Source: a virus (lineage: Duplodnaviria > Caudoviricetes). From it: a DNA stretch of 52,442 nucleotides. The stretch spans positions 1 to 52,442 of IMG/VR virus record IMGVR_UViG_3300045911_000060, one strand, 5' to 3'. The notes below the pieces were generated by a model that saw nothing but the letters and a program-made list of their open reading frames with translations, was not told the DNA's origin and did not search any database. Below are positions 1 to 52,442 of the stretch, one piece after another (position 1 is the stretch's first letter; every line of letters starts with the position of its first letter). A program made the translations under genes and the position numbers.

Positions 1-13
1 GCCAAAATGGGGG

Positions 14-42
14 TTGACATATAGGTCGTGCTCCGGTATGAT
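14..42 (+). promoter_or_regulatory. Phage early sigma70-type promoter (TTGACATATAGGTC...TATGAT)
   Basis: TTGACA 14-19, 17-nt spacer, TATGAT 37-42; ATG at 49; extended -35 motif recurs 6 times in the window. Confidence 0.8.
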
Positions 43-48
43 GGAGTC

Positions 49-279
49 ATGAGCTACCATGTGGTTTACGAATTGGGCGGTCCCGGCACACTGAGCAAAC
101 GTGGGTTCGCCCACTTTGCCTGTTTCCTTGCGAAGTTTCTGAACCACAAAAAGGAACCGGTGACGCTGGACCGATATCGGCGCACGCTCACCGAAGTTCA
201 GGCAAGTGAACACAATTGCCTGTTGTGCAAGGCCAAGCTCAACGAACCCTCTCTGATGCCGGTCGAACCGGTCGCGTAG
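49..279 (+). CDS. hypothetical protein (CxxC near C-terminus)
   Basis: ORF; start moved to ATG 49, 6 nt after the -10 box. Confidence 0.6.
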   Translation: MSYHVVYELGGPGTLSKRGFAHFACFLAKFLNHKKEPVTLDRYRRTLTEVQASEHNCLLCKAKLNEPSLMPVEPVA

Positions 280-330
280 GTTCCTTCAGTTCGACAAAGA
301 TGCCATTTCGATGGTGTCTAAATTGAACTG

Positions 331-588
331 ATGGAACCTATTTTCGTTGACCAAGACTCCCCTTCCGAAATCCAACTCGAACAAGGCAACCAGATTCCGA
401 TTCAACCGGCTGTGCAGACTCTTTTGCGCCGGTGGATCAAGGAACGCGACGCTCTTGAGAATCAAATCAATGGCGTGTTGCAGTCTTTCGTTGTCGGGCA
501 TCCCGGCGTGTGGGATCTGGACGACTCCATCGCATTCATGATCCGGCGTGCTCCAATCGCGGGCGCGGGCGGTCCTACGGAGCGATAA
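331..588 (+). CDS. hypothetical protein
   Basis: ORF ending 3 nt before the next start. Confidence 0.6.
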   Translation: MEPIFVDQDSPSEIQLEQGNQIPIQPAVQTLLRRWIKERDALENQINGVLQSFVVGHPGVWDLDDSIAFMIRRAPIAGAGGPTER

Positions 589-591
589 GAC

Positions 592-1791
592 ATGGCTGGC
601 ATCACGATTCAATTTCGGCGCGGGACGACTGCGAACCACAGCGCCTTCACTGGCGCGGCGGGCGAAATCACTGTTGACACGACAAAGTGGACTTTGGTGC
701 TCCACGACAATTCGACAGTGGGCGGGTTCGCCATGTCCAAGGAAGGACATACACATACCATCGCCAACATCACTGATATCCACTATCAGACGTTGCGCCG
801 GGCCGGTACACCCTTCACTCAGCGTTCCCGGATCAATTTCTCTTCCGGGTTCTCTCTGACGGACGATTCCGGCAATGACCAGACGACGGTGGATCTGAAC
901 GATTCTGGCGTCACTGGTGCCACGTATGGCAGCGGCACGACGGTCGCACAGGTACAGGTGTCTTCGAAGGGCATCATCACTTCCGCGTCCAGCGTTGCGA
1001 TTGACGTGACGGCTCTTCTGCCGACAGCGACGGGCAATGCTGGTAAGTTCCTATCCACAGATGGATCGACGGGCCGGTCGTGGGATCACCCGGTTACCGC
1101 CCCGGCGTATGCTAGCGCACCGGCCCCGGCGACTGGCAATACTGGTCGTGTGGTATTGCCGGGTACCGGTTTCGGTTTGCGCCGTTCGACGGGTTCGGTC
1201 TATGAAGCGTTTGGTCCGCTGGTGAAGTTTGAGACGCCGAACTTTGGTTCCTTCTCATGGATCAACCAAGGCGGATCAGCGGTATCATCCAGTTCGCTTG
1301 GTGGTGTGTTTATTGACACCGTGGCGGCGGAAGCATCAGAGAACCTTCGACTGATGCAAGCGTCTCTCAGCGCGGCCCCGTGGAAGATCACAGCGGCCTT
1401 CTATCCGTATCTCAATGGTTCCACCCCGGCAGAGTGTGGCATCTTCCTTCGGAACAGCACAGACAGCAAGATCGTGACCTACGGTGCGTCGTTTGGTTCA
1501 AGCACGTGGTTGCGCGCGGTCGGTACCAAATGGACCAATGAAACGACGGTTGATTCCACGTACTTCACGACTTCGTATGGACTGGTCGCTCAGCCGGTTT
1601 GGTTCCAGATCCAAGACGACGGTGCGGATCGGATCTTCCGTATCTCTATGAACGGCGTGCATTGGCACGATGTCAACAGCGTTGTCAACAGCGACTTCTT
1701 GAGTTCCCGGAGCCAGTATGGTTTCTATGTTTCTTCGCGGGCCGGTACGACGCGGGCGGCGATGGCGTTGATGAGCCTGATCGTCGAATAG
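592..1791 (+). CDS. tail fibre / receptor-binding protein (Mtd_N/hyaluronidase-like N-terminus, lectin-like C-terminus)
   Basis: N-term IQFRRGTTANHSAFTGAAGEITVDTTKWTLVLHD; S/T/G-rich; paralogous to 46566..48212. Confidence 0.75.
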   Translation: MAGITIQFRRGTTANHSAFTGAAGEITVDTTKWTLVLHDNSTVGGFAMSKEGHTHTIANITDIHYQTLRRAGTPFTQRSRINFSSGFSLTDDSGNDQTTVDLNDSGVTGATYGSGTTVAQVQVSSKGIITSASSVAIDVTALLPTATGNAGKFLSTDGSTGRSWDHPVTAPAYASAPAPATGNTGRVVLPGTGFGLRRSTGSVYEAFGPLVKFETPNFGSFSWINQGGSAVSSSSLGGVFIDTVAAEASENLRLMQASLSAAPWKITAAFYPYLNGSTPAECGIFLRNSTDSKIVTYGASFGSSTWLRAVGTKWTNETTVDSTYFTTSYGLVAQPVWFQIQDDGADRIFRISMNGVHWHDVNSVVNSDFLSSRSQYGFYVSSRAGTTRAAMALMSLIVE

Positions 1792-1843
1792 CGGGTATAA
1801 GTATACTGGTGACCCCAAATTTGGGTAAACAGGAGAACAGACA

Positions 1844-2095
1844 ATGAGTGCAAACAGTGGCCCTTCCGTTGCGTTGGATCAAGGTGCGACGGGGCGAATC
1901 ATGTTGGCGGCTCTTCGCCGCCTTCTAGCCGACCGTCAATCGGTGGTCGTGGAACTCAAGGACCCGCGTGGCATTTTCACGGTGCAAAAGGTGGATGGTC
2001 AAGTGAACGTCCGCCCGGCGACAGAAAAGGAAATTGATGCCTTCACCAGTTACGATAAAATTATGAATGCGATGAGTAAGAAAATCGCAGTCTAA
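1844..2095 (+). CDS. hypothetical protein
   Basis: ORF with AGGAG RBS. Confidence 0.65.
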   Translation: MSANSGPSVALDQGATGRIMLAALRRLLADRQSVVVELKDPRGIFTVQKVDGQVNVRPATEKEIDAFTSYDKIMNAMSKKIAV

Positions 2096-2253
2096 TGAAC
2101 TGGCGCGACATCATTTTCACACCGAAACTTTTCCCAACAATCCAGATCGGATTGAGTCTAGCGGCGGCTGTTTGGTACTACTCGACTGGCGACATTCGCC
2201 GGGCGATATACTGGATAGCCGCCGCTGTGTTGACTACGACCGTCACCTATTAG
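2095..2253 (+). CDS. small membrane protein, 52 aa (MNWRDIIFTPKLFPTIQIGLSLAAAVWYY...)
   Basis: Not in the ORF track; TAATG overlap with upstream gene; two hydrophobic segments. Confidence 0.6.
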   Translation: MNWRDIIFTPKLFPTIQIGLSLAAAVWYYSTGDIRRAIYWIAAAVLTTTVTY

Positions 2254-2963
2254 ATTGGACGCCGGTCGAAGATAGACCCGCGCTGTGGTGCCGCTTGCCG
2301 TTGAGGTAACGGCGGACGGGATGATGTTGCGGGCGCGGCGGACATCCTTCCACCATCCATGAAGACCGGCTGGACTGCATTAGCCTTTTCGAAGGCTGAA
2401 TTGCACGACAGAATGATAGACCGCAACATGAAGCCGGTCACCACTTCCACACCATTCTCGTTTACGATGGCCCCGGAGCTATCAGGCACAATACCACTAG
2501 GGACTGCCTTGTAGTGCCCGTGGAGCTTCGTGAAGATCGGCTGCATGGTTTCGTACCAAGGATTCGCGCGCGTGGACATATCGTGGATCGCGAAGCGAAT
2601 GGTCACATACCAACTGTTGTCCGCGTCTACGACTTTCATGTCGATGACTTGACCGATCATGCGATCCAGCCGCAAGGTGCCGTCCGGGTAGAATTCATCG
2701 GCAAGGCAAACGCCAAGTGGGTCATGTGCGGCTTCGATGACGGGTTGGTTAGAGAAGTACAGGCGTTGGGCGTTCAGGAAGTCCTTGCGGCTGTATCGGC
2801 GTCCGTTCTTGGTGACGCCACCATCGGCGATGATGGCGTCGTAGACACCGGTAGGGCGAAGACTGCTTTCCTTGATCGGCTCAAGAAGATCGTATGCGTT
2901 CCGATACGGAGCATACAGTTCGTTGATGGGGGTTCCTTTGATGCGTCTGTCAATTCTTTGCAC
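2250..2963 (-). CDS. putative prohead-protease (gp21)-like protein, catalytic motifs degenerate
   Basis: TKNGRRYS resembles gp21 NRNGRxYP; C-terminal VVTGFMLRSI...SAFEKA; TAAATG late-type box 5 nt upstream. Confidence 0.45.
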   Translation of the reverse strand: MQRIDRRIKGTPINELYAPYRNAYDLLEPIKESSLRPTGVYDAIIADGGVTKNGRRYSRKDFLNAQRLYFSNQPVIEAAHDPLGVCLADEFYPDGTLRLDRMIGQVIDMKVVDADNSWYVTIRFAIHDMSTRANPWYETMQPIFTKLHGHYKAVPSGIVPDSSGAIVNENGVEVVTGFMLRSIILSCNSAFEKANAVQPVFMDGGRMSAAPATSSRPPLPQRQAAPQRGSIFDRRPI

Positions 2964-2971
2964 GCTGACAT

Positions 2972-3121
2972 TTAGTCGCGGCGAAATCGTTTCGACAATG
3001 CGTTCAGTTTGGTATCGAAGGACTTGCGCCAGAACAGGAAAGAGATGGCCGAACCAACGATCAACCCAATCAAAAATGATCCAATACCGATCCAGATGAG
3101 CACGGTCGTTCCGCCTTTCAT
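2972..3121 (-). CDS. small membrane protein, 49 aa (MKGGTTVLIWIGIGSFLIGLIVGSAISFLFWRK...)
   Basis: Not in the ORF track; ATGA overlap with the Thg1 stop; one TM helix plus basic tail. Confidence 0.6.
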   Translation of the reverse strand: MKGGTTVLIWIGIGSFLIGLIVGSAISFLFWRKSFDTKLNALSKRFRRD

Positions 3122-3840
3122 TCAGTCGGCATGAACCGACCTACGAATTTCTGATCCCGGACGAACTCCGGGATGTCCTTGTCAGTATACCAGTTTGCGA
3201 CTTTGATGCGACCCGGTGCTTTCTTATAGACAGCGGTTCCCCGGCGGAACCATGCTGGCGTCTCTTCCCATTTGACTTTCTTCTCTTTGCGCAAGAGTTC
3301 GATGGCGTCTTTCGACGAAACCTTGTGGAGACGTTTGGCGCTGAAGTGGTGGCGGGCCAGCATCGAAACACTGTTGCGGATCGCGTCCTGTTGCCGCCAG
3401 ATGAAGTAGTTGACGACTTCGTGTTGTGCCGGGATGATGAAGGCGCGGGCGTCGAACTGCCCCATGAGATTCGGGGAAATCTTCATCATGGAGTAGTTGA
3501 AATACGCGGTGAAGGCGGAAGCCGCGATAGTTTCGATCTTGGACTTGTTCCCACCGAACCACATTTGTGTTTCGTGGGTGTCGTAGTCGGTCGCAAGGAA
3601 GCTGGCTTCGTCGCTCTGTGTATAGGCGAACTTGCAACCGCCGATCTCTTCGGCCACCATCCGGGTAGCGAAGGTCATGGCATCATGAATCGTTTCGTCG
3701 TAGGGACGTTTGAAAGGCTTCGTGAAAGTGTGAAAAGCCCGTCCGTCGATGCGAACGATGAGGTTAGTCCGTTGGGGAAGTACTTGACGAAAAGGGTCTT
3801 CGTACTTCCCTTTCATCCGGTCGCCTAGAGAATCCTTCAT
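3118..3840 (-). CDS. tRNA(His) guanylyltransferase Thg1-like protein (3'-5' polymerase)
   Basis: SLGDRMKxYE, RIDGRAFHTFT, YTQSDE, FDAR, YFIWRQQDAIRNS motifs. Confidence 0.93.
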   Translation of the reverse strand: MKDSLGDRMKGKYEDPFRQVLPQRTNLIVRIDGRAFHTFTKPFKRPYDETIHDAMTFATRMVAEEIGGCKFAYTQSDEASFLATDYDTHETQMWFGGNKSKIETIAASAFTAYFNYSMMKISPNLMGQFDARAFIIPAQHEVVNYFIWRQQDAIRNSVSMLARHHFSAKRLHKVSSKDAIELLRKEKKVKWEETPAWFRRGTAVYKKAPGRIKVANWYTDKDIPEFVRDQKFVGRFMPTE

Positions 3841-3880
3841 TCCCCAATTCTAAGCGACCGGGCAAGAGTGCGAAAATCCG

Positions 3881-4273
3881 TTATGCGCTGGCAGCTTGTT
3901 CCGGTTGTTCTTCCCGGCGCAACTTCCTCCAGTTCCACCCACGAATGACAGCGACAGGAGCGGGTTCCGGCATGGGTTCCGGTTTCGGCTCTTCGATGCG
4001 AAGCGGAGCAAATTTCCGTTCATTGACCGGCGCGATCTTCGTTCGCTCCATCACCGTGTAGTAGGAATCGACGAAAGCGTCCGCACCCCGGACGATAGCC
4101 GCGATCCACCGTTGATACTCATACAGCCGGTAGATGAAGTTCTGGAGCATCCGGCGACGCACATTGCGTTCGACGTGGCCGATGTGCCGGATGAGGAACC
4201 ACCCCACGAAAAAGAACGCTATGACGAAGAGAAGCACTAGTGTGGATTCTGGTATTGCTTGTGTTTGTCGCAT
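3881..4273 (-). CDS. hypothetical membrane protein
   Basis: N-terminal TM segment. Confidence 0.6.
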   Translation of the reverse strand: MRQTQAIPESTLVLLFVIAFFFVGWFLIRHIGHVERNVRRRMLQNFIYRLYEYQRWIAAIVRGADAFVDSYYTVMERTKIAPVNERKFAPLRIEEPKPEPMPEPAPVAVIRGWNWRKLRREEQPEQAASA

Positions 4274-4333
4274 ACCTGATTAGTATGTCAGAAATCTCGT
4301 TTCGCGTCAACTGGCGCGCTCTAAATGTCTGGC

Positions 4334-5488
4334 ATGCTAGAACTTCAGCGTGCCCTGCGAACAGGCGAAGAGACGACGGAATCACTGTCGGCACGTGGCA
4401 TCCGTGCCAAAGAGCACCCGGAATATCCGGGCCTTTGGCATTTCAGCTACGATCAACTTGAAGCCAAACCAAGTGATCCGATGGTCCGGGAAGCGCGCGG
4501 GTTGATCCTTGACCAGAATGACGATTGGAAAGTCGTCGCCGCGCCGTTCTTCCGTTTTGCCAATCACGGCGAATCGTGGGCCGATGCGATTGACTGGTCT
4601 ACAGCCGTCGTGCAAGAGAAGGTAGACGGATCGTTGATGATTGTCTGGTACTACAACGGTCAATGGAACGTCAGCACCAAGGGAAGCCCGAACGCGGGCG
4701 GTCAGGTGGACGTGCATCCGTTCACGTTCTCTGAGTTGTTCTGGCGGGTCTGGAAGGATCGCGGTTTCTCCACCGGGTACATGCATCCTCTGTTCACGTA
4801 TATGTTTGAACTGGTGTCCCCGTACAATCGGGTAGTGTGCAACTACGGAGAACCGAATCTCATTTTCCTTGGCGCGCGGAACAATGAAACTTTGGTCGAA
4901 CAATCGGCACATGAGTGGGCATGCGAATACTTGCCGGTGCCGGTTGCTCACTATCCGTTGAACAGTCTGGACGATGTGATCGCGGCGGCGCAAAAGTTGA
5001 CCCCGGAGTCGGGCGAAGGTTTTGTCGTGGTGGATGGACAGTACCGCCGGGTGAAGATCAAATCCCCGGCCTACGTCTTGGTTCACCATGCCAAGGATGG
5101 ATTCGGCCAGCGGCGGATCATTGATCTGATTCGTTTGGGTGAAACCAGCGAAGTGCTCAGCTACTTCCCGGAGTACCAACAGCAGTACGATGAACTGAAT
5201 TCCGCATTGGATGAACTGGTCGCAGAGTTGGAAGAGGCGTATGCCAAAATTCAACACATCGAAATCCAAAAGGACTTCGCGGTCGAAGCGTTGAAGACTC
5301 GATATTCGGCGGCGCTGTTCCAGACGCGGAATGGTCGTACAACGTCCATTCGGTCGGCTGTGCTGGCCGCGTCAACTGAAGTGCTCGAAAGGTTGCTTGG
5401 TGCCCGGAAAACCCGTGTTATCATTCCACATGCGGGAAATCCTACGGAAGATGCGCCAATGCCTGACACGGAAGAAGGAAGCGCCTGA
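4334..5488 (+). CDS. T4 Rnl1-family RNA ligase
   Basis: REARGLI, FFRF, EKVDGS (motif I), FEL, EGFVV, RVKIKS; start 4334 chosen from TAAATG box 6 nt upstream. Confidence 0.9.
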   Translation: MLELQRALRTGEETTESLSARGIRAKEHPEYPGLWHFSYDQLEAKPSDPMVREARGLILDQNDDWKVVAAPFFRFANHGESWADAIDWSTAVVQEKVDGSLMIVWYYNGQWNVSTKGSPNAGGQVDVHPFTFSELFWRVWKDRGFSTGYMHPLFTYMFELVSPYNRVVCNYGEPNLIFLGARNNETLVEQSAHEWACEYLPVPVAHYPLNSLDDVIAAAQKLTPESGEGFVVVDGQYRRVKIKSPAYVLVHHAKDGFGQRRIIDLIRLGETSEVLSYFPEYQQQYDELNSALDELVAELEEAYAKIQHIEIQKDFAVEALKTRYSAALFQTRNGRTTSIRSAVLAASTEVLERLLGARKTRVIIPHAGNPTEDAPMPDTEEGSA

Positions 5489-5636
5489 ACCAGAAGTCAT
5501 CCGTGGGCCGGACGACATGCGCAAAATAATGGAAGACGCCGGGATGATCGTGATCCAACACGATTGCGGTCCCGGCGTCTTCTTCTTTGAACGGGTACCC
5601 GATTCCGTCTTCGAAGAAATTGAAAAGAGTGCTTGA
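5451..5636 (+). CDS. hypothetical protein
   Basis: Short ORF filling the gap before the next promoter. Confidence 0.4.
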   Translation: MRQCLTRKKEAPEPEVIRGPDDMRKIMEDAGMIVIQHDCGPGVFFFERVPDSVFEEIEKSA

Positions 5637-5661
5637 CATATAAGTCCCATTGTGCGAAGAT
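5633..5661 (+). promoter_or_regulatory. early promoter (TTGACATATAAGTC, weak -10 GAAGAT)
   Basis: Copy of the repeated extended -35 motif. Confidence 0.6.
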
Positions 5662-5683
5662 TGGATCAGGAGAGAGAAAACAA

Positions 5684-6034
5684 ATGGGACGTAGCAGAAC
5701 TTGCAAGTACAAAGTTGAAGAGATTTACGGTCGGGGCACCAATCTTGCCCCGGCGGTCTACGGTGCCGACAAGTTGCCGAAAGACATTGAACGCCACGTG
5801 ATGTGCAACGTGGTCAGCACGATGCCCGGCTTCATCAATGAAGCGGTCGGGTATCAGTTCGGGATCACGATTCCCGCGCTGGTCCGCTACACCGCTCAGC
5901 TTGGCCCGAAGGCCGGTGAAGTGGTTCGCGAATGGAAGTGCCCCGCGTTCATGGTGTTGCCGGACCCGGCGAACTATCCCGAAGTCGCCAAGCACCCGAA
6001 CCCGAAGCCGAAGGCGGAACCGGTCGATGCCTAA
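5684..6034 (+). CDS. hypothetical protein
   Basis: ATG with AGGAGAG RBS downstream of the promoter. Confidence 0.65.
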   Translation: MGRSRTCKYKVEEIYGRGTNLAPAVYGADKLPKDIERHVMCNVVSTMPGFINEAVGYQFGITIPALVRYTAQLGPKAGEVVREWKCPAFMVLPDPANYPEVAKHPNPKPKAEPVDA

Positions 6035-6347
6035 GTTCACCGTCGCATCCCGCAACATGTCCATCGAAATTGCAGAAGAGGACATGTTGGCGATCCTTCG
6101 TGCGGAAGCTGGTCGCAATGCCGTGCCTGTGGCCTTAGTGACGAAGCTGGACGATCTTGGTGGTGTCTACGACATCAACTATGACGGCCATTTTGGACCG
6201 GCCATCTATTGCGCCATTGAGTTCCCGGAGCCAAAGGGCCTTCGGAAGAAGATCAAGGACATCATCAAGGCGCATGTGAAGGAATGCCGGGAGTGGGTAG
6301 CAACCCCGCCGGAAGAGTTCGAACAGCGCGCGAAACGAGTTTGTTAG
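6027..6347 (+). CDS. hypothetical protein
   Basis: ORF from MPKFTVAS, overlaps the upstream stop. Confidence 0.6.
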   Translation: MPKFTVASRNMSIEIAEEDMLAILRAEAGRNAVPVALVTKLDDLGGVYDINYDGHFGPAIYCAIEFPEPKGLRKKIKDIIKAHVKECREWVATPPEEFEQRAKRVC

Positions 6348-6413
6348 TCGGTTTTTCTCTCCACCATTCGGTGCGAACATTGGACCGTGGGACTAAACAG
6401 TCCCGTGAGTTTT

Positions 6414-6869
6414 ATGACGCGAACCGAATACATTGACTGGCTCATCGCAAAACACGAAGATGAACCAGATGACGCGGCGGAACGCATCCGCCGCGATTTT
6501 TTTGAAACCCTTCGACATGCCGGATTGATCGTTCCCGACGATCAGGACACCCGTCCTGTGCGCACCGGATTCATGTGCAAAGTAGACTTTGAATGTGAGC
6601 TAGGCGGCGCGATGGGTGGCAACCACGTCTATCCATCGATTCATGATTTGCGGGCAAACCGCAAGTGTGTCAATGGTCTGTCGGACATCGCTGAAGTCGA
6701 AGTACAGGAAGTGCGCGTCGTCGAAGAGAGTGACTTCGAAGGTGGTGGATGTGGGATCACCGAAGTTCGCGTGCGCCAGCTTCGGGACGCCACCGAAGAG
6801 GATGTGAAGGCCGAAGAAGAAGCCCACGCGGAGTGGGAAGCCAAGTGGGGCAGAAAGGAAGATGTTTGA
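6414..6869 (+). CDS. hypothetical protein
   Basis: ORF coupled to the methyltransferase. Confidence 0.6.
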   Translation: MTRTEYIDWLIAKHEDEPDDAAERIRRDFFETLRHAGLIVPDDQDTRPVRTGFMCKVDFECELGGAMGGNHVYPSIHDLRANRKCVNGLSDIAEVEVQEVRVVEESDFEGGGCGITEVRVRQLRDATEEDVKAEEEAHAEWEAKWGRKEDV

Positions 6870-7674
6870 GCTTCATCGCGGCGATTGCCTAGACGTGATG
6901 AAGACGATACCGGACGAATCGTTCGATCTTGTCATCACCAGTCCGCCCTACAACATCCACAACACGACCGGCGGCGGATTCTCGAAGAACGTATGGGAAA
7001 GTTCCCTGTGGAAAGGACCGGCGATTGCTGACGCCTACGACGGCACTGAAGACGCTTTACCGCGTCCGGTGTATGTGGAGTGGCAGAAAGCCGTCCTGAG
7101 CGAAGCCTACAGGCTTCTGAAGCCCACCGGAGCCATCTATTACAACCACAAGCCCCGTGTGCAAGCCGGGATCTATGAAATGCCGTTGGAACTGAATCCC
7201 GGTCTTCCTTTGCGTCAGATCGTGATCTGGCGGAAGTCGGGCGGGATCAATTTCAGTCCGACGTTCTACCAGCCGTGGACGGAATGGATCATGATCTTTG
7301 CGAAGCCCGGTTTCCGGTTGAAGAGCAAAGGCGCGTCTGGCATGGGTGACGTGTGGGAGTTTGTTGTGGAGCGGAGAAACCCGCACCCGGCGGCGTTTCC
7401 CATTGAGTTGCCAGATCGCATTTTGCAGACCGCCCCGGCACAAAGAGTGCTGGACCCGTTTATGGGATCGGGCACCACGGGGATCGCATGCATCAAGCAT
7501 GGTGTCGATTTCGTGGGAATCGAAAAGAGCCAGAAGTACTACGAAATGGCGAAGTATCGATTGGAACAGGCCGCGCTTGGTGACTTCACGACATGGAAGG
7601 AACAGTTCGACGATACGTGCAACCCGTTGCCGCCGAAGACTGTGAGCCTGTTTGACAAGTTCACGGAAGACTAA
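6862..7674 (+). CDS. DNA amino-methyltransferase (N4-C/N6-A, beta class)
   Basis: TSPPY catalytic motif precedes HPAAFP and DPFMGSGTTG SAM motif. Confidence 0.92.
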   Translation: MFELHRGDCLDVMKTIPDESFDLVITSPPYNIHNTTGGGFSKNVWESSLWKGPAIADAYDGTEDALPRPVYVEWQKAVLSEAYRLLKPTGAIYYNHKPRVQAGIYEMPLELNPGLPLRQIVIWRKSGGINFSPTFYQPWTEWIMIFAKPGFRLKSKGASGMGDVWEFVVERRNPHPAAFPIELPDRILQTAPAQRVLDPFMGSGTTGIACIKHGVDFVGIEKSQKYYEMAKYRLEQAALGDFTTWKEQFDDTCNPLPPKTVSLFDKFTED

Positions 7675-7733
7675 GGGGTACTAAGGTTTTCATCCCATTG
7701 AAATGATTCGTGTGTTCCAGTACCGTGAAAAGT

Positions 7734-8105
7734 ATGGAGCACACGATATCGGGACAAGAATGCGCGGACATTTTGACTGCGCTCAAGGTGAACGGGTATC
7801 TTCGTCTTCCCGGCGATCATCCTGTTCTCTCACAGCTTTTGGACAGCCGGGTGGTGAAGTTCCGCCCGTTCTATGAGAAGGAAGACGATCAGAACGTCTT
7901 CTTACAAACGATCAACACGAAGAAGCAAGGCATCAAGACCGCGCTTGAGCGGAATGATTTTCCGGGGATCATGAAACTGGCCTTGGCGATTCAAGAGATC
8001 AGTACCGCTATCACCGATCATGTGTGGGTAGCGAACGTTTCTGACGAAGTGTTGGACCAGTGGATTGACATGTTCCAAAACGATTTCGCCTCCGTCGCTG
8101 CGTAG
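7734..8105 (+). CDS. hypothetical protein
   Basis: ORF. Confidence 0.55.
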   Translation: MEHTISGQECADILTALKVNGYLRLPGDHPVLSQLLDSRVVKFRPFYEKEDDQNVFLQTINTKKQGIKTALERNDFPGIMKLALAIQEISTAITDHVWVANVSDEVLDQWIDMFQNDFASVAA

Positions 8106-8156
8106 AACCCACAACTCGTTTTTCGAAAACGACCCATTCCGATAAATACTTCGCGA

Positions 8157-8396
8157 ATGGGTCGTCCTCATTTGTACAAGCGATTCCGTGAAGGGATCGT
8201 GATAGGAAGTCTGAGCCTGTATCGCATCCGCAACGAAGCGGATTGGGCAGCGATGCAGATGGGACTCCGTGGCTCTCACCCGGTCGAATATCAGGGTGAG
8301 ACGTACTATCGTCCGGGCGACACCCCCGCCGCGTTTGAAGCCGCCTTCCACCGTCCAGTCAAATCATTCCAAGAATTCGTAGAGGACAACCGCTAG
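8157..8396 (+). CDS. hypothetical protein
   Basis: ORF preceded by TAAATA 8143-8148. Confidence 0.6.
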   Translation: MGRPHLYKRFREGIVIGSLSLYRIRNEADWAAMQMGLRGSHPVEYQGETYYRPGDTPAAFEAAFHRPVKSFQEFVEDNR

Positions 8397-8413
8397 ATAG
8401 TTGCGGAGACACT

Positions 8414-8698
8414 ATGCCCACCTACGAATACTCTTGCACTGCCTGTACCGAAGCCTTCGAGCGCCGCCTTTCAATGGATCGCCACACGGAGCCGGAAACC
8501 CAACCGTGCCCCGCTTGCGGCAAAGAGAACACCGTCAAACAACAAGTATCCATGTTTGCGTTAGGTGATCCGATTCGCCTTGGAATTACCCGGCCTGACG
8601 GCGGCTTCACGGAAGTGATGGACCGCATCAAGAAACAGCACCCGGTTAGCCCTATGGCAAGGAATACCAGCAAATACGGGAGAACAGGAGTGGTGTGA
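8414..8698 (+). CDS. FmdB-family zinc-ribbon protein
   Basis: MPTYEYSCTAC...CPACG; usual position upstream of phoH in T4-like phages. Confidence 0.85.
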   Translation: MPTYEYSCTACTEAFERRLSMDRHTEPETQPCPACGKENTVKQQVSMFALGDPIRLGITRPDGGFTEVMDRIKKQHPVSPMARNTSKYGRTGVV

Positions 8699-9489
8699 GC
8701 GGCAACCACAATCATCAACGTAAACCCAAGGTTGTCGCTAAGGAGACTGGAACCAAACCAATGTCAAAGAAAAAGCGGCAACCGACTGAACAGCAGTCAT
8801 CATTTCAGCTTCGACCGAAGAAGATTGTCCCGCTGAATGATGCGCAAAGAGACATGTTTGATGACTATCGGGAAGGATACAACCTCTTCCTGAATGGTTG
8901 CGCCGGAACAGGCAAAACGTTCTGTGCCATCTATCTAGCTTTGCGCGACGTGATGATGCCAAATTCGAAGTATCAACGAATTTACATCGTCCGTTCGGCT
9001 GTCCCGTCACGGGATATGGGATTCTTGCCCGGTAAGTTGAAAGAGAAGTTGGAAGCCTATGAATCTCCCTATCGCGGGATCTTGGGAAAGATTTGCGACC
9101 GGGGCAACGCATGGGAAATTGCGATCCAACGTGGTTACGTCGAAGTGATTTCGACCAGCTACTTGCGCGGTATGACACTGGAAAATTGCATCGTCATCGT
9201 AGACGAAGTGCAAAATATGAACTACGAAGAACTGGCGACAGTCATCACCCGCCTTGGGGACGATTCGCGGGTGATCTTCTGTGGTGACACCAAGCAAGAC
9301 GATCTGTACCGCAACAAGTACGACACCAGCGGCATGGCTCAGTTTGAAAACGTGATCGACCGAATGGAGTCAATGCGAATTGTCGAATTCCTGCCGGAAG
9401 ACATTGTTCGATCCGGTATCTGCCGGGAGTTCATTTTGGCTGAATTGGGCATCACGCCAGAACAAGAGGCACCAGCGGAAGCCGTGTAG
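8695..9489 (+). CDS. phoH: PhoH-family ATPase
   Basis: GCAGTGKT Walker A, GFLPG, YLRGMT, IVDEVQN, GDTKQDD, DIVRSG. Confidence 0.93.
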   Translation: MSGNHNHQRKPKVVAKETGTKPMSKKKRQPTEQQSSFQLRPKKIVPLNDAQRDMFDDYREGYNLFLNGCAGTGKTFCAIYLALRDVMMPNSKYQRIYIVRSAVPSRDMGFLPGKLKEKLEAYESPYRGILGKICDRGNAWEIAIQRGYVEVISTSYLRGMTLENCIVIVDEVQNMNYEELATVITRLGDDSRVIFCGDTKQDDLYRNKYDTSGMAQFENVIDRMESMRIVEFLPEDIVRSGICREFILAELGITPEQEAPAEAV

Positions 9490-9552
9490 CTTCCCATTTT
9501 TGACCCTACATTTCGGATGCTAATCTGGCGGCTGAGTACTAATTCAGCCGCC

Positions 9553-10293
9553 ATGCTTCTTTCAAAGACATTCACGCAAACACCACCCGCTGTGTCGTTG
9601 CCCCGGCTAGGAAGGACCACGCTTCCTAACGGAAAACGAGCATATAAAGTCCCGTCCGGGGATTTCTACCCATCCGTCACAACCGTCGTCGGGATCGTCA
9701 AAGAAGACGCGATCAAAGAATGGCGTGCCCGTGTCGGTGAAGAAGAAGCCGCCCGTATTGCAAAAGCCGCCGCCGGACGCGGTACCGAATTGCACTACAT
9801 GGTCGAACGGTATCTTCTGAACGAAGTTCCCAAGTCCGAAAATCAGACCGCGAACATGTTGTTCAATCGCATCCGGCACATCTTGAACCGGATCGACAAT
9901 GTGCGCGCCCAAGAAATTGCTCTGTGGTCCGACGAACTTATGGTGGCCGGGACGTGCGATTGTGTGGCGGACTACAATGGTGTGCCGTCGATCATTGACT
10001 TCAAAAGCGCATTGCACACGAAGCAAGAGGATTGGATTCTCGACTACTTCATGCAAGCGACTGCCTACTCCTACATGTGGGAAGAGCGCACCGGCGAAGC
10101 CATCGATCAAATCGTCATCATCATTTCAAGTGAAGACGGAACGGCCAGCACGTTCGTGAAAGACCGGCGTGACTACCGCGCCATGCTTGAAGAGACAGTT
10201 GTTCGTTACTACACCGAACGCTTCAATACTGACTTCGGGTTTGATTTCGAAAACCTCAAGGTGGACAACAATGACGCCAACGCCGCTAACTGA
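9553..10293 (+). CDS. PD-(D/E)XK exonuclease (T4-like phage family)
   Basis: YPSVTTV, RGTELH, AGTCDCV, IIDFKS, YFMQATAY. Confidence 0.88.
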   Translation: MLLSKTFTQTPPAVSLPRLGRTTLPNGKRAYKVPSGDFYPSVTTVVGIVKEDAIKEWRARVGEEEAARIAKAAAGRGTELHYMVERYLLNEVPKSENQTANMLFNRIRHILNRIDNVRAQEIALWSDELMVAGTCDCVADYNGVPSIIDFKSALHTKQEDWILDYFMQATAYSYMWEERTGEAIDQIVIIISSEDGTASTFVKDRRDYRAMLEETVVRYYTERFNTDFGFDFENLKVDNNDANAAN

Positions 10294-10861
10294 AATCGCT
10301 TTCCGGTATCTTGACCATACCGCCCATCAGATCAAGAATCGTCATTTGCGTAACATCACCTATGGTGCCATCTGCGATCCGCGCTTTCAGGCGGGCGTAG
10401 GTTCCGCTGACAAGCACCATGCATTCGAAGGCGGTCTGATGGTCCATACCGCTGAAGTGACTGCCATCGCGCTGAACATGGCAACACAGTTCGAACAGGT
10501 GTCGTTTGATGTGCTGGCGACCGCCGCGATCTTGCACGACTTCATGAAGATCCACGACTATGAAATCTCCCCATTGGGGACGATCATCAAGACGGAGTAT
10601 CGCAAGTTGGTCCGGCACTTAGCCGGGAGTCATGCGATGTTCTATGCCAGCGTAGTCGGATTGAGTGAAGACGACGTGCCCGGTTCGATTCGCATGCGTA
10701 TCGAACACGCGATGCTTGCTCATCATGGCCGGTTGGAGTGGCAGACAGCGATTGAGCCGGTCACGCCGGAAGCGCACATCTTGCACTATTCCGACATGAT
10801 GTCATCCCGGTTCGGAGCATCACAACCCGATCAATCGTCAAGTATTATCCCGATCATGTGA
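10271..10861 (+). CDS. HD-domain hydrolase (YhaM-like, no OB fold)
   Basis: HHAFEGGLxxHT, LHDFMK, AHHGRLEW, TPEAxILHYSD. Confidence 0.85.
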   Translation: MTPTPLTEIAFRYLDHTAHQIKNRHLRNITYGAICDPRFQAGVGSADKHHAFEGGLMVHTAEVTAIALNMATQFEQVSFDVLATAAILHDFMKIHDYEISPLGTIIKTEYRKLVRHLAGSHAMFYASVVGLSEDDVPGSIRMRIEHAMLAHHGRLEWQTAIEPVTPEAHILHYSDMMSSRFGASQPDQSSSIIPIM

Positions 10862-10890
10862 ACGGTAAGTACGAACGTTGGGCAATATCA

Positions 10891-11334
10891 ATGTCAATCA
10901 ACACCGAAAAAATCAGGGAATTGAATCAGCAGTTGGATCACATCCGGCATCAGATTCAGGAAGCGGCGAAGGGTGTCTTTGCCGATTTGATCGCTGATCT
11001 GTTCAAAGAGAACGAAGACCTCGATTCCTTTGGATGGCGTCAGTGGACTCCGCATTGGAACGATGGTGCGCCGTGTGTCTTCGCGGCCAGCACCGATCCC
11101 GACACGATCTACATCAATGGCAGCAATGTCTACGATGACGACTTCGACATGATCGAAGTTGAAGAAATGAGCGATGATGAGAACCGCCGCGCCGCTGAAT
11201 TAGCAGACATGGTTAGCAAAATTCTCATCGCTGTCGGTGATAGTAACCTAGAGTTGATGTTTGGTGACCATGTGGAAATCGTGGTTCATCGGAACGGAGA
11301 TATCGAAGTCAAGAAGTATGAAGAACACGATTAA
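10891..11334 (+). CDS. conserved phage hypothetical protein
   Basis: WRQWTPHWNDGAPCVF motif. Confidence 0.7.
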   Translation: MSINTEKIRELNQQLDHIRHQIQEAAKGVFADLIADLFKENEDLDSFGWRQWTPHWNDGAPCVFAASTDPDTIYINGSNVYDDDFDMIEVEEMSDDENRRAAELADMVSKILIAVGDSNLELMFGDHVEIVVHRNGDIEVKKYEEHD

Positions 11335-11388
11335 CACGGTGGCGGAACGTCGCACTTCCGCCACTACATCACAGAGGCGACAGAAAGG

Positions 11389-12087
11389 ATGGCACAAGAA
11401 CTAGTAACCCGACTCATTCGACACTTAGGCCCGGCTCTTGCTCATGAAACATTGGGCAACGGCATCAGCCAAATCGTCAATCAACTCAATCTCGACAACG
11501 CGCCGCGCCTGATTGGTTTCTGTGGAGCGGCTGGTGCCGGGAAAGATACAGCAAGTTTTCTCTTGTCGTTTCTCGGTTATCAAAAATTGGCGTTTGCTGA
11601 CGCTTTGAAAATCGAAGCATACGACTCAATTACTAATCCCACCGAAGAATATCAGGTGCGCGTGCGGGAAGAATTGGGCATCAATTTGCCCTTTGCTTTG
11701 GATGTCGCGACCGCTGATTACGACAAAGTAGACATCATCAACCGCCGGAAGGTGGAATTGCGCCGGTTGCTGCAATGGCACGGCACTGAATACCGCCGGG
11801 CACAGGACAAGGACTATTGGATCAATCGGGTCCGGGAAAAGGTCAAGACCGGCAAATGGGTTGTCTCCGACGTTCGGTTCCAGAACGAAATCGCCATGAT
11901 CCGCGAAGAGGGCGGGCAAGTTTGGCTGGTCACCGGGCGCGATGACGGCTACACTCCGACTCACGCCAGCGAAACCGACTGGAAGGACACGACGTTCGAC
12001 GCGACGTTCGAGAATGGTGGCGACATCACCGTCCTTCAGAACGCCTTGTATCGGTGCATCTTTGACCGGAAGGTGATGGCGCAATGA
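11389..12087 (+). CDS. deoxynucleoside monophosphate kinase (gp1-like)
   Basis: GAAGAGKDT, AFADALK, RRLLQWHGTE, SDVRFQNE, HASE. Confidence 0.88.
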   Translation: MAQELVTRLIRHLGPALAHETLGNGISQIVNQLNLDNAPRLIGFCGAAGAGKDTASFLLSFLGYQKLAFADALKIEAYDSITNPTEEYQVRVREELGINLPFALDVATADYDKVDIINRRKVELRRLLQWHGTEYRRAQDKDYWINRVREKVKTGKWVVSDVRFQNEIAMIREEGGQVWLVTGRDDGYTPTHASETDWKDTTFDATFENGGDITVLQNALYRCIFDRKVMAQ

Positions 12088-12533
12088 GCAAACCCCGCGT
12101 CTATCTTGCCGGTCCTATCGCCGGGCAGAACTACTCCGAAGCGACGGAGTGGAGAAATCAGGCCAAGGTTTTCTTGGCCGATCATGGCATCGATGGTTTG
12201 TCCCCGATGCGCGCCAAGAGCTACCTGAATGACGGAAAGCTCTTGGCGGACGGGTATAAGGAATTCCCGTTGAGCACTGACGATGCAATCACCGCGCGCG
12301 ACCGCATGGATGTCATGCGGTCAGATGTGGTTCTTTTCAATTTTCCACCCGGCCTGTCCCGTGTCAGCATCGGAACGTGTATTGAATTCGGGTGGGCAGA
12401 CGCATTCCGTAAACCGTGTGTGGTGATCCTTGATGAATTGCACGATCACGCCATGATTCGGAACCTGATCGATTTCAGGGCCAACAACCTTGAGGATGCG
12501 TTGAACATGGTCGTTGCAATTCTGAAGCCTTGA
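12084..12533 (+). CDS. nucleoside 2-deoxyribosyltransferase / nucleotide N-glycosidase-like
   Basis: VYLAGPI, RDRMDVMRSD, SIGTCIEFGWA. Confidence 0.85.
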   Translation: MSKPRVYLAGPIAGQNYSEATEWRNQAKVFLADHGIDGLSPMRAKSYLNDGKLLADGYKEFPLSTDDAITARDRMDVMRSDVVLFNFPPGLSRVSIGTCIEFGWADAFRKPCVVILDELHDHAMIRNLIDFRANNLEDALNMVVAILKP

Positions 12534-12542
12534 GGAAAAACT

Positions 12543-13028
12543 ATGATGAGCAAAAGCAACAAGGCCATCCGTGTTGCGCGGAAGGCCGGTTATCGAGTCA
12601 ACCGCAACGGTGTCGTCGTTCGTGATGAAGACAAGACCCGGTTGAAGAGCTATTCCCACAATCGCCGGGAACCGAACCAGTACCGGAAGGTCTATGTGGA
12701 AGAGGCTGGTACGTGGATCTACGTTCACCGGCTGGCCGCGTATGAGAAGTTCGGCGCACAGGCTTTCAGCAAGAAGTACTACGTCGGGCACAAAAACAAC
12801 GACGGAACCGACAATCGTCCGTCCAACATCATCCTGACGCCGCGTGAAGGTCGGTCGTTCAAGAGTTCCACCCGCCGCCCGATCACGGACACGGATATCC
12901 AGATCGCGATGGAAATGCATCAGAACGGCTATACGTCGTGCGACATCGCCGCCCGGCTCATCCGTTCGCCCCGGACGTGCCGTGCGATTGTGGAGCGCCT
13001 GAAGGCCACGGAAGAGGCATCCGCGTGA
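12543..13028 (+). CDS. HNH endonuclease with C-terminal HTH-like segment
   Basis: YVHRLAA...VGHKNNDGTDNRPSNI. Confidence 0.8.
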   Translation: MMSKSNKAIRVARKAGYRVNRNGVVVRDEDKTRLKSYSHNRREPNQYRKVYVEEAGTWIYVHRLAAYEKFGAQAFSKKYYVGHKNNDGTDNRPSNIILTPREGRSFKSSTRRPITDTDIQIAMEMHQNGYTSCDIAARLIRSPRTCRAIVERLKATEEASA

Positions 13029-13369
13029 AAGTCCTTGTTGCCGGTAGTCGGGAAATTGCAGATCCGGCGATCATCGAACGCGCCATCCGTGAATCCGGGT
13101 ATGAAATCACGACCCTGATTTGCGGCATGGCGCGGGGTGTGGACATGTTGGCCTACCATTGGGCGAAGGCCAACAATGTCCCCGTCGAAGAGTACCCGGC
13201 CAATTGGGATAAATATGGCAAGAGTGCGGGCATGCGCCGCAATCGGGAAATGGTCGCGGTGGCAGATGCCGCCGTGATTGTATGGGATGGAAATAGCCCC
13301 GGAACGGAGAACACCATCAGCTTGCTGAAGGCGAAGGGGATTCCCTACTATCTTGTCGAAGCCTTCTGA
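13025..13369 (+). CDS. SLOG-family (DUF2493/YspA-like) protein
   Basis: VLVAGSR, GMARGVD, PANWDKYGKSAGMRRN, WDGNSPGT. Confidence 0.88.
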   Translation: MKVLVAGSREIADPAIIERAIRESGYEITTLICGMARGVDMLAYHWAKANNVPVEEYPANWDKYGKSAGMRRNREMVAVADAAVIVWDGNSPGTENTISLLKAKGIPYYLVEAF

Positions 13370-13434
13370 CCAAAATTCATAAATACCTGTCATGCCAGCG
13401 GATAGTTGGCGATTTTAGAACAGGACTCAACATC

Positions 13435-13839
13435 GTGAATCTTGGAATCTCCGAAGCTACCGTGGCTATCGTATTTGGCATCATTGGCATCCTGACCAGC
13501 TCTTTGTCGTGGGCCGTGCATATGAAGGTGCGGAACGACATTCTGGAAAACAACGTTCAATCTCTCAAAGAGATCGAAGCGTTGAAAGAAAAGGTCATCC
13601 ATGACCTTAACGCTGTCAACATTGGTTTGGTCAGCCTCAAAACGACCGTTGCTGACACCCTCATGGCGATGGTTGAAACGAAGTTCGTTCGGGAAGACAC
13701 CTTCCGCACCCGGCTGGAACAGATCGAAGACAAGATCGAAAACGTCAAAACTGTCGTTGAAGTTCAGATGAAGAGCATGCACGAAACCTTCGATTCCCGG
13801 TTGGAAGACATTCGTCGGCATCTGATTGAATGCACCTAG
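13435..13839 (+). CDS. membrane-anchored coiled-coil protein (possible holin/lysis accessory)
   Basis: N-terminal TM then heptads; TAAATA at 13380. Confidence 0.55.
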   Translation: MNLGISEATVAIVFGIIGILTSSLSWAVHMKVRNDILENNVQSLKEIEALKEKVIHDLNAVNIGLVSLKTTVADTLMAMVETKFVREDTFRTRLEQIEDKIENVKTVVEVQMKSMHETFDSRLEDIRRHLIECT

Positions 13840-13929
13840 AAAAAAATTTCTCCCTGTCTAACTTGTTGAAAAGTCAGCGACCTTGGGTTAAACGAGACTC
13901 CAAACTCGGTAACCCAAGGTTTTTTTGTC

Positions 13930-13958
13930 TTGACGAAACGAACGAAAACCGCGATACT
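13930..13958 (+). promoter_or_regulatory. sigma70-type promoter TTGACG-17-GATACT
   Basis: Consensus spacing upstream of the ParB-like gene. Confidence 0.7.
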
Positions 13959-14044
13959 GACAATGTGAGCCGCAAGCGAAAGAGCACCGGCTTAACCAGA
14001 GTGGCAACAATGCCATCTGATCCAAAAGGAGCTAACCTACTCAT

Positions 14045-15058
14045 ATGTCAGTGTTCTCAGTTGAATTCGGAAAGCGCACGGGCTACGCACTGAACCCGTC
14101 GCTCATCAAGTTGCCGGATCATTCCTTGCAGGGCCGATTCGGAATCAAGCCGAAGGCGGTGGAAGAGATGGCCGAAAGCCTCTTGACCGAAGGCCAGAAG
14201 CAGAACGTCATCGTCCGCAAGGACAACGAAAACGCCCCGGTTCTGGTCGCGGGCTTCCGCCGCCGCGCCGCCGCGTTGCTCATCAACGAAAAGCGTCACG
14301 ACAAGACCTTCCGCTCGAAGCTGTCGGAAGCGGCCATCGCCAAGCTCGACGCGATGGGCGACGAACCGTTCCTTCTCGAAGCGAAGCTGGAGTCGATCAA
14401 CGAAAAGGCCGCGTTCCTGTCGAACGTCACGGAAAACGTGGGCCGCATCGAACTGTCGCCGATGGATCGCCTGAAGATCATCATGGTGCTCCGCGACACC
14501 TTCAAGATGAAGGACGCCGAAATCGCGGCGGTCTTCGGCAAGAAGCCGTGGTACGTCTACCACCACCTGAAGCTCTCCGAACTCTCCACCCGCATTCAGG
14601 AGTTGGTGGACGCGGGCGTCATCAGCCTCGAAGTCGCCGCCAAGACGCTGGTCAAGGTGCCGGAATCCGAACGCGAAACGATGGTGGACGCCATCGTCGC
14701 CGAACACGCTCAGAATCAGGCCGAAAACGAAGCGATGGCCGAAGAGGGCACGATTGACCCGGCGACGCTCAAGCGCATCACCGGCGCGGTGCTGGCGAAG
14801 CACGAACGCGAACGCCGGTCCAAGACGGGCGAAGATGGCTCGAAGATCAAGCGCACGCTGGCCGATCTGAAGAAGTTCTCCCGCAACTACGTCGAAAGCC
14901 ACCCGTCCGACGAAGACCCGACCTCCGCTCTTCTGGTCGATTTCATGGCCTTCCTCGAAGGCGGGATCAGCGAAGCCACGCTGGTGCGTCGCATCAAGAA
15001 GCACCTTGGCATCGAATCCGCCACCAAGAAGGCGGGCGCGGTCGCCGCTACCAAGTAG
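14045..15058 (+). CDS. ParB/RepB/Spo0J-family protein
   Basis: GQKQNVIV, LVAGFRR, ENVGRIELSPMD, HTH; AAAGGAG RBS; strong codon bias. Confidence 0.85.
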   Translation: MSVFSVEFGKRTGYALNPSLIKLPDHSLQGRFGIKPKAVEEMAESLLTEGQKQNVIVRKDNENAPVLVAGFRRRAAALLINEKRHDKTFRSKLSEAAIAKLDAMGDEPFLLEAKLESINEKAAFLSNVTENVGRIELSPMDRLKIIMVLRDTFKMKDAEIAAVFGKKPWYVYHHLKLSELSTRIQELVDAGVISLEVAAKTLVKVPESERETMVDAIVAEHAQNQAENEAMAEEGTIDPATLKRITGAVLAKHERERRSKTGEDGSKIKRTLADLKKFSRNYVESHPSDEDPTSALLVDFMAFLEGGISEATLVRRIKKHLGIESATKKAGAVAATK

Positions 15059-15079
15059 TCCTGTTCACCCTCAAAAAAG

Positions 15080-15112
15080 AACGCCGGGCCTTCGGGTCCG
15101 GCGTTTTTCTTT
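15080..15112 (+). terminator. intrinsic terminator
   Basis: AACGCCGGGC-CTTCGG-GTCCGGCGTT plus T-run. Confidence 0.85.
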
Positions 15113-15129
15113 TGCTAGATACCTAATGC

Positions 15130-16239
15130 ATGCGTAACACCATTTTGACTCTCTATTCGCTTTTTGCTTCTGTTTGTGTTTTTGGTCAGACCCCGCCTCC
15201 TGTCACGATCAGTCCACAGGAAATCAATGCCGTAGCCGATAAAGCCAGCGCCACCAAATTGACGTGGCCGATCACGGTGGCATTGCCGCCCGGCACGAAC
15301 AATCAATCTGTTTTTGTTCAGGTCAACTCTTTTGCAAACCTTCTTCCGCCCGGCGTCACTGTCACCCCGTCCGCCGCATTGATCTATCCGAACTACCCGG
15401 CAAACATTGAACTAGCGATCAATCCCGCCGCGCTCACATTGGACGTGGGCAAGTATCCTTTCCTTCCGATCACCTTCACCTATACCGGCAATGGCGTCCA
15501 GAACTGGTCGCAAACGATCACGCTGAATTTGGAAGTCACTGACTCCCGGCTGTCTCAACTCCCACCAGCGATCCAGCGGCAAGTCCCGCACATCGCCGCC
15601 GGTGGCGGATGGAAGACCACTTTGCGATTTGTGAACCCCGGTATTGACACAGCGGTCATGCGGGTCCAGTTTGTTCGCCCGACCGGGACTCCCTTGTCGC
15701 TGGTCGCCAATAGCATCTATGGCAGCGATGCCATCGTCACCATTCCGCCGAAGGGTGTAAGCCTGTTGGTCCTCACTGATCCTTACGTGCCGCATCCGAA
15801 CGTCACTACGGGGCACGCTGAAGTTCTCCCGCAAGTCAATGGGACTGGTGTAGGCTTCAGCATCGCCTATGAGTTCCCGAACAGCCGGGGAGAAGCTATG
15901 GAAGCTGCTACGCCGGGCGTCGCGCCAGACAAGGATACTCTGAACTTGGTCTATGACCTTCGGAACAACAACGCCACCGGTGTCGCACTGTCGAACGCAA
16001 TGGGATTCCCGCAAGTGGTGACCTTGACGTTCTTCAATGACGCGGGCGTGCAACTGTACCAGACAACTGCCACACTTGTGGCGAAGGGTCAGGTGTCGTT
16101 TACCGTTGATAAGACGGCATTTCCGTCACTGGAAGGCAAGCATGGAATCATGGTCGTGAAGGGTCCGTTCAAGGCTTTGTCCGGCCTGTCCCTGAAGTTT
16201 TCCCCGTCTGGCGGGTTTGTGCCCTTGACCTCATTCTAA
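15130..16239 (+). CDS. secreted beta-rich protein resembling acidobacterial surface-protein domains
   Basis: Signal peptide; PHIAAGGGWKTTLRFVN; TGVALSN. Confidence 0.65.
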   Translation: MRNTILTLYSLFASVCVFGQTPPPVTISPQEINAVADKASATKLTWPITVALPPGTNNQSVFVQVNSFANLLPPGVTVTPSAALIYPNYPANIELAINPAALTLDVGKYPFLPITFTYTGNGVQNWSQTITLNLEVTDSRLSQLPPAIQRQVPHIAAGGGWKTTLRFVNPGIDTAVMRVQFVRPTGTPLSLVANSIYGSDAIVTIPPKGVSLLVLTDPYVPHPNVTTGHAEVLPQVNGTGVGFSIAYEFPNSRGEAMEAATPGVAPDKDTLNLVYDLRNNNATGVALSNAMGFPQVVTLTFFNDAGVQLYQTTATLVAKGQVSFTVDKTAFPSLEGKHGIMVVKGPFKALSGLSLKFSPSGGFVPLTSF

Positions 16240-16248
16240 AATGGGGGC

Positions 16249-16278
16249 TTGACATATCAGCCAGAGTGTGCTTAACAT
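16249..16278 (+). promoter_or_regulatory. early promoter (TTGACATATCAGCC...TAACAT)
   Basis: Copy of the repeated motif; same AAAATGGGGG upstream as the promoter at 14. Confidence 0.7.
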
Positions 16279-16283
16279 ATAAG

Positions 16284-16372
16284 TGGCGTCGTAGGACGCC
16301 GTTTCGGACCACAACCTTGGCTGTGGCCGGACGCGGGCGCGGTGTATTTGGCTACACCGCGCCCGTTATTTT
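16284..16372 (+). ncRNA. candidate small RNA (three hairpins, the last a terminator)
   Basis: Promoter with no ORF; stems 16285-16300, 16305-16329 and 13-bp 16334-16365 plus T-rich tail. Confidence 0.5.
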
Positions 16373-16658
16373 ATTGCACGGTTGTTCTCTCGAACCCGAC
16401 CAAAACGTCGCGGGGAGTGACGGTATGGGGACCGTCCTTGGTTTCCACGATCATCGGGATGTCATTCAGATTCGTCACCCACGGTTGATCGAAAAGTTTG
16501 AAGCGCAACTCTACAAACCCGGCCTTCATTGCGATGGTCAGATGTTGAAGAGACTGTTCACCGGTCAACTCGAACTCTTTGATGAGATCGGATGGCATGA
16601 TAATGAAGCCAGCTTCTTTGGCGGCGATGTGTTCGATGACCTTAGAGTCTAGGTTCAT
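16371..16658 (-). CDS. hypothetical protein
   Basis: ORF from MNLDSK. Confidence 0.55.
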   Translation of the reverse strand: MNLDSKVIEHIAAKEAGFIIMPSDLIKEFELTGEQSLQHLTIAMKAGFVELRFKLFDQPWVTNLNDIPMIVETKDGPHTVTPRDVLVGFERTTVQ

Positions 16659-17289
16659 TTCGTGTCTCCAGATAGTCCTTGATGTGATCGACAATTTCCC
16701 CGGCGCGGAGCATATCCCGAACCGCTGACAAACCGGGTGCTGTGTTGAGATCCACAGCGTATCCATCTTCCATACTACCAATCAGGTCTACAGCGACAAG
16801 CGGGAAATCCAGAAACGCATCCGGTCGCGGAATGCCTTCACTCATGCCGGTCGTGACGATTTCTACATCACCGACATTCGACCGCCAGTCGTCGTTGGAA
16901 CGATAGCACATCCCTACCCACAGCCGCCCGATCCAGACTTCCCGGTATGAGACAGTCGTGGTGTCGATGCCAGACAGGGTGCCAAGGTAGACGGAGCAAT
17001 ATGTCTCCGGGTCCAAGGTGTTCACACCGACTTTGCGTTTGCCTTCGCCGCGATGCGCGAAAGGGTCGTCGTAAGCAACGACGGTCCATCCTTCGCCGGG
17101 CGCGTGAAAATGAGTTTTGATCTTGGCGGCGGTGCCGTGGGGCGGCACCTTGTATCCGGCGCGGCTCAGCAGTTCGAAAACGTCGCGCCGGTGCATGTCC
17201 GTTCGGGTGAATCGCTCGAACACGTCACCCGACCGGTCAAACATGTGGTCATAGAAATCGCGGAAGTCTGACCGCAACTGTAGCTTCAC
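16642..17289 (-). CDS. hypothetical protein (possibly ATP-grasp-like C-terminus)
   Basis: AVDL...AVDLNTAPGL. Confidence 0.6.
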   Translation of the reverse strand: MKLQLRSDFRDFYDHMFDRSGDVFERFTRTDMHRRDVFELLSRAGYKVPPHGTAAKIKTHFHAPGEGWTVVAYDDPFAHRGEGKRKVGVNTLDPETYCSVYLGTLSGIDTTTVSYREVWIGRLWVGMCYRSNDDWRSNVGDVEIVTTGMSEGIPRPDAFLDFPLVAVDLIGSMEDGYAVDLNTAPGLSAVRDMLRAGEIVDHIKDYLETRNEPRL

Positions 17290-17837
17290 GCCACTAGTTT
17301 AGCTTCGCGCTCTTTCAGTTCGTCGTCCAGAAACCAATGCTTGTTTTCTGCGATGTTGTAAGGCTGGTCGTCCTTGTGCCATTGCGCGGGACCGACAGTG
17401 GTCTGTTGCCAGCACACAGCTTGCCATCCGTATTCGCTATTGCTGACATTCAGGAGTGCCCGCGCTTGGTCATTGATGGTGTTCACGCGCTTGGGCCATT
17501 TCTCACGGGCAAGCGTGTCGAATTCCATCAGTAGAGTCGCCAGCCGGGGCAGATATTCCCGGCGACACATCGCGCCGTCAAAAGTGGTCAGGAGTGCCGC
17601 ATATTCACATAGCGGCAAGTCTTCCTTGTTTTGAAGGTCCCACACCTTCTTCAAAAACGTCGGGTTGATTGTGCAGTATGTCCATGTGTCAGTGGGATCG
17701 TGGTCTTCGGGGACGGGGAAGTACTTTTGTGCCAGATAGTCCCACACCAGCATGGCACTTCCCCATGAGTTCTTGAATTCACTGTGCTCTTGGACATCAC
17801 CGTCTTCATTGACGGCATAGAGGATGGTTGCGCTCAT
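17286..17837 (-). CDS. hypothetical protein
   Basis: ORF in coupled operon. Confidence 0.65.
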   Translation of the reverse strand: MSATILYAVNEDGDVQEHSEFKNSWGSAMLVWDYLAQKYFPVPEDHDPTDTWTYCTINPTFLKKVWDLQNKEDLPLCEYAALLTTFDGAMCRREYLPRLATLLMEFDTLAREKWPKRVNTINDQARALLNVSNSEYGWQAVCWQQTTVGPAQWHKDDQPYNIAENKHWFLDDELKEREAKLVA

Positions 17838-17840
17838 TGG

Positions 17841-18017
17841 TTAGTATCCGATAGGGTCGCCGGGGATCAGAAGGAACAGCCACAGAACGAACCATCCGGC
17901 GATGCCCATCCCGGTGGACTTGAGGTATTCGCGCATGGGGTGGTTCCAGTAGCGGATCATGTTGAACACCGCGATCAGAACGAATCCGGTGACGGGGAAG
18001 AAGAAAACATCGTTCAT
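17841..18017 (-). CDS. small membrane protein, 58 aa (MNDVFFFPVTGFVLIAVF...)
   Basis: Not in the ORF track; ATGA overlap; two TM segments. Confidence 0.6.
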   Translation of the reverse strand: MNDVFFFPVTGFVLIAVFNMIRYWNHPMREYLKSTGMGIAGWFVLWLFLLIPGDPIGY

Positions 18018-18343
18018 TGGTTTGCCGCCTTTGACATTTCGATCACATTGGCTTTGACACCGATCTTGTTGATGAGGATCTGGACAGACGGGGCGAAGCC
18101 GTCTTTATACGACCGTCCTGTTTCTGTGTGAAGGTACGCTTTGTACACCATGCGACCTTTCGGGGTGATAGTGAAGGATTCGTGCCGGTCGTTGTAGTCT
18201 ATCAGACCGTTGCGAATCAGGCTCCCAAAGGTTCGCTGGTCGATCAGTAGGCATTCGTCTATGTGGACGTGCCGCCGATTCACAGCGAAATCGTGGAGCA
18301 GACTTATTTGTCGGCTTGACAGTCTGAAGGTTTCCGGCTTCAT
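18014..18343 (-). CDS. hypothetical protein (winged-helix-like)
   Basis: SLIRNGLI...ITPKG pattern. Confidence 0.55.
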   Translation of the reverse strand: MKPETFRLSSRQISLLHDFAVNRRHVHIDECLLIDQRTFGSLIRNGLIDYNDRHESFTITPKGRMVYKAYLHTETGRSYKDGFAPSVQILINKIGVKANVIEMSKAANQ

Positions 18344-18352
18344 AGAAATTGA

Positions 18353-18381
18353 ATCGTATCACCACCCGACGTGTATGTCAA
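18353..18381 (-). promoter_or_regulatory. early promoter (TTGACATACACGTC...TACGAT)
   Basis: Copy of the repeated motif, 17-nt spacer. Confidence 0.7.
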
Positions 18382-18401
18382 GGGTGCGATAGAATTGTTC
18401 C

Positions 18402-18866
18402 ATGACCGATACCGAACTCTTGGACAAGCTGCAACACATGGTTGACCATTCCTATGGGTTGTCAAAACTCGTTTCGCTGGACGGACACCGTTTCACGTCT
18501 GTTCGGGAATGCATCGAAGCGGTCAACCAAGAAACAGATGGATACAACAATCCACCCGCCCGCTTAATTCGCATGACCTTCGATGAAACAAGCGGCCTTG
18601 ATGCGGCGGTCAACTACCCCGGAGTCATACACATGGCGGCTGAAGTCGCTCAGATGTTCCGCGATGGTGGCGCGGTGAACGTGTTCGAATTTCAAGTGAA
18701 CCCACCTGACATGGCGGGTATCGTTGTTCGCTTCCAACGGAACGGCGGCAAGACAGATATGCAGCTACGGTCGGAAGCACTCCGGGACCTTGCTGACGCG
18801 CTTCGGCAATTGGACGAAGAACGGGCCAAGAATGCGGAATTGGAATCCCGGCTGAGAGAACTATAA
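18402..18866 (+). CDS. hypothetical protein
   Basis: ATG 6 nt after TAGAAT. Confidence 0.65.
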   Translation: MTDTELLDKLQHMVDHSYGLSKLVSLDGHRFTSVRECIEAVNQETDGYNNPPARLIRMTFDETSGLDAAVNYPGVIHMAAEVAQMFRDGGAVNVFEFQVNPPDMAGIVVRFQRNGGKTDMQLRSEALRDLADALRQLDEERAKNAELESRLREL

Positions 18867-18961
18867 GAGATTTTTACCACCTGACCGTAGTGCTATTGTT
18901 AGTCTATGGGGACTGGTACTGGACATGCCACCGGTAACCGGCCCAAAAGGGAGAACAACAC

Positions 18962-19387
18962 ATGGCAGGAACATCCGCCGATTTTTATGTTCAGGAACCT
19001 GACGGATCTGTGAATTGGTTGGGGAGTATGGAGTTCGACGGGTACCCATATTCTTCGGAGATTGAACCCGTAGTGGCGACGACCACGCGCACGGAGTACA
19101 TGCAAGCGGTCGTGTCCTTGTCGGAAAGGATCAGCGACTTCACGCGGCCCGAACAAGGCTATCCGTTCGGTCGCAAGTCATCGGCTGAAACGCCTTACAC
19201 CTACGTCTTTTTGAATGAAGGGTACGTCGCGGTGTACAAGCGTGGAAGGCCCGCGAAGGATTCCTTCCCGAAGCTGAAGTTCCCGGATTTGACTCCGCTT
19301 CATCAGCCGCATGTGAAGGTACAATCAAATGGTAAGGCAGCGGTAGTGGACGCAATCCGCGCCGCTTCAGTGGAAGAAGAGGAATAG
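18962..19387 (+). CDS. hypothetical protein
   Basis: GGGAG RBS; MAGTSADFYV...WLGS...DGYP. Confidence 0.7.
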   Translation: MAGTSADFYVQEPDGSVNWLGSMEFDGYPYSSEIEPVVATTTRTEYMQAVVSLSERISDFTRPEQGYPFGRKSSAETPYTYVFLNEGYVAVYKRGRPAKDSFPKLKFPDLTPLHQPHVKVQSNGKAAVVDAIRAASVEEEE

Positions 19388-19391
19388 GAAA

Positions 19392-19760
19392 ATGACAGCA
19401 CCGCCCGGCATCGATCTTCATGAAGAGATTCGGCTATTGATCGACGTGAAGTCGTATCACTACAAATCGAAGAATGGCAAGTCGTATTGTCCTGTCGTTC
19501 GGCGGACTAATCGGAAGCCGGGCGGTTTCCCTGAGTGTGGTTTTGTGGTTGGGCAAAATGGATTGATGGAACCAACCGTTTACTTGGGCAGCATTTTCGA
19601 GCACTTCGAAGCGAAGTTGGAGAAGACAGAAGACTCCGGGTTTGCGTCGGTATTCGTCATGCAAAGCAATCGGGACGTGCCGGATTTTCCTCTTCCGGTT
19701 CAACGTCTGGAATACGCCAACACAATGGCAATGGTCGAAGCGGGGTGGCAAGTCGATTGA
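19392..19760 (+). CDS. hypothetical protein
   Basis: ORF ending MVEAGWQVD. Confidence 0.65.
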   Translation: MTAPPGIDLHEEIRLLIDVKSYHYKSKNGKSYCPVVRRTNRKPGGFPECGFVVGQNGLMEPTVYLGSIFEHFEAKLEKTEDSGFASVFVMQSNRDVPDFPLPVQRLEYANTMAMVEAGWQVD

Positions 19761-20104
19761 TGTACGAAGTCAGTCTGATCGAACGCCCCGACCATAAGGT
19801 CTGGATTCCAGCCGGGCAGTTCGATCCAGAAAAACACGTCAAGCACGCGGAACGAAACATCACCGCTGATGACATGCTGGATTGGATTGATGGTGATTGG
19901 CCGTCCATCGAAACCGATGCGACCGGCACAACCGTCGCCCGGCTGGAACCGGGGCAAGGCGCGAACAACATGTTCCGGGGAAGGAATGTGCGGGAAGCCT
20001 TGGCGAAGGCCATGATGACGCCGCCGTTCGGTGGCCCGACTCCACAGCAGTTTGATGCGATGAATGACGAAGAACAGCTTGCGTCAAACTCTGTGGTGTG
20101 CTAA
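19760..20104 (+). CDS. hypothetical protein
   Basis: TGATG-coupled start. Confidence 0.55.
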   Translation: MYEVSLIERPDHKVWIPAGQFDPEKHVKHAERNITADDMLDWIDGDWPSIETDATGTTVARLEPGQGANNMFRGRNVREALAKAMMTPPFGGPTPQQFDAMNDEEQLASNSVVC

Positions 20105-20112
20105 ATTAGAGT

Positions 20113-20400
20113 TGTTCGCGTTGATCTGGTGTAGACCACGTTCGGACGCCGGTTCAATTCCGGCCACCTCCACCAAAACACGCTCCCGCAAGGGGGCACC
20201 ATACGGGGGTGTCAGGTTTCGACGGGCGGCGGAAAGCTAAAGGGAGCGGGCCGGTAGACGACTACCGAAGCCGATGAAGTTTTATGAGCGGATTCGGACC
20301 AACAGCGTAAAACAATAACTGCCAACAGCAATGTTCTGGCGATGGCTGCTTAATTGCACCCATCCGGGGAATTGAAGGTGCCCTGTTAAAGAAAGACCTT
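20113..20400 (+). ncRNA. ssrA: circularly permuted (two-piece) tmRNA; tag ANSNVLAMAA
   Basis: T-arm and acceptor 3' end ...CACCTCCACCA ends 20175, before the 5' end GGGGGTG...TTCGAC at 20205; G3:U70; ATAACT then tag frame 20321-20353; promoter TTGCGT-17-TAAATT. Outer ends approximate. Confidence 0.88.
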
Positions 20401-20408
20401 CGCAAGAT

Positions 20409-20435
20409 CGCCGGACTTTCGGGTCCGGCGTTTTT
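20409..20435 (+). terminator. intrinsic terminator of tmRNA
   Basis: CGCCGGAC-TTTCGG-GTCCGGCG-TTTTT. Confidence 0.85.
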
Positions 20436-20466
20436 GTTTCCCACCGAACTTTTCCACAGGTACCTC

Positions 20467-20495
20467 TTGACATATAGGTCCAGAACTTCTATACT
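20467..20495 (+). promoter_or_regulatory. early promoter (TTGACATATAGGTC...TATACT)
   Basis: Same 14-mer as position 14; 17-nt spacer. Confidence 0.8.
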
Positions 20496-20501
20496 TGGAT
20501 C

Positions 20502-20621
20502 ATGAGTACCAATTATTTCTTCCTGTTCCTCTTCGGTGTGGTGATGTTGCTCACCGCTCAGAAGGTCTATAACCGTCGTCGCATTGCCGCCATCATCCGC
20601 CGGGTCAAGGGCGAATGGTAA
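20502..20621 (+). CDS. small membrane peptide, 39 aa (MSTNYFFLFLFGVVMLLTAQKVYNRRR...)
   Basis: ATG 6 nt after -10; TM plus basic tail; not in the ORF track. Confidence 0.6.
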   Translation: MSTNYFFLFLFGVVMLLTAQKVYNRRRIAAIIRRVKGEW

Positions 20622-20652
20622 GGTGGTGCGGGTCGTCAGCTAAATATCCAAT

Positions 20653-20922
20653 ATGGCTGACAATTTCCGCACCCACGAAACTAACCTCGAAAGCCCGGCA
20701 CGCAATGCGTACCTCGTTTCGCCAAACGATTCGGTAGACCTTCCGATCACAACCCGTGCGCTGATGGTGAATAACCCCGGCGACGTGAAGGTTGAATTTG
20801 CCCGCGATATTGAAGGCGCGGCGGTCGTTTTGAAACTGGCCGCTTCGACGGTGTATCCGTTCTGTATTCGCCGCATTTGGGCCAACGGCACCACTGCGAC
20901 ACAGATCACCGCTTTGTACTAG
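20653..20922 (+). CDS. head spike base protein (RcGTA Rcc01079-like)
   Basis: SPARNAYLVSPNDSVDL...RALMV...RRIWANGTTATQITALY; TAAATA upstream. Confidence 0.75.
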   Translation: MADNFRTHETNLESPARNAYLVSPNDSVDLPITTRALMVNNPGDVKVEFARDIEGAAVVLKLAASTVYPFCIRRIWANGTTATQITALY

Positions 20923-21950
20923 ACCCTGATTTCGAAAGACAACGAAATCTGTTGCGGCATCGTGTTTTCATTCGGTTCTATGCCGCCCGGCGAAAAGAAC
21001 GTCCGGCTGGTTCCGAAAGAGAACAGCGTGATTCGTCGAACATACGTGATCGCCACATCCGACCCGGACGCGCCAGCAGTTGACGCGGATACAACACGGT
21101 ACTTCTGAAACGATGTGGTGATGTCAGAAGATCCAATCGTTCCGATAGTGACAAGCTGAACCGGCACCGGCGTGGCGGAAACGTCTGATGTTCCTGAAGC
21201 AAAGATGGTGTCGCTCCACCGTATCTTGGTGGTTGTCGTGAACGTCGAAGATGTTGAATCTGACGCACCGGCGCTGAAGCATATCCGATATAGGACTGCG
21301 TTTGTTTCTGACAGTGCCGATGTTTCCAGCGACGCGGCAAATCGCACTCGATACAATTGAGCAATCGTTTCCGACAAGCCATCCAATTGTCCGGTCGTGA
21401 ATTGATACTTGGTCCCGGTTGCCGTGGCTTCGCTGATCGAATTGACAGTGGGCGCGGCAAATCGCAACAACACCGCGTTAGCTGATGCCACGCTGATGCT
21501 GTTGATGGTGAACGGATTGTTCTGGAACAGGGTGTAGGTGACTGATGTGTCAGAGTTCCCCGCCGCCTGTTGGTCGCTTATGGAATGGACCAGATCATTG
21601 ACTTGAGCATCGGACAACCCGGCGGTTTCACCGGTACGATGAAACACAAGTAGGATGTTCTGAACATCCGCTTCCGACGTGCCATTTGTTTCAATGTTGG
21701 TTGAGATCCCATCAATGAGATCCAACAAGATTTCGCTAAGGCCGTTGGTAGTGACCGTGCGCCGGTAGATTTTCTGATAGACCGCGCTGGTGCTTGACGA
21801 ACCAGATGTCGTGAAGACAAGAGCGGTGACGGCACTCCCTAGAAGACGCCAAGCATCGTTTTGTTCAACGCGAAGGTCACACCAATCGCGGCAATTGTGT
21901 ACGTTTGTGCCATGCTGTCGGATATTTAGAAAGACGATTTGGCGGTACAC
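20919..21950 (-). CDS. S/T-rich repetitive putative virion protein
   Basis: Recurring S-S/E-x-x-A-x-L/Y-R-x-F units; start uncertain. Confidence 0.55.
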   Translation of the reverse strand: MYRQIVFLNIRQHGTNVHNCRDWCDLRVEQNDAWRLLGSAVTALVFTTSGSSSTSAVYQKIYRRTVTTNGLSEILLDLIDGISTNIETNGTSEADVQNILLVFHRTGETAGLSDAQVNDLVHSISDQQAAGNSDTSVTYTLFQNNPFTINSISVASANAVLLRFAAPTVNSISEATATGTKYQFTTGQLDGLSETIAQLYRVRFAASLETSALSETNAVLYRICFSAGASDSTSSTFTTTTKIRWSDTIFASGTSDVSATPVPVQLVTIGTIGSSDITTSFQKYRVVSASTAGASGSDVAITYVRRITLFSFGTSRTFFSPGGIEPNENTMPQQISLSFEIRV

Positions 21951-21967
21951 TGCCGATAAATACCTGA

Positions 21968-22873
21968 GTGCCGAAGACCTATAGCCATTTCATCCGGGAA
22001 GGACATACTAGTGATGAAGTCTTGTCGTTCAAAGACTATCCGCTGGTGTCGAAGTTCCATCTGTTCAACAAGCTGTTCTTCGACAATGTGATCCCGAACA
22101 ACACTCCAGTGGTGTGGGGCAAGACCGGCAAGCGGGTATCGGGAGTGACGACCGGCAAATTCAAACTGGCACCGGGCGAACGAAAGCCATCCGGCGCGCT
22201 GGCCGCGATGACGAAGATGAATGGTGAAGTCTACGACCTGAAGATCACCATGAGCACGGAAGTGCCGATCCGCCCGGAGTGGAAGTGGGACGGTATCCTT
22301 CTTCATGAAATGGTTCATGCGTACCTCATCACGCAAGGCTACTGGTTCGAGAATCACGGATCGCGTTTCTTGACCAAGGTTCATATGGTGTCCAAAGATT
22401 TCGGTCGTCCGGTTCCGGTGTCGGACACGATTAGCCCGGAAGAAATGGAGCACGTGACCGGCAAGCCGTGTGTGTTGGTGACTTTCATCGATCATGACCG
22501 AAAGGATATGCAGTACTCCCTGTTGATGCCGACGTGGAAAGCCAAGGCCGGGGAACTCAAAGCAACCTTGCGGAAATTGTGGATCAGATACGACATGGAG
22601 ATCACCGCATTCTTCATCCCGGCGTCGAAGCTGGCGACCCGGATGACAGTCAGCCGGACGCTTCCAGCGGCGCGCTACGGAGTCTCTGATCGGACCAAAG
22701 ACATGCTATTGACCGATAAGAAGAGTGCGGTCCAGTTGTGGACGATGAATACTTCCATTGAACGTGACGCCGATCAGAAGGCCAAGGACGACTTCTTCAA
22801 TCCCAACAAACCCGCCCCGGATATCGGTGGTAGGGACTTCGGCAAGTGGAATTCCAAAGTCATCGCCCCGTGA
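21968..22873 (+). CDS. SprT-like zinc metalloprotease
   Basis: FNKLFFDN, LLHEMVHAY, HGSRF. Confidence 0.8.
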   Translation: MPKTYSHFIREGHTSDEVLSFKDYPLVSKFHLFNKLFFDNVIPNNTPVVWGKTGKRVSGVTTGKFKLAPGERKPSGALAAMTKMNGEVYDLKITMSTEVPIRPEWKWDGILLHEMVHAYLITQGYWFENHGSRFLTKVHMVSKDFGRPVPVSDTISPEEMEHVTGKPCVLVTFIDHDRKDMQYSLLMPTWKAKAGELKATLRKLWIRYDMEITAFFIPASKLATRMTVSRTLPAARYGVSDRTKDMLLTDKKSAVQLWTMNTSIERDADQKAKDDFFNPNKPAPDIGGRDFGKWNSKVIAP

Positions 22874-22885
22874 TAGAATTGGGTC

Positions 22886-23191
22886 ATGTATCGAGACGCC
22901 GCCGAAGTTGTTGCATCGCAGAAATGGTTTCACGTTGACGCGGTAACCGGCGAACATCTGTCGTGGGAACAAGAAGATGAGTCTTCCTGTTCCAGCCGGG
23001 AAGAAGCTATCGGGATCATTCAACGCACGCTCGATTTCTGGCTAGTCAAGATGCGCGATATGTACGTCGCACAGGGATTGGACATCGAACGGGCGCGGGA
23101 AGACGCGAAGGTTACGTTCATCATCAATCTGGAAGCGATGATGTTGAATACTCCCTTCGCAAAACAGTGGGGATTAGAACTTTCCTTTTGA
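22886..23191 (+). CDS. hypothetical protein
   Basis: ATG 6 nt after TAGAAT. Confidence 0.6.
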   Translation: MYRDAAEVVASQKWFHVDAVTGEHLSWEQEDESSCSSREEAIGIIQRTLDFWLVKMRDMYVAQGLDIERAREDAKVTFIINLEAMMLNTPFAKQWGLELSF

Positions 23192-23197
23192 AAAATG

Positions 23198-23227
23198 TTG
23201 ACTTTTGTCCGGCGGCATGTATAAATA
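23198..23227 (+). promoter_or_regulatory. RNA-operon promoter (TTGACT ... TATAAATA)
   Basis: -35 box plus a perfect T4 late consensus TATAAATA at 23220-23227. Confidence 0.75.
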
Positions 23228-23245
23228 GAGATGAGGCAACGCACC

Positions 23246-23368
23246 ATGAAGGCAATCTTCACAACTCGAACGCACACAGCCACTACGATGTCTGTGCGCG
23301 CGACTGCGTTTGCCGGTGGCGTCGATATTGTGATCGATACCATCGCTGCGACGGCAGCAGCGGCTTAA
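23246..23368 (+). CDS. Ala/Thr-rich leader peptide MKAIFTTRTHTATTMSVRATAFAGGVDIVIDTIAATAAAA
   Basis: GAGG RBS; in-frame alternative start 23231; not in the ORF track. Confidence 0.6.
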   Translation: MKAIFTTRTHTATTMSVRATAFAGGVDIVIDTIAATAAAA

Positions 23369-23416
23369 GCCGCCCACAGACTTTCCCCTCCAAGTCATAT
23401 TAGGTTTTGTCCATTT

Positions 23417-23493
23417 GGGCCGTTAGCTCATTTTGGGAGAGCATCCGCCTTGCAAGCGGAAGGTAGCCGGTTCGATCCCGGCACGGTCCACCA
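23417..23493 (+). tRNA. tRNA-Ala(TGC)
   Basis: Cloverleaf, G3:U70, loop CT-TGC-AA, CCA. Confidence 0.95.
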
Positions 23494-23500
23494 AACAAAT

Positions 23501-23580
23501 GGGGCACGGGGCTGCATGGGGTGGCCGCTTCGATGGCATCGAAGATATTCAGGTGGGTTCGATTCCCACGTGTTCCACCA
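23501..23580 (+). tRNA. tRNA-Ala(GGC)
   Basis: G3:U70, loop AT-GGC-AT, G at position 8, CCA. Confidence 0.85.
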
Positions 23581-23639
23581 AACAGAGACGGGCGATTACA
23601 AGTTTCTTGTGTCGTGCGATTGCAAGTTTTCTCTGTCTT

Positions 23640-23652
23640 TGTTCTTTGAAAA
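23640..23652 (+). promoter_or_regulatory. rrn-type boxA antitermination element TGTTCTTTGAAAA
   Basis: Matches boxA consensus; preceded by a stem (ACAGAGA/TCTCTGT). Confidence 0.6.
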
Positions 23653-23692
23653 TCGAATAGTTTTTGCGGAAGGAATCTCGGTTCACTAAAAC

Positions 23693-23773
23693 GGGGCACG
23701 GGACTGCATGGGGGTGGTCGCCTCATTCGCAATGAGGATATTCAGGTGGGTTCGATTCCCACGTGTTCCACCA
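23693..23773 (+). tRNA. tRNA-Ala(CGC)
   Basis: Paralog of Ala(GGC); loop TT-CGC-AA; CCA. Confidence 0.85.
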
Positions 23774-23780
23774 AGATTCC

Positions 23781-24019
23781 ATGACACGAAGCCGAAGTAT
23801 AAGTACTTCTTGACAGGGCCGTTCAAAGCCGAAGTCGGAAGATTATCTGGTTACAACAGATGGCCGGGCTTACTAAGTTCGGTCTTCCCCGTGTTATGGG
23901 GAATGCTTCGTTACCGGGCAACCGGGCGACCGTCAGACCTGTACGGTGACATTTGACAGGCACTTTGATGCTTCTGATGAGTTGGATTCTTGCTTTGAAC
24001 GGCTCTTTCTTCGTGTCAT
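23781..24019 (+). ncRNA. unidentified multibranch structured RNA
   Basis: Closing stems 23781-91/24009-19 and 23815-29/23992-24006 plus five internal hairpins. Confidence 0.65.
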
Positions 24020-24069
24020 ACTGAATTCAGGACAAGCCGCCTCAGATTGGTTATCTGTCCCCACCTTTC

Positions 24070-24146
24070 GGAGATGTAGCTTAACATGGTTAAAGCGCCG
24101 GGCCGCAAAGCCCGGAGAAGTTGGTTCGAGTCCAATTCTTAGTCGA
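24070..24146 (+). pseudogene. degenerate tRNA (GCA, Cys-like)
   Basis: D and T arms intact, 8-nt anticodon loop, broken acceptor stem, no CCA. Confidence 0.55.
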
Positions 24147-24156
24147 TCTGTACTCT

Positions 24157-24312
24157 CTTGCTTGTCCATAATTTTCGCTGGCCGGTGCCGACTTTCTGGC
24201 TTAAGAAAGAGCACCTTCCTCCAAAGTCGGTAGTCGTGGGGCGAACGGTTAACGTCGATGTTTCCCACTGTCAGTCGGAGCGACATCGGCCAGCGTGCAT
24301 TCCTTCCGCAAG
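24157..24312 (+). ncRNA. unidentified structured RNA
   Basis: 12-bp stem 24176-87/24284-95; CCGACTTT/AAAGTCGG; GTGGG/CCCAC; outer CTTGC/GCAAG. Confidence 0.5.
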
Positions 24313-24315
24313 TTC

Positions 24316-24389
24316 GGGGCATTTCGTTAGTGGCAAACGGCACCACTGTCTATGGTGTACCACGGGTTCGATTCCCGTATGCCCCGCCA
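24316..24389 (+). tRNA. tRNA-Asp(GTC)
   Basis: Loop CT-GTC-TA, G73, CCA. Confidence 0.88.
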
Positions 24390-24390
24390 C

Positions 24391-24468
24391 GGTCTTGTAG
24401 GGGAGTTGGCCGTCCCCGTCACCCTGTCACGGTGAAGATCACGGGTTCGAATCCCGTCAGGACCGCCA
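24391..24468 (+). tRNA. tRNA-Asp(GTC)
   Basis: Loop CT-GTC-AC, G73, CCA. Confidence 0.92.
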
Positions 24469-24504
24469 AGTTTGACGTTCACGTTTGTGGATGTCAGACC
24501 CGTT

Positions 24505-24606
24505 GGGGAGATAGCCTAGCTTGGTTAAGGCACCGTTGCATGCCTTTTGCTGGCAACAGCCGTTTTGTGATGGTTATCATTGGTTCGAATCCAATTCTCC
24601 CCTCCA
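24505..24606 (+). tRNA. tRNA-like RNA with ~25-nt expansion in the anticodon region (identity undetermined)
   Basis: Perfect acceptor GGGGAGA/TCTCCCC, D and T arms, CCA; 102 nt. Confidence 0.7.
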
Positions 24607-24610
24607 ACAT

Positions 24611-24686
24611 GCCGGTGTAGTTTAAGTGGCAAAATAGTGGTTTCGTACTCCACAGTCACGACTTCAATCTGTCGTCACCGGCTCCA
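24611..24686 (+). tRNA. tRNA-Thr(CGT)
   Basis: GCCGGTG/CACCGGC, loop TT-CGT-AC, 8-nt T loop, CCA. Confidence 0.8.
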
Positions 24687-24696
24687 AACACAACAC

Positions 24697-24772
24697 GCCG
24701 AATAAGCATTGATGGCGATGCGCTGGTCTTGTAAATCAGAGAAGAGGGTTCAACTTCCCTCATTCGGCTCCA
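24697..24772 (+). tRNA. tRNA-Thr(TGT)
   Basis: Loop CT-TGT-AA, 8-nt T loop, CCA. Confidence 0.85.
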
Positions 24773-24774
24773 AC

Positions 24775-24865
24775 GGGCCTGTAGCTTAGAGTGCCGGGGA
24801 CGCCCGGACGGTCAGAGCACTTCAGGTTGAAGAAGGCGCGGGTTCGATCCCCGCCAGTCCCGCCA
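24775..24865 (+). tRNA. tRNA-like RNA with hairpin inserted in D loop and shortened anticodon arm
   Basis: Acceptor and T arm intact, CCA; CCGGG-GACG-CCCGG in D loop; CTTCA-GGT-TGAAG arm. Confidence 0.7.
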
Positions 24866-25566
24866 TGCACCTGTCTTCTAACTGGTCAGGAACCGCGATT
24901 GGTATTCGCGAAATATGGGTTCGAGTCCCATCGGGTGCTCCATTCTTTTGATGATATCGTTGACGACGAATTGCGCGACCTTTTCCTTTATTGAGCGCTC
25001 CAAATGTCGGAGTGACACTATGACAGTTCGGGCAGATGAGTTCAAGGTTCTCTTCCTTGTTGTTCAGCGGGTCGCCGTCAATATGATTGACTTGTAACGG
25101 TACCCGTTGTGTGACAGGATTGATTTGACACCATCCGCACTTCCAACACGCCAGGCCTTTCTTCTCGAACAGGTATCGGCGGATAGTTTTGACTGATCGA
25201 CATACCGCCGCCTTTGATACCATCTTCCAATCCATTCTTCCACCGTTGAATGAATTCATTGTACAGATGATTTTTGTGGCAGCGACCAGAACAGAATTCA
25301 TTCGTTCCCTTTTTGACATCTTTGCCGCACACAATGCACGTGGGTGTTTTGTCTGCCCGTCGCACGTTATTGTATCTGGCCGCGCACGATTGATTGCAGA
25401 ACTTCTTTTTTCTGGTTTCCGCAACGCGACCGCCTTCTGGTACATGAATCACTTCATCACAATGAAGGCAACGGTTGGGTGACTCATTGTATGATGTGAT
25501 TGCTTGTTGACGAAAACGATGTGCTGTGATGGCGGCACCTAGCCGCCCCGCTTGGGATCTGGTCAC
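24822..25566 (-). pseudogene. frameshifted HNH homing endonuclease with zinc fingers
   Basis: N-terminal CxxC/FCxxxC repeats in one frame; HNH (HIDGDPLNN...LICPNCH) in another; shift at 25187-25190. Confidence 0.75.
24867..24942 (+). tRNA. tRNA-Thr(GGT)
   Basis: Loop TT-GGT-AT, CCA. Confidence 0.92.
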
Positions 25567-25605
25567 GCCAAGATTTAGGCTTCGCGTTCGGGCCTAAATA
25601 CCCAC

Positions 25606-26076
25606 ATGGCATTGTGGAATCTATCGAATCCGCCATCGTGGGCACCCAACGCGATTGCGACCCCAAAGGGATGGGTGAATCCTGACACCGGTGAAGTTCT
25701 GGTGACCATCGGATCGCTGGATCGTCGTACCGGCGCGGCGGTCATTCGAAGCGCTCATATCGTCAACAACAAGGGAACCTACCAAGACGGAGATACCATC
25801 CGTCTCCGTGTTCAGTTCAGCGAACCGGTGCTTGTGGTTGGTGTGCCGACGATTTCCATTGATATTGGGGTAGACACCGTGGATCTGTCCTATGTGTCCG
25901 GGTCGGGCACAGCGGCTCTTGATTTCACGTATGAGATCAACGGAGAAACCGGCCAGATCGTGATGGCGAATCCCACAACGATCACCGGTTCGATTCACGA
26001 TGTCGCGCCGGGCGACTACGGATTGCAAGTCGATACCGACTTCGTACCACCGGCTCCCCTTCCGATGGTTGAATAA
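25606..26076 (+). CDS. Ig-like virion protein
   Basis: PPSWAPNAIATPKGWVNPDTGEVLV; VQFSEPV...YVSGSGT...FTY; TAAATA upstream. Confidence 0.7.
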   Translation: MALWNLSNPPSWAPNAIATPKGWVNPDTGEVLVTIGSLDRRTGAAVIRSAHIVNNKGTYQDGDTIRLRVQFSEPVLVVGVPTISIDIGVDTVDLSYVSGSGTAALDFTYEINGETGQIVMANPTTITGSIHDVAPGDYGLQVDTDFVPPAPLPMVE

Positions 26077-26079
26077 ACG

Positions 26080-26106
26080 AAAGCCCCGGTCATGCCGGGG
26101 CTTTTT
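26080..26106. terminator. bidirectional intrinsic terminator
   Basis: AAAGCCCCGG-TCATG-CCGGGGCTTTTT between convergent genes. Confidence 0.85.
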
Positions 26107-26344
26107 GTTTTTCGTAGTGGGCTTTCATTGCGAAGATCAACCCGGTCGGACCAGTCATCGGTTGCACGCCACAAATGTTCGCTGCAACCAATTTCGGCAT
26201 CGCCCGGCGGATCAACGAAATGAGAACCGCATCCGGGTGTGGTTTGGGACGCGCCCAAGCGGGCAAAGTCAAACCCAATGTCCGGCATGCCGCCGCAACA
26301 AAAGGTGTCAGAAGGGTGATGAAAAAAGCCTGTCTTGTCATCAC
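26090..26344 (-). CDS. mini-protein: hydrophobic leader plus gp23 major-capsid Gol-region fragment
   Basis: [36 protein letters not shown] matches the conserved T4-type MCP motif; GTGA overlap with clpP. Confidence 0.8.
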
Positions 26345-26934
26345 GGCTGTTTCTTAATCACCTTATCGACAAGGCCGTACTTGACCGCCGCGTCCGCTTC
26401 CAAGATGTAGTCGCGGTCCACGTCCGCGCTGATCTTTTCGAGCGGCTGGCCGGTCTTGGTTGCCAAGATGCCGTTGAGGATTTCGCGCATGCGCAAGATT
26501 TCCTTGGCGTGGATGTCGATGTCGCTGGCCTGTCCGCTGAGTCCGCGCATCAACGGCTGGTGGATCAGGATGCGTGCGTGCGGCAAAGCGAAGCGCTTAC
26601 CCTTGGCACCGTTCGCCAGTAACACAGCGCCCATTGAAGCGGCCTGACCGACGCAATAGGTCACGATGTCGGGCTTGACCAGATTCATCGTATCGAGAAT
26701 GGCAAGGCCCGCCGTGATCGATCCGCCCGGCGAATTGATGTACATGCTGATGTCCTTGTCCGGGTCTTCCGCCGCAAGGAAGAGAAGCTGTGCGACGACC
26801 AGATTGGCAACGTCGTCATCAATCGCAGTGCCAAGGAAGATGATGTGTTCTTTGAGAAGACGGGAGTAGATGTCGTAGGAACGTTCGCCGCGCGGGGACT
26901 GTTCCACGACCATCGGGATGAGTGTGTTGTGCAT
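26341..26934 (-). CDS. clpP: ATP-dependent Clp protease proteolytic subunit
   Basis: DIYSRLL, YINSPGG, AASMG (Ser), IHQP (His), DRD (Asp). Confidence 0.97.
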
Positions 26935-27018
26935 GTACTGGTATTGTAGACCGCACGGATTGGTACCAAAAACTCTCTAAGGTTGAAGGGCTGGTCGGGA
27001 TCTGTTATTATGCGGGGT

Positions 27019-27441
27019 ATGATTCCTTTATGGGTATGGCATTCGGGTTTCGTAATCGTCAGTTTGATTGCGTTGACGTTGGCATTGGCATACGCCGGGG
27101 AAGTGCTGGCCCGCCGCCGGATCGAACGTCAATGGATGCAATGTATGGCTGAATTGCACCGGAAGTCTGTGATTCCGGTTGTGGCAGCTTTCCTCATCGC
27201 CGGGTATGCGTGGGCGCAAACACAGATCGGCACCGATCAACGGTCGCCGAAGATTCCACAGGTGGTGGAATGGGGTGTGTGCAAAGATCCGGTTCCGAAT
27301 CCAACGCCGAACATCAGTTGCGCCGGGCTGGAAATGATGCGGTTCCGCTACGCTGACGGTTCGACGAAGGTGTACACGCTGGTTCCGGCGACACCGAACA
27401 TCGCCACGGAAACGAAGTTCGTTCGAGTGCCGCTAAACTAG
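27019..27441 (+). CDS. membrane protein
   Basis: Two hydrophobic segments; ATG 7 nt after TATTAT. Confidence 0.55.
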   Translation: MIPLWVWHSGFVIVSLIALTLALAYAGEVLARRRIERQWMQCMAELHRKSVIPVVAAFLIAGYAWAQTQIGTDQRSPKIPQVVEWGVCKDPVPNPTPNISCAGLEMMRFRYADGSTKVYTLVPATPNIATETKFVRVPLN

Positions 27442-27445
27442 TGTC

Positions 27446-27610
27446 ATGATGAATCGTCGATCCTTCTTCGCTGTGATTGCCGGGGTATTCTCTTCGGTTG
27501 GCTGTGAAAGCTATACGAAGAGGTTTCTGGCCGCGCACCCGGAAGTCAAACCGTTTCCGCCGGGCATTTTGATAACCGGTCTATCGGTCTGGTTCGTGCC
27601 TGACTGGTAA
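27446..27610 (+). CDS. 54-aa peptide with twin-arginine-like leader (MMNRRSFFAVIAGVFSSVGC...)
   Basis: Not in the ORF track; TAAACT 6 nt upstream. Confidence 0.55.
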   Translation: MMNRRSFFAVIAGVFSSVGCESYTKRFLAAHPEVKPFPPGILITGLSVWFVPDW

Positions 27611-27734
27611 GCAATGGCGTTATGAGCACCGCGCCGGGGTGTGCGTAAACCGGCGGTCAGTGATGGGGCCACCAGTCTGGCGACACGAAGCGCCGGAAAG
27701 CGGAGAAACAACGCCGCAAGCTGATACCAATTCG

Positions 27735-27773
27735 AAACGGGCCGGAACGCCTCATGAACGTTCCGGCCCGTTT
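27735..27773. terminator. bidirectional terminator
   Basis: AAACGGGCCGGAACG/CGTTCCGGCCCGTTT inverted repeat. Confidence 0.75.
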
Positions 27774-27788
27774 TGGTTTTGATGGTGA

Positions 27789-27943
27789 CTACTGCCCGGC
27801 GCACATGGCACGGGCGGCTTGCATGAAAGCGAACTGGTCGTAGTTGTCGTTCCGCTCTTCGTCGCGGGCATTCTGGACGCCCTTGCCGTTGCAGCGGTAG
27901 CAGATCCCGCCGGGGCCAGTCGGGAAGGGAGTTTCATCGTCAT
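27789..27943 (-). pseudogene. remnant of a small zinc-finger gene (PTGPGGICYRCNGKG...RNDNYD)
   Basis: RBS and ATG out of frame with the motif-bearing segment. Confidence 0.35.
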
Positions 27944-28004
27944 TCTCTCCACCTTCATGATGACTCGTTTGACCGAGAATGACAATGGTACTTTGGTACT
28001 GATC

Positions 28005-28490
28005 TTAGGAAATCGTGCGCAATTGTTCCCGAAGTTCCATCAAGAGCACGCCAAGCATGTTCTTGCCGCTTCCGTCCCGACCGCAACCCCAATAGTAGTC
28101 GAACGGGCTGTCTTCGATGATGATTTCGTCGCCGGTGCTGAGCAGAAGGTCGCGAAGGTCGGGTTCGCTGAACTTGGCACGGAGCGCCCGGCGCATGAAG
28201 TCGTCTTTGACTTCATCCCAATCCGGGCGCATCGGGAAGTCACGCCGCCGTCCTTCATCAGCGGCTTCGCGGGGCCGGTTCAACCCGGCGATGTAGTCGT
28301 GAAGAGTGATGGTGTAGGGTTCGAGCGACGGCGGTTCTGTGCCAAGGGTGATCGTGGCATCGGGGTAGAACTTCATCGCTTGGTAGTAGTGTTCGGTGGA
28401 CTTCCACTTACGTCCATCGACCACAACGTCGCGGCGGTAGAAGTTTGAAAACTCTCCCCACTTGTCCAACACTCTCCAGAACTTTATCAT
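28005..28490 (-). CDS. NADAR family protein (YbiA-like)
   Basis: FSNFY, TEHYYQAMKF, RPDWDEVK, AKFS, EDSPFDYYWG, GKNMLGVLLMELR; ATG 6 nt after TATAAT. Confidence 0.93.
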   Translation of the reverse strand: MIKFWRVLDKWGEFSNFYRRDVVVDGRKWKSTEHYYQAMKFYPDATITLGTEPPSLEPYTITLHDYIAGLNRPREAADEGRRRDFPMRPDWDEVKDDFMRRALRAKFSEPDLRDLLLSTGDEIIIEDSPFDYYWGCGRDGSGKNMLGVLLMELREQLRTIS

Positions 28491-28561
28491 GTATCTATTA
28501 TAGTCCCGGATGCCTGACATACTAGACATCCGGGACAGTTGTGGAGGATTTGCCTTATATA

Positions 28562-28951
28562 CTAGGCAGGACGGGTGAGCGGCTTCGGCTGTTCTCGTTC
28601 ATCATCGGGCCGGTATGACCGGCGGGGCCGCATGTGGATGTCGCCGCCGCACCGTTTGCACAGTTCGTTCTTGACGGCACAATCGAAACAGATTGGATCG
28701 GTTGTGGTGGTGTCGTACAGTTCGTTTTTGCCACAAATGCCGCATGGCCGTTCCGTGGCGGTAGGACCGCCAAGGCGCGACCGAAGGATGTAGTAGCAAG
28801 TCTTGCACTGTGAATCCTTGATCCGCTGTAGACGTTCGGGGTCGTCCAGAAATTTGATTGCTTTGGCGACAGTAGCGTCACCAGTGGTGCGCGCGAAGTC
28901 GGTGGCGCGGCGAACGCTCACGGAATCGATATGCGCTGGTTTTTGCTTCAT
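28562..28951 (-). CDS. zinc-finger protein
   Basis: Four CxxC pairs. Confidence 0.7.
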   Translation of the reverse strand: MKQKPAHIDSVSVRRATDFARTTGDATVAKAIKFLDDPERLQRIKDSQCKTCYYILRSRLGGPTATERPCGICGKNELYDTTTTDPICFDCAVKNELCKRCGGDIHMRPRRSYRPDDEREQPKPLTRPA

Positions 28952-28994
28952 ACCGTCATTTAGATTCGAAGTTCGACGCTAAACTAATCAATGT

Positions 28995-29240
28995 ATGGCA
29001 ATCTATGACCCGATGGACCATGAGAACAGCATCTTGCGCTTCTCTGAAGAAGTAGAGCGAATCGCAAGATCCGGGCGTGGGATGCGCATCATTGACGCAA
29101 TTTTGGCGGTGGCCGGAAAGGAAAACATGGAACCCCAATTTGCGGCGACGTTGTTAACCCCGACCCTACGCGACAAACTTCAGGACGATGCCGAAAAGCA
29201 TCATATGGTGAAAAAGTCGGCACGCCTTCGTTTCACATGA
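28995..29240 (+). CDS. gp33: late promoter transcription co-activator
   Basis: FSEEVERI...IIDAIL...LRDKLQDDA; synteny 33-59-32. Confidence 0.75.
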   Translation: MAIYDPMDHENSILRFSEEVERIARSGRGMRIIDAILAVAGKENMEPQFAATLLTPTLRDKLQDDAEKHHMVKKSARLRFT

Positions 29241-29863
29241 GCGACATGCTCTTTGAACCGTTCGAAACCTACTACACACGGGGCTTGCTCTACAAGCACC
29301 TGACAGAGCCAAAATTCGACTTCTTCAACCAAGTGTCCAATCCCGTCATCCGGCGGCATTTCTGGAAGAAGTGGCAGGAGCATCCAAGCAAGCAAACGTT
29401 CTGGATTGCCTTGACCCGCCGGTTCAAGAAGATTGATGACATGCGCGACCATTTCCTTTCGGTGATGGTTACTCGGTCACCCAAAGAATACGCCAATCTC
29501 TACGATCTGGAGTGCTATCAGAAATGGGTCGGTCGATTGCATTCCATGCACGTTCAGTTTGAGGATGATTTGACCATCATTCGGCGACGGGCGGGGTCTT
29601 TGAAGAAATCCATCCGGGGCGATGGCGACGCACAGCCGATGCTGTACACCTTGCTTATGTCCGGCCAGATATCAATGGAGACGTTTGCATGGCTGGTTCA
29701 CTTTCAACCGAAGATCATCACGGTGATGGATGCGTATTTCGATTCATTGGATCTGGCGTGGAAGGAAAAGCGAATGATTGCTATGAAGTACGCGGCCTTC
29801 TTGACCCGGCTAAATATCAATCAGGAACGCCTGAAAACCATTCTCAAGGGGTACATTGCATAG
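29237..29863 (+). CDS. gp59: helicase loader
   Basis: HLTEPKFDFF, SGQISMETF, KYAAFL; synteny. Confidence 0.7.
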   Translation: MSDMLFEPFETYYTRGLLYKHLTEPKFDFFNQVSNPVIRRHFWKKWQEHPSKQTFWIALTRRFKKIDDMRDHFLSVMVTRSPKEYANLYDLECYQKWVGRLHSMHVQFEDDLTIIRRRAGSLKKSIRGDGDAQPMLYTLLMSGQISMETFAWLVHFQPKIITVMDAYFDSLDLAWKEKRMIAMKYAAFLTRLNINQERLKTILKGYIA

Positions 29864-30106
29864 ATGATTGTCACGAAGGTAAGCCCGGAACGCAAGGATT
29901 TGTATATCCAGACGTTGATGGATCAACTGTGCGCGTCGCACCAAGAGAATCTCTTTATGCTCGAAGAGCTTTCCAAGGCTCAAGATCAATTGAAGTCTCT
30001 GTTCAAAGAGAATTCGATGCTTCGGCATCGATTGCAGGAAGCCGGAATCGAAGTCGAATCCGGTGAGAAAAAAGATTCTGGCGATCAAAAGCCGGTGTCT
30101 AAATAG
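29864..30106 (+). CDS. coiled-coil hypothetical protein
   Basis: ORF coupled to gp59. Confidence 0.55.
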   Translation: MIVTKVSPERKDLYIQTLMDQLCASHQENLFMLEELSKAQDQLKSLFKENSMLRHRLQEAGIEVESGEKKDSGDQKPVSK

Positions 30107-30239
30107 TTTTTGCGCGGGTAGATCCCGCGTTACGATCAAAGTCAGAAGTTAAGCCAAAGTACGTCGGGCGGCGGGCGAAAGCCAAATTCAAGCACGCTTC
30201 GGCAGAAAGGATTGGACAGACTTATAGGAGAACAACACA

Positions 30240-31193
30240 GTGAAAAGTCTTGCAGAACTCAAGGCCAACATGCAGGCCAACAAGGACGCGCTTCGCCGGA
30301 AGATGGAAGAAACGAATTCCGGTGCAGGACGCGCCAAAGACACGCGCTTCTGGAATTTGGAGCGTGACAAGAGCGGTACGGGTAGCGCAATCATCCGGTT
30401 TCTTCCGGCCCGCGCTGACGAAGACACCCCGTACATTACCACCTACGATTACGGCTTCCAAGGTCCCACTGGCAAGTGGTACGTGGAAGAGAGTCTTCAG
30501 ACCATCGGAAAGACCGACCCGGTGGCTGAAGAGAACAGCAAGCTGTGGCAAACTGGCGAAGAAGCCAACATTGCCTTGGCCCGTAAGCGTGCCCGTCGCA
30601 CCCACTACATCAGCAACATTCTGGTCATCAGCGATCCGGCTCACCCGGAGAACGAAGGCAAGGTGTTCTTGTGGAAGTACGGCAAGAAGGTCATGACCAA
30701 GATCAAGGACATGATCGAACCGCCGTTCAAGGATGATCCGTCTGTGGACCCGTTCTGTTTCTTCGGCGGTGCGAATTTCCGCCTGAAGGTGAAGAACGTG
30801 GAAGGATATCCCAACTACGATTCTTCGGTGTTCGATTCTCCCGCTCCGCTGTTTGGTGGCGATGAGAAGAAGATCCAGAAGGTTTGGGATTCGGAGTACA
30901 GCTTGAAGGAATTCTTGGACCCGAACCGGTTCAAGAGCTACGAAGAGTTGAAGAAGCGCTTCGAAGAAGTCATGGGCTTGACCGGCGGCGGTGCTGGTTC
31001 GGCTCCCGCTTCGGCACCGGCAACCGCCAAGGCGTCCGCTGCGAAGGCGACGACCCGCACGGTGTTGCCGCAAGATGACGACGATCCTCCGTTCGACGTG
31101 ACTACCTCGAAGGGTAGCAAGGGTGGCGGTGCTTCTACTTCCCGGCAACAGGAAGAGGAAGATGCTTTCGCCGCACTGGTGGAGAAGGACTAA
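30240..31193 (+). CDS. gp32: single-stranded DNA-binding protein
   Basis: DTRFW, AIIRFLP, FQGPTGKWY, NILVISDPAHPENEGKVF, GANFRLK, NYDSS, FKSYEELK, acidic tail. Confidence 0.96.
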   Translation: MKSLAELKANMQANKDALRRKMEETNSGAGRAKDTRFWNLERDKSGTGSAIIRFLPARADEDTPYITTYDYGFQGPTGKWYVEESLQTIGKTDPVAEENSKLWQTGEEANIALARKRARRTHYISNILVISDPAHPENEGKVFLWKYGKKVMTKIKDMIEPPFKDDPSVDPFCFFGGANFRLKVKNVEGYPNYDSSVFDSPAPLFGGDEKKIQKVWDSEYSLKEFLDPNRFKSYEELKKRFEEVMGLTGGGAGSAPASAPATAKASAAKATTRTVLPQDDDDPPFDVTTSKGSKGGGASTSRQQEEEDAFAALVEKD

Positions 31194-31210
31194 CAGTCCG
31201 CCTGAAAATG

Positions 31211-31239
31211 AAAAGGCCCGGCATCGATGCCGGGCCTTT
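31211..31239. terminator. intrinsic terminator
   Basis: AAAAGGCCCGGC-ATCGAT-GCCGGGCCTTT. Confidence 0.8.
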
Positions 31240-31247
31240 CCTTATCT

Positions 31248-31418
31248 ATGCCAGCCTATTTTGATCCTGTCCTTTACCGATATGAAGAAGCACTCGAAGC
31301 ATACCGCGACCGAGTTGCTTTTCCAGAGCGCGAAATTCTATCAGACCTGTCCACAATTCTTAGACATTCACAATCTGATGTTGAATCGTTGATCGACCAA
31401 ACCGGACGTACAGATTAG
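31248..31418 (+). CDS. hypothetical protein
   Basis: Short ORF. Confidence 0.45.
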   Translation: MPAYFDPVLYRYEEALEAYRDRVAFPEREILSDLSTILRHSQSDVESLIDQTGRTD

Positions 31419-31741
31419 TCGTCGTCTTCGTCCGGGCCTTCATCTTCCGACTCATCGAAGGATACACCATCATGAGCGATGACGTTCTCTTGATTTGGAT
31501 GGACCTTCGGTTCGAAAATCGGACAGTTCCCGATCTGATTGACAATTTCGCACCGTTTGAATAGGAACTCACCGGTGACAAAGTTGCGACCGATCAGCGA
31601 ACTTTGGTGGCCGCATAGCGGCGTTTCCATCCGAACGATCAGGCCGTCGTGCTCTTCGCGGTGGAAGATTCCCCAACGGCATTCCCCGCAGATGGTTGCC
31701 ATCTGAAGTTTCTCTTGTTCCTGTGGTGTCAGCATTTCCAT
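31415..31741 (-). CDS. Cys-rich hypothetical protein with acidic tail
   Basis: ATG 7 nt after TAAATA. Confidence 0.6.
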   Translation of the reverse strand: MEMLTPQEQEKLQMATICGECRWGIFHREEHDGLIVRMETPLCGHQSSLIGRNFVTGEFLFKRCEIVNQIGNCPIFEPKVHPNQENVIAHDGVSFDESEDEGPDEDDD

Positions 31742-31761
31742 GTGAGGATATTTAGGGGACT

Positions 31762-32442
31762 CTAGGCTTCCCGGTATCCCGCATTCAGAAGAGCTTGCCA
31801 GATGACTTCGCCCGCCGGACCCAAATCCCACTTGTCGGGCCGGACGTTGACGTGAGTGAACACACCTTTGAATTTGTCGAAGTACGGCATGTCGAATGCC
31901 ATACGTTTCGCCGCCGATGGGATCACCTTCGGGATGCCGTATTTGTCGCACATCAGATCACACAGCGCGACCGTGTTGGCGATCTGTTGCGGCGTGTATG
32001 TGGCAAAGAACTTCTCTCCACGGTAGGCCGGTACTTCGATGTACTTGTCCGTCTCACTCACGGTGCAGTACGGTGCAGACCAGTTCTTCGGCCAGAAACA
32101 CATCTTGTCGCCAACCTTGCGGAGCGGGCCGGGGTTCACAATCTCGAAGGCCACGGTGCGCTTGTCGTGCTTGTGGCTCTGTGCCCACTGGCCGGTGATC
32201 GCCAGATTGTATGCCCAATACTCATCGTCGAACAGCTTGAAAACAGTCGCCGCCGGGTCGTTCCCGATCACGTAGGGCACGGACATCGGGTACTTGTTGA
32301 TTCGTGGAGACGCTTCAAACGTCGCAATCGCGCCGGTGGCAGTCGTCCCCGCTGTGAAGTGCAAAACAATGCCGTCTTTCGGAAACTTGGTCTGAAAGTA
32401 CATCGACGGCTGATGCAAACGGGACGTATCAATGTTCAACAT
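31762..32442 (-). CDS. N-acetylmuramoyl-L-alanine amidase (endolysin candidate)
   Basis: IVLHFTAG, FEIVN, TPQQI, HVNVRPDKWDLGP. Confidence 0.85.
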   Translation of the reverse strand: MLNIDTSRLHQPSMYFQTKFPKDGIVLHFTAGTTATGAIATFEASPRINKYPMSVPYVIGNDPAATVFKLFDDEYWAYNLAITGQWAQSHKHDKRTVAFEIVNPGPLRKVGDKMCFWPKNWSAPYCTVSETDKYIEVPAYRGEKFFATYTPQQIANTVALCDLMCDKYGIPKVIPSAAKRMAFDMPYFDKFKGVFTHVNVRPDKWDLGPAGEVIWQALLNAGYREA

Positions 32443-32476
32443 CGAACCGTATTTAGGTTCAGTCTAAAGATATGGC

Positions 32477-32953
32477 ATGATCCTTGAAGACCGTTTGAGA
32501 GACTTGGTGAAAGCCGCATGCATCGACAAGCATTACTGCTATACCTACAACAACATCACGCGCCAAGAAATTGAAGCCAGTCGTCCATCAAGATACGGAG
32601 ATATTCAGAAACACTTCGATCTGATGAAGAATAGTACACTGGCTCTTGAGATTCAGAACAAAATCAAGGTATCCGAACCGTCTGTTTACCCGGAAGGTCA
32701 CCCGTGGGCCGGTCGAATGGCTTGGAAGTATAGCGGGCCGGATGGCGACGAATACTTTGTTCGGCTTGGTCTAACCCGTGAAGAAATTGCCTCTTTCAAG
32801 GGACTCACAAATCTTTACGTGGGATCAGTTCAGATCCCGGATGATGTGATGGAAGCTATCGATGATCCATATGTGCCGGAAGATGAGATCCATCTGAGCA
32901 ATGAAGAAGTCGAAGCAATCATTGCTCAGATGGAAGATACGATGACGGCTTAG
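32477..32953 (+). CDS. hypothetical protein
   Basis: ORF. Confidence 0.6.
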   Translation: MILEDRLRDLVKAACIDKHYCYTYNNITRQEIEASRPSRYGDIQKHFDLMKNSTLALEIQNKIKVSEPSVYPEGHPWAGRMAWKYSGPDGDEYFVRLGLTREEIASFKGLTNLYVGSVQIPDDVMEAIDDPYVPEDEIHLSNEEVEAIIAQMEDTMTA

Positions 32954-35900
32954 GTCCGGTAGTATTCCCGGTCCATGATGCGCTTGTGGGTGTTCTCCGT
33001 GTTGCGCGCCTTCAGATCCGCTACGATGCTGGTGGTCTGTTGATTGACGTTCACAGGCGCGACGTTCAGGGTGCTACCCTGCGACGGTTGTGTCAGCGCA
33101 CGGGCCATCTGAGCGTTTTCGGCGGTGGTCCGCATGATGTCCCGTCCCATCGTCGGGGCTTGTGCCACGGTGACCGGCGGCGGTGCAACACCCAAGGCTT
33201 GACGCGAAGAGCCAATCGCATCGATGACATTTCGTTGTCCGGCGATTCGTCCAATCACATTGCTGTAGTTGCGGTCGGTTGCGTATGTCGGGGAGATGTC
33301 CCGGATGAATCCTTGTACGTCGCCGGTCATCTTGTACCGGTCGAATGCTGTTTTGTATGGACCCGTGTTTGCAGAGAGCAATCGGGCGTGGTCGCGGAAA
33401 GCGTCTTCGAGCGTGTCGAAATCCGCGAACTGCCGGTCCATCTTGACTTTCATTTTGCCTTGCCACGGTCCCGTGATTGGCTGTCCATCCAGTGTGCGCA
33501 CAGATGCTCGTTCCTCCGGGTTGAACTTCATCAACTGATCGTAGGTGATGTCTTCTGTTGTGCTCTTGGTCTGGCTCTTTGTGTGTCGCCGTGCCTTCGT
33601 GATGCCGAAGACGTTGTTGCCGATGCTTTTCTGTCCCCATCCACTTTCGGTCGCCCACTGTGCAATGGTGACAGCCGCCGGAATGCCGGTTTCCTTTTCC
33701 ATCTTGACGGCCATTTCTGCGATTTCTGGTGGAACCTGTCCGGGGCGATAGTTGATGCCGCCGCCGGGCGCGCCGGGTCCCGGTGTTCGCATGGAAGGAT
33801 CGCGGGGCGGTACGACGGGGCGGGTAGAGCCGCCCGGAATCTTAGACAGAACAGTATCCGCCATACGACCGATGCCAGTGCTGATAGCGGACGCTACAGG
33901 GTTCGGACGCTTCCACCCGGTCATTACATCAGGATCACGCGGCGGACGCTGTACAGGGACCGCTTGAGGCCGCTGTGAGCGATCCTCTTCTTGTGTCTCC
34001 TGTTGGGACCGGAAGAAGATTTCCGGGTTCTCCGGTTTGGTCTGAGAATTCGCCAGCGACCAACCCTTACGCACTTCGAAGTGCAAGTGCGGGCCGGTGC
34101 CGATGCCGGTGTTGCCAACCGCGCCGATCACCTGACCAGCTTTGACTTCCTGACCGATGCTGAGCGGAGCGAATGACGACAAGTGGGCGTACCGGGTCTG
34201 GTAGCCGTTCTTGTGGTTCAGGTAGACAACGTTGCCATACCCTCTGAGCGAAGATGCCAACTGTACAACACCGTCGCCCGCCGCCTTGACGGGATCACCC
34301 ATCTTACCGGCGTAGTCGGTACCTTCGTGCATCTTGGCGTCTTGGCCGGTGACCGGGTGCTTACGCATACCGAAATCAGACGTAACACCGCTCATCAACG
34401 GGCGCACCCATTCCGCACCTTGTCCTTCTGTGGTCGGAGCTTGTGAAGAAATGGGCGGCGCACCGGCGGCGGGCATGCGCACCGGGGCAGGGATATCCGC
34501 CTGACGGCTGGTATCCAGAGTAGGATCGTATTGCTGTCCTGCGACCGGTGGGGCGGTCGGAGTGGACGCCGGGGCGGTCGGTACCTGAATGGGTGTATTC
34601 GGGGATTGTGACGCCCGCTGAGCGGCTTCCCGTGCCTCTTGTTCCTTCTGTTGCCGGGCGCGTGCGGTATTGGCGCGATCTTCGTTTACCTTCTTCTCAT
34701 AGTCGGCAAACTCTTTATCGTTGTATCCCAAGTATCCGGCGATCTTGCCAAGACCCTTGACGAACCCGCCGATCTTCTCTTGGATGTAGGTGAACGGCTT
34801 GAGGATCATATCCTTCAATGCGATGACCCGATCCACCAACGCATCGAAGTTTTCGAATCCCAATAGCTTCGCCACACCAGCGCCGATGCCTGAGAACACA
34901 CCTGTGATTTTGTCCCGCAACGCTTGGTAGGCAGACTTCATGCTGTCGAAGCCAAGGTATTGCGCAACACTGTCGCCGATGCCGACGAACTTTTCACCGA
35001 TGGCGCTAGCCAAATTTTTGACGCCTTCAGTTGCCCAATTGATCGTCTTCGTGAAGAAGTCGCCGATAGCCGCGCCGATGCTCTTGATGCCTTCGATGGC
35101 ACGCTTCTTCAATCCGTCAATGTATTCGCTGACGGTTGCCGCCATCTTGGTGAAGGCTTCTTTGATGAACTTCGTTCCCTTCTCCAACTTGAACTTGGCG
35201 AAGTCCATCGCGCTTTGAAGCGAACGGAAACCGAAGATTTTGGCGATCTGTTCACCAAGCGCGGTGAACGGTTTCATGATCGAATCAACAAGGAAATTGG
35301 CAACGGTCGAATAGATTTTCGCGTACCACTTCTTGACAAATCCGCCAAGATCCGTCTTGATGCCGAACAAACCAAGCACACTATCGAGAATGCCAACTAG
35401 TCCGCCAAGCACACTTCCGACACCCGCGCCAAGGCGGTCCATCATAGTCAATTGATCTTCTGCTTTGCCAAGGATCGTTCCCGCATCCTTCCACCCGCTG
35501 AAGAAGTCGAAGATGCCCATGATGACCGTAAGCGGCCATGCCAGCTTACCAAGCACACCTTTCCCAAGTCCTAGCAGTTTGCCAAGTCCGGGGATCTTCG
35601 AGAATACTTTGGTCAGGCCGCTGAGCCATTCGCCGATGCCGCCCAACTTCGCCAGAATGCCGACGCCGCCAGCCGCCGCGCCGCCGCCCTTGAAGAGACG
35701 GAACAGCTTGCCGATGCCGGGGATCTTTTCGAAGAACTCACCGATGCGGCCAAGCAAAGAGAGAATCTTGCCGACGCCGGGGATCTTTTTGAACAGGTTG
35801 CCGATCTTACCCAGTCCATAGCGAAGCATCGCGCCTTCGACCAGTTCGCCCAAAATGGTTTGCATCAAACCACCGAACCAACCGCCGCCGCCCTTTTCCT

Positions 35901-37068
35901 TCTTCAGTTTGTCGAAGGTCGGCATGACGCGGGCTTGTCCGGCGCGCTTTTCGAAAGACTCTTCTTCCTTGGCGTCTTCGGCCCGCTCCGCGCGGGCTTC
36001 GGCTGATTGTTCCAGCTTGAAAGTGCGTTCAAGGATTTCGCGGATCTTGACCAGTTCTTCCGTCTGTGCTTTGGTCACCTTCATGACCATCAGGGACGTG
36101 ACAGCACCGACGCCGGGGAGATCATTGAAAGTGTCGCGGACACTCTCCATGAAATTGGTCATGCGGCTCAACAGGCCGCTGGTCTTCTTCGTCTCTTCGG
36201 TAGATGGTGTATCCGGTGCCGCTGTGGTCGTTCCTTCGGGTTTGACTTCCGTGGGCGCACCAGTGCGGCGGAACATGGTGAGGAACGGCTGAAACGGTTT
36301 TGTGAGAACCGATTGCAGACGCTTGGACCATTCCGAAGGCGACATCAATTTGCGCATGGATTCGGCAAAGTCTTTGCCCTTATCACGCAAACGAATACCC
36401 TTGTCCAGCAAGGGTTGAATCTGTTTCTTTTGGATTTCCTGAAGAGACTCACGGATGCCCTTTAGAGGCTTCATGAGAACATCCGCGATGTTCATCCATG
36501 TGTTTCTGGCCGGGGCTGTCTCACGGGGAAGAAAGCGTCCGGTTTTTGGGTCGCGCTGAAGTGGTGCCGGGGTAGCATTCGCTACCGGCTTCATATTGGC
36601 GCGGAAAGATTCAAATGACTTGGCGATTCTCTCCCATGCGGTGAGTTCACGGGCAACAAACCGTCCGGTGATCGGATCGCGCATAGGCGTCCGGCGGGCA
36701 GTTGTCGGAGTAGCCTTTGTTGGAGTGGCCGGGGCGGAAGGCGTCGCCATCCAGTCATTCATCGTACTGATGTTCTTGGACACTGACCGAAGAAGGCCAG
36801 TCTGCATCATCAGGAAGTTTTCGGCAGTCCCGCGCACACGCGCGGCCCGGCGCGCATAGGCAACAGCCTGTGCGCCATCATCACTAGCGGATTCTCGTTT
36901 TCCGACAACGGAACGAATGCCTTGGAAGGCACCGCGCACTTGGGACTTGATGGAATTCAGCGCTTTGTTTTTCTCATCGGCACCGAACTGTGACAAAATG
37001 ATCGCGCCCGCCGGGGTGATCCCGGCGGCTTCGTTCATACCAATCACAAAGTCTTGAAACTTGGACAT
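32950..37068 (-). CDS. tape-measure/baseplate hub protein with M23 peptidase and GH73 glucosaminidase domains
   Basis: Long helical G/L/K repeats; HEGTD, YAHL, GPHLHFE; AQWATESGWG, NNVFGI, YATD. Confidence 0.85.
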   Translation of the reverse strand: MSKFQDFVIGMNEAAGITPAGAIILSQFGADEKNKALNSIKSQVRGAFQGIRSVVGKRESASDDGAQAVAYARRAARVRGTAENFLMMQTGLLRSVSKNISTMNDWMATPSAPATPTKATPTTARRTPMRDPITGRFVARELTAWERIAKSFESFRANMKPVANATPAPLQRDPKTGRFLPRETAPARNTWMNIADVLMKPLKGIRESLQEIQKKQIQPLLDKGIRLRDKGKDFAESMRKLMSPSEWSKRLQSVLTKPFQPFLTMFRRTGAPTEVKPEGTTTAAPDTPSTEETKKTSGLLSRMTNFMESVRDTFNDLPGVGAVTSLMVMKVTKAQTEELVKIREILERTFKLEQSAEARAERAEDAKEEESFEKRAGQARVMPTFDKLKKEKGGGGWFGGLMQTILGELVEGAMLRYGLGKIGNLFKKIPGVGKILSLLGRIGEFFEKIPGIGKLFRLFKGGGAAAGGVGILAKLGGIGEWLSGLTKVFSKIPGLGKLLGLGKGVLGKLAWPLTVIMGIFDFFSGWKDAGTILGKAEDQLTMMDRLGAGVGSVLGGLVGILDSVLGLFGIKTDLGGFVKKWYAKIYSTVANFLVDSIMKPFTALGEQIAKIFGFRSLQSAMDFAKFKLEKGTKFIKEAFTKMAATVSEYIDGLKKRAIEGIKSIGAAIGDFFTKTINWATEGVKNLASAIGEKFVGIGDSVAQYLGFDSMKSAYQALRDKITGVFSGIGAGVAKLLGFENFDALVDRVIALKDMILKPFTYIQEKIGGFVKGLGKIAGYLGYNDKEFADYEKKVNEDRANTARARQQKEQEAREAAQRASQSPNTPIQVPTAPASTPTAPPVAGQQYDPTLDTSRQADIPAPVRMPAAGAPPISSQAPTTEGQGAEWVRPLMSGVTSDFGMRKHPVTGQDAKMHEGTDYAGKMGDPVKAAGDGVVQLASSLRGYGNVVYLNHKNGYQTRYAHLSSFAPLSIGQEVKAGQVIGAVGNTGIGTGPHLHFEVRKGWSLANSQTKPENPEIFFRSQQETQEEDRSQRPQAVPVQRPPRDPDVMTGWKRPNPVASAISTGIGRMADTVLSKIPGGSTRPVVPPRDPSMRTPGPGAPGGGINYRPGQVPPEIAEMAVKMEKETGIPAAVTIAQWATESGWGQKSIGNNVFGITKARRHTKSQTKSTTEDITYDQLMKFNPEERASVRTLDGQPITGPWQGKMKVKMDRQFADFDTLEDAFRDHARLLSANTGPYKTAFDRYKMTGDVQGFIRDISPTYATDRNYSNVIGRIAGQRNVIDAIGSSRQALGVAPPPVTVAQAPTMGRDIMRTTAENAQMARALTQPSQGSTLNVAPVNVNQQTTSIVADLKARNTENTHKRIMDREYYRT

Positions 37069-37070
37069 TC

Positions 37071-37298
37071 TTATTCTTCATCCTGTTGCTTCTTCGGGGC
37101 GGTCGGTGGTTGATCGGGGTTTGTGTTCGCTCCCCGGACCAATCCACCGATCACTCCCAACATGAATGTCAACGCTTCCCACGCCTTCGGATTGTTTTGC
37201 AACAGGAACGGGGTCAGGAAAAGGACCAGAACCAAACAGGCAACCAGATTGCCCGCCGGACTGTTGAATCCATGTACAAAATCAACCCACCATTTCAT
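37071..37298 (-). CDS. small two-TM membrane protein
   Basis: Hydrophobic segments; lies between gp51 and the tape measure. Confidence 0.6.
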   Translation of the reverse strand: MKWWVDFVHGFNSPAGNLVACLVLVLFLTPFLLQNNPKAWEALTFMLGVIGGLVRGANTNPDQPPTAPKKQQDEE

Positions 37299-37304
37299 AG
37301 CTCT

Positions 37305-37496
37305 TTACCTACCCGTTTTTTGTCGCGCCTGTTCGGAACGCATCCGTTCTTGCTCTTCCTTGACCCAATTGTTCAACATGGTCACGTAAATGTCCCGTTC
37401 CCAAGGCATCAAGGATTCGACTTCCGTAATCGAGTATTTATGGTGCTGAGCCAAGGCGAACTGTACTTCGTAGTAGTTCGCTAGGGAATTGTGCAA
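37305..37496 (-). CDS. gp51: baseplate hub assembly protein (possibly made as a -1 frameshift extension of gp26)
   Basis: SLANYYEVQFALAQHHKYSITEVESLMPWERDIY; only a TTG start available. Confidence 0.8.
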   Translation of the reverse strand: MHNSLANYYEVQFALAQHHKYSITEVESLMPWERDIYVTMLNNWVKEEQERMRSEQARQKTGR

Positions 37497-37501
37497 CAGG
37501 A

Positions 37502-38272
37502 CTATCCGAAAAAATTCTGGATGCCTTCGATCACGATGTCTTGCTGATGACCACATGCCGGACACTCGAAATGGACGGTGTGGCGAAGACGCGGGATCGT
37601 GTCGAAGAACTTCTGAATCTCCGCAAACTGTTGCTGCGTCAACGTTTCCAACCACTTCACCATTTCGGCTTGGTTGAACTCCGTGATGACTTGATCCGCG
37701 TCGAAGACAGATTCGATACATGCCGCGATCAAATCGAGTGCCTGACCAACATCTTCCGTGTTCCGGCCTTCGGCTTGCAATTTGCGGGCCAATGTCAGAT
37801 TGGGATACCGCATGGTCAATCCGACTTCATCCGTCAGTTTGACCTGAGTGGTGTGATTCGGGTCCTTATCCACTTTCACTTCGTCCAGATGCACTTTGAT
37901 CGGGACGTTGGTGCCGCACGGACGATTGACGACTTGTGTTTCGCCGGTGTGTTCGTCGCGAATGGTCTTGGGAATCTCCCGCTGACACTGGTACCGCATT
38001 TCGACGATTTCGCCGATGGACTTCGAACGGATCTTCAGGAAGATGTATTCGATGTCGAACATAGACAGCTTGCTGAGATCAACAGTGCCGATCAGACACG
38101 ACTTGATGATGTCTTCAACCGCGCGGATGACTTGTTTTTCATCTTCGCTTTGCATCGCCATCAAGAGGATCTTTTCTTCCCGGACTAGGAATGGACGGAA
38201 TGCCGCCCGCTGGCCGGAAGACGGAATGGTCAATTCGTATTCCGGCGTTTTCAGTAATGGAAGGTTGCTCAT
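37502..38272 (-). CDS. gp26: baseplate hub subunit
   Basis: LPLLKTPEYELTIPS, FRPFLVREEKILL, FDIEYIFLKIRSKSIGE, EGIQNFF. Confidence 0.9.
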   Translation of the reverse strand: MSNLPLLKTPEYELTIPSSGQRAAFRPFLVREEKILLMAMQSEDEKQVIRAVEDIIKSCLIGTVDLSKLSMFDIEYIFLKIRSKSIGEIVEMRYQCQREIPKTIRDEHTGETQVVNRPCGTNVPIKVHLDEVKVDKDPNHTTQVKLTDEVGLTMRYPNLTLARKLQAEGRNTEDVGQALDLIAACIESVFDADQVITEFNQAEMVKWLETLTQQQFAEIQKFFDTIPRLRHTVHFECPACGHQQDIVIEGIQNFFG

Positions 38273-38303
38273 CAGCAATTATTTAGTAGGCAAATCGGGA
38301 AGA

Positions 38304-39179
38304 TTATCGCGGTTGCTGTTGTTGTTGTTGTGCCGCGCGGCGTTGTGCTGGCGTAATCACTGTGTCGCGGAACCGTTCCCGGTTGCCGCGTCCAGTATCA
38401 TTGTTGACACTGAGAGTGCGTTCGTCCAGATCAACGGTGAGCACGCGCTTGTAGGTGAAGGTGACTGATACGCGGTGGATTTCGTTTTGGGTGTCCCAAT
38501 TCAGATCCATCTGATTGATTGAAATGGGGAAGGCTTCCAATAGCGTACAGGTGTAGGTGTCCTGATCGTTCAGATCCATCTGAGTGATCGTGATGCTGGT
38601 GGAGAATTCGCCGATGTAGTTGAAATCCTGTGTCTGTGGGTCCATGATGGAATGCATCCATCCTTCGAAGAACCACCGTTCAAACATGTCGTCTCCGACG
38701 TAGAACTCCAGATCGATATCGTTGTATTGCGGCATGTACGGGACTTTGAACTGCGAACCGTAGATGCGGTTGTCGTCGGTCTGATATGACACACCGGGGA
38801 TTTCTGCATTGAAGCAATAGAACATCAACCGGGAACCGGTTTCGATAGCATCTTTCGCGCCGAACCACTGTGCCCAATTCTGGTCGTATCCCGGCGGGCC
38901 GATGGTCTGGTCCAGATTTTGAAACAGATTGAGCGTGGCAATTTCCACCCGGAACCGATTGGGCCGGGCGAAGACATTGCTGGCAAACATTGTCGCGGTG
39001 AAGTTGGTGATGTTTGCGTAGTTCGGATGATCCAGAACCAGTCGCGGCGCATTGTTGACGAACGCTTCAAAATTCGACACCCGTTGAGGAATCGAACTGA
39101 TCGCAATCGGTTGAAACGGCGGCAACGGCGGGAGATTGAGACGTGGAATGTCCCCGACGCGCGGTAGTGTAAAAGACAT
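38304..39179 (-). CDS. baseplate tail-tube initiator / tail tube-like protein (gp54-like)
   Basis: ARPNRFRVEI, AEIPG, FFEGWM, LLEAFPISI, VTFTYK. Confidence 0.75.
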   Translation of the reverse strand: MSFTLPRVGDIPRLNLPPLPPFQPIAISSIPQRVSNFEAFVNNAPRLVLDHPNYANITNFTATMFASNVFARPNRFRVEIATLNLFQNLDQTIGPPGYDQNWAQWFGAKDAIETGSRLMFYCFNAEIPGVSYQTDDNRIYGSQFKVPYMPQYNDIDLEFYVGDDMFERWFFEGWMHSIMDPQTQDFNYIGEFSTSITITQMDLNDQDTYTCTLLEAFPISINQMDLNWDTQNEIHRVSVTFTYKRVLTVDLDERTLSVNNDTGRGNRERFRDTVITPAQRRAAQQQQQQPR

Positions 39180-39182
39180 ATT

Positions 39183-40346
39183 CTATTTCCTCTTCTTGGT
39201 GAATGTGCGGATCTTGCGACGGGATTCCGCCCACACATAATCCGCACTCTGTTTCTGGAACATTTCCACCGGCAAGAACAGAGCGATTTCCCACTCCGAT
39301 GGATGGACGCGCAAGAACTGCGAACGGACGTGGCTGGATAGATACCGCTTCACGCATGGTCGCACTTCGGGGAATTTGGCAACGGACGCCAGCAGAGCAT
39401 AGCTCAACTTCAACTTGGTGGAGTCGTCATACCGGTCGTTATTCTTGAACTGCATCAACTTGTCGAACAGTCTCAAACGAAGCGTCCGGTCCAAGTAGTG
39501 TAGGTTGATCCCAAGGAATCCATCGTCGTAGAGTTCCAGCGGGAAGATGAGCGGAAAACGATCCCAATACGGAAGCGTCTTCTTGTGCTTGGCGTCGTAG
39601 AAGAAGAAAAACATGTTGCCGATCAACACATCGGCCAATGTCTCTCCGTTGTTCACCAACCCTTTGCGGCTTGGTGTCCGCATGTTGGTCAGCGTTTGTT
39701 TCATCCACGCGCGGGCCTTCTTTGTCAGCAACGGGATACCTTCCCGGCGCATGCGGTTTTTCACCTTGTCGAAGAACGTCAGCGGACGATCTTCGGTCGG
39801 ATAGATGCGCGGGTGAAGATCCGGTACACTGGTCTTCTTGGTCTTTGCCTTGGCGATATCCGCCGCCGGACTTGGCTTCGCCGGGACTGGCGCGACTGGC
39901 TTCGGCTTAGGTTTCGTCTTCGGCGGCGCGACATGCATGGTCGCCGCCTTCTTCGCCTTGGATTTGACAATGGCACGAACGTCGTCTTTCGGTGTCGGTG
40001 GGGTTGTCTTGGGCGGCTCCGGTGGCGGTGGCGGCGGCGGGGTCGCCTTGGGCCGTGTGGTCGCTTTCGGTGCCGGTGGAACCTTCGCCTTTTCCTGTCC
40101 CGGTGTCTTCTTGGCGAAAGACTTGACGATCTTCTGAATGTCCTTCAGGACATCGGCGCGGGAAACCTTCTTCGGTGCCGGTTCAAGATACTTCTTGACA
40201 ATTGCGCGCACGTCATCCGGCGTACCCTTCGGAAGACGGATCTTAGGCGCGGGTTCGGGCTTCACAGACACGTTCGCCTTCGGCGTAGACTTCTTCGCCT
40301 TGGCTTTGACAATCTGTGTGATGTCGCTACTCGGTTTACGCGGCAT
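39183..40346 (-). CDS. gp2: DNA end protector with long Pro/Lys-rich N-terminal extension
   Basis: FFYDAKHKKTLPYWDRFPLI, GINLHYL, CVKRYL, ALFLP...F. Confidence 0.9.
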   Translation of the reverse strand: MPRKPSSDITQIVKAKAKKSTPKANVSVKPEPAPKIRLPKGTPDDVRAIVKKYLEPAPKKVSRADVLKDIQKIVKSFAKKTPGQEKAKVPPAPKATTRPKATPPPPPPPEPPKTTPPTPKDDVRAIVKSKAKKAATMHVAPPKTKPKPKPVAPVPAKPSPAADIAKAKTKKTSVPDLHPRIYPTEDRPLTFFDKVKNRMRREGIPLLTKKARAWMKQTLTNMRTPSRKGLVNNGETLADVLIGNMFFFFYDAKHKKTLPYWDRFPLIFPLELYDDGFLGINLHYLDRTLRLRLFDKLMQFKNNDRYDDSTKLKLSYALLASVAKFPEVRPCVKRYLSSHVRSQFLRVHPSEWEIALFLPVEMFQKQSADYVWAESRRKIRTFTKKRK

Positions 40347-40347
40347 C

Positions 40348-40788
40348 CTAGTATCGCAACTCCCGGTCGGTCATCACTGTGAATTCCCAACCCTGTTTCT
40401 TACAAAACTCTTTGGCGGCGTTCCATTTCGCTTGATTGACAGCGTAGGTCGCCATTTCGCTCAAGTACCGGGCACTCTGTTTGCGTGTCTTTGGTTGCTT
40501 CGGCGGGAAGCACTGGTCGTAGGGTTTGACTTCGATCAGATAGGTTTTGATTTGCCCATCCTGTCGCTTCACCTGTGCCACCATGTCTACGAAATACCGA
40601 TGGACCCTGTTGTCGGTCGGCTTGACATACGGCACGACCACTTCTTCAGAGTTCCAATGCAACACATCCGGGTGAGCATCCAGATGTTTCATCAGCCGGT
40701 ATTCCAGCGATGAGCGGTAGTAGATGGCGTTTACGTCGCCAACGTATTTGCCCGGATTCTTGGGTCGAAACTGTCCTTGCCACGGCAC
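40348..40788 (-). CDS. gp4: head completion nuclease
   Basis: PKNPGKYVGD, YRSSLE, WNSEE, HRYFVD, IEVKP, NQAKW. Confidence 0.93.
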   Translation of the reverse strand: MPWQGQFRPKNPGKYVGDVNAIYYRSSLEYRLMKHLDAHPDVLHWNSEEVVVPYVKPTDNRVHRYFVDMVAQVKRQDGQIKTYLIEVKPYDQCFPPKQPKTRKQSARYLSEMATYAVNQAKWNAAKEFCKKQGWEFTVMTDRELRY

Positions 40789-40837
40789 ATAGGTTATTTA
40801 TGGGCGGTTCCGGGGTGGTGGGTAAATACCAGAAGCG

Positions 40838-41392
40838 ATGCCGACTCCATTCTTTTCAACGATTCCGTTCATCCAGTACGACATGCTGGACGACAACAAC
40901 CTTCAGGCGGCGGTGAACATCCTTCAGCGGGTCAAAATCCGTGATGTCATCAAGACTGAAATGCTGGAAATGTATGAGTACTCCGTCAAAGACGGTGAGC
41001 GTATCGAAGACATCGCCCATCGCTATTACGGTTGGACGGGGTACCACTGGATCGTGTTGCTGGCAAACGACATCATCAACCCATACACCGACTGGCCGCT
41101 GTCCTACGAAGACTTCATCGCCTACATCAAGGCGCAATATACGACACCGGAGCTAGATGGTTTGATCTACGCATATCAGACACTTCATCATTACGAAGAC
41201 ATCCACGGAGTTCAGATCGATTACGACACCTATGTACGCACACCGGCGAATGAACGGAAACGGGTGACGCTATATGATTTCTTGGTAGCAGAGAACGACG
41301 CAAAGCGGAACATCCGTCTGATTGACAAGAAGCACACATCGATGCTCGAAGATCAGTTGGTCCGGCTCATGAAGGAAAACAAGTTGGTGTAA
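40838..41392 (+). CDS. gp53: baseplate wedge protein
   Basis: DGERIEDIAHRYYG, HWIVLLANDIINP, DWPL, HHYE, ENDAKRNI. Confidence 0.9.
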   Translation: MPTPFFSTIPFIQYDMLDDNNLQAAVNILQRVKIRDVIKTEMLEMYEYSVKDGERIEDIAHRYYGWTGYHWIVLLANDIINPYTDWPLSYEDFIAYIKAQYTTPELDGLIYAYQTLHHYEDIHGVQIDYDTYVRTPANERKRVTLYDFLVAENDAKRNIRLIDKKHTSMLEDQLVRLMKENKLV

Positions 41393-41393
41393 G

Positions 41394-42626
41394 ATGGCCG
41401 ATTTTCCGAAGGATTATAATCTCAAAGAATTGACCCTGACGCTTTGCACGGGTGAGATTTGGGACATTCGCTACATCTACCATGAACTGAACATCTTCGA
41501 AGACATCTGGTCCCCGACGATGAGTGGGTCCGTGCTCATTTCAGACACACAGAACCGGCTGGCAAACTTTCCGATCTTCGGTTTTGAAACTCTGACTATC
41601 GGGCTGGAAACGCCCGGCAAAGGACTCCTGTCCAAAACCTTCCGCGTTTACAGCGCAACCGACCGGCACCTTGGCAAAGACCGGAACCTTGCCTACATCC
41701 TCAACTTCTGTGCCGATGAAGCATGGAAAAATTACAAGGTCCGCGTCAGCAAGTCATACAAGAGCAAACAGATCCATGAGATCGTGGCGGACTTGCATAA
41801 CACTTGGTTGGGCGGCGGCACTATTGAGATTGAGCCGTCGAAGTATATCCACCACATCATCATCCCGAACCTTCACCCGATCCAAGGGATTCAATGGTTG
41901 TCCACCCGTGCCAATCCGTCCAGCTACAACGGCGCGAACTATCTCTACTACCAGACCTTCGACAAGTTCTATTGGATTCCCATCGAAAAATGTCTGGAAA
42001 AGGGGCCGGTGCAAGACATCATCTATCAACCGGCCAACGTCCGGCAATCCGGCACCCACCATGCGCGCACCATCAATCAAGATTTGGAAGCGATTCAAGC
42101 CTACACGGTGGACTTCTACAGCGACGTTCGGGAGAACCAAGAGCAAGGTATGTACGCTTCCGAACTCATCACACACAGTCACGTGCGGAAGAAGTGGGAA
42201 CGCTTCACGTGGGACTACGTGGGGAATTTCGACAAACACAAGCATCTGTATCCGGGCAACAAGTTGTACTCGAATTCCCGGCAAGACTTGCACAACAAGG
42301 CCAACAAATTCAAGATGTACAGTACCGGCGTCGCGCCGTTCTTGAACCAAGTGGACCGATGGTTGCTGGATCGTGTGTCACAATTACAACAGCTACAGAA
42401 CATCAAGCTGAGCGTGAGTGTCCCCGGCAACAGCAACTTGAAAGTTGGCGATGTCGTCAAGTTTGAAATGCCTTCGCCGGAACCGCCGCAAAACAATCAG
42501 CAGATGGTTGATAAACACTATCGCGGCAAGTTTTTGATTTCAGGCATTCGTCACAAGGTTGACCAAAAGCAATATGTGACGGTGCTCGAACTGGTCAAGG
42601 ACTCCGTATTTGAGGCGTACCCATAA
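41394..42626 (+). CDS. baseplate hub protein (gp27-like)
   Basis: IFEDI...GSVLISD, VSKSY, VPGNSNLKVGDVV, GKFLISGIRH. Confidence 0.75.
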   Translation: MADFPKDYNLKELTLTLCTGEIWDIRYIYHELNIFEDIWSPTMSGSVLISDTQNRLANFPIFGFETLTIGLETPGKGLLSKTFRVYSATDRHLGKDRNLAYILNFCADEAWKNYKVRVSKSYKSKQIHEIVADLHNTWLGGGTIEIEPSKYIHHIIIPNLHPIQGIQWLSTRANPSSYNGANYLYYQTFDKFYWIPIEKCLEKGPVQDIIYQPANVRQSGTHHARTINQDLEAIQAYTVDFYSDVRENQEQGMYASELITHSHVRKKWERFTWDYVGNFDKHKHLYPGNKLYSNSRQDLHNKANKFKMYSTGVAPFLNQVDRWLLDRVSQLQQLQNIKLSVSVPGNSNLKVGDVVKFEMPSPEPPQNNQQMVDKHYRGKFLISGIRHKVDQKQYVTVLELVKDSVFEAYP

Positions 42627-43081
42627 TGGATTCCATCATTCCCGGCAAGCTATTTCTAGGTGATCTTGCCGATGCGCTTGACCCGAAATTAGGAGAGAGC
42701 ATCGACCGTGCGGTCGCTGTGTGTAACGAATACGAAATCAAACATCAGTGTGCGGATAGCTGGCAAGTCGGCTTTTTCGACGGACAGTCAGTTGACAACA
42801 AAGTCATCCATCGGGCGGTGTCGCTGATTCATGATGGCATTCATGCCGGACAGCGTGTGTTGATTCACTGTGCCGCCGGGATCAGCCGGTCGCCGATGAT
42901 TACCGCTTGCTATTTGGTCAAGGCCGGACACTTCGCCAATTACGACGCCGCGCTCAGCTACATTGCCACCCGCCGTCCAAAGATTGATCCGGCGGGCGCG
43001 ATCTATCGTTCCGGCAAATCCTATTGTGCGACCGGCTTGCGGTTGTCGGAAAAGCCCGAACCCATCATCGTGATACCATAA
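42626..43081 (+). CDS. dual-specificity phosphatase
   Basis: HCAAGISRS active-site motif. Confidence 0.9.
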   Translation: MDSIIPGKLFLGDLADALDPKLGESIDRAVAVCNEYEIKHQCADSWQVGFFDGQSVDNKVIHRAVSLIHDGIHAGQRVLIHCAAGISRSPMITACYLVKAGHFANYDAALSYIATRRPKIDPAGAIYRSGKSYCATGLRLSEKPEPIIVIP

Positions 43082-43085
43082 CGGC

Positions 43086-43364
43086 ATGTGCCAAGCATAC
43101 GCCGCTGAAGCCGCTTACATTCGAAGTGGAGAAGAATGGGCAGCGAAAAAAGGATTCGCCGCCCACCGGGATAATCTTCCGATCACAGAAAATCCCCACA
43201 TGAGCGGGTACTACAAAGAGGCGTGGGATCACGGCTGGAACTGTCGAAAGGAAGGTATCGTGCCGTGGGCGATTACGTCCCTCTTCCGGGAGAAACAGGA
43301 AGAGAAAACCGGCAAGTCTTGCTACGAAAATCCCACCATTGAACAGGCAGACGCGCTGGTATAA
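43086..43364 (+). CDS. RMF-like small protein
   Basis: AAKKGFAA...NPH...EAWDHGW pattern. Confidence 0.5.
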   Translation: MCQAYAAEAAYIRSGEEWAAKKGFAAHRDNLPITENPHMSGYYKEAWDHGWNCRKEGIVPWAITSLFREKQEEKTGKSCYENPTIEQADALV

Positions 43365-43372
43365 ACAAGACT

Positions 43373-43786
43373 ATGAAACGCCGCAATTTCATCCATGCCC
43401 TGAGTGGTCTTCCTTTCGTGGGAATGCTGGCCGCTTCGACTGTCGAAACGATCATCTATGTCCATGATCTAACGCTGACCCGTCAAAAGGTCGCTGTGTT
43501 CGATCTGGACGGAAAGACCTACGGTCTGAAGATGACGGAAGAGTACATCGAAGCGGTACGCGAATGTCACGGCACCGATCCGATTGAGTTGTTGCGGGAA
43601 TTTGTTTCAACCTGTACCGAATGGACTGTCACGCGCGGCGCGACCCGTATTGAATCCCGGATCGGGCGTATCCCGGAGTATGAAGAAGCGTCGTGTCTCT
43701 TTGTCAAGGAATACAAGACCCCCGACGTGCCGGAATATCGCGTGTCGTTCCGCGCCGGGGATCACGGTCTGTTTTGGCGGCTCTAG
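43373..43786 (+). CDS. protein with twin-arginine-like leader; possible capsid-protein-like segment
   Basis: MKRRNFIHALSGLPFVG; TEEYIEAVRECHGTDPIELL. Confidence 0.55.
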   Translation: MKRRNFIHALSGLPFVGMLAASTVETIIYVHDLTLTRQKVAVFDLDGKTYGLKMTEEYIEAVRECHGTDPIELLREFVSTCTEWTVTRGATRIESRIGRIPEYEEASCLFVKEYKTPDVPEYRVSFRAGDHGLFWRL

Positions 43787-43801
43787 TCTCTAAATAGGCG
43801 T

Positions 43802-44089
43802 GTGACTACTGTTGACGCCAACACCATCGACGCCGCGATCAAAGCATCGAAACTTCCCGTACTGCTAGTGTTCTTCATGCCGGGTAGCGTGCTCAGCGCC
43901 CGCATGGTGAAACGAGTTGGGGAATTGGACCCGACGAAGATCACCGTGCTCTTGGTGGATGTCAATGCTTCATCGGATCTGGTCCGCCGATTCTCCATTC
44001 GCAAAGTTCCGCATCTGTTGAAGATTGACGCGACTGGAAATCTGATCGCCGCCGGGGATGTATTGAGCGAAGTGATCGTCGCCGAATAG
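43802..44089 (+). CDS. thioredoxin-fold protein lacking CxxC
   Basis: PVLLVFFMPGSVLS, VDVNASSDLVRRFSIRKVP. Confidence 0.7.
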   Translation: MTTVDANTIDAAIKASKLPVLLVFFMPGSVLSARMVKRVGELDPTKITVLLVDVNASSDLVRRFSIRKVPHLLKIDATGNLIAAGDVLSEVIVAE

Positions 44090-44126
44090 CCAATTAGTAG
44101 TCCATTTGGCCCGCTAAGTAGCCATT

Positions 44127-44885
44127 ATGGATAAGATGTTGTCTGTTGCGAAGACTGCTTTCTATTTCGCGTCTGTCGTCTGTTTGCTTTTTCTGGCCCG
44201 CCTTCTGTGGGTCGTTCCCGACCTCATCAAAACTGAAATGGCCGCGACACGTGCCTTGATTGACACCCGCGTGTCATCACTGGAGAAGACCACGGATCGC
44301 CAATTGACCGATTGGCGCGCTACCACCGATCAGCAGTTGACGGAGATCCGCACCACCACCGACCGGCGCATCAGCAGTTTGGAGAAGACCATGGATCGGC
44401 ATCTGGTAGCACTGGAAGGCGAAACCCTGAAACGGGTCGATCAGTTGGTGGCATCCGCTGACCGGAACCTGACCAATGTAGCGGGTGGGGTGAACGATCT
44501 GACGAAAACCTATGCGGCACTCCCGGAGCGGATGAACACTTCGCTCAAGCCATTCACGAACTGTGAAGAGAACGACTTCTGTTGGCAGAACCTTGTGACC
44601 GATTCTATGGTGTCTTTCCGCGCCGCCAGCCGCGACACATCGGCCACGATGCAGGGGATTTCGACGACCATCCCGATGATCGCTTCTGATGTCAAGAAGA
44701 GCACGGACGCCTTCGCAACACAGTTCCCGATCATCGTCCAGAACACCAGCAACATCACGGCCAACATTGATCGGTTGACCAAACCGAAGTGGTATGACCG
44801 GGCGATTGGTTACGCGGCGAACGGTACGCTGATCTGGTTCAATATCAACCGGGCCTTGACGCCATCCGTGACGCTGACCAAATAA
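44127..44885 (+). CDS. membrane-anchored coiled-coil protein
   Basis: N-terminal TM; TTDRQL-type repeats. Confidence 0.65.
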   Translation: MDKMLSVAKTAFYFASVVCLLFLARLLWVVPDLIKTEMAATRALIDTRVSSLEKTTDRQLTDWRATTDQQLTEIRTTTDRRISSLEKTMDRHLVALEGETLKRVDQLVASADRNLTNVAGGVNDLTKTYAALPERMNTSLKPFTNCEENDFCWQNLVTDSMVSFRAASRDTSATMQGISTTIPMIASDVKKSTDAFATQFPIIVQNTSNITANIDRLTKPKWYDRAIGYAANGTLIWFNINRALTPSVTLTK

Positions 44886-44917
44886 AAAAATGGCGGGCCG
44901 ATACACTGGCCCGCCGT
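44885..44917 (-). terminator. intrinsic terminator
   Basis: GGCGGGCC/GGCCCGCC stem with A-run on the + strand. Confidence 0.65.
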
Positions 44918-44971
44918 AGCAAGAGAAAAAGCGCGAACCTCTCACAGCGCACGCTTACCCATCATTATACG

Positions 44972-45487
44972 TCAGTTCACCGTATTGTTTTTGGGATTGC
45001 ACGCGCACTTGTCATCGCAACAGCTATCGCCGGATTCCGGGTAGGTCACCGGGGCGTTCAGGACGTGTTGTTTGCCGATGAACCTCTTTTCGAATTTGGG
45101 TTCCCACGGGAACTTCCCTTTCGTGTCGGTCCAGACCATCTGGAGAGCGTCGAACTCCGGGCCGTTGTAGTTGTACGCCATGCCGACCCAATCTGCGTTC
45201 TTCCGATCCACCACGACGAACTGTGTGGGGAAGTTGGCAAGTTCGTCGTAGTTCTTGCCCGGCTCAAACCGCTGGCCGTCCCCGATCATCTTCACAATGT
45301 TTTGCAGGAAGACGTAGGCCGTTTGGACCGGCAAACCGTGGATCACGATTTCGGGATGGTTGAACTTCTCCATCAAACCGACCGTGTAGCAAATACCAAG
45401 CGACGGCACACCCGTCACGATCCACCCGTATTCCAGCATCTTTGCGGCCAAGGGAACGGGCAATCGGAGAAGTCGTTCTTCATTCAT
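44972..45487 (-). CDS. DUF4262 domain protein
   Basis: YTVGL...HPEIVIHGL, LQMVWTDTKGKFPWE. Confidence 0.8.
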   Translation of the reverse strand: MNEERLLRLPVPLAAKMLEYGWIVTGVPSLGICYTVGLMEKFNHPEIVIHGLPVQTAYVFLQNIVKMIGDGQRFEPGKNYDELANFPTQFVVVDRKNADWVGMAYNYNGPEFDALQMVWTDTKGKFPWEPKFEKRFIGKQHVLNAPVTYPESGDSCCDDKCACNPKNNTVN

Positions 45488-45493
45488 GCCAAG

Positions 45494-45536
45494 AGTATAA
45501 CACGCATTTGACATACAAGTCAATGCATGATACGCT
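45494..45536. promoter_or_regulatory. overlapping divergent early promoters
   Basis: + TTGACATACAAGTC...TACGCT and - TTGACT...TATACT, each 6 nt from an ATG. Confidence 0.75.
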
Positions 45537-45542
45537 ATTTCT

Positions 45543-45884
45543 ATGGCAAGAGCCGCAACCAAGAAAGCCGCGCCGCCGGTGGAATATGCGAACGTTCGCA
45601 CGACGATGCAACGAAAATTCGCAATCATCCTGACCGATGAGCAGATCAAGAAGTACTCCGATCTTCACCCGATCACCAAAAGAGATTCCCGTGACGATGT
45701 GTGCGATACGATTGACCGGGACATCCTGATCGACGCCATCGTCGAAGACCTGTTAGGTGCGCCGTGGCACTGGCCGATGAATATGGACTCACCGGCCTAT
45801 GCGCAAGAGTTCTATCAGAAGTTCCACGACGCCTGTCTGGAAAAGGGGATCAAGCTAGACGAAGAGAAGTGGTATAAAGACTAG
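45543..45884 (+). CDS. hypothetical protein
   Basis: ORF. Confidence 0.65.
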   Translation: MARAATKKAAPPVEYANVRTTMQRKFAIILTDEQIKKYSDLHPITKRDSRDDVCDTIDRDILIDAIVEDLLGAPWHWPMNMDSPAYAQEFYQKFHDACLEKGIKLDEEKWYKD

Positions 45885-45885
45885 T

Positions 45886-46068
45886 ATGCTTTTCGACATT
45901 CTGAAATACGTCACCAGTGGTTTTTGGGTGTTCATCGGATGCTTCATTATCTTGATCCTCTTCGTGAACGGGATGGTGAATCTGGTGGCCCGTTTGCGTG
46001 GCATTCCTGCCTATCCGTCGAAGTGTCCGCGATGTGGGTACGACCACGACAAGACAGAAGACGACTAG
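45886..46068 (+). CDS. small membrane protein with CxxC
   Basis: TM plus CPRCG. Confidence 0.6.
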   Translation: MLFDILKYVTSGFWVFIGCFIILILFVNGMVNLVARLRGIPAYPSKCPRCGYDHDKTEDD

Positions 46069-46541
46069 GCTTTTTTTCGTGGACTTTTCTTGGCCGCTTT
46101 CTTTACGGCCTTCTTCGCCGGAGATTTCTTCGTGGGAGCGGCTTCTTTTTTCTTAGTCGCCTTGGGTGGTTTGGGCGGATCGGGAACAGGTTCCGTTTCG
46201 GGAAGAACCGCCGTAGACTTCGGTTTCTTCTTTTTGTCCCCCGCCGGGTTTTCATAGGCCCGGCGTTCTGCGTCTGTGAGCCGGGCTAACACGGTGTCCC
46301 GGAATCGCGCGATGGTCACTTTCTCTTTGTCGTTCGGATCTTTGAGTTCCATCATGGTGTCCCGCCCGCCAATGAGGAACCGTCCTTCCGCCGTCGCGCT
46401 GATAATGCGGAAGTCTTCCCCCGGATGAAACACAGCGACCTTCACGTCTTTCTCTTCCATGTGAATGATTTCACATGCGAAAGCCCGTGAAGGTCCTTTT
46501 GACTCTTTGTAGAGCAGAACGAATTGCTGTCCTAGTTGCAC
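46065..46541 (-). CDS. hypothetical protein with histone H1-like K/A/P tail
   Basis: C-term KKSPAKKAVKKAAKKSPRKKA. Confidence 0.65.
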   Translation of the reverse strand: MQLGQQFVLLYKESKGPSRAFACEIIHMEEKDVKVAVFHPGEDFRIISATAEGRFLIGGRDTMMELKDPNDKEKVTIARFRDTVLARLTDAERRAYENPAGDKKKKPKSTAVLPETEPVPDPPKPPKATKKKEAAPTKKSPAKKAVKKAAKKSPRKKA

Positions 46542-46565
46542 GTAGACATTTAGGACAGTAGCGGT

Positions 46566-48212
46566 TTATGGTACCGCGCCAAGGTCCTGAACGATTGCGA
46601 CCGTGACGTTATTGCCCGCGCCGCCGTCAGTGATGCTGATCCCGGTACCGGCGGTCAACACACGTTCATTGGAAAGTGTTCCATCGTTCGCCAGACAGAC
46701 GAACTGTGCGCTTGAGGAAACGCCGCCGGTCTGATTGATTGTCACGTTCGTGCGATTCGTCGGGGTGTCGTCCACCACATCAATGCTGATGCCGGTGCCG
46801 TCAATGAAGTTCAGTTCGCGCCGGGTGCCGACCAGTGTTCCGCCCTTGGACAGCCGCAAACGCTGGACGACCGTATCCGCCGTCTGTGCGATGGTAGGAT
46901 CGCCGCTGACGCCATCGCCGTTGGTGATGCTGATACCTGTGCCCGCCGTCAATGTGCGCGTCGCTACGGTGCTGGTAGCCGTCTTCGCCACGATGCCGAT
47001 AGACGACCCCAATCCCACGAAGTTGGTCAGTAGCGTGTTCTGAGCCTGATATGCCGTATTGGACGCGGCGGTGATGCGTCCGTAGACATCTACCGTCAGG
47101 GTGTTGTACGTGCCCGCTCCGACGCCCGTTGTCGCCAGATCGACGCCACTCCCACCGACGACGATGCGGCTGGCATTGGCCGTGCGAACGCTGAGGGTGT
47201 TGCCGACTTTCGAAAGACCATCGCCCGCCGCCACATTGTTCGCCCCGGAGAACTGGACCCAATCGAGTCCGGTGGTGTCCAAGGTGATCGGCGCATCAGT
47301 AGCAAGGACCCATGCAGTGTCGCCATTGACAGATCCTTCCGTGACCAAGACGAACGTGCCCGGCAGCATTTCATCGCTGGTGTTAGAGTCCGCCGCCCGG
47401 CTGAGTGGTGTGGACGGTCCAGCAAACACATAGATGCCGTTCTGTGACGTGGTGGTCTGATCCTTGAGCAAGATCCGATCACCGTTGACAAGCGTAACGC
47501 CGTCAATTGTGGTGCCCGGCAAGGTCAGGTTGATGTTCGCTGTAGATGCGGCCCGAACTGATTCTTTGAACTCCAAACCAACGCGCGCGGAATCCACATA
47601 CGCCTTCGTTGCCGCGTCTTGTGGATTCGTCGGGTCCAACAGGTTGATGATCTTCTGTGTGTTCAGATTGACAGATCCCGTGGGTGCCGTCAATTGGTCA
47701 ATCCGGTTGGTCTGAACCGTCGCATTGAAATCAGTGATCTTAGCCGATGTCAGGCTTGGGATGTCCGCCGCCGATAGAACTGTTGCGGCGGTCACCCGGC
47801 CTTGAGCATTGACAGTGACCTTCGTGTATTGAGCCGGGGAAATTCCAAGATCGCTGAGATCAACGGTTGTTTTGTTACCGGCATTGTCGTCCGTTACCGC
47901 GAAGGCTGGCGCAAAATTCAGAGCGGCCCGCGCCGGTCCCGGCGTGCTGTTCGTTTGGACTTGTTGATACACCACGCTGGCCGGTAGATCGTCCAGTTTC
48001 GATTTGTCCGAAGCTGACATGAACCCCGCCACAACGGGTGAGGCATTGCCGTGAACGTGGTTTTCCTTCGCCAATGGATATCCACCAAGCGTCGAACCAT
48101 CATGAACTACGACTGTCCATTTCGTCGTGTCAATGGTCACTTCACGTTGTTTGCCCGTGAAGCTCGAATGTTCGGCGGTGGTGCCACCGCGCCGTTGAAT
48201 TGGTACGCCCAT
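46566..48212 (-). CDS. tail fibre protein
   Basis: Mtd_N-like start, NPQDAATKAYVD, GDRILLKDQT...NGIY, TVDVYGRIT. Confidence 0.8.
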   Translation of the reverse strand: MGVPIQRRGGTTAEHSSFTGKQREVTIDTTKWTVVVHDGSTLGGYPLAKENHVHGNASPVVAGFMSASDKSKLDDLPASVVYQQVQTNSTPGPARAALNFAPAFAVTDDNAGNKTTVDLSDLGISPAQYTKVTVNAQGRVTAATVLSAADIPSLTSAKITDFNATVQTNRIDQLTAPTGSVNLNTQKIINLLDPTNPQDAATKAYVDSARVGLEFKESVRAASTANINLTLPGTTIDGVTLVNGDRILLKDQTTTSQNGIYVFAGPSTPLSRAADSNTSDEMLPGTFVLVTEGSVNGDTAWVLATDAPITLDTTGLDWVQFSGANNVAAGDGLSKVGNTLSVRTANASRIVVGGSGVDLATTGVGAGTYNTLTVDVYGRITAASNTAYQAQNTLLTNFVGLGSSIGIVAKTATSTVATRTLTAGTGISITNGDGVSGDPTIAQTADTVVQRLRLSKGGTLVGTRRELNFIDGTGISIDVVDDTPTNRTNVTINQTGGVSSSAQFVCLANDGTLSNERVLTAGTGISITDGGAGNNVTVAIVQDLGAVP

Positions 48213-49189
48213 TAGCTCAGATCCCCTTCATCTAGGACGATGCCGCCCTGTTGTACTGATACCGTGGTGCCGCTGGTGACCACGTATTGTTGTTTCTCGT
48301 TCATGGTGCCTTGCCGGACTTGTGCTCCCCAAAAATAGTTCGCGTTGGTCGCCGATCCGTTATAGGTCACTGTGCCGTCGCTTGTGGTCATGACGATATC
48401 AAACGTCTTGGTGACGTTGGTTGTCTGTGTGGTTTCTACCAAGCACCGATACCATCCATTGCCGACATTCACAATCGTGGCCTTTGCGCTGGCTCCGACC
48501 GTGCCTACTGTTCCGGTGTTGATGTTGAACCATGCCCGGCGACCAGTTTCACCGTTGATGTTTTGTCCGATGCAAATCCAATCGAGCGACTGTTTTTTGG
48601 CGTAAACGCTAATGACAATAGCCGTTCCGTCTGCCAGAGTACTGTAAGTTGCCCCGACGCCGTGCCGCCCCGATCCGCTTCCTTCCAAAAGACGCCGCCC
48701 CGTATTTGTGCCGTTCGGTGCCGCGATGTTGGTGGCCGGTACCGTCGTGCCGGTGTACTTGTTCCACGCGACATTTTCAAAGGCTTCGCTGTAGGTGAGC
48801 AGATTTTCCAGACGATCCAATCCGCGCATGGCATTTTGGAAAGTGAATCCGCTGAGTGATTGAATCTCCGCTGCGACTTGGTTGTGATGGTAGGCGAAGA
48901 TGTATCCCAATACAGGGGTGTTGTCAGTATGTGCGACAGCAGTGGTGCCGCTGACACCACGAATGCACGGAGTCAAGTTGTTGCCACTTCGCCCGGCCAC
49001 GGAGATGATTTCGTCGTCAATCCCGATGAGACACGGCGTTTCAAACACCGAACCATCGCTGACAGGAATCGAAGTTTGGGTGTCGTCGATATCCGCCGTG
49101 AGTGGAGATTGCGCATTGTCCGAAGCGACCATAAGGATGGAATCCGTAGGGATCGCATACGGGAATGTTGAAGTATTTGGGTTCGCCAT
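48212..49189 (-). CDS. virion protein with head-spike-fibre-like domain
   Basis: NLLTYSEAF...W, GNGWYRC, FWGAQV. Confidence 0.65.
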   Translation of the reverse strand: MANPNTSTFPYAIPTDSILMVASDNAQSPLTADIDDTQTSIPVSDGSVFETPCLIGIDDEIISVAGRSGNNLTPCIRGVSGTTAVAHTDNTPVLGYIFAYHHNQVAAEIQSLSGFTFQNAMRGLDRLENLLTYSEAFENVAWNKYTGTTVPATNIAAPNGTNTGRRLLEGSGSGRHGVGATYSTLADGTAIVISVYAKKQSLDWICIGQNINGETGRRAWFNINTGTVGTVGASAKATIVNVGNGWYRCLVETTQTTNVTKTFDIVMTTSDGTVTYNGSATNANYFWGAQVRQGTMNEKQQYVVTSGTTVSVQQGGIVLDEGDLS

Positions 49190-49201
49190 GCTGACTGGTA
49201 T

Positions 49202-50956
49202 TTAGAAGTAAAACTTCGGGTTGTTGATAAGACTGGACACCGTTGGGTCGAATTCGGGCCGGACCAAAATTTCGACAGCGATATGCTGGACAAAAGTCGG
49301 TGTGATCGCCGCGTCGCGAACCCTTTCCAATGCCATGTGATTGACGACTGCCGGGATACTGAACGAATTGCGGAACCATTCAAGCGCCACATGATTGATG
49401 ACCGCTGGCGGGAACGGCTGGACGACATATTCCAACGCGATGTGATTGATAACCGCTGGCGGATTCGGAGCATTCCGCAACGATTCCAGCGCCACTTGCT
49501 GAACAAATGACGGGGTGGTGTCGATTTCTGTTTTCTGGCGAAGGACTTCCGTCGCCACTGAAGTGAGGTTGACCGGCGGGTCCGGGTTGGCTCCCTTCAG
49601 GAGTTCGTGAGCGACTTGGGTCAGGTTAACCTTGGCCTTGATGGAGTACATCACTTCCAAGGCGCACTGTTGAATCAAAGCATAACGCAACGCACTGATT
49701 TGATTGCCGATTGCTTCAACAGCTTCTTGCTGAATCCACCCGACATTGAGTTGCCGAAGGACTTCCACGGCTGTCTGTGTGTGCCGCGCCCGGCTTCCCG
49801 GAGAGATCAAAACTTCATGGGCGACCTGTGTTAAACGAGCATTGGAACTGACCTGTGCCAGAACTTCGGTGGTGACTTGTGTGTTCCGGGCATACGTCAG
49901 GTTGTCCAATGTGCCGACCCAATTGGCCGTATATCCCGAATAGAAGTCGGTCGTCCAAGATGTCGTTCCGCTCAGAGTGCTGGACTCCGGGGTGACATCC
50001 TGTTCCATTACGCTGTACACATTCAGATTGACCGGCAACCAATCATATCCGGTGTTCAGGACTGACCGGGGCTGTTTGAAGTTGGCGGCGGGGTAGTTGG
50101 TGTATCCCCATGCCAACCGTCGATCATAGTACCCGGCATACAGATCGCTGAACCGCGCCGTGACGCCGCTGAGCACCATCGAACCGGAAATGGTTTCTTG
50201 AGCTTCGACGGATCGGTTGTTCGTGACGACGCCACCGTACATACCCGTTTCAATGGTTACGGACGCATTGGCGTTACAAGTGAGCGTACCGGCCACAGGC
50301 ATAGATGCCGGTGTGCCGGTTTCTTCCTTGGTCAGAATTGCAGTGAGACTTCCCGTGGCGGACATGGTAGCCGCCCCGTTGACCAATACACCCGCTCCGA
50401 CTTGTAGAGACACGGTGATCGCAGCGGTGCCATTGATAATGTCGCCACCGCCCGCTGTGCGCAAGATACCCGTGTCATAGAAATAGCTTGCGTATGCAGA
50501 AGAGGCATTGGTGACGCCATGCGTGGAATTGACAAAGGTGATAACCCCGCCGCCGCCCCGCGATAGCTTGGATGAAGCTGTGAAGGAAAGGGAAGACGGG
50601 ATCGGCACATGCGCCGCTGTCCAAACACTATCACCCTCGAAAAGTGCCGCTGTTGTGAAAAAATTGGTTGTGGTTGGGATAACCGGAATGAATTGTGGAA
50701 TATCCGTATCATCCGAACCAGACCAAATTTTGTACGTGCCAATAGCATTGCTTTCCGGTCGCAAGCCATGTGTCTCTACAAAGTCAATGACACCGCCACC
50801 GCCCCGCGACAGTTTGGCTGAAGCTGTGAAAGAAAGGGAAGACGGAATAGCAACATTGGCCCCACGTAGGTTATACGTGAGGGCCTTGATTGCTGTCGTG
50901 TTCGCTGTCCAGCTATTCGAAATTAGCTGAAGCGTGAATGTCTGTCTTCCGGGCAC
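49202..50956 (-). CDS. repetitive virion structural protein
   Basis: Duplicated 24-aa unit and twelve (Q/H)xAxE repeats. Confidence 0.65.
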   Translation of the reverse strand: MPGRQTFTLQLISNSWTANTTAIKALTYNLRGANVAIPSSLSFTASAKLSRGGGGVIDFVETHGLRPESNAIGTYKIWSGSDDTDIPQFIPVIPTTTNFFTTAALFEGDSVWTAAHVPIPSSLSFTASSKLSRGGGGVITFVNSTHGVTNASSAYASYFYDTGILRTAGGGDIINGTAAITVSLQVGAGVLVNGAATMSATGSLTAILTKEETGTPASMPVAGTLTCNANASVTIETGMYGGVVTNNRSVEAQETISGSMVLSGVTARFSDLYAGYYDRRLAWGYTNYPAANFKQPRSVLNTGYDWLPVNLNVYSVMEQDVTPESSTLSGTTSWTTDFYSGYTANWVGTLDNLTYARNTQVTTEVLAQVSSNARLTQVAHEVLISPGSRARHTQTAVEVLRQLNVGWIQQEAVEAIGNQISALRYALIQQCALEVMYSIKAKVNLTQVAHELLKGANPDPPVNLTSVATEVLRQKTEIDTTPSFVQQVALESLRNAPNPPAVINHIALEYVVQPFPPAVINHVALEWFRNSFSIPAVVNHMALERVRDAAITPTFVQHIAVEILVRPEFDPTVSSLINNPKFYF

Positions 50957-50968
50957 GCCGTCGTTTCC

Positions 50969-52198
50969 TTACGGCACCACAATTGCTAGAGATCCGCGAA
51001 TAGGTTGTGCGATGCCGACGTTGTTGTGTGTGATAATTTGCCAGTTGCGGGAGTCAATGTTAGACAGAATCGTGTCCATGACGTAGGCATCAGATGAGAC
51101 AAATGCGTCCCACAATTGACCTTTGAGTGTGCCTTCGGTTGTGTTGGTAGTCCCCCATCCAATCAAAGGATCGGCCAGAATAGCACTTCCATCATGCCAG
51201 TAACGATGAACTGATGCGGTTTGTCCATTGTAGGCGGAAAGCATTGTCACCAAGTATTGATTGGCGGATGTCGTAACGACTTGGTTCTCCCAAAAATAGC
51301 CGTTACATAGATTTTGGGTTTGTGCCGCTCCGCTGAAGGTGTATCCGTAGTCCACACCCAAAATCACACGGAAACACAAACGACATCCGTAGTTGCCCGC
51401 ACTGGTCGTGTCGGTGTCACTGGAAGCATTCGCTTGTAACCACGCGGCTTCCCAAATCTTCCCGCAGAGGAAAGAAGGAAGATATGGCACACCAAAAGCA
51501 CCGAACGTTCGGTTTTCGAGCGTGCCCGGCGACATGATGAAGACTTGATATTTGTTGGCAATCACCCGCCATCCACGGGCGGTAAGCGGTAGTAATTGGA
51601 TGCCGTTTCCTGTTCCGTTAGCACCAGCTTTGCTTCCCGGCACGTTTTCAATGGAGACAACCGCACAGTTGTTGCCATTGTCACGGATGCGTGCTCGAAT
51701 TCGAAGATTCTGTGGATCGGGCGATAGCGACGACTGCATCAAAAGGTTCGTTGTGTTTGAACCAGAAATCGTAATCCATCCCGCCGCCAACAACGCTGTT
51801 TCAATGCCGTTGATGATCTGTTGTTTGGTTGAACCCACAAAGTTGTAGGCGACATTTGCGCCGCCGTGATATGTGGTTGCCACCAGACCAAGCAACGTAT
51901 TACAGTTGTTGGCCGGGGAGTTGACCACGATGGTGGAGCTTGCTCCAAGGGCATTGGTTGTCCGAATTCGAACGTAGGTAGCAGAATTCACTGTCACTAC
52001 GCTAGCTACCGCGCCGGTCAGAGCACTCAAGTCGGCTACGATGTCCGCCGCCGTGCGGGTACCGGTGGTCAATGAAAAGACTTGGTTGCCGGTTCCGTTG
52101 ACATTGATGGATAGCTGATTGTTCGATTCCGTCACAACATACGGTCCCGCGACGTTGCAGCAGAGATCCGCATTCTTATCAACATATTGAATTGCCAT
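50969..52198 (-). CDS. virion structural protein
   Basis: S/T/N-rich; C-term DPLIGWG...KGQLWDA shared with the next gene. Confidence 0.65.
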   Translation of the reverse strand: MAIQYVDKNADLCCNVAGPYVVTESNNQLSINVNGTGNQVFSLTTGTRTAADIVADLSALTGAVASVVTVNSATYVRIRTTNALGASSTIVVNSPANNCNTLLGLVATTYHGGANVAYNFVGSTKQQIINGIETALLAAGWITISGSNTTNLLMQSSLSPDPQNLRIRARIRDNGNNCAVVSIENVPGSKAGANGTGNGIQLLPLTARGWRVIANKYQVFIMSPGTLENRTFGAFGVPYLPSFLCGKIWEAAWLQANASSDTDTTSAGNYGCRLCFRVILGVDYGYTFSGAAQTQNLCNGYFWENQVVTTSANQYLVTMLSAYNGQTASVHRYWHDGSAILADPLIGWGTTNTTEGTLKGQLWDAFVSSDAYVMDTILSNIDSRNWQIITHNNVGIAQPIRGSLAIVVP

Positions 52199-52225
52199 GT
52201 TTTTGTTTTTGTTTCTTCTCCCTGT

Positions 52226-52442
52226 TTAGCTGATTGCGGTCATCAGTGCGCCGCGCGCGTTTTCGTTGGTCCCGTAGTTGTTGATGGTCATAGGCAAAAA
52301 TGTCCTACCGTCAAGGGTGAACGTGTGATTCGGCTGATATGGTCCACCGACCGCGATATAGGATTCCCACAATTGGCCGCGTATCTTCGCTTCATCGGTC
52401 TGTGCGGTGAGTCCCCATGCAATCAAGGGGTCAACCATGAAC
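52226..52442 (-). CDS. virion structural protein, partial (C-terminus)
   Basis: DPLIAWG...RGQLWES paralogous to 50969..52198; truncated by the window edge. Confidence 0.6.
   Translation of the reverse strand, partial: FMVDPLIAWGLTAQTDEAKIRGQLWESYIAVGGPYQPNHTFTLDGRTFLPMTINNYGTNENARGALMTAIS

What the first reader, a model, noticed from the sequence alone, without database searches (positions are those of the whole stretch)
23231..23400. Leader peptide whose composition mirrors the downstream tRNA operon
The first element after the operon promoter is a 40-aa ORF with 11 Ala, 9 Thr and 2 Asp (22/40). It uses all four Ala and all four Thr codons and ends AATAAAA. The canonical tRNAs downstream are exactly Ala, Thr and Asp. 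The stop codon sits in a GCGGC-TTAA-GCCGC hairpin. Inference: ribosome-mediated sensing of host Ala/Thr tRNA depletion controls the phage tRNA supply, like amino-acid attenuators but regulating tRNA genes. No classical U-tract terminator is visible, so control would be Rho- or processing-based. Alternative: the -AA C-terminus is a ClpXP degron or decoy.
Basis: partly seen in the sequence, partly recalled or inferred. Interest (0 to 1): 0.8.

Follow-up and report, generated by a model that had tools for sequence, protein, structure and literature searches.

The report
Codon-matched leader before phage tRNA operon
A 40-codon mini-gene at the head of a phage tRNA operon is spelled mostly in the amino acids whose tRNAs follow it, and three sister operons in related phages show the same match, which suggests that the virus ties tRNA production to how well ribosomes read those codons.

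Summary
The ORF at 23246-23368 (40 codons) has 11 Ala, 9 Thr and 2 Asp. It follows the promoter TTGACT-16-TATAAATA and precedes tRNA-Ala x3, Asp x2 and Thr x3.

Two near-complete relatives (G001, G002) carry the promoter word TGTATAAATAGA only at the heads of tRNA operons. Each of those operons starts with its own short ATG ORF enriched in its own tRNAs' amino acids:
- A: 22/39 residues
- B: 30/37
- C: 15/34
- D: 9/13

Binomial p runs from 2e-6 to 2e-3. All 12 cross-comparisons are depleted, and the match exists only in the ATG frame.

The leader is as conserved as the tRNAs: 120/123 nt, against 70-83% for the flanking genes, and 1/40 third codon positions differ against 33%.

I read it as a translated, codon-matched sensor of aminoacyl-tRNA supply. 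How it couples to tRNA output is unresolved. Operon A has no intrinsic terminator and no predicted structural switch. The ClpXP-degron idea does not generalise.

Five literature searches found no description of such a leader. This scan has already noted the same arrangement on other phage DNA (at least 8 genomes); I did not test those notes.

Expression has not been tested.

The parts
23198..23203 (+). -35 hexamer TTGACT of the tRNA-operon promoter
   Evidence: the only TTGAC-N(15-19)-TATAAA match in the window, with 0.02 expected. The same promoter layout heads operons A-D in the relatives.
23219..23229 (+). -10 region GTATAAATAGA, which contains TATAAATA and is shared by all tRNA-operon promoters of the lineage
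   Evidence: TATAAATA occurs once in the window. TGTATAAATAGA occurs 3 times in G001 (224 kb). In G002 it occurs twice exactly, and a third site has 1 mismatch. Reversed-pattern controls gave 0. One search places each site at the head of a tRNA operon.
23233..23236 (+). Shine-Dalgarno-like GAGG, 9 nt before the ATG
   Evidence: Read directly from the sequence. The sister leaders have AAGGA, AAGG and AGGA 7-13 nt before their ATG. The MFE fold predicts it is partly paired.
23246..23368 (+). Leader ORF: 40 codons plus TAA. 22 of the 39 post-initiator codons are readable by the operon's own anticodons.
   Evidence: - Sequence and composition.
- 120/123 nt identical to G001.
- Four peptide variants, all 40 aa.
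23235..23243 (+). 5' strand of predicted helix P1 (GGCAACGCA). It overlaps the SD and pairs with 23305-23314.
   Evidence: MFE folds. Leader C has the paralogous pairing GGCAACGA with UCGUUGCC. This is prediction only.
23305..23314 (+). 3' strand of predicted helix P1 (UGCGUUUGCC), covering codons 20-23 of the ORF
   Evidence: Prediction only.
23360..23373 (+). Hairpin GCGGC-UUAA-GCCGC with the stop codon in its loop
   Evidence: Pair probability is 1.0 in the free fold. Leader D has the analogous AUCGGC-UAGC-GCCGAU.
23374..23416 (+). C-rich, G-poor spacer. It holds a weak hairpin (23379-23396) and a U-rich tail, and ends in UCCA-UUU just before the tRNA.
   Evidence: - C/G = 2.29 in the 45 nt after the stop.
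- Hairpin.
- 45/49 columns identical to G001, with the changes in the loop and tail.
- The scan does not count it as a terminator.
23417..23493 (+). tRNA-Ala(UGC), first gene of the operon
   Evidence: ARAGORN. Rfam 63.2 bits. 77/77 identical to G001.
23501..23580 (+). tRNA-Ala(GGC), irregular D arm, has G3:U70
   Evidence: Below the Rfam gathering score.
23693..23773 (+). tRNA-Ala(CGC), irregular D arm, has G3:U70
24069..24144 (+). Irregular tRNA-like gene with an 8-nt anticodon loop. ARAGORN calls its G001 counterpart Cys(GCA).
   Evidence: Rfam 31.7 bits.
24316..24468 (+). Two tRNA-Asp(GUC) genes, at 24316-24389 and 24391-24468
24505..24603 (+). tRNA-like gene with an insert of about 25 nt in the anticodon arm
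   Evidence: Rfam 45.2 bits. ARAGORN in intron mode gives an unreliable Lys call.
24611..24942 (+). tRNA-Thr(CGU) at 24611-24686, tRNA-Thr(UGU) at 24697-24772, a tRNA-like gene with a D-loop hairpin at 24775-24862, and tRNA-Thr(GGU) at 24867-24942

Best explanation
**What it is.** The 40-codon ORF is the translated leader of tRNA operon A of a large T4-like environmental phage. It is one of four paralogous promoter-leader modules in this lineage. Each module's codons sample the tRNAs encoded behind it. Operon A's leader samples every Ala and Thr isoacceptor plus Asp.

**What it most likely does.** It works as a decoding-speed sensor. How fast a ribosome moves through the matched codons reports the supply of those charged tRNAs, and this sets how much of the tRNA operon is made.

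**The version I favour.** This is the his/thr-type logic: slow decoding raises tRNA output. Because operon A has no intrinsic terminator, the coupling step would have to be one of two things:
- occlusion of the stop-codon hairpin and C-rich tract from Rho by a ribosome stalled in the Ala/Thr-rich last codons;
- an effect on processing or stability of the precursor.

**Shown:**
- the ORF and the promoter;
- the four-fold, frame-specific codon-tRNA match;
- the extreme nucleotide conservation.

**Inferred:**
- translation of the ORF;
- any regulatory effect;
- its sign;
- the coupling step.
For: 1. **Composition of leader A.** 22/39 residues are Ala, Thr or Asp, against a background of 0.22 (p = 2.2e-6). 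None of 487 like-sized short ORFs of the window reaches this.

2. **Out-of-sample test.** In the relatives G001 and G002 the promoter word TGTATAAATAGA occurs only at the heads of tRNA operons. The first ATG ORF after each one is as follows.
 - B: MTNVANKRNGNTARCARGNRFVTFNWCGSRFNGRVKRG, before Arg, Gly, Val, Asn, Lys, Cys, Met, His, Trp and Phe tRNAs.
 - C: MRNVNYNTANILSAISLPSLPLPATLSGLRLPPLR, before Pro x4, Leu x5 and Ile(UAU).
 - D: MIRSMYQYRQEHIG, before Tyr, Ile, Met, Glu, His, Phe and Gln tRNAs.

3. **Own-set fractions.** B 30/37, C 15/34 and D 9/13 (p = 1.9e-6, 5.5e-4, 1.9e-3). All 12 off-diagonal enrichments are below 1. The true pairing scores best of 24 permutations. Short-ORF controls gave 0/516, 2/545 and 0/260. 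Stricter operon definitions keep p between 2e-6 and 1.2e-3.

4. **Frame specificity.** The ATG frame scores 0.56, 0.81, 0.44 and 0.69. The other two frames score 0.07-0.42.

5. **Codon level.**
 - 22/39, 28/37, 13/34 and 9/13 codons are readable by the operon's own anticodons.
 - All 7 Arg codons of leader B are CGN. The CGN-reading tRNA-Arg(ACG) heads operon B and Arg(CCG) follows further down. The AGR-reading Arg tRNAs lie about 3 kb further still, behind protein genes.
 - Leader C contains ATA, and tRNA-Ile(UAU) lies about 3 kb downstream.

6. **Conservation.** Leader A is 120/123 identical to G001. The flanking CDSs are 751/906 and 223/318, and one true spacer is 77/112. Third codon positions differ at 1/40, against 98/301 in the neighbouring gene (P = 2.9e-6). 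Leader B is 117/117 identical in a third relative whose spacers are 91-92% identical. This fits codons that each probe a particular isoacceptor, plus RNA structure.

7. **Peptide variants.** In the 4 variants, 4 of the 5 variable sites are non-cognate positions. The one cognate site that varies stays in the set (Ala to Thr).

8. **Context.** The phage also carries a tmRNA, ClpP and an RNA ligase.
Against: - **No expression data.** No listed run that holds the stretch is on record as RNA; two low-share runs are guessed to be RNA.
- **No terminator in A or B.** No terminator-like site lies between the ORF and the first tRNA in operon A, or on the + strand in B.
- **Operon C.** It has only a 5-bp hairpin plus U7. 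Masking a ribosome footprint codon by codon left that hairpin formed throughout.
- **Operon A.** The same masking test showed no consistent switch.
- **RBS accessibility.** The SD and start codon are predicted to be partly paired.
- **Structure alone could explain the conservation.** Nucleotide-level conservation, and the fact that 6 of 7 observed or inferred substitutions fit the predicted hairpins, would also be expected of a purely structural RNA.
- **Other open frames.** Other reading frames are also open across the leader region: a 78-aa + strand frame and three minus-strand ORFs of 36-107 aa.
- **Leader D is weak evidence.** It is only 14 codons long and is separated from its tRNAs by two probable protein genes.
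- **Part of C is unmatched.** The N-terminal half of leader C has 2/16 matched residues.
- **Narrow clade.** The peptide has no relatives outside it, so there is no deep covariation.
- **Not universal.** Five unrelated ClpP-encoding phages with Leu/Gln tRNA clusters showed no Leu/Gln-rich upstream ORF.
Confidence: 0.6

Rival explanations
1. Same translated, codon-matched leader, but with the opposite sign. Efficient translation, meaning plentiful cognate tRNA, keeps the ribosome close behind RNA polymerase and protects the long untranslated tRNA transcript from Rho or nucleases. The operon is then made only when decoding works. This would be pyrBI-type coupling or a licensing step, not a shortage sensor.
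For: - It needs no terminator or antiterminator, and none is found in operon A.
- A C-rich, G-poor tract follows the stop codon directly.
- It shares all the evidence for codon matching.
Against: - Positive feedback on tRNA supply gives no obvious benefit when tRNAs are short.
- Known multi-codon leaders (thrL, ilvL; recalled, not tested here) act as shortage sensors.
- No data here decide the sign.
Confidence: 0.15
2. A non-coding structured 5' leader or co-transcribed small stable RNA, acting as a processing or folding element of the tRNA precursor in the way the small stable RNAs of the T4 tRNA cluster might. The ORF would be incidental.
For: - Conservation equals that of the tRNAs, including synonymous sites.
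- The leader folds as a chain of hairpins with a z-score of -2.37.
- The 3 substitutions against G001 fall in two loops and one G-U to A-U change. Those inferred from variant P0001 are mostly compatible with the structure.
- The SD and AUG are partly paired.
- Other frames are also open across this stretch.
Against: - A structural RNA gives no reason for four different leaders each to encode, in the ATG-started frame only, the amino acids of their own downstream tRNAs.
- There is no Rfam match.
- Structure and translation are not mutually exclusive.
Confidence: 0.12
3. A small protein with a function of its own, for example a ClpXP substrate or decoy through its Ala-Ala C-terminus, that is merely co-transcribed with the tRNAs.
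For: - It ends in AATAAAA.
- The phage encodes ClpP and a tmRNA whose tag ends in MAA.
- All 4 variants keep the 40-aa length.
Against: - The sister leaders end in RVKRG, LPPLR and EHIG and share no sequence with it.
- It has no homologue outside the clade among 1.84 billion representatives. The two other hits are short stretches of large proteins.
- Substitutions are not biased toward synonymous sites.
Confidence: 0.05

Closest known systems
Multivalent leader-peptide transcription attenuators of enterobacterial amino-acid operons (thrL for Thr+Ile, ilvL/ivbL for Ile/Leu/Val, also trpL, hisL, pheL, leuL). Recalled from textbook knowledge, not retrieved here.
   Same: - A short ORF with an RBS sits directly behind the promoter and ahead of the first structural gene.
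- It is strongly enriched in codons for the species being sensed, including several amino acids at once.
- The RBS is predicted to pair with a later leader segment.
   Different: - The genes behind it are tRNA genes, not biosynthetic enzymes.
- Operon A has no hairpin-plus-U-tract terminator.
- No antiterminator alternative is detectable.
- Four such leaders divide most of the genetic code among four operons of one phage lineage.
Rho-dependent leader-peptide control (tnaC of the tryptophanase operon; mgtL/corL-type leaders). Recalled.
   Same: - There is no intrinsic terminator.
- The stop codon lies next to a C-rich, G-poor stretch that a ribosome stalled near the end of the ORF would cover.
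   Different: - Neither a rut site nor Rho dependence is shown.
- The C-rich stretch is short, about 30-45 nt.
- tnaC senses a free amino acid through the nascent peptide, not tRNA supply.
pheST attenuation (leader pheM) and T-box riboswitches, which are controls of translation-apparatus genes by tRNA charging. Recalled.
   Same: Expression of a component of the decoding machinery is tied to the availability of charged tRNA.
   Different: - Those systems control aminoacyl-tRNA synthetase genes, one amino acid at a time.
- T-boxes bind the tRNA directly and need no translation.
- Nothing from Rfam matches the leader.
The phage T4 tRNA gene cluster with co-transcribed small stable RNAs. Recalled.
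   Same: A T4-like phage with clustered tRNA genes, conserved non-tRNA RNA segments in the same transcript, and an RNA ligase.
   Different: To my knowledge no codon-matched leader ORF has been described for T4. I did not test this here.

Membership tests
Leader-peptide (ribosome-mediated) transcription attenuator | A short ORF with a ribosome-binding site between the promoter and the first structural gene | tested here: met
   The promoter is at 23198-23229, GAGG at 23233-23236 and the ORF at 23246-23368. The first tRNA starts at 23417. Operons B, C and D have the same layout.
Leader-peptide (ribosome-mediated) transcription attenuator | The ORF is enriched in codons that report the sensed species | tested here: met
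   Own-set fractions are 22/39, 30/37, 15/34 and 9/13, with p from 2e-6 to 2e-3. The match is frame-specific and holds at the codon level.
Leader-peptide (ribosome-mediated) transcription attenuator | An intrinsic terminator (G+C hairpin followed by a U tract) between the leader ORF and the first gene | tested here: not met
   - No terminator-like site at 23369-23416.
- None on the + strand in B.
- C alone has a 5-bp hairpin plus U7.
Leader-peptide (ribosome-mediated) transcription attenuator | Mutually exclusive antiterminator and terminator pairings, selected by ribosome position | tested here: inconclusive
   Equilibrium folds with a 27-nt footprint masked codon by codon left the C hairpin at P = 0.86-0.93 throughout. 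In A there was no consistent change. Co-transcriptional kinetics were not modelled.
Leader-peptide (ribosome-mediated) transcription attenuator | Read-through responds to charging of the cognate tRNA | not testable with these tools
   This needs reporters or transcript mapping under tRNA limitation.
Rho-dependent leader-peptide control (tnaC type) | A C-rich, G-poor unstructured Rho-loading site next to the leader's stop codon | tested here: inconclusive
   C/G is 2.29, 1.67, 2.00 and 1.07 in the 45 nt after the stop of A, B, C and D. It falls to 1.05-1.39 over 90 nt.
T-box riboswitch | Match to the T-box covariance model (specifier loop and T-box sequence) | tested here: not met
   An Rfam scan of 19900-25100 at E up to 5 gave no match inside 23228-23416.
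tmRNA, or a tmRNA-like mRNA domain | Match to tmRNA models, with a tag frame lacking its own start codon and flanked by a tRNA-like domain | tested here: not met
   Strong tmRNA matches lie only around 20065-20433; two beta_tmRNA fragments (12-16 bits, gathering 84) fall in the tRNA-Ala-like genes. The leader has its own SD and ATG.
ssrA-like C-terminal ClpXP degron | A C-terminal Ala-Ala kept across the family | tested here: not met
   Leader A ends in AAAA. Leaders B, C and D end in KRG, PLR and HIG.

The most novel reading that the evidence does not exclude
This phage lineage runs a four-channel, translation-based sensor array. Each tRNA operon is gated by its own codon-matched mini-ORF, so the virus measures decoding speed for each group of amino acids and makes only the tRNA sets that are running short. 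Shortage could arise after host shut-off or an attack by tRNA-cleaving defences. In this lineage the gate would work without an intrinsic terminator, through Rho or precursor processing. That would be a form of leader-peptide control not described for RNA genes.
Probability: 0.4. Interest if true: 0.9.

Novelty: new variant of a known kind. Interest (0 to 1): 0.85.

Why it matters
Leader-peptide sensing is a classic control of amino-acid biosynthesis. I found no paper applying it to tRNA genes (five full-text searches).

If it is real, several things follow:
- A virus monitors the decoding capacity of the infected cell codon group by codon group and adjusts its own tRNA supply. This bears on why large phages carry tRNAs at all.
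- It bears on the arms race with tRNA-targeting defences. In this phage the leaders sit alongside a phage RNA ligase, a tmRNA and tRNA mimics.
- It offers compact natural sensors of the supply of defined tRNA sets.

The claim is directly testable with reporters.

Tried and rejected
**Searches for relatives of the leader**
- The search for related loci with the 101-aa and 301-aa upstream genes found only the two contigs G001 and G002.
- A tRNA-Ala-like pattern also found only those two contigs.
- A 21-nt leader pattern in metagenome contigs gave one chance hit inside a high-GC bacterial gene with no tRNA (L007).
- The word-index protein search found 1 cluster of 4 variants.
- The exhaustive profile search found that cluster plus two spurious hits in large proteins.
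- blastn of leaders A and B against 50,697 phage records gave no match.
- tblastn with the SprT-like protein reached only Tenacibaculum phages PTm1/PTm5 at 30% identity, and PTm1 has no tRNA match.
- tblastn with a 409-aa structural ORF gave no match.

- (promoter pattern): 19 matches with + strand tRNAs within 2.5 kb. Their short ORFs were not analysed statistically.
- 6 matches with tRNAs downstream. Five were G001, G002 or the relative L182.
- 0 of 119 loci had a tRNA downstream.

**Generality**
- In the ClpP-encoding phages with Leu/Gln tRNA clusters, the conserved upstream ORF (MACGCK...EKRIIR, found in four of them) is not Leu/Gln-rich.
- Roseobacter phage DSS3P8 shares only tRNA-Ala sequence.

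**Mechanism**
- Terminator scans.
- Ribosome-masking folds showed no switch.

**Ideas considered and dropped**
- T-box or a tmRNA-like module: no Rfam match.
- Leaderless start at 23231: out of frame in G001.
- -AA degron: not kept in B, C or D.

**Expression**
- No RNA holder was listed.
- The one run guessed as RNA (X19) is probably DNA and is kept as contigs.
- One search lists only the best-supported differences; 54 rows are not shown. "Three variable sites in the ORF" therefore refers to the rows shown.

**Papers.** I saw search listings and abstract starts only, plus one passage of PMC3082878, which was irrelevant. Supplements were not consulted.
Full report
**Setting**

The window is an IMG/VR virus record of 52,442 bases, estimated to be 28% complete. 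It carries:
- phage tail and baseplate genes, a DNA end protector and an RNA ligase of the T4 gp63 type;
- a bona fide ClpP (PF00574, 271 bits);
- a permuted tmRNA at 20083-20444;
- one tRNA cluster at 23417-24942.

- ORF 23246-23368 encodes MKAIFTTRTHTATTMSVRATAFAGGVDIVIDTIAATAAAA: 11 Ala, 9 Thr and 2 Asp, with every Ala and Thr codon used.
- A GAGG lies 9 nt before the ATG.
- TTGACT-16-TATAAA sits at 23198-23225, the only such match in the window. It contains the window's only TATAAATA.
- The stop codon lies in the loop of GCGGC-UUAA-GCCGC.
- Downstream are Ala(UGC, GGC, CGC), Asp(GUC) x2 and Thr(CGU, UGU, GGU), plus three irregular tRNA-like genes.
- The scan finds no terminator-like site between the ORF and the first tRNA.
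- The composition is extreme for this DNA. It is the top of 365 short ORFs, and only 2 of 39,454 stop-free 40-residue windows reach 20 Ala+Thr.

**Conservation**

Only a narrow clade carries the element.
- Two IMG/VR contigs hold it: G001 (224,490 bp, 96% complete) and G002 (184,632 bp, 86% complete).
- The 15-billion-protein collection holds one cluster of four 40-aa variants.
- An exhaustive profile search of 1.84 billion representatives added nothing real.

Identity of the window to G001, segment by segment:

| Segment | Identical |
|---|---|
| Leader ORF | 120/123 |
| tRNAs | 96-100% |
| Upstream protein gene 1 | 751/906 |
| Upstream protein gene 2 | 223/318 |
| One inter-tRNA spacer | 77/112 |

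Third codon positions differ at 1/40 in the leader against 98/301 in the neighbouring gene (P = 2.9e-6).

I laid contigs from four further runs on the stretch. In the rows shown, the ORF varies at the same three sites only, while the upstream gene varies at many (that table is truncated).

The three substitutions fall in two predicted loops and turn one G-U pair into A-U. Taken alone, this pattern says the nucleotide sequence is constrained. That would fit a structural RNA as well as a leader whose individual codons and folds both matter.

**The decisive test**

G001 and G002 carry 41 and 44 tRNA matches in several clusters.

The promoter word TGTATAAATAGA occurs three times in G001. In G002 it occurs twice exactly, with a third site carrying one mismatch. 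Reversed-pattern controls gave zero. Every site lies at the head of a tRNA operon.

I applied one rule fixed in advance: take the first ATG ORF after the promoter. For A this is the ATG kept in frame in both phages. The rule gives the following.

| Operon | Leader | Downstream tRNAs |
|---|---|---|
| A | the ORF above | Ala, Asp, Thr |
| B | MTNVANKRNGNTARCARGNRFVTFNWCGSRFNGRVKRG | Arg(ACG), Gly, Val x2, Asn x2, Lys x2, Cys x2, Met, His, Trp x2, Phe x2, Arg(CCG) |
| C | MRNVNYNTANILSAISLPSLPLPATLSGLRLPPLR | Pro x4, Leu x5, later Ile(UAU) |
| D (G002) | MIRSMYQYRQEHIG | Tyr x2, Ile x2, Met, Glu x3, His x2, Phe, Gln x4 |

Results:
- **Own-set fractions.** The fraction of post-initiator residues in the operon's own amino-acid set is 22/39, 30/37, 15/34 and 9/13. 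The binomial p against the window's long-ORF composition is 2.2e-6, 1.9e-6, 5.5e-4 and 1.9e-3.
- **Cross-comparisons.** All twelve are depleted, and the true assignment is the best of 24 permutations.
- **Short-ORF controls.** 0/487, 0/516, 2/545 and 0/260 like-sized short ORFs reach the observed fractions.
- **Stricter operon definitions.** These keep p between 2e-6 and 1.2e-3.
- **Frame.** The signal exists only in the ATG frame (0.56, 0.81, 0.44, 0.69, against 0.07-0.42 in the other frames).
- **Codons.** 22/39, 28/37, 13/34 and 9/13 codons are readable by the operon's own anticodons.

Two details point the same way.
- All seven Arg codons of leader B are CGN. The CGN-reading tRNA-Arg(ACG) heads operon B and Arg(CCG) follows further down, whereas the AGR-reading Arg tRNAs sit about 3 kb further still, behind protein genes.
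- Among the four leader A variants, four of the five variable sites are non-cognate positions. The one cognate site that varies stays in the set, Ala to Thr.

Leader B is 117/117 identical in a third relative whose spacers are 91-92% identical.

**What this means**

A purely structural RNA, a chance ORF or an unrelated small protein gives no reason for four different leaders to spell out their own operon's tRNAs in the translated frame. I therefore read the ORF as a translated, codon-matched leader. The synonymous-site conservation then follows from each codon probing a given isoacceptor, plus RNA structure.

The -AA degron alternative does not generalise, because the sister leaders end in KRG, PLR and HIG.

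**Mechanism: inferred, not shown**

Shared anatomy:
- The leaders have an SD-like AGG 7-13 nt before the ATG.
- In A and C the SD-proximal GGCAACG is predicted to pair with codons about 20-23 of the ORF.
- The stop codon sits in or at a G+C hairpin: in the tetraloop in A and D, and in the 3' strand in C.
- After the stop comes a C-rich, G-poor stretch, with C/G of 2.3, 1.7 and 2.0 over 45 nt in A, B and C.

What is missing:
- Classical attenuation needs a terminator. None is found in A or B.
- C has only a 5-bp hairpin plus U7.
- Equilibrium folds with a ribosome footprint masked codon by codon gave no switch.

My preferred model is that slow decoding of the matched codons raises tRNA output. 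The matched codons are concentrated in the last codons of A and C. A late-stalled ribosome would cover the stop hairpin and C-rich tract and so block Rho, or it would alter precursor processing. The opposite sign, in which efficient translation licenses transcription, cannot be excluded.

**Against, or limiting**

- No listed run that holds the stretch is on record as RNA; two low-share runs are guessed to be RNA.
- The clade is narrow.
- Leader D is short, and two probable protein genes lie between it and its tRNAs.
- The first half of leader C is unmatched.
- Other frames are also open across this stretch.
- Five unrelated ClpP-encoding phages with Leu/Gln tRNA clusters have no Leu/Gln-rich upstream ORF, so the arrangement is not universal.

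**Comparison with what is known**

The element works like the multivalent leader-peptide attenuators (thrL, ilvL; recalled). It fails the terminator criterion, and it controls tRNA genes rather than biosynthetic enzymes.

It resembles tnaC-type Rho-dependent control only in layout. It is not a T-box or a tmRNA module.

Five full-text searches found no paper on a leader peptide ahead of tRNA genes. I saw listings and abstract starts, plus one irrelevant passage.

Notes of this scan report the same arrangement in at least eight other phage genomes, several with a switchable terminator. These are untested AI notes that I found after my own test. They suggest the phenomenon is recurrent, and that this lineage may be a terminator-less variant.

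**Verdict**

I class it as a new variant of a known kind, of high interest.

Noticed in passing
window 20083-20444: A phage-encoded permuted (two-piece) tmRNA with tag ANSNVLAMAA, followed by a terminator at 20409-20430 (Rfam tmRNA_permuted, 108.6 bits). A strong TTGACA-17-TATACT promoter follows at 20467.
   Followed up: partly
window 26341-26934 (-) and 4325-5488 (+): A full-length ClpP (PF00574, 271 bits) and an RNA ligase of the T4 gp63 type (phrog_562). With the tmRNA and the tRNA mimics, the phage carries several genes that act on translation or tRNA.
   Followed up: partly
window 23774-24068 and 24145-24315: Long inter-tRNA segments are 88-90% identical to G001, far above a true spacer (69%). 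They may be further structured RNAs in the same transcript. Rfam has no match.
   Followed up: no
window 14, 5633, 16249, 18381(-), 20467, 45508: Early-type promoters share TTGACATAyAnGTC. In several, an ATG lies 6 nt after the -10 hexamer, which suggests leaderless mRNAs. The tRNA-operon promoter differs from these (TTGACT...TGTATAAATAGA).
   Followed up: partly
window 23167-23403 (+, second frame): A second open frame of 78 aa, rich in Cys, His and Arg, runs through the promoter and leader. In G001 the transcript-proximal ATG reads this frame (65 aa). It is probably a by-product of the low stop-codon content of the region.
   Followed up: partly
L024 3140-3330 (G001 operon C): A tRNA-like gene whose acceptor, D and T arms are split by an insert of about 150 nt, directly after tRNA-Leu(GAG). 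It may be an intron-bearing tRNA.
   Followed up: no
L013-L016 (about 300-450 nt before the first tRNA): Unrelated AT-rich ClpP-encoding phages carry Leu-isoacceptor plus Gln tRNA clusters. In these four a conserved 40-44-aa ORF precedes the cluster (MACGCK...EKRIIR), followed by a promoter-like site and a hairpin. The ORF is not Leu/Gln-rich.
   Followed up: partly
L008 3086-3159 (Roseobacter phage DSS3P8, KT870145.1): ARAGORN finds a second tRNA-Ala(UGC)-like gene directly after the annotated tRNA-Ala. The record does not annotate it. It aligns with the window's Ala(UGC)-Ala(GGC) pair at 73% identity.
   Followed up: no
L026 7482-8099 (-), G002 operon D: Two small probable protein genes, of 80 aa and 98 aa (the second has Cys-rich zinc-ribbon-like motifs), lie between leader D and its first tRNA.
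   Followed up: no

What the first reader, a model, noticed from the sequence alone, without database searches (positions are those of the whole stretch)
23781..24019. Unrecognised ~240-nt multibranch RNA between tRNAs
Nested long-range helices: ATGACACGAAG/CTTCGTGTCAT (11 bp), AGGGCCGTTCAAAGC/GCTTTGAACGGCTCT (15 bp) and TCGGAAG/CTTCTGA. They enclose hairpins at 23845-61 and 23862-84 (both with 7-nt anticodon-sized loops, GTTACAA and TTACTAA), 23885-903, a GCAA tetraloop at 23914-25, and 23929-47, whose CCTGT can pair with ACAGG 23956-60 (possible pseudoknot). tRNA processing would release it. It could be a new ncRNA class, for example a multi-loop decoy for anticodon nucleases.
Basis: partly seen in the sequence, partly recalled or inferred. 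Interest (0 to 1): 0.75.

Follow-up and report, generated by a model that had tools for sequence, protein, structure and literature searches.

The report
Structured RNA gene in phage tRNA array
A roughly 240-base, tightly folded and strongly conserved non-coding RNA of no described family sits among the tRNA genes of an uncultured T4-like jumbo phage, and it may be the RNA partner of a Ro60 protein that the phage's close relatives encode.

Summary
The opposite strand folds worse (-77.8), and 12 of 89 pairs are G-U, so this is an RNA on the strand of the tRNAs. No Rfam family matches. It is not coding, not a tRNA and not a repeat.

Two IMG/VR relatives carry one copy each at 94% identity. The inner 145 nt differ by 2 wobble-compatible substitutions and 2 loop indels. 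Neighbouring spacers differ by 9-17% and flanking genes by 17-29%, so the sequence is under purifying selection.

No more distant homologue could be fetched, so covariation is untested.

One new lead: the near-complete relatives encode a full Ro60/Rsr protein but no canonical YrlA. The element has a Y-RNA-like layout, with a long terminal stem, a GCCGAAG bulge (the GNCGAAN0-1G/CGAA Ro60 motif) and an upper stem. However, it lies 34 kb from Ro60, has no tRNA-like arms, and the motif is common in this genome.

The anticodon-nuclease decoy idea is weakened because two of the "anticodon-sized" loops change length in relatives.

Verdict: a real, new structured RNA gene (about 0.85). A Y-RNA-like role is the leading but unproven mechanism (about 0.3).

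The parts
23198..23225 (+). Promoter-like site TTGACT-N16-TATAAA upstream of the RNA array, followed by a small conserved ORF (about 23245-23361).
   Evidence: Read by eye. The consensus scan did not list it, because its rule needs T at the last -10 position. The stretch 23192-23416 differs by only 4.9% from L003. Function is inferred.
23693..23773 (+). Upstream tRNA-Ala(CGC)-like gene, 81 nt, ending in CCA. Its 3' processing would set the 5' side of the element's precursor.
   Evidence: ARAGORN. Not reported by the Rfam tRNA model. 1 substitution and 1 indel against L003.
23781..24019 (+). The whole structured RNA element (P1 to P1').
   Evidence: Fold z -6.84. The minus strand folds worse, at -77.8 kcal/mol. 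One copy per genome in G000, G001 and G002.
23781..23791 (+). P1 5' strand, pairing with 24009-24019 (11 bp). This is the variable outer stem.
   Evidence: A 6-nt deletion in L003 shortens it to about 5 bp, and the fold keeps P1, H1 and P2.
23794..23809 (+). Side hairpin H1 (GAAGUA-UAAG-UACUUC).
   Evidence: Invariant in L003.
23815..23829 (+). P2 5' strand, pairing with 23992-24006 (15 bp).
   Evidence: In L003 there is one G-U to A-U change and one new U-U mismatch.
23828..23834 (+). GCCGAAG at the bulged junction between P2 and P3. It matches the GNCGAAN0-1G / CGAA motif of bacterial and phage Y RNAs.
   Evidence: Sequence. Motif definition from PMC4201824 and PMC12135203. Invariant in L003, X13 and X16. 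The background rate is high: 116 matches in the window on both strands.
23834..23841 (+). P3 5' strand, pairing with 23971-23978 (8 bp, two G-U). It closes the five-arm junction.
23845..23861 (+). Hairpin Ha, 5-bp stem, loop GUUACAA.
   Evidence: The loop gains one A in L003.
23862..23884 (+). Hairpin Hb, 8-10 bp with three G-U pairs, loop UUACUAA or ACU.
   Evidence: The loop loses one A in L003, X13 and X16.
23885..23903 (+). Hairpin Hc, 6-8 bp, loop GUGUUAU or GUU.
   Evidence: Invariant in relatives.
23908..23929 (+). Hairpin Hd with GCAA (GNRA) tetraloop at 23918-23921.
   Evidence: The two substitutions here (23911 U-G to C-G, 23927 G-C to G-U) both keep pairing.
23931..23970 (+). Arm He, three stacked helices (7 + 5 + 3 bp) with internal loops.
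   Evidence: Invariant in relatives.
24069..24144 (+). Downstream tRNA-Cys-like gene. RNase P cleavage at its 5' end would set the 3' side of the element's precursor.
   Evidence: ARAGORN and Rfam tRNA at 31.7 bits. The processing step is inferred.

Best explanation
It is a gene for a stable, highly structured non-coding RNA of an undescribed family, carried in the tRNA operon of an uncultured T4-like jumbo phage.

Proposed working:
1. The RNA is transcribed on the + strand together with the tRNAs, probably from the promoter-like site at 23198-23225.
2. It is cut free when the flanking tRNAs are matured: 3' trimming of tRNA-Ala(CGC) on one side and RNase P at the tRNA-Cys-like gene on the other.
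3. The 26-bp P1/P2 stalk protects its ends.
4. Leading mechanism: it acts as a Y-RNA-like scaffold. The phage's own Ro60/Rsr protein binds the bulged GCCGAAG junction between P2 and P3. The five-arm module (Ha-He, with a GNRA tetraloop and three UUAY loops) is the effector end that recruits or blocks another factor.

Shown: the fold, the strand, the absence of coding potential, single copy, strong sequence conservation, and Ro60 in the near-complete relatives together with no canonical YrlA.

Inferred: transcription, processing, stability, Ro60 binding and any effector.

My odds: a real, selected RNA gene about 0.85. The Y-RNA-like mechanism specifically about 0.3, which is the figure given as confidence.
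For: Fold and strand:
- z -6.84 on the + strand against -4.32 and 25 kcal/mol weaker on the - strand.
- 12 of 89 pairs are G-U in the window.

Not coding: indels of 6, 1, 1, 1, 2 and 1 nt against L003.

Conservation against L003:
- Inner core 23834-23978: 2 substitutions in 145 nt, both wobble-compatible.
- Three neighbouring spacers: 36 of 310 aligned nt.
- SprT-like, orf101, HNH and orf156 genes: 17-29%.
- tRNAs: 0-4%.
- At the spacer rate about 17 changes would be expected in the core (my arithmetic).

Other features:
- Single copy in each of the 3 genomes of the lineage.
- It has the lowest z of 32 inter-tRNA gaps.

Y-RNA lead:
- G001 (96% complete) and G002 encode a 559-aa TROVE + vWA_Ro60 protein on the same strand as the element.
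- No YrlA at or near the gathering score anywhere in G000, G001 or G002. The best hits, 23 bits against a cut-off of 69, are tRNAs.
- The only gap of 100 nt or more that I saw among the ORFs of 60 aa or more within about 4 kb of Ro60, judged by eye from the list, is 161 nt. It reads as a terminator plus hairpins without CGAA.
- The element has the stem-bulge-stem layout, with GCCGAAG on the 5' strand. This is the criterion used to define bacterial and phage Y RNAs (PMC4201824, sections read; PMC12135203, passages read).
- Y RNAs can be made from one precursor with a tRNA (D. radiodurans Yrn1/Yrn2 with tRNA-Asp).
- Phage Ro60 genes sit in or beside tRNA arrays: G005 and Streptomyces phage Comrade.
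Against: - No covariation evidence. There are only two distinct sequences: 0 pairs changed on both sides, 4 one-sided wobble changes, and 2 pairs broken in L003.
- No expression data.
- The element is 34 kb from Ro60 in G001, whereas nearly all YrlA genes lie within 4 kb.
- It has no tRNA-like T or D arm, and neither the YrlA nor the tRNA model scores on it.
- It is larger than the described Y RNAs.
- GNCGAAG is frequent in this genome (116 per 104,884 strand-bases, about 0.26 expected per 239 nt), so the motif alone is weak.
- The most structured 240-nt window of all G001 on a coarse grid lies at the 3' end of the Ro60 gene itself. It could hold the true partner RNA.
- G005 has Ro60 but no match to the element's model.
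- The window itself is a 28% fragment and does not reach the Ro60 locus.
Confidence: 0.3

Rival explanations
1. A protein or tRNA sponge unrelated to Ro60. The three abutting hairpins Ha, Hb and Hc each display UUAY (UUAC, UUAC, UUAU) to a sequence-specific RNA-binding factor. That factor could be a host or phage protein, or the GUA anticodon of tRNA-Tyr, since UAC and UAU are the Tyr codons. The long stalk only stabilises the RNA.
For: - All three loops hold UUAY.
- Three random 7-nt loops of this composition share such a 4-mer in 1.2% of 200,000 trials.
- The motif is unchanged in L003, while the loop 3' sides gain or lose an A. That fits a sequence motif rather than loop geometry.
- The core is conserved at the sequence level, not only in its pairing.
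Against: - The motif was found after looking, so the 1.2% is not a true probability.
- MFE folding buries part of the motif in Hb and Hc by closing 3-nt loops.
- No candidate binding protein was identified.
- A 3-4 bp loop-loop contact with a modified anticodon loop would be weak (general knowledge).
Confidence: 0.17
2. A cis-acting structured spacer. The fold serves the tRNA precursor itself, for example as an RNase III or RNase E processing stalk, or as a folding insulator or stabiliser between tRNA genes. The excised piece has no function in trans.
For: - It lies inside a co-oriented tRNA array with no terminator-like or promoter-like site next to it on the + strand (the scan of 22800-25700 gave one site of each kind, at 24304-24319 + and 25513-25486 -).
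- The P1+P2 stalk of 26 bp resembles processing stalks of rRNA operons (my comparison, recalled).
- The outer stem P1 is the least conserved part.
Against: - A purely structural spacer should accept compensated changes, yet the 145-nt core has only 2 substitutions where about 17 are expected at the spacer rate.
- The other three spacers measured in the array and the promoter-proximal stretch upstream of it are not unusually structured, with z -0.8, -1.5 and -1.5.
- None of the other 31 gaps examined in related arrays looks comparable on inspection.
Confidence: 0.17
3. A small relative in kind of the ornate phage RNAs (ROOL, GOLLD). It would be an RNA that folds compactly through tertiary contacts such as the GNRA tetraloop, and self-assembles or works without a protein partner.
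For: - ROOL and GOLLD are encoded in phages and prophages, often near tRNA islands, and their function is unknown (PMC12286853, passages read).
- The element has a multi-way junction, a GNRA tetraloop and almost no single-stranded sequence.
Against: - No match to either Rfam family.
- It is about 240 nt, against more than 500-800 nt.
- These tools cannot assess tertiary or quaternary structure.
Confidence: 0.08
4. One reading: a multi-loop decoy whose anticodon-like hairpins soak up host anticodon nucleases.
For: - Ha, Hb and Hc can each be drawn with a 7-nt loop that has U at position 2 and a purine at position 6. The chance for all three is about 0.003.
- The phage carries a T4 Rnl1-like RNA ligase at 4325-5488 (phrog_562, 7.5e-49). 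That enzyme family repairs nuclease-cut tRNA in T4 (recalled).
- In relatives the phage encodes more than 40 tRNAs.
Against: - Loop length is not kept: Ha is 8 nt and Hb is 6 nt in L003.
- Stems are 5, 8-10 and 6-8 bp rather than a uniform 5 bp.
- The loops do not copy the phage's own tRNA-Val(UAC) or tRNA-Asn(GUU) anticodon arms (5 of 7 loop bases each, different stems).
- ACU is not a natural anticodon (recalled).
Confidence: 0.06
5. Not a functional RNA. It would be a chance inverted-repeat cluster, a DNA-level element (origin, recombination or endonuclease site), a small mobile element with terminal inverted repeats, or decayed tRNA genes.
For: - It has 11-bp terminal inverted repeats.
- An HNH endonuclease gene lies beside the array (HNH_3, 20.3 bits, below the cut-off of 24.8).
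- No transcript evidence exists.
Against: - 0 of 200 shuffles fold as well.
- The strand asymmetry of 25 kcal/mol and the 12 G-U pairs point to RNA.
- One copy per genome, so it is not a multiplying element.
- No tRNA-model hit even at E<=10.
- Conservation is far above that of the neighbouring spacers.
Confidence: 0.05

Closest known systems
Bacterial and phage Y RNAs (YrlA, Rfam RF02553; D. radiodurans Yrn1/Yrn2; Thermus phage phiLo Yrl1/Yrl2), the partners of Ro60/Rsr
   Same: - A long stem formed by the 5' and 3' ends.
- A stem-bulge-stem with a GNCGAAN0-1G / CGAA motif on the 5' strand.
- A large distal module.
- A Ro60 orthologue in the same phage lineage, on the same strand.
- Possible co-transcription with tRNAs.
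- Phage Ro60 genes are commonly set in tRNA arrays.
   Different: - No score with the YrlA model.
- No T or D arm.
- About 240 nt, with five hairpins instead of a tRNA-like domain or a simple loop.
- 34 kb from Ro60 rather than within 4 kb.
- Binding is untested.
Phage T4 rnaC and rnaD (species 1 and 2 RNAs) in the T4 tRNA cluster
   Same: - Small stable RNAs encoded in line with phage tRNA genes, next to a homing endonuclease gene, with no known role (PMC3014915, passage read).
- The host phage here is T4-like: Rnl1-like ligase, gp2-like DNA end protector, baseplate wedge.
   Different: - No sequence similarity: blastn of the element against 50,697 phage records found nothing at E<=1.
- T4 rnaC is 139 nt with a T-arm-like GGUUCGAAUCC hairpin (z -4.6), and rnaD is 119 nt with z -0.8.
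- This RNA is larger, more structured and has no T arm.
ROOL and GOLLD ornate RNAs of phages and prophages
   Same: Structured RNAs of unknown function, encoded in phages, often beside tRNA islands.
   Different: - No Rfam match.
- Two to four times smaller.
- Known here from one narrow lineage, not from a broad family supported by covariation.

Membership tests
YrlA-type Y RNA (RF02553) | Scores at or above the family's gathering score (69 bits) with the covariance model. | tested here: not met
   no hit on the element in G000, G001 or G002 even at E<=10. The best hits, 23 bits, are tRNAs; no YrlA or Y_RNA hit in 23300-25100 at E<=10.
YrlA-type Y RNA (RF02553) | tRNA-like module with conserved T and D arms. 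| tested here: not met
   No tRNA-model hit inside 23781-24019 at E<=10. No GUUCRANYC-type T loop sits in a 5-bp hairpin of the predicted fold (my reading).
Y RNA in the broad sense (Ro60 partner) | Long stem formed by the 5' and 3' ends, with a bulged helix carrying GNCGAAN0-1G / CGAA on the 5' strand. | tested here: met
   P1, P2 and P3 with GCCGAAG at 23828-23834 across the P2/P3 bulge. Invariant in relatives. Caveat: the motif is frequent in this genome.
Y RNA in the broad sense (Ro60 partner) | A Ro60/Rsr (TROVE) protein encoded by the same genome. | tested here: inconclusive
   Present in the near relatives G001 and G002 (TROVE 1.8e-38 and vWA_Ro60 1.9e-52). Absent from the window, which is a 28%-complete fragment ending about 9 kb short of the syntenic place (my mapping).
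Y RNA in the broad sense (Ro60 partner) | Gene within about 4 kb of Ro60 on the same strand. | tested here: not met
   Same strand, but 34 kb apart in G001: element at 38616-38844, Ro60 at about 71908-73587.
Y RNA in the broad sense (Ro60 partner) | Physical binding to Ro60. | not testable with these tools
   The complex predictor takes proteins and small ligands only. No RNA-protein tool was available.
tRNA (RF00005) | Cloverleaf scoring at or above 29 bits. | tested here: not met
   Searches list 9 tRNAs around the element, and ARAGORN lists two further tRNA-Ala-like genes. None lies inside 23781-24019.
GOLLD / ROOL | Match to the Rfam covariance models. | tested here: not met
   No hit at gathering score over the whole window, nor at E<=10 over 23300-25100.
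T4 rnaC / rnaD | Sequence similarity to the T4 RNAs. | tested here: not met
   blastn (word 11) of the element against the phage collection that holds T4 found no match at E<=1. The model R1 was not run on the T4 locus.
T4 rnaC / rnaD | Stable small RNA encoded in line with phage tRNA genes and released by tRNA processing. | not testable with these tools
   The position is met. Stability and processing need RNA data. No RNA run held the stretch.

The most novel reading that the evidence does not exclude
The RNA is a phage counter-defence decoy released from the tRNA operon. Its three abutting hairpins display UUAY loops (the Tyr codons UAC, UAC, UAU, which can also be drawn as anticodon-like loops). 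They would capture either the anticodon loop of tRNA-Tyr or a host defence nuclease that reads anticodon loops, and so protect the translation apparatus that the phage supplements with its 40-odd tRNAs, its tmRNA and its Rnl1-like ligase.
Probability: 0.07. Interest if true: 0.85.

Novelty: new variant of a known kind. Interest (0 to 1): 0.5.

Why it matters
Phage tRNA islands are known to harbour structured RNAs whose roles are still open: T4 rnaC and rnaD for some fifty years, and more recently ROOL and GOLLD. This element adds a compact, well-defined example in a deep-branching T4-like jumbo phage lineage found in hot-spring mats, lake water and wastewater.

If it is the partner of the phage Ro60, it would be a Y RNA without a tRNA-like domain, encoded far from Ro60 and matured with tRNAs. 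That would widen where and how Y RNAs should be sought in the several hundred phages that carry Ro60 but have no recognised Y RNA.

The test is cheap: one protein, one transcript, and a CGAA mutant.

Tried and rejected
Homologue hunt. Everything below found only the two near relatives or nothing.
- 15-mer of P2 in IMG/VR: 27 chance stretches, none homologous on blastn.
- SprT-like neighbour as anchor:
  - 2 loci in IMG/VR.
  - 3 distant Tenacibaculum phage records.
  - 4 protein clusters in 5.8 billion proteins. The 73% and 69% relatives lie only in Logan/ENA, and the tool that fetches such contigs is closed.
  - The alignment of the four in JGI metagenomes gave 600 pattern hits and no relative.
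- Upstream tRNA-Ala-like 3' half as a pattern: the same 2 contigs.
- orf156 as anchor: the same 2 contigs.
- Baseplate-wedge alignment: 71 IMG/VR loci.
- ClpP as anchor in JGI metagenomes: 80 loci, mostly bacterial ClpP. R1 gave 8 weak hits, best E 0.5.
- R/Y-degenerate 41-nt pattern of Hc-Hd: 2 contigs in IMG/VR and 0 in GTDB genomes.
- R1 on 11 tRNA-array stretches of G001, G005, G006 and G012: 0 hits with default filters. The run with filters off failed.
- R1 on DSS3P8, Sinorhizobium phage Phosso and Streptomyces phage Comrade: 0 hits.
- blastn against 50,697 phage records: nothing.

Sequencing runs.
- No RNA holder was listed.
- Of 4 runs laid, 2 cover the element. X16 (lake) carries the L003-type variant and X13 (wastewater) an intermediate one. 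X12 and X19 show no cover over it.
- This added no further sequence diversity.

Other checks.
- Paralogues or antisense targets within the window: none. The best antisense match is 13 nt, E 0.15.
- Other structured gaps in related arrays read as small ORFs or as long perfect hairpins.
- Gaps near Phosso's Ro60 were uninformative.
- Genome-wide MFE scan of G001 on an 80-nt grid. The grid cuts the element, so it cannot rank it. The scan did flag the Ro60 3' end.

In-print check. Four full-text searches found no description of this RNA. Supplementary tables of PMC4201824, which list phage YrlA loci, could not be seen and may bear on how far phage Y RNAs can lie from Ro60.

Full report
**Setting**

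The window is a 52,442-base IMG/VR virus record that CheckV rates 28% complete. Its genes mark a distant T4-like myovirus:
- an Rnl1-like RNA ligase at 4325-5488;
- a gp2-like DNA end protector;
- a baseplate wedge protein;
- a tape-measure/lysin protein.

The nearest cultured phages share at most 27% identity in the wedge protein.

Positions 23417-24942 form a + strand RNA array, in this order:
- three tRNA-Ala genes (UGC, GGC, CGC; the last two are 80-81 nt and odd);
- the element;
- a tRNA-Cys-like gene;
- two tRNA-Asp;
- a 99-nt tRNA;
- three tRNA-Thr;
- an 88-nt tRNA.

A permuted tmRNA lies at 20083-20444.

A promoter-like TTGACT-N16-TATAAA at 23198-23225 and a small ORF precede the array (my reading). 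The consensus scan listed no + strand promoter, and only a weak terminator-like site at 24304.

**The observation**

- The + strand RNA folds to -102.8 kcal/mol. Shuffles average -69.8, giving z -6.84, and none of 200 folds as well.
- Pair probabilities are near 1 for most helices.
- The architecture is a stalk and a junction. The stalk is P1 (11 bp), side hairpin H1 and P2 (15 bp). A bulged junction and P3 (8 bp) follow. P3 closes a junction of five arms: Ha, Hb and Hc, which abut without linkers; Hd, with a GCAA tetraloop; and the composite arm He.
CCUGU/ACAGG forms a nested helix instead.

**It is an RNA on the + strand, not something else**

- The reverse complement folds 25 kcal/mol worse (z -4.3).
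- 12 of 89 pairs in the window are G-U.
- No Rfam family matches at gathering score in the window, nor at E<=10 in 23300-25100. That rules out tRNA, YrlA, Y_RNA, GOLLD, ROOL and the ribozymes held in Rfam 15.
- It is not coding. The relatives differ by indels of 6, 1, 1, 1, 2 and 1 nt.
- It is not a repeat: one copy in each of G000, G001 and G002, and no paralogue in the window.
- The other three spacers measured in the array and the promoter-proximal stretch upstream of it have z of -0.8, -1.5 and -1.5.
- Of 32 inter-tRNA gaps in this and related arrays, the element's gap has the lowest z.

**Conservation**

Two IMG/VR contigs (224 kb at 96% complete, and 185 kb) carry the element at 94% identity. 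Two public runs add the same variant (lake water) and an intermediate one (wastewater).

Nucleotide divergence against L003:

| Region | Divergence |
|---|---|
| Flanking protein genes | 17-29% |
| tmRNA | 14% |
| Three neighbouring spacers | 9-17% (36 of 310 nt) |
| tRNAs | 0-4% |
| Element, whole | 5.7% |
| Element, 23830-23991 | 3.8% |

- The inner 145 nt (23834-23978) show only two substitutions. Both keep pairing: 23911 U-G to C-G, and 23927 G-C to G-U. There are also two single-base loop indels.
- At the spacer rate about 17 changes would be expected, so the sequence itself is constrained, and not merely its pairing.
- The outer part is looser. A 6-nt deletion in L003 shortens P1 to about 5 bp, yet L003 still folds into the same design (-94.9 kcal/mol, z -5.96). 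One P1 pair and one P2 pair are broken there.

**Covariation could not be tested**

With two distinct sequences there are no double-sided changes. I tried protein anchors, DNA patterns and a covariance model (R1) over these sources:
- IMG/VR;
- JGI metagenomes;
- GTDB genomes;
- 50,697 phage records;
- 31 records of more distant relatives.

Nothing beyond the two contigs turned up. Relatives at 62-87% protein identity exist in Logan/ENA, but the tool that fetches them is closed. This is the main gap in the case.

**A lead on function**

I searched the near-complete relatives for a TROVE domain because the layout recalls Y RNAs: a long terminal stem plus a distal module.

Points in favour:
- G001 and G002 each encode a 559-aa protein with TROVE (1.8e-38) and Ro60 vWA (1.9e-52) domains. 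It is on the same strand as the element.
- By synteny the gene would lie about 9 kb beyond the window's left end.
- Homologues of this protein occur in 374 of 50,697 phage records.
- The genomes contain no YrlA. The best RF02553 scores, 23 bits against a cut-off of 69, are tRNAs.
- The only non-coding gap near Ro60 is 161 nt of terminator and hairpins without CGAA.
- Chen et al. [quoted passage not shown] They also report Yrn1/Yrn2 made as one precursor with tRNA-Asp.
- The phiLo study (PMC12135203; passages read) identified phage Y-like RNAs by a stem-bulge-stem with CGAA, and showed that each CGAA base matters for binding.
- The element has GCCGAAG at 23828-23834, exactly across the P2-bulge-P3 junction on the 5' strand, and it is invariant in all variants. 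A second copy at 23791-23797 is peculiar to the window.
- Phage Ro60 genes sit in or next to tRNA arrays in G005 and in Streptomyces phage Comrade. Comrade also lacks a YrlA hit within 5 kb.

Points against:
- The element lies 34 kb from Ro60.
- It lacks T and D arms.
- It is larger than the described Y RNAs.
- The motif occurs 116 times in the window on both strands, about 0.26 expected per 239 nt.
- The most structured window of G001 on a coarse grid is at the Ro60 3' end.
- G005 has Ro60 but no R1 match.

I put this mechanism at about 0.3.

**Other readings**

- The three abutting loops share UUAY. By simulation this has a 1.2% chance, though the motif was noticed after the fact. It could mark a repeated binding site. 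It also spells the Tyr codons.
- The anticodon-decoy idea is weakened. Loop lengths change to 8 and 6 nt in relatives, and the arms do not resemble the phage's own Val and Asn anticodon arms.
- A purely cis-acting processing stalk fits the variable P1 but not the sequence-level constraint on the core.
- Chance, DNA-level or mobile-element readings are disfavoured by the shuffles, the strand asymmetry, the single copy and the conservation.

**Comparison with what is known**

- In kind it belongs with RNAs embedded in phage tRNA islands. These are T4 rnaC and rnaD, whose function is unknown, and ROOL and GOLLD.
- In layout it is closest to Y RNAs.
- It is not a member of any of these families by the tests I could run.
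- Four literature searches found no description of it.
- I rate it a new variant of a known kind, of moderate interest. It is a clean, testable candidate, but it is known from one narrow lineage, without covariation or expression data.

Noticed in passing
window 20083-20444 (+): Phage-encoded permuted (two-piece type) tmRNA with tag ANSNVLAMAA (ARAGORN; Rfam tmRNA_permuted at 108.6 bits). It differs by 14% from the copy in L003, which is much more than the tRNAs differ.
   Followed up: partly
window 23501-23580 and 23693-23773 (+): Two 80-81-nt tRNA-Ala-like genes (anticodons GGC and CGC, G3:U70, enlarged D region). ARAGORN calls them, but the Rfam tRNA model does not report them. A similar tRNA-Ala plus odd tRNA-Ala-like pair stands in roseophage DSS3P8 (L002:3001-3160).
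   Followed up: partly
window 24069-24144 (+); L003:8079-8153: The tRNA-Cys-like gene has an 8-nt anticodon loop in the window (ARAGORN reads a 4-base anticodon, gcaa) but a 7-nt loop (GCA) in the relative. This is a one-base indel in the anticodon loop between close relatives.
   Followed up: no
window 24505-24603 and 24775-24862 (+): Two long tRNAs (99 and 88 nt) found by the Rfam model only, not by ARAGORN. The order of the Thr isoacceptors differs between the window (CGU, UGU, GGU) and L003 (CGU, GGU, UGU).
   Followed up: no
window 4325-5488 (+): T4 Rnl1-like RNA ligase (phrog_562, 7.5e-49). In T4 this enzyme repairs tRNA cut by an anticodon nuclease (recalled).
   Followed up: no
G001:71908-73587 (-) = L203:5909-7588: Full-length Ro60/Rsr orthologue (TROVE + vWA_Ro60) in the near relatives, with a Macro-domain gene and a vWA gene just upstream. 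The 271 nt spanning its 3' end and the following gap fold with z -6.1 and rank first in a coarse genome-wide folding scan.
   Followed up: partly
window 26341-26934 (-): The phage ClpP protease is 69-79% identical to ClpP on 80 JGI metagenome contigs, most of which look bacterial. It may be a recent host-derived gene and a clue to the host.
   Followed up: no
window 23245-23361 (+): A small ORF of about 38 codons, alanine- and threonine-rich, lies between the promoter-like site and the first tRNA and is followed by a short hairpin. The whole 23192-23416 stretch is 95% conserved, above the other spacers.
   Followed up: no
window 24822-25566 (-): HNH endonuclease-like ORFs abut the end of the tRNA array, and one overlaps tRNA-Thr on the other strand. 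This parallels the homing endonuclease segB inside the T4 tRNA cluster.
   Followed up: no
L200:6298-6382 and 3460-3520 (-), G005: In the 405-kb relative, 19-20-bp perfect hairpins stand directly before tRNA genes, one of them right after the Ro60 stop codon. They may be processing or terminator hairpins.
   Followed up: partly
G001 whole record: The 224-kb relative has 41 tRNA-model hits (38 over the family cut-off). They cluster in three main arrays (about 37.7-39.2 kb, 129.8-138.4 kb and 209-212 kb), with one further hit at 34.8 kb. This is close to a full tRNA set.
   Followed up: partly
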